The position numbers and the translations under genes were made by a program. 8,137 nt of DNA from Prasinococcaceae sp. CCMP 1430 (Eukaryota > Plantae > Prasinodermophyta). Positions 1-8,137 of this stretch are shown one piece after another (positions within the stretch are counted from its first letter, which is position 1; each line of letters begins with the position of its first letter). The notes under the pieces were generated by a model. It worked only from the letters and a program-made list of their open reading frames with translations. It was not told where the DNA came from and did not search any database. Location of the stretch: positions 260,979 through 269,115 of the forward strand of contig RQSC01000006.1 of NCBI GenBank assembly GCA_013416795.1. The letters are read 5' to 3'.

Positions 1-31
1 GCGGCGGCGGCGGCAGCGCGCCCTGCGCGGC

Positions 32-140
32 GTGCGTGCGAGCGCGCGTGTGCGTGCGCGTGTGTGAGCGCGTGCGCGTGTGTGAGCGTGTGAGTGCGTG
101 TGCGTACGCATGTGCATGAGTGTGTGTGTGCGTGTGTGTG
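32..140 (+). repeat. Degenerate (GT/GC)n microsatellite-like tract, probably the 5' part of an intron
   Basis: Begins GTGCGT at 32, the same hexamer as the donors at 251 and 572, and continues as near-alternating purine-pyrimidine GT/GC units to 140. Confidence 0.75.
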
Positions 141-250
141 GGCGCGGGCCCCTGCGGCGCGCTGCTCGCCGCCGCGCTCGCGCGCGCGGGCTGGCAAGTG
201 GACGTCTTCGACCGCGACGCCGCCGAGGACGAGGGCGAGGCGGACCACGA
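121..250 (+). CDS. FAD-dependent monooxygenase (kynurenine 3-monooxygenase/UbiH-like), exon with the Rossmann motif; 5' boundary uncertain
   Basis: Translates VCVGAGPCGALLAAALARAGWQVDVFDR, a GxGxxG beta-alpha-beta FAD-binding fold ending in the acidic D-R. Ends at a phase-2 donor GA|GTGCGT (251). In-frame TGA at 117-119 limits the exon on the 5' side. Confidence 0.75.
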
Positions 251-381
251 GTGCGTGCGCGCGCATGTGTGCGCGCATGTGCGTGTGAGTGTGTGTGAGC
301 GTGTGCGCGTGCGTGTGCGCGTGTATGTGCGCCGGCTGACACGCGCTTGCGCGCACTCACACGCACTCATAGCGCGCGCAG
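251..381 (+). other. Spliceosomal intron (acceptor either TAG 372 or CAG 381, both in frame)
   Basis: Donor GTGCGT, branch CTGAC at 336-340. The phase-2 join GA+C gives Asp and restores the frame of the next exon. Confidence 0.8.
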
Positions 382-571
382 CGCGTCGCCTCCGCGCCGC
401 CGCGGCTTCAACGTGGTGCTCACGCCGCGCGGCGTGCGCGCGCTCGACGCCGCCGCGGGCGTCGACGTCGCCGCCCTGCCCGCCGCCGCGGAGATCGCCG
501 CCTTCGCCAACGCGCGCGGCGCGCGCCCCGCGCCGGGCCACGTCGCCGTCAACCGCGCGGCGCTCGCGCAG
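382..571 (+). CDS. FAD-dependent monooxygenase, next exon; gene continues into the gap
   Basis: ASPPRRRGFNVVLTPRGVRALDAAAG...HVAVNRAALAQ resembles the KMO-family 'RSINLALSxRGxxAL' and 'IxRxxL' segments. Ends CAG|GTGCGT, phase 0. Confidence 0.75.
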
Positions 572-691
572 GTGCGTGTGTGTGTAAGCGTGTTTGTGCG
601 CGCGCGTGTGTGTGTGCGTGCGCGCGTGTGTGCGCGCCTGGCCTCGATGCGCATGAACTGACGAGCACACGCTCTCGCACGCGTCCGTGCA

Positions 692-732
<41 letters not shown>
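572..732 (+). other. Spliceosomal intron, 3' end lost in the gap
   Basis: Donor GTGCGT at 572, GT-rich 5' half, CTGAC at 658-662, then CA-rich sequence up to the Ns. Confidence 0.75.
695..732 (+). repeat. (AC)19 microsatellite abutting the gap
   Basis: Perfect AC dinucleotide run seen directly; its true length is unknown because of the gap. Confidence 0.95.
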
Positions 733-1638
733 NNNNNNNNNNNNNNNNNNNNNNNNNNNNNNNNNNNNNNNNNNNNNNNNNNNNNNNNNNNNNNNNNNNN
801 NNNNNNNNNNNNNNNNNNNNNNNNNNNNNNNNNNNNNNNNNNNNNNNNNNNNNNNNNNNNNNNNNNNNNNNNNNNNNNNNNNNNNNNNNNNNNNNNNNNN
901 NNNNNNNNNNNNNNNNNNNNNNNNNNNNNNNNNNNNNNNNNNNNNNNNNNNNNNNNNNNNNNNNNNNNNNNNNNNNNNNNNNNNNNNNNNNNNNNNNNNN
1001 NNNNNNNNNNNNNNNNNNNNNNNNNNNNNNNNNNNNNNNNNNNNNNNNNNNNNNNNNNNNNNNNNNNNNNNNNNNNNNNNNNNNNNNNNNNNNNNNNNNN
1101 NNNNNNNNNNNNNNNNNNNNNNNNNNNNNNNNNNNNNNNNNNNNNNNNNNNNNNNNNNNNNNNNNNNNNNNNNNNNNNNNNNNNNNNNNNNNNNNNNNNN
1201 NNNNNNNNNNNNNNNNNNNNNNNNNNNNNNNNNNNNNNNNNNNNNNNNNNNNNNNNNNNNNNNNNNNNNNNNNNNNNNNNNNNNNNNNNNNNNNNNNNNN
1301 NNNNNNNNNNNNNNNNNNNNNNNNNNNNNNNNNNNNNNNNNNNNNNNNNNNNNNNNNNNNNNNNNNNNNNNNNNNNNNNNNNNNNNNNNNNNNNNNNNNN
1401 NNNNNNNNNNNNNNNNNNNNNNNNNNNNNNNNNNNNNNNNNNNNNNNNNNNNNNNNNNNNNNNNNNNNNNNNNNNNNNNNNNNNNNNNNNNNNNNNNNNN
1501 NNNNNNNNNNNNNNNNNNNNNNNNNNNNNNNNNNNNNNNNNNNNNNNNNNNNNNNNNNNNNNNNNNNNNNNNNNNNNNNNNNNNNNNNNNNNNNNNNNNN
1601 NNNNNNNNNNNNNNNNNNNNNNNNNNNNNNNNNNNNNN
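733..1638. other. Assembly gap (906 N)
   Basis: Run of N flanked by (AC)n on the left and C12 on the right. Confidence 0.99.
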
Positions 1639-1817
1639 CCCCCCCCCCCCGCCCTTGCCAGAGCGGCCCGCTCACGCGCGGTGCTCCCCCCCCACCCCCA
1701 CCCCGTCGCGAGGCTCTTTCCCTCCGTCCTTGCTCGCGCCGCGGGCGCCGGCGCGCGGGCGCGCGGGCGGGGCGGCGAGCGAGGGCCGGCGCCGGCGCCG
1801 CGGCCGAACGGCGCGAG

Positions 1818-2057
1818 ATGGCGCTCCCGCCCCCAGCGTTGCACCGACAAACGTCGCGCTCGTCGCTCCTCTCGCGCACGTCGCGCACCGAGTCCGAGGT
1901 GTCCGAGTCGGGCTTGCTGCGACGCTACTACTTCAACGCCGCTGGAGACCTCGGCGACGGCAGAGGACGCGGCGGCTGGACGAGCGCGGCAGTGCGGCAC
2001 TACGACGTGGTGCCAGCCTTCCATCACGACGCCGACGGAACGCAGTGGACCAACGAG
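1818..2057 (+). CDS. Coiled-coil protein, exon 1 (80 codons)
   Basis: ATG at 1818, MALPPPALHRQTSRSSLL...GTQWTNE, ending at a strong phase-0 donor GAG|GTACGT. Confidence 0.7.
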
Positions 2058-2227
2058 GTACGTAGCGCGGCGGCCCGGAGCGAGGGAGCGAGAGCGGACC
2101 TCGGCCGCGCGCACCTGTTGGGTCGTGAGGCAGAGGGCGTTTGACGAGTGTCGTCACTGCGCGCACGCGGGTGCGCGTGCTAATCGTAAGCGAACGCTCC
2201 GCGCTGCCTCGCTGCGGGCGCTCGCAG
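2058..2227 (+). other. Spliceosomal intron (170 nt)
   Basis: Donor GTACGT, branch CTAAT at 2180-2184, acceptor CTCGCAG at 2227. Splicing joins ...TNE to YQRLSY... in frame. Confidence 0.75.
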
Positions 2228-3265
2228 TACCAGCGCCTGAGCTACGGAGCCGTCGCGCGCGTGAACGTAGACCAGACGGGCGCGTTCGACGTCGGGGCGC
2301 TCGGCTTCGAGCGGCCGCCGGTGGAGGATGCGTCAACGGGCGGCACAGATGATGAGCGCCTCGCGGCGAGCGTGGCGTGGGAGATTCTGAGCGCGGGTGC
2401 GCCCCTGTCCGCGCAAACGGTGCCCGCGGCAGCGCAGCCTGGCGGGGCGCCTCCCGTTGGCAGCAAGGGGACGACGCCGCTTGGCAAGGCCGACATCCTC
2501 GAGCTCGCGCGCTGGCTGCGCACGGTCGCGCCGCGAGGCCCCGGCGATCTCAAACCGCTTAACGCGCTCCTGCAGGCGCTGCTCCAAGACATGCTCGCGG
2601 GCGATCTCAGCTACTACTGCCGCGAGCTCGCGGCGACACGCGCAGAGCTCAAGGCGGCCCACGTCGGCTTCGACAGCTGGCTAAAAGCAGCCATTGAGGC
2701 GGAGCGTGCCAAAGTAGAGGGAGACGCCAAGAAAGCGGCCGTCCGTGCGAAGCTGAAGGCGGCGCTCGGTCAGTCGATCGCCGCCATCGCGACGTATGAT
2801 GATGCCGAGGACGAAAAGCAAATCAAGAGGCAGCAGGCGGAGCTCGACGTAGCGACCAAGCGCATCCAGGAGCTCGAGATGGCACTCGACCAGGCAAAGG
2901 CTGATTTCCAGCGCTGCGAGACTGACCTGAGCGTCGCCAAGGCGGCGCTCAGAGCTGAGAGGGACGAGCGCGCTGTCCTGAAGGAGGCGCTGAGCGCCGC
3001 CCAAGCCCGCGCGCTGGAGGCCGAGGCCATCGCGACTAGGGATGCCGCCAGGGCGATCGAGGATGCCAAAGCGCAAGCCGAGACGCTCAAGGCCGCGCAG
3101 CTGCAAAAGGTTCAGAGTACAAAGAGGCGCATGGCGGCGGTCCTGGACGTGCCTTTCGCCCGCTTTGCTTTCGATCCGTCAATTCAGTCGCCCGACCCGA
3201 ACTCGATCACCGGCCGGCTGGCGGCTGCGGCAGAAAAGAGCACCACCGAGGCGGCGCGGGCGCGG
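2228..3265 (+). CDS. Coiled-coil protein, exon 2, possibly axonemal dynein light chain domain-like; 3' end not identifiable
   Basis: Protein-like reading frame with a helical segment (TPLGKADILELARWL...DMLAGDLSYYCRELA) and a long A/E/K/R heptad-rich stretch (about 2690-3110). Coding character moves to another frame at about 3266, and this frame has no stop until 4505-4507. Confidence 0.7.
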
Positions 3266-3266
3266 G

Positions 3267-4472
3267 GGCTCGCCGGCGGGCCACCTCCCGGGGGGCCCGG
3301 GCGACGCGTCGCCGCTGCTGTTCTCGCCGCAGATGAACATGGCGCCCATCCCCACGGGCGCGGGCGGCGGCGGCGGGGTCGCCGGGCAGGCGGCGTCGAT
3401 GGCCGAGTTCCCCGCGATGCTCTTCGAGAACCTGGTGCCGTGCGAGTTCGTGTGGCGGCACGGCGGCGCCGAGGTGTCGCTGGAGAGCAGCTTCGACGGC
3501 TGGGGCCAGCGGCACGCGCTCGTGGAGGGGGGCGCGGAGGGCACGGCGACCGCCTCCGAGGACGCGGCGGGGGTGTTCTCCATGGTGCGCCTGCTGCCGC
3601 CCGGGGTGTACCAGTACAAGTTCATCGTCGACGGCGAGTGGCGGGTGTCGCCCGACCTGCCGCAGATGCACGACGCCGAGGGCAACCTCAACAACGTGAT
3701 CGAGGTGGAGTCGGCGCACGGCGCCGCCGGCGCCGTCGCGCGCACCGAGCTCTCGTCGTCGCCGCCGGAGTCGTACACGTCGCCCATGATGCGGCCCGAG
3801 GACTTCGCCAAGGACCCGCCCGTCATGCCGCCGCAGCTCAAGCTCTCGCTGCTCAACCTGCCGTCGTCGGCCGCGCAGCCGACGTCGGCGCACGCGCCGC
3901 CGTCGCTGCCGCGCCCCCAGCACGTCACCCTGGGCCACCACTACCGCTTCGGCGGCCGGCGCCAGGAGAGGGACGGCGCCGACGTCTACGGGACCACGCA
4001 CAGGTACAGGAACAAGTTCATCACGGTGGTCTACTACGCGCCGTCGGAGCAGCTCGCGCAGGCGCAGGTGGCCCAGATGCAGGCGCAGGCGCAGATGGCG
4101 CAGGTCCAGGCGCAGATGGCCGCCCAAGCGCAGGCACAGGCGCAGATCGCCGCGGCGCAGGCGCAGCACGCGCAGGCGCAGGCGCTCGCGCAGCAGCAGC
4201 AACAGCAGCAGCAGCAGCAGCAGGGGCAGGGGCACGGGCACGGGCAGGGGCAGGGGCAGCAAGCACAGCACGCGGCAATGCAGGCGCAGGCGCACGCGCA
4301 GGCGCACGCGCAGGCGCAAGCACACGCGCAGGCGCACGCGCACGCTGCCGCGCAGCAGCATGCGGCCGCGCAGCACGCCGCACAGCAGGCGCAGCACGCC
4401 GCGCAGGCAGCCGCCCTGCAGCAACAGCAGCAGCAGCAGCAGCAGCAGATGCAACGGCCGCCGCAGGCCTAG
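3267..4472 (+). CDS. KINB: SnRK1/AMPK beta regulatory subunit (CBM48 plus beta C-terminal/ASC domain) with a Q/A/H-rich extension; natural 5' end missing, first in-frame ATG after the junction at 3333
   Basis: SPLLFSPQMNMAP matches plant KINbeta SPxLFxPQxPxAP. CBM48: VPCEFVWRHGG...SFDGW...LPPGVYQYKFIVDGEWRVSPDLP...GNLNNVIEV (3435-3707). ASC: SPPESY...EDFAKDPPVMPPQL...PRPQHVTLGHHY...GTTHRYRNKFITVVYYAP (to 4043). Stop TAG at 4470-4472. Confidence 0.92.
   Translation, partial: GSPAGHLPGGPGDASPLLFSPQMNMAPIPTGAGGGGGVAGQAASMAEFPAMLFENLVPCEFVWRHGGAEVSLESSFDGWGQRHALVEGGAEGTATASEDAAGVFSMVRLLPPGVYQYKFIVDGEWRVSPDLPQMHDAEGNLNNVIEVESAHGAAGAVARTELSSSPPESYTSPMMRPEDFAKDPPVMPPQLKLSLLNLPSSAAQPTSAHAPPSLPRPQHVTLGHHYRFGGRRQERDGADVYGTTHRYRNKFITVVYYAPSEQLAQAQVAQMQAQAQMAQVQAQMAAQAQAQAQIAAAQAQHAQAQALAQQQQQQQQQQQGQGHGHGQGQGQQAQHAAMQAQAHAQAHAQAQAHAQAHAHAAAQQHAAAQHAAQQAQHAAQAAALQQQQQQQQQQMQRPPQA
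4191..4223 (+). repeat. CAG/CAA repeat encoding Q11
   Basis: (CAG)3 CAA (CAG)7 in the KINbeta frame. Confidence 0.95.
4419..4448 (+). repeat. CAG/CAA repeat encoding Q10
   Basis: CAG CAA (CAG)8 in the KINbeta frame. Confidence 0.95.
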
Positions 4473-4838
4473 CCCGCCGGCGTGGCTGCGTGCAATTTGC
4501 GTCGTAAACTCTGCCTGCTCACACACGCTTTGGCCTCGAAGTGCGTCCTTGCACGCGCTGCCGCCGCGCCGGCTCGCGCGTTCCTTCAAGACCTCCGGCC
4601 CTCTCACGCGCGCACGCGCGGCCCTCGCGGTCCGCCGTCGCGGACGCAAGCACGCGTGCGCGCGTGGGCGAGGTGGAGGCGCTCGGTCTCAACGTTCATT
4701 GTTTCTATCTATTGTACACGGGCGCGTATGCGCGTGCGCATTCGCGCGTGGGCCCCTGTGCGTTCGCGCGCGTGCCGTGTGCGAGTGTGTGTGCTGTGTG
4801 CAAGCACGCGCGCGCGCGCGCGAACGGCGCTCCCGTCC

Positions 4839-5145
4839 TCAGTGGGCGTGATGTCCCCACCACGGGGGCGGCGCCCACGCCGCGCGTGCGCGCAGCACGG
4901 CGAGCGCCGGCGGCGCCGGAGCCGGCGCCTCCAGCTCCGCGCGCGCGACCTCGGCGCGCACGTCGGCTTCGGCACGGGCACGTCGTGTGCGAGCGTCGAC
5001 CTCCGTCATGAACTCCGCACCGGCGCCGCCAGCTACCGCGGCGGCGCTGCGGCGGCCATGCCAGCGAGGCGGGGCCGCCGGGCCACCGACGCGCGGGTCG
5101 GCGCGGGGGCAGTGGATGGAGTCGTCACGCACACGCGCGTGGCTC
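4839..5145 (-). CDS. Orphan hypothetical protein, last exon
   Basis: Acceptor GCGCATAG| at 5146. The phase-2 join gives R-SHARVRDDSIHCPRADPR...EFMTEVDARTRRARAEADVRAEVARAELE...WWGHHAH, with stop TGA at 4841-4839. Confidence 0.6.
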
Positions 5146-5297
5146 CTATGCGCGTCGTGCGGGTAGAGCGAGCGCGCGAAAGAGAGAGAGAGGAGCATGC
5201 ACGGCAGCACACGGTCAGAAAGCCCTCGCAGCCGCAGCACACGGCCGCGCGCAAGCGCATACGTGTGTGCACGCCGCCACCTCGCGCGCGGGATCAC
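5146..5297 (-). other. Spliceosomal intron (152 nt)
   Basis: Donor AG|GTGATC, branch CTGAC at 5218-5214, (CT)n pyrimidine tract, TAG acceptor; phase consistent with both flanking exons. Confidence 0.6.
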
Positions 5298-5584
5298 CTG
5301 GTGCGGGCGGTCTCCCTCTCGGCCTTCCTCTCCTCGGTCTCCTCGAAGTGCGTCACATCGGATGCCGCGCGGCCGTGCGGTCCGGCGGGCACGGCGAGCG
5401 TGCGCGCGCGCACTTCGCCGCGCGTCACCACCGTGCTACGGCGGGTGTGCTCGCGCGACAGGAGCTCGGCGCGCTCGGAGGCGCGGCGGGCGTTCCAGTC
5501 GGCGAGGGCCGGCCGCGTGACGGCAGAGGACGGGCGCCCGCAGCTCGTGCGGCCGCCCGCGCGCACGTCCGTGTTGTTTGGGAC
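5298..5584 (-). CDS. Orphan hypothetical protein, middle exon
   Basis: VPNNTDVRAGG...RPALADWNARRASERAELLSREH...DVTHFEETEERKAERETART, with G/C-rich third positions and bounded by CCACAG| and |GTGATC. Confidence 0.65.
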
Positions 5585-5727
5585 CTGTGGAGTGCCAGCG
5601 CAGGCGCGCTCAAGCGCTCGCCGTCAGGACGAGATGCGCGCACGCGCGCGAAACGAGCGCACGAGCACGGGCGTACGAGCCCGGGGACGCGAGCCTGCCG
5701 GCAAGCTCGTGCACGTGGCAAGCGCAC
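5585..5727 (-). other. Spliceosomal intron (143 nt)
   Basis: Donor AAG|GTGCGC, branch CTGAC at 5627-5623, acceptor CTCCACAG; phase 0. Confidence 0.7.
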
Positions 5728-5817
5728 CTTGTTGTGGTGGCGCGCCGTCACGTCGGTAGCAGTCCGCCGTGTGCCGCCAAGCGCGCTTTGCGGCCGCGCG
5801 CACTCAGACGGGAGCAG
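5728..5817 (-). CDS. Orphan hypothetical protein, upstream exon; 5' boundary uncertain (could extend to 5855 or 5940); no ATG
   Basis: LLPSECARPQSALGGTRRTATDVTARHHNK is in frame with the middle exon. Candidate acceptor CCGACGCAG at 5818 and candidate upstream donor TGG|GTGCGC at 5940. Confidence 0.45.
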
Positions 5818-5970
5818 CTGCGTCGGGTGGAGGCAGTGCGCCTCAGCGGGCGCGCCTGCGTCCCTCCGGCGCCCGAAGTCGAGCGCCGAACCGAGCGCGC
5901 CCGCCGGCGCCGGGCCGCGCCGCGTCGTCGAGAGGCGCACCCAATTTGATGAGGAATTCGTGAATTGTTC

Positions 5971-5998
5971 AAACCCTATACATCCCTAAACCCTAAAC
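5971..5998 (+). repeat. Interstitial telomere-type repeats / telo-box cluster (CCCTAAA x2 plus a degenerate unit)
   Basis: AAACCCTATACATCCCTAAACCCTAAAC; the minus strand reads GTTTAGGGTTTAGGGATGTATAGGGTTT. Confidence 0.85.
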
Positions 5999-6091
5999 AT
6001 CAAAAAAGAGGCGAGGCGCCTGCCCGTGCATGCGACGGTGCTCTTTCGAAGTTTCAAGAGGGACTGCGTAGTACTACAGACAGCACCGTAC

Positions 6092-6127
6092 CGTAACTGA
6101 AAGAGATTCGCTGCTGCCTTTCTGCAC
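6092..6127 (-). CDS. SPT6: Putative short second exon of SPT6; 3' boundary uncertain
   Basis: After acceptor GATCCACAG (6128) the phase-2 join reads S-CRKAAANLFQLRYG, recalling the 'NHFLLYYG' segment that follows this point in animal Spt6. Candidate donors GTACGG (6091) or GTGCTG (6086). If unspliced, the frame stops at TAG 5988-5986. Confidence 0.4.
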
Positions 6128-6333
6128 CTGTGGATCGCGTCGGCGCCGAAGTGACTCCCGCCAGTGCGCGCGCGCGCGCGCGCGCGCGCCGGCGGGGGCG
6201 GCGAGCAGCAAAGGAAGGGGGAGGGGGTCCCACGCGCGGCGCTCGCCTCCCTCGCGTGCGCGGGCGTGGGAGCGCACGCCTGGTGTGCGCGCTCGCCTGT
6301 GCGTGTGCGTGCGCGCGCGCGCGCGCGCGATAC
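6128..6333 (-). other. Putative SPT6 intron (206 nt) with (GC)n arms
   Basis: Donor TC|GTATCG, (GC)n at 6311-6329 and 6166-6189, pyrimidine-rich middle, acceptor CCACAG. The read-through translation (YRARARAHAH...) is low-complexity and not Spt6-like. Confidence 0.65.
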
Positions 6334-8048
6334 GAGCGCTCGCCAGCCGCCATGGCCTTGACCTCGTCCATCGTGGACATCGGGCGCCCGCTAAGCGTCG
6401 CTGCCGACTTGGCCGCCTCGGCGAAGCCCTCCATGACCTCCATCTGCTTGGATTTGCGCGCCTGCACGATGCCCCACCTTTTGTCCATCTCCTGGACGCG
6501 GTGCAGAGCGCGCCACCTAGCCAGGGATCCCGCACGGTAGTCCTCGGGCACGTCGTCGCTCTCCGCGAGCATCTGCGAGTATTTGTGTGCCTCGAACTCC
6601 AGCTGCGCAGCCGTCCTTGGCGCATCCATATCAAGGAGCGGCCCACACTCGGCTTTGTGCCACATGGCAATCGCAGGCACCTCGAGACGCTCTTCGAGGA
6701 GCAGCTTCAGGACCTTGACGATGTGCTTCGTCACCAACTCCTTCCGACGGCCCTCCTCGACATCCCCCTGCTGCAGGTCGTCCGGCCCAAAGGAGGGGCC
6801 CGCCTGCCCAATCCTGAAGTGCACGCGGTACTCGGGCGCGGTGGGCCCGAAGATGCTGTCGTAAATCCACGCCGCCTCCTTGACGAGATCGCTCTCCCGC
6901 GGTCTCACGCGGAAGCGCTCCTTCTCCAGCGCGCTCGACTGAATGCGCTCCTGGACGCGCTCCGGCAGGTCCTTGCGCGCAATCTTTTGATCGAGCTCTC
7001 CAAGAAAGTGCTGGTCGCGAATGGCAGGCTCCACTGTGTCCATCTGCTTACGCTGCGTCGGGGCCTCGTCCTCCTCCATCTCGTCCTCGTCGCGGGCGGC
7101 CTCGCCCTCCCTCTGTTTCGCGCGCGCCTGCGCGTACATATCAAGCATGTTGTCGGCGTCGCCGAAGATGTCCGTCGCCTCCTGCAGCTGCACGGCGTTG
7201 AAGCGCCCGGTGCCCTTGGGGCGCCTCTTCTTCTTGCGCTTGATCGGAAGGCCGTCCGGCCCGAGCTCCTCGTCATCGTCCGCGATGAAGTCAGCCATCT
7301 CGTCCTCGTCATCGTCGAAGAGGTCCTCCTCCTCCTCTCGCTTACGCAGCGGCTCGCCCTCATCACCGCTGTCGTCATCCCCGAAAAGGTCGGCCTCGAG
7401 TGCCTCCGCGTCGTCCACTGGCTGCTTGCCCTTGGCGTCCCCGTCACCCGCCTTGCGCAGGCGCTTGCGCTGGCCCTGCGCTGGCTTCGCGGGGCGCTTG
7501 AAGCCCGTCACCTGGTTTTCCTGCAGGAGCTCGTAGTCCTCCTCGTCAAGCTCCTGGTCCTTCTCAAAATCCTCGCTGTCCTCGGATGCCGCATCGTCGC
7601 CCGCGTCCGGCTCGGCGTCCTCGTCCCGCACGATGACATCGTCCTCCTCGTAGCCGGCGCCGCCGGCGGCCTCAAGCGCCCGCTCCTTCGCCTTGAGCTC
7701 CGCATCCTCCGCGGCATCGGCGGCGCCCTCCGCGTCACCGCCCTTGACGGCGGCCTCACTCAGGAAGCCGCGGGCATCGCCCTCCTCCTCCAGAAGCTCG
7801 TCCTCCTCCTCATCCTCGTCGTCGAGCACGGTCGCGTGACGCTTCTTCACCGGCGGTCGCGCGGCCGCGGCGGTAGGTCCGTCGCCACCGGAGCCGCCGG
7901 CGTCGTCGCCGTCGCCCGCAGCGGCAGCAGCGTCCGCGGGCTCGTCCGCAAGATCGTCGAGGAGCTCATCCTTCTCCTCCTCCTCAGGCCCGGCGTCATC
8001 TCCCGGCACCTCCTCCGCGGGCGCGTCCCTCTCCGGCGAGTCCGCCAT
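6334..8048 (-). CDS. SPT6: Transcription elongation factor / histone chaperone Spt6, N-terminal about 572 aa only (acidic region plus start of the core)
   Basis: Conserved Spt6 motifs in the expected order: ELDEEDYELLQEN, DEMADFIADDD, LQEATDIFG, VEP...HFL..LDQKIARKDLPERVQER, LVKEAAWIY, IVKVLKLLLEERLEVPAIAMWHK, ALHRVQEMDKRWGIVQARK. ATG at 8048. Confidence 0.95.
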
Positions 8049-8055
8049 CGGCGTG

Positions 8056-8063
8056 TTAGGGTT
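8056..8063 (-). promoter_or_regulatory. Telo-box-like motif AACCCTAA just upstream of the SPT6 ATG
   Basis: Minus strand reads GGGGCAACCCTAACACGCCG-ATG; the motif lies 8-15 nt before the start codon inside otherwise very GC-rich sequence. Confidence 0.5.
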
Positions 8064-8137
8064 GCCCCGCTCGCCGCGGCGGAGGCCCGCAAACGCCGCG
8101 AAGGCCGGCCGCCGCGCAGATCGGCGCGCGGCGCGGC

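Follow-up and report, generated by a model that had tools for sequence, protein, structure and literature searches.

The window, the whole stretch of 8,137 nucleotides analysed here, is part of contig RQSC01000006.1 from the assembly of Prasinococcaceae sp. CCMP 1430. It holds a coiled-coil gene and a KINbeta gene (SnRK1/AMPK beta subunit) on the plus strand, part of an SPT6 gene on the minus strand and, between the last two, a doubtful small 'orphan'. The features are arranged as follows.

733–1638, no strand: run of 906 N, read directly as a scaffolding gap that marks a scaffolded draft assembly
1818–2057, plus strand: exon 1 of the coiled-coil gene, with ATG at 1818 and donor GT at 2058, 99% identical to the wild contigs L002, L004 and L005
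2228–3257, plus strand: exon 2 of the coiled-coil gene, with coding signal in frame +2, cut mid-exon at 3257 where the wild contigs run on
3257–3258, no strand: junction A, a razor-sharp break with the frames offset by +1, placed by comparison with the three wild contigs
3258–4472, plus strand: KINbeta without its start exon, recognized by its Pfam domains and by 77% identity to a wild relative (protein P0008, contig L001)
about 3435–3713, plus strand: CBM48 of KINbeta
about 3804–4043, plus strand: ASC/AMPKBI domain of KINbeta
4044–4469, plus strand: Q/A/H-rich tail of KINbeta, followed by the stop codon at 4470–4472
4473–4838, no strand: non-coding spacer after the KINbeta stop, with no coding signal in any frame
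4839–5566, minus strand: the 'orphan', two short stretches of weak signal, namely a 56-aa ATG ORF (5009 to 4839) and a piece from 5566 to 5294 with GT after 5294
5567–5940, no strand: GC-rich stretch without signal in the coding scan
5941–6110, no strand: AT-richer island (GC 0.48) that includes two perfect units of telomere type, CCCTAAACCCTAAA, at 5984–5997
6111–6344, no strand: intron-like stretch rich in (GC)n/(GT)n microsatellites (repeats D10, D13, D16 and I1–I14)
6345–8048, minus strand: 5' third only of SPT6 (acidic N-terminal region and adjoining conserved stretch), with ATG at 8048, recognized by homology

The two exons of the coiled-coil gene, separated by an intron at 2058–2227, have close counterparts in wild DNA of the same species, on three independent contigs, one derived from a TARA metagenome and two from Logan runs. 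Spliced exons were searched and aligned singly, not as joined models. All three contigs remain colinear with the window as far as base 3257, the last mismatch lying at 3186, and show 99.1–99.4% identity to it over the 1436–1527 nucleotides that lead up to this position. With 8–14 differences from each of them, the window represents a distinct haplotype. At 3257 colinearity is lost abruptly and completely: the wild contigs all read GAGGCGGCGC followed by AAATGATCC, whereas the window reads GAGGCGGCGC followed by GGGCGCGGGGG, and identity over the next 60 nucleotides is 22%. The wild exon runs straight on at this point, with no intron, and about 570 further codons complete an intact protein of 946 aa (P0128), of which the window copy reaches only residue 380 or so. 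The mutual agreement of the wild contigs amounts to 99.3–99.96% and extends past the break.

The intact protein belongs to a cluster of 18 public sequences; of the 15 listed, two are shorter pieces and 13 have the complete 946 aa. A homologue of 967 aa (P0129, 40% identical) matched the front region searched over 97% of its length; read by eye, it also possesses the downstream part absent from the window, and it carries no KINbeta domains. The wild contigs stop approximately 1 kb past the coiled-coil stop codon, inside a gene for a pentapeptide-repeat protein, and there is no SPT6 sequence within that interval. This minus-strand gene was considered as the 3' end of SPT6 and rejected once its pentapeptide-repeat product was recognized. 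The gene order around the homologue in the 40% relative (contig L006, 7.6 kb) differs from that of the wild contigs, and SPT6 is absent from L006 too.

Downstream of junction A, the identity of KINbeta is secured by a CBM48 domain (Pfam PF16561, E = 5.9e-25) and a C-terminal ASC/AMPKBI domain (PF04739, E = 1e-16), both above the curated cut-offs. The protein shares with plant KINbeta1/2 the CBM48 glycogen-binding module, the C-terminal ASC/AMPKBI domain and an SPLxF(S/A)PQ motif before the CBM. It departs from them in a tail rich in Q, A and H, about 142 residues long, after the normally terminal strand, a tail of the same kind but shorter being present in the 77% relative, and in the lack of an adjacent N-terminal myristoylated MGN segment. 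Each of the six full-length KINbeta proteins from the green lineage that were aligned has an MGN/MGQ start, and in canonical members the MGN lies about 25–50 residues before the position equivalent to the junction. In the window the KINbeta reading frame opens at junction A, and the KINbeta-derived sequence has no in-frame ATG before the SPLxFxPQ motif. The codons ahead of ATG 3333 are coding, as DASPLLFSPQ is conserved relative to L001 with synonymous Ser and Leu changes. In L001 the homologous exon starts within about 3 nt of the junction-equivalent position, the start codon lies farther upstream, and no coiled-coil sequence precedes the gene. The missing MG(N/Q) start, the myristoylation site, is attributed to truncation of the assembly copy and not to the real gene. 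A likeness between L001 174–205 and window positions 3229–3260 ('KAPPERR'/'KRAPPRRR') was dismissed as too short and too GC-rich. A further contig, L003, shares 64 identical bases with KINbeta; as a metagenome contig that is chimeric in its own right, it is no guide to the natural locus.

Codons start at 3257 in the coiled-coil gene and at 3258 in KINbeta, exactly one base apart, and because the frames differ by one base the join gives no sensible protein. Small-intron models that would bridge the two frames have poor donors and are unneeded given the wild contigs. A search of the public collection that spanned 433–1379 aa returned no cluster for the chimeric ORF of 778/788 aa, and exact look-ups of the junction-spanning window ORFs (664 aa and 476 aa) found none on record.

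The 'orphan' is an uncertain gene candidate, judged on its sequence. Its two stretches have codon log-odds of 9.4 and 13.4, against 15–36 for real genes; it has no Pfam match, its protein-atlas recognition score is low (1254), and a minus-strand ATG sought in 5359–5982 was not found. Its equation with the MOSC gene found downstream of KINbeta in L001 was rejected, as the two show no similarity. The telomere-type match in the neighbouring island has a chance expectation of 0.01 and recurs, as AAACCCTAA, in an intergenic stretch of L001; the island as a whole (5941–6110), with its motif resembling a telo-box, has the look of promoter or intergenic DNA. Searches for tRNAs and Rfam families yielded no matches.

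SPT6 is a conserved, essential transcription elongation factor and histone chaperone. The acidic region in the window (SPT6_acidic, PF14632) scores 21.1 bits, just below the curated cut-off of 24.4. Together with the next conserved stretch it aligns with plant SPT6 (30% identity to residues 95–453; BLASTP 8e-27 to a fragment) and with an algal relative of 1616 aa, P0158 (51% identity to residues 1–333, 2e-95), whose ORF begins at window residue 251. The gene is cut after about 570 residues. When the entire 1616-aa P0158 was compared with the window by tblastn, residues 1–341 alone were matched: the remaining 1280 or so are absent from both strands, leaving about the first third of the gene, and neither the core (HtH, YqgF, HhH, DLD, S1) nor the C-terminal tandem SH2 is present in the window. 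Junction B falls within 5570–6345, in or at the edge of the microsatellite stretch. Its most likely position is 6344/6345, because homology to P0158 ends there (...AAGER, base 6345); the exact position is not fixed, as the searches yielded no SPT6 contig of the same species. The SPT6 segment adjoining junction B found no relative in a JGI metagenome scan, and P0158 has no contig on record.

These observations refine a preliminary description of the locus, which had proposed that a single cassette bearing two gene 3' ends had replaced the stretch between two gene 5' ends. Its junctions, set at 3266 and 6091, move to 3257/3258 and probably 6344/6345. Its statements that the coiled-coil gene and SPT6 have starts and lack natural ends, and that strand is kept at both junctions, are confirmed: ATG codons are found at 1818 and 8048, and the wild contigs and P0158 run longer. 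The reciprocal claim for the inner genes, with stops and without starts, is valid for KINbeta (stop at 4470–4472, no MGN) and weak for the 'orphan', whose last ORF has an in-frame ATG. Likewise, the proposal that each junction could be brought into frame by one base or one splice agrees with the one-base offset at junction A; at junction B the splice is speculation because the 'orphan' and SPT6 lie about 770 nt apart, with no coding signal in between. The reported heterogeneity in GC3 is real, with values of 1.00 for the KINbeta core, 0.81 for the coiled-coil gene and 0.85 for SPT6. As to the cassette, a block of about 3 kb is indeed foreign to both flanks and accounts for the truncated genes; the term 'replacement' is doubtful, as the wild downstream neighbour of the coiled-coil gene is the pentapeptide-repeat gene.

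Both outer genes thus end partway compared with their natural full-length counterparts, KINbeta is missing the segment that holds its start, and the break at junction A is razor-sharp and shifts the frame. The truncation pattern is genuine in the assembly sequence for these three genes and weak for the 'orphan', and we consider it, with a probability of roughly 85%, to be an assembly artefact and not gene scrambling. The scaffolding chimera that had been listed as an equal alternative is favoured over the biological readings by the wild contigs and the truncated SPT6. The stretch would be a chimera in a scaffolded draft of a GC-rich marine green picoalga, in which a piece of some other locus, about 3.1 kb long (3258 to roughly 6344), was set between the ends of two unrelated contigs with no N's to mark the joins, the left contig breaking off inside the coiled-coil gene (3257) and the right one inside SPT6 (6345). 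The inserted piece would comprise KINbeta from its second coding segment on, downstream non-coding DNA and the doubtful small ORF. An assembler, scaffolder or gap-closer would have made the joins, probably helped by the GC-rich low-complexity sequence at both borders (repeats at 3254–3281 and 6159–6342). The 3' 1.7 kb of the coiled-coil gene, the 3' 4 kb or so of SPT6 and the KINbeta start exon would then sit elsewhere in the true genome. The flanks may not be neighbours at all, since the wild contigs have the pentapeptide-repeat gene and not SPT6 downstream of the coiled-coil gene; the window would then be three pieces in a row.

The picture resembles chimeric joins known from scaffolded or gap-closed drafts in its sharp loss of colinearity, here with independent same-species assemblies and at one position, in the truncation of genes on both sides of a non-functional, out-of-frame join, in the low-complexity borders and in the nearby scaffolding gap, which ends 1.6 kb from junction A. 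The arrangement is missing from independent data, the strain's own reads probably lying outside the public collection. A difference from such joins is that neither of those in the window is marked by N's. Three observations point away from a misjoin. Neither junction has N's; the wild contigs represent other strains, 0.6–0.9% divergent, which leaves a slight chance of a strain-specific rearrangement; and junction A lies only a few bases from where a KINbeta exon begins in the relative, which would be surprising if the misjoin were random.

The joining of two gene 5' parts to two other 3' parts on the same strand is also reminiscent of reciprocal translocations and exon-shuffling fusions. The gene scrambling, translocation or fusion transcripts first envisaged are disfavoured: the join is out of frame, the coiled-coil gene is intact in all wild assemblies recovered, the chimeric ORFs were not found in the public collection, and no reciprocal locus, transcript or second assembly supports the candidate. 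A real rearrangement in the sequenced strain or genome appears improbable. It would have deleted the 3' ends of SPT6 and the coiled-coil gene at a break and filled that break with 3.1 kb copied or transferred from the KINbeta locus. Double-breakpoint translocation and templated insertion were the forms considered. The joins are gapless and strand-preserving, the short GC-rich similarity at both borders (repeat family D9) could act as microhomology, and the distinct haplotype would allow a private variant. Such an event, however, would wreck both the essential SPT6 and the conserved 946-aa gene and leave KINbeta start-less, with an out-of-frame join, in an arrangement that occurs in none of the public assemblies carrying the locus; the assembly is, moreover, gapped. 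Neither a target-site-like duplication nor a meaningful inverted repeat bracketing the block was found. A private rearrangement, if true, would mean that SPT6 is present in another, intact copy or that the cells are heterozygous or polyploid; the host picoalga is generally treated as haploid.

A genuine coiled-coil–KINbeta fusion gene, in which the coiled coil forms a long N-terminal extension and the frames are reconciled by a small intron or by a one-base sequencing error near G runs, is very unlikely. A one-base change would indeed align the frames, but this proposal is already contradicted by L002, L004 and L005: the coiled-coil gene has 570 more residues in each of the wild contigs that are full-length. 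It is also at odds with the 967-aa homologue, which has no KINbeta domains, with the relative's KINbeta contig, which has no coiled-coil sequence upstream, and with the position of the canonical MGN start. We give still less credence to the view that the locus is ordinary and that introns not yet recognized would make all four genes complete. Microsatellite-rich introns are numerous in this genome, and one is confirmed in the coiled-coil gene; yet the wild contigs show no coiled-coil intron at 3257, the window contains no other SPT6 segment on either strand, and the stretch below 1817, on the minus strand, is taken up by a plus-strand gene and a gap.

Retrieval of wild same-species contigs through the protein that flanks a junction proved a cheap check and was decisive for one side. 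Were the arrangement real, this early-diverging green alga would offer a rare case of a double-breakpoint segment swap that hits an essential gene. Read as an artefact, which we prefer, the arrangement would render spurious the gene models that cross 3257/3258 and about 6344/6345, namely a coiled-coil–KINbeta 'fusion', a 'short SPT6' and a 'start-less KINbeta'.

The 8137 bases of the window are approximately 70% GC, and the spliceosomal introns read from the sequence are rich in microsatellites, which, together with a run of N, identifies the stretch as part of a scaffolded eukaryote draft. The published genome of P. coloniale, a PacBio assembly of 22 chromosomes, has a GC content of 69.8% (PMC7455551); the N-containing assembly behind the window is presumably a separate one and more fragmented. 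Codon usage, scanned with verified coding sequence as the training set, resolved the window into four clear blocks: three coding blocks, listed below, and one without coding signal (4473 to ~4890 and 5570 to 6340). Exons were searched and aligned separately, not as joined spliced models. The features that concern the two borders are the following.

733-1638: run of 906 N, a scaffolding gap
~2190 to 3270, + strand, frame +2: coiled-coil gene (codon-usage scan)
~3270 to 4470, + strand, frame +0: KINbeta, the SnRK1/AMPK beta subunit (codon-usage scan)
5941-6110: AT-richer island, GC 0.48, with CCCTAAACCCTAAA at 5984-5997
Beyond this island, reading the - strand: GC-rich DNA without coding signal
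6345 down to 6111, - strand: (GC)n/(CA)n microsatellite sequence
6345 to 8048, - strand: SPT6 (codon-usage scan)

Pfam searches detected AMPK1_CBM (5.9e-25) and AMPKBI (1e-16) on KINbeta and a sub-threshold SPT6_acidic match on the minus-strand SPT6 ORF, with zero matches for the coiled-coil pieces. Between KINbeta and SPT6 the minus strand displays only two short and modest codon signals (4890-5009 and 5310-5429), previously described as an orphan gene; ATG is absent from this strand at 5359-5982, and an in-frame ATG opens an ORF of 56 aa running from 5009 to 4839. The preliminary description counted the orphan as a fourth anomaly, but its weak codon signal, its low recognition score in a protein atlas and the lack of any Pfam match to its pieces make its gene status doubtful, and it carries little weight. 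At the left end of the window, two plus-strand exons (120-250 and 380-570) of a FAD-dependent monooxygenase-like gene, bearing the dinucleotide-binding motif GAGPCGALLAAALARAGWQVDVFDR and also FNVVLTPRGVRALDAAG, are separated by GT/GC-microsatellite introns, and the gene enters the N run.

At junction A (3257|3258), where the coiled-coil gene meets KINbeta, the window departs abruptly from wild sequences. A word search retrieved a protein of 946 aa (P0128) that is 99% identical across the whole coiled-coil region, as well as a 40% identical homologue of 967 aa (P0129). The source of P0128 is L002, a TARA Oceans metagenome scaffold of 4205 bp without N, whose bases 1-1441 correspond to window 1817-3257 with 9 mismatches and 0 gaps; beyond this point similarity stops. 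Two contigs from Logan assemblies of different runs, L004 and L005, likewise match the window to this position and then break from it: all three contigs read GAGGCGGCGC|AAATGATCC, whereas the window reads GAGGCGGCGC|GGGCGCGGGGG. The final mismatch ahead of the junction lies at 3186. In the first 60 bases past it the window and the wild contigs share 22% identity, and the latter are 99.3–99.96% identical to one another across 2.5 kb past the break. The 90% cluster of P0128 comprises 18 members (ENA and Logan); among the 15 listed, 13 are full 946-aa proteins and two are shorter pieces. Contigs and cluster together indicate that the natural coiled-coil gene continues for ~570 codons with no intron at 3257, and that the window copy is cut mid-exon. 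As codons start at 3257 in the coiled-coil gene and at 3258 in KINbeta, the join is one base out of frame and KINbeta would be translated as nonsense. The resulting chimeric ORF of 778/788 aa was not found in public assemblies by the same word search, which spanned 433–1379 aa and would have returned any assembly containing it.

The closest KINbeta relative, P0008 (77% identical), is located on L001, a 3.5-kb metagenome contig whose match to the window begins at 3259 and runs onward. The peptide DASPLLFSPQ is identical in both despite synonymous changes (TCG/AGC for serine, and leucine codons), showing that the codons directly ahead of ATG 3333 are coding. It is the counterpart of SPLxF(S/A)PQ, a motif shared by KINbeta proteins of plants and algae, which in all six full-length proteins aligned is preceded, 25–50 residues upstream, by an MGN or MGQ start. 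The window frame opens at junction A (GRGGSPAGHLPGG...) and thus lacks this segment. In L001 a TGA closes the frame 18 nt upstream of the sole available acceptor (AG 317-318), which places the beginning of the homologous exon at L001:319 (~window 3255) and the start exon further upstream. GC3 reaches 1.00 in the KINbeta core (3333-4040, 236 codons), compared with 0.81 in the coiled-coil gene and 0.85 in SPT6. No same-species KINbeta ORF of 262–833 aa was found in public assemblies, which may be explained by the CAG/GCG repeats of the tail.

This Q/A/H-rich tail extends ~142 residues (4044-4469) past the normal C-terminus; P0008 also carries a terminal tail, shorter and Q/A/M-rich, which makes the extension a lineage feature, not an artefact. 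A 211-nt intron after MNMAPIPK in L001 (418-628) is missing from the window (3356-3357) and is a presence/absence difference between close lineages. L003, a 10-kb metagenome contig (ERZ842040), shares 64 identical KINbeta bases with the window (644-707 and 3412-3475, respectively), flanked by a bacterial ORF of low GC that resembles YscJ/FliF and by GC-rich sequence of algal type; on the right side identity stops 2 nt past GAG, at GT. L003 is itself a chimera.

On the opposite flank, a large profile-free search queried by the SPT6 ORF identified a 57% identical relative, P0158, whose residues 1-326 align with query 251-564. The BLASTP alignment reaches ...AAGER (base 6345), and P0158 extends ~1280 residues more; tblastn with P0158 detected no further SPT6 segments in the window, and a plant SPT6 fragment aligns with the same N-terminal part. 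The gene call for P0158 is a single ORF of 1616 aa without interruption, which makes SPT6 largely intronless in that relative. A candidate donor at 6345 (TC|GTATCG) is weaker than other donors in the window. A search for a same-species SPT6 contig recovered none; junction B, the right border, is thus bounded only to 5570-6345, and most likely falls at 6344|6345.

The preliminary description attributed these anomalies to one cassette replacing the interval between the outer genes, a proposal that the flanks do not establish. In the wild contigs the gene converging on the coiled-coil gene, where the contigs end, encodes a pentapeptide-repeat protein, not SPT6, and in the 40% relative a contig of 7.6 kb presents yet another neighbourhood. 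Head-to-tail joining of three unrelated pieces accounts for the data equally well. As read from sequence, all features indicate an assembly chimera: a razor-sharp join disrupts the frame, damage extends to three conserved genes, SPT6 among them, the coiled-coil gene is intact in all recovered wild assemblies, the public collection contains no chimeric ORFs, and GC-rich low-complexity sequence occupies both borders, with a scaffolding gap nearby. SPT6 is an essential gene. To a rearrangement private to the sequenced strain we assign a small probability. Junction A lies oddly close to a KINbeta exon start, a proximity that contigs breaking in the repeat-rich intron just upstream may account for.

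The coiled-coil gene (L002:361-3201) specifies a conserved product of 946–967 aa without Pfam domain; its lineage-specific family includes 18 near-identical wild sequences and, at 40% identity, a cluster of 21 members. Almost all independently assembled short-read contigs covering this locus (L002, L004, L005 and cluster members; 3.9–4.35 kb) end at similar places, namely a GC/poly-C stretch at ~window 1731-1822 and 0.7–1.0 kb past the coiled-coil stop, and illustrate how sequences of this type fragment assemblies of this genome.

Two telomere-type CCCTAAA units at window 5984-5997 and AAACCCTAA at L001:3095-3103 both reside in AT-richer intergenic DNA. The window motif is more probably an intergenic or promoter element of the telo-box type than a healed chromosome end, given that it comprises no more than two perfect units and that its nonamer recurs in an intergenic stretch of L001. 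Its occurrence in both the window and a relative hints at plant-type telo-box promoter elements in this early-diverging green lineage.
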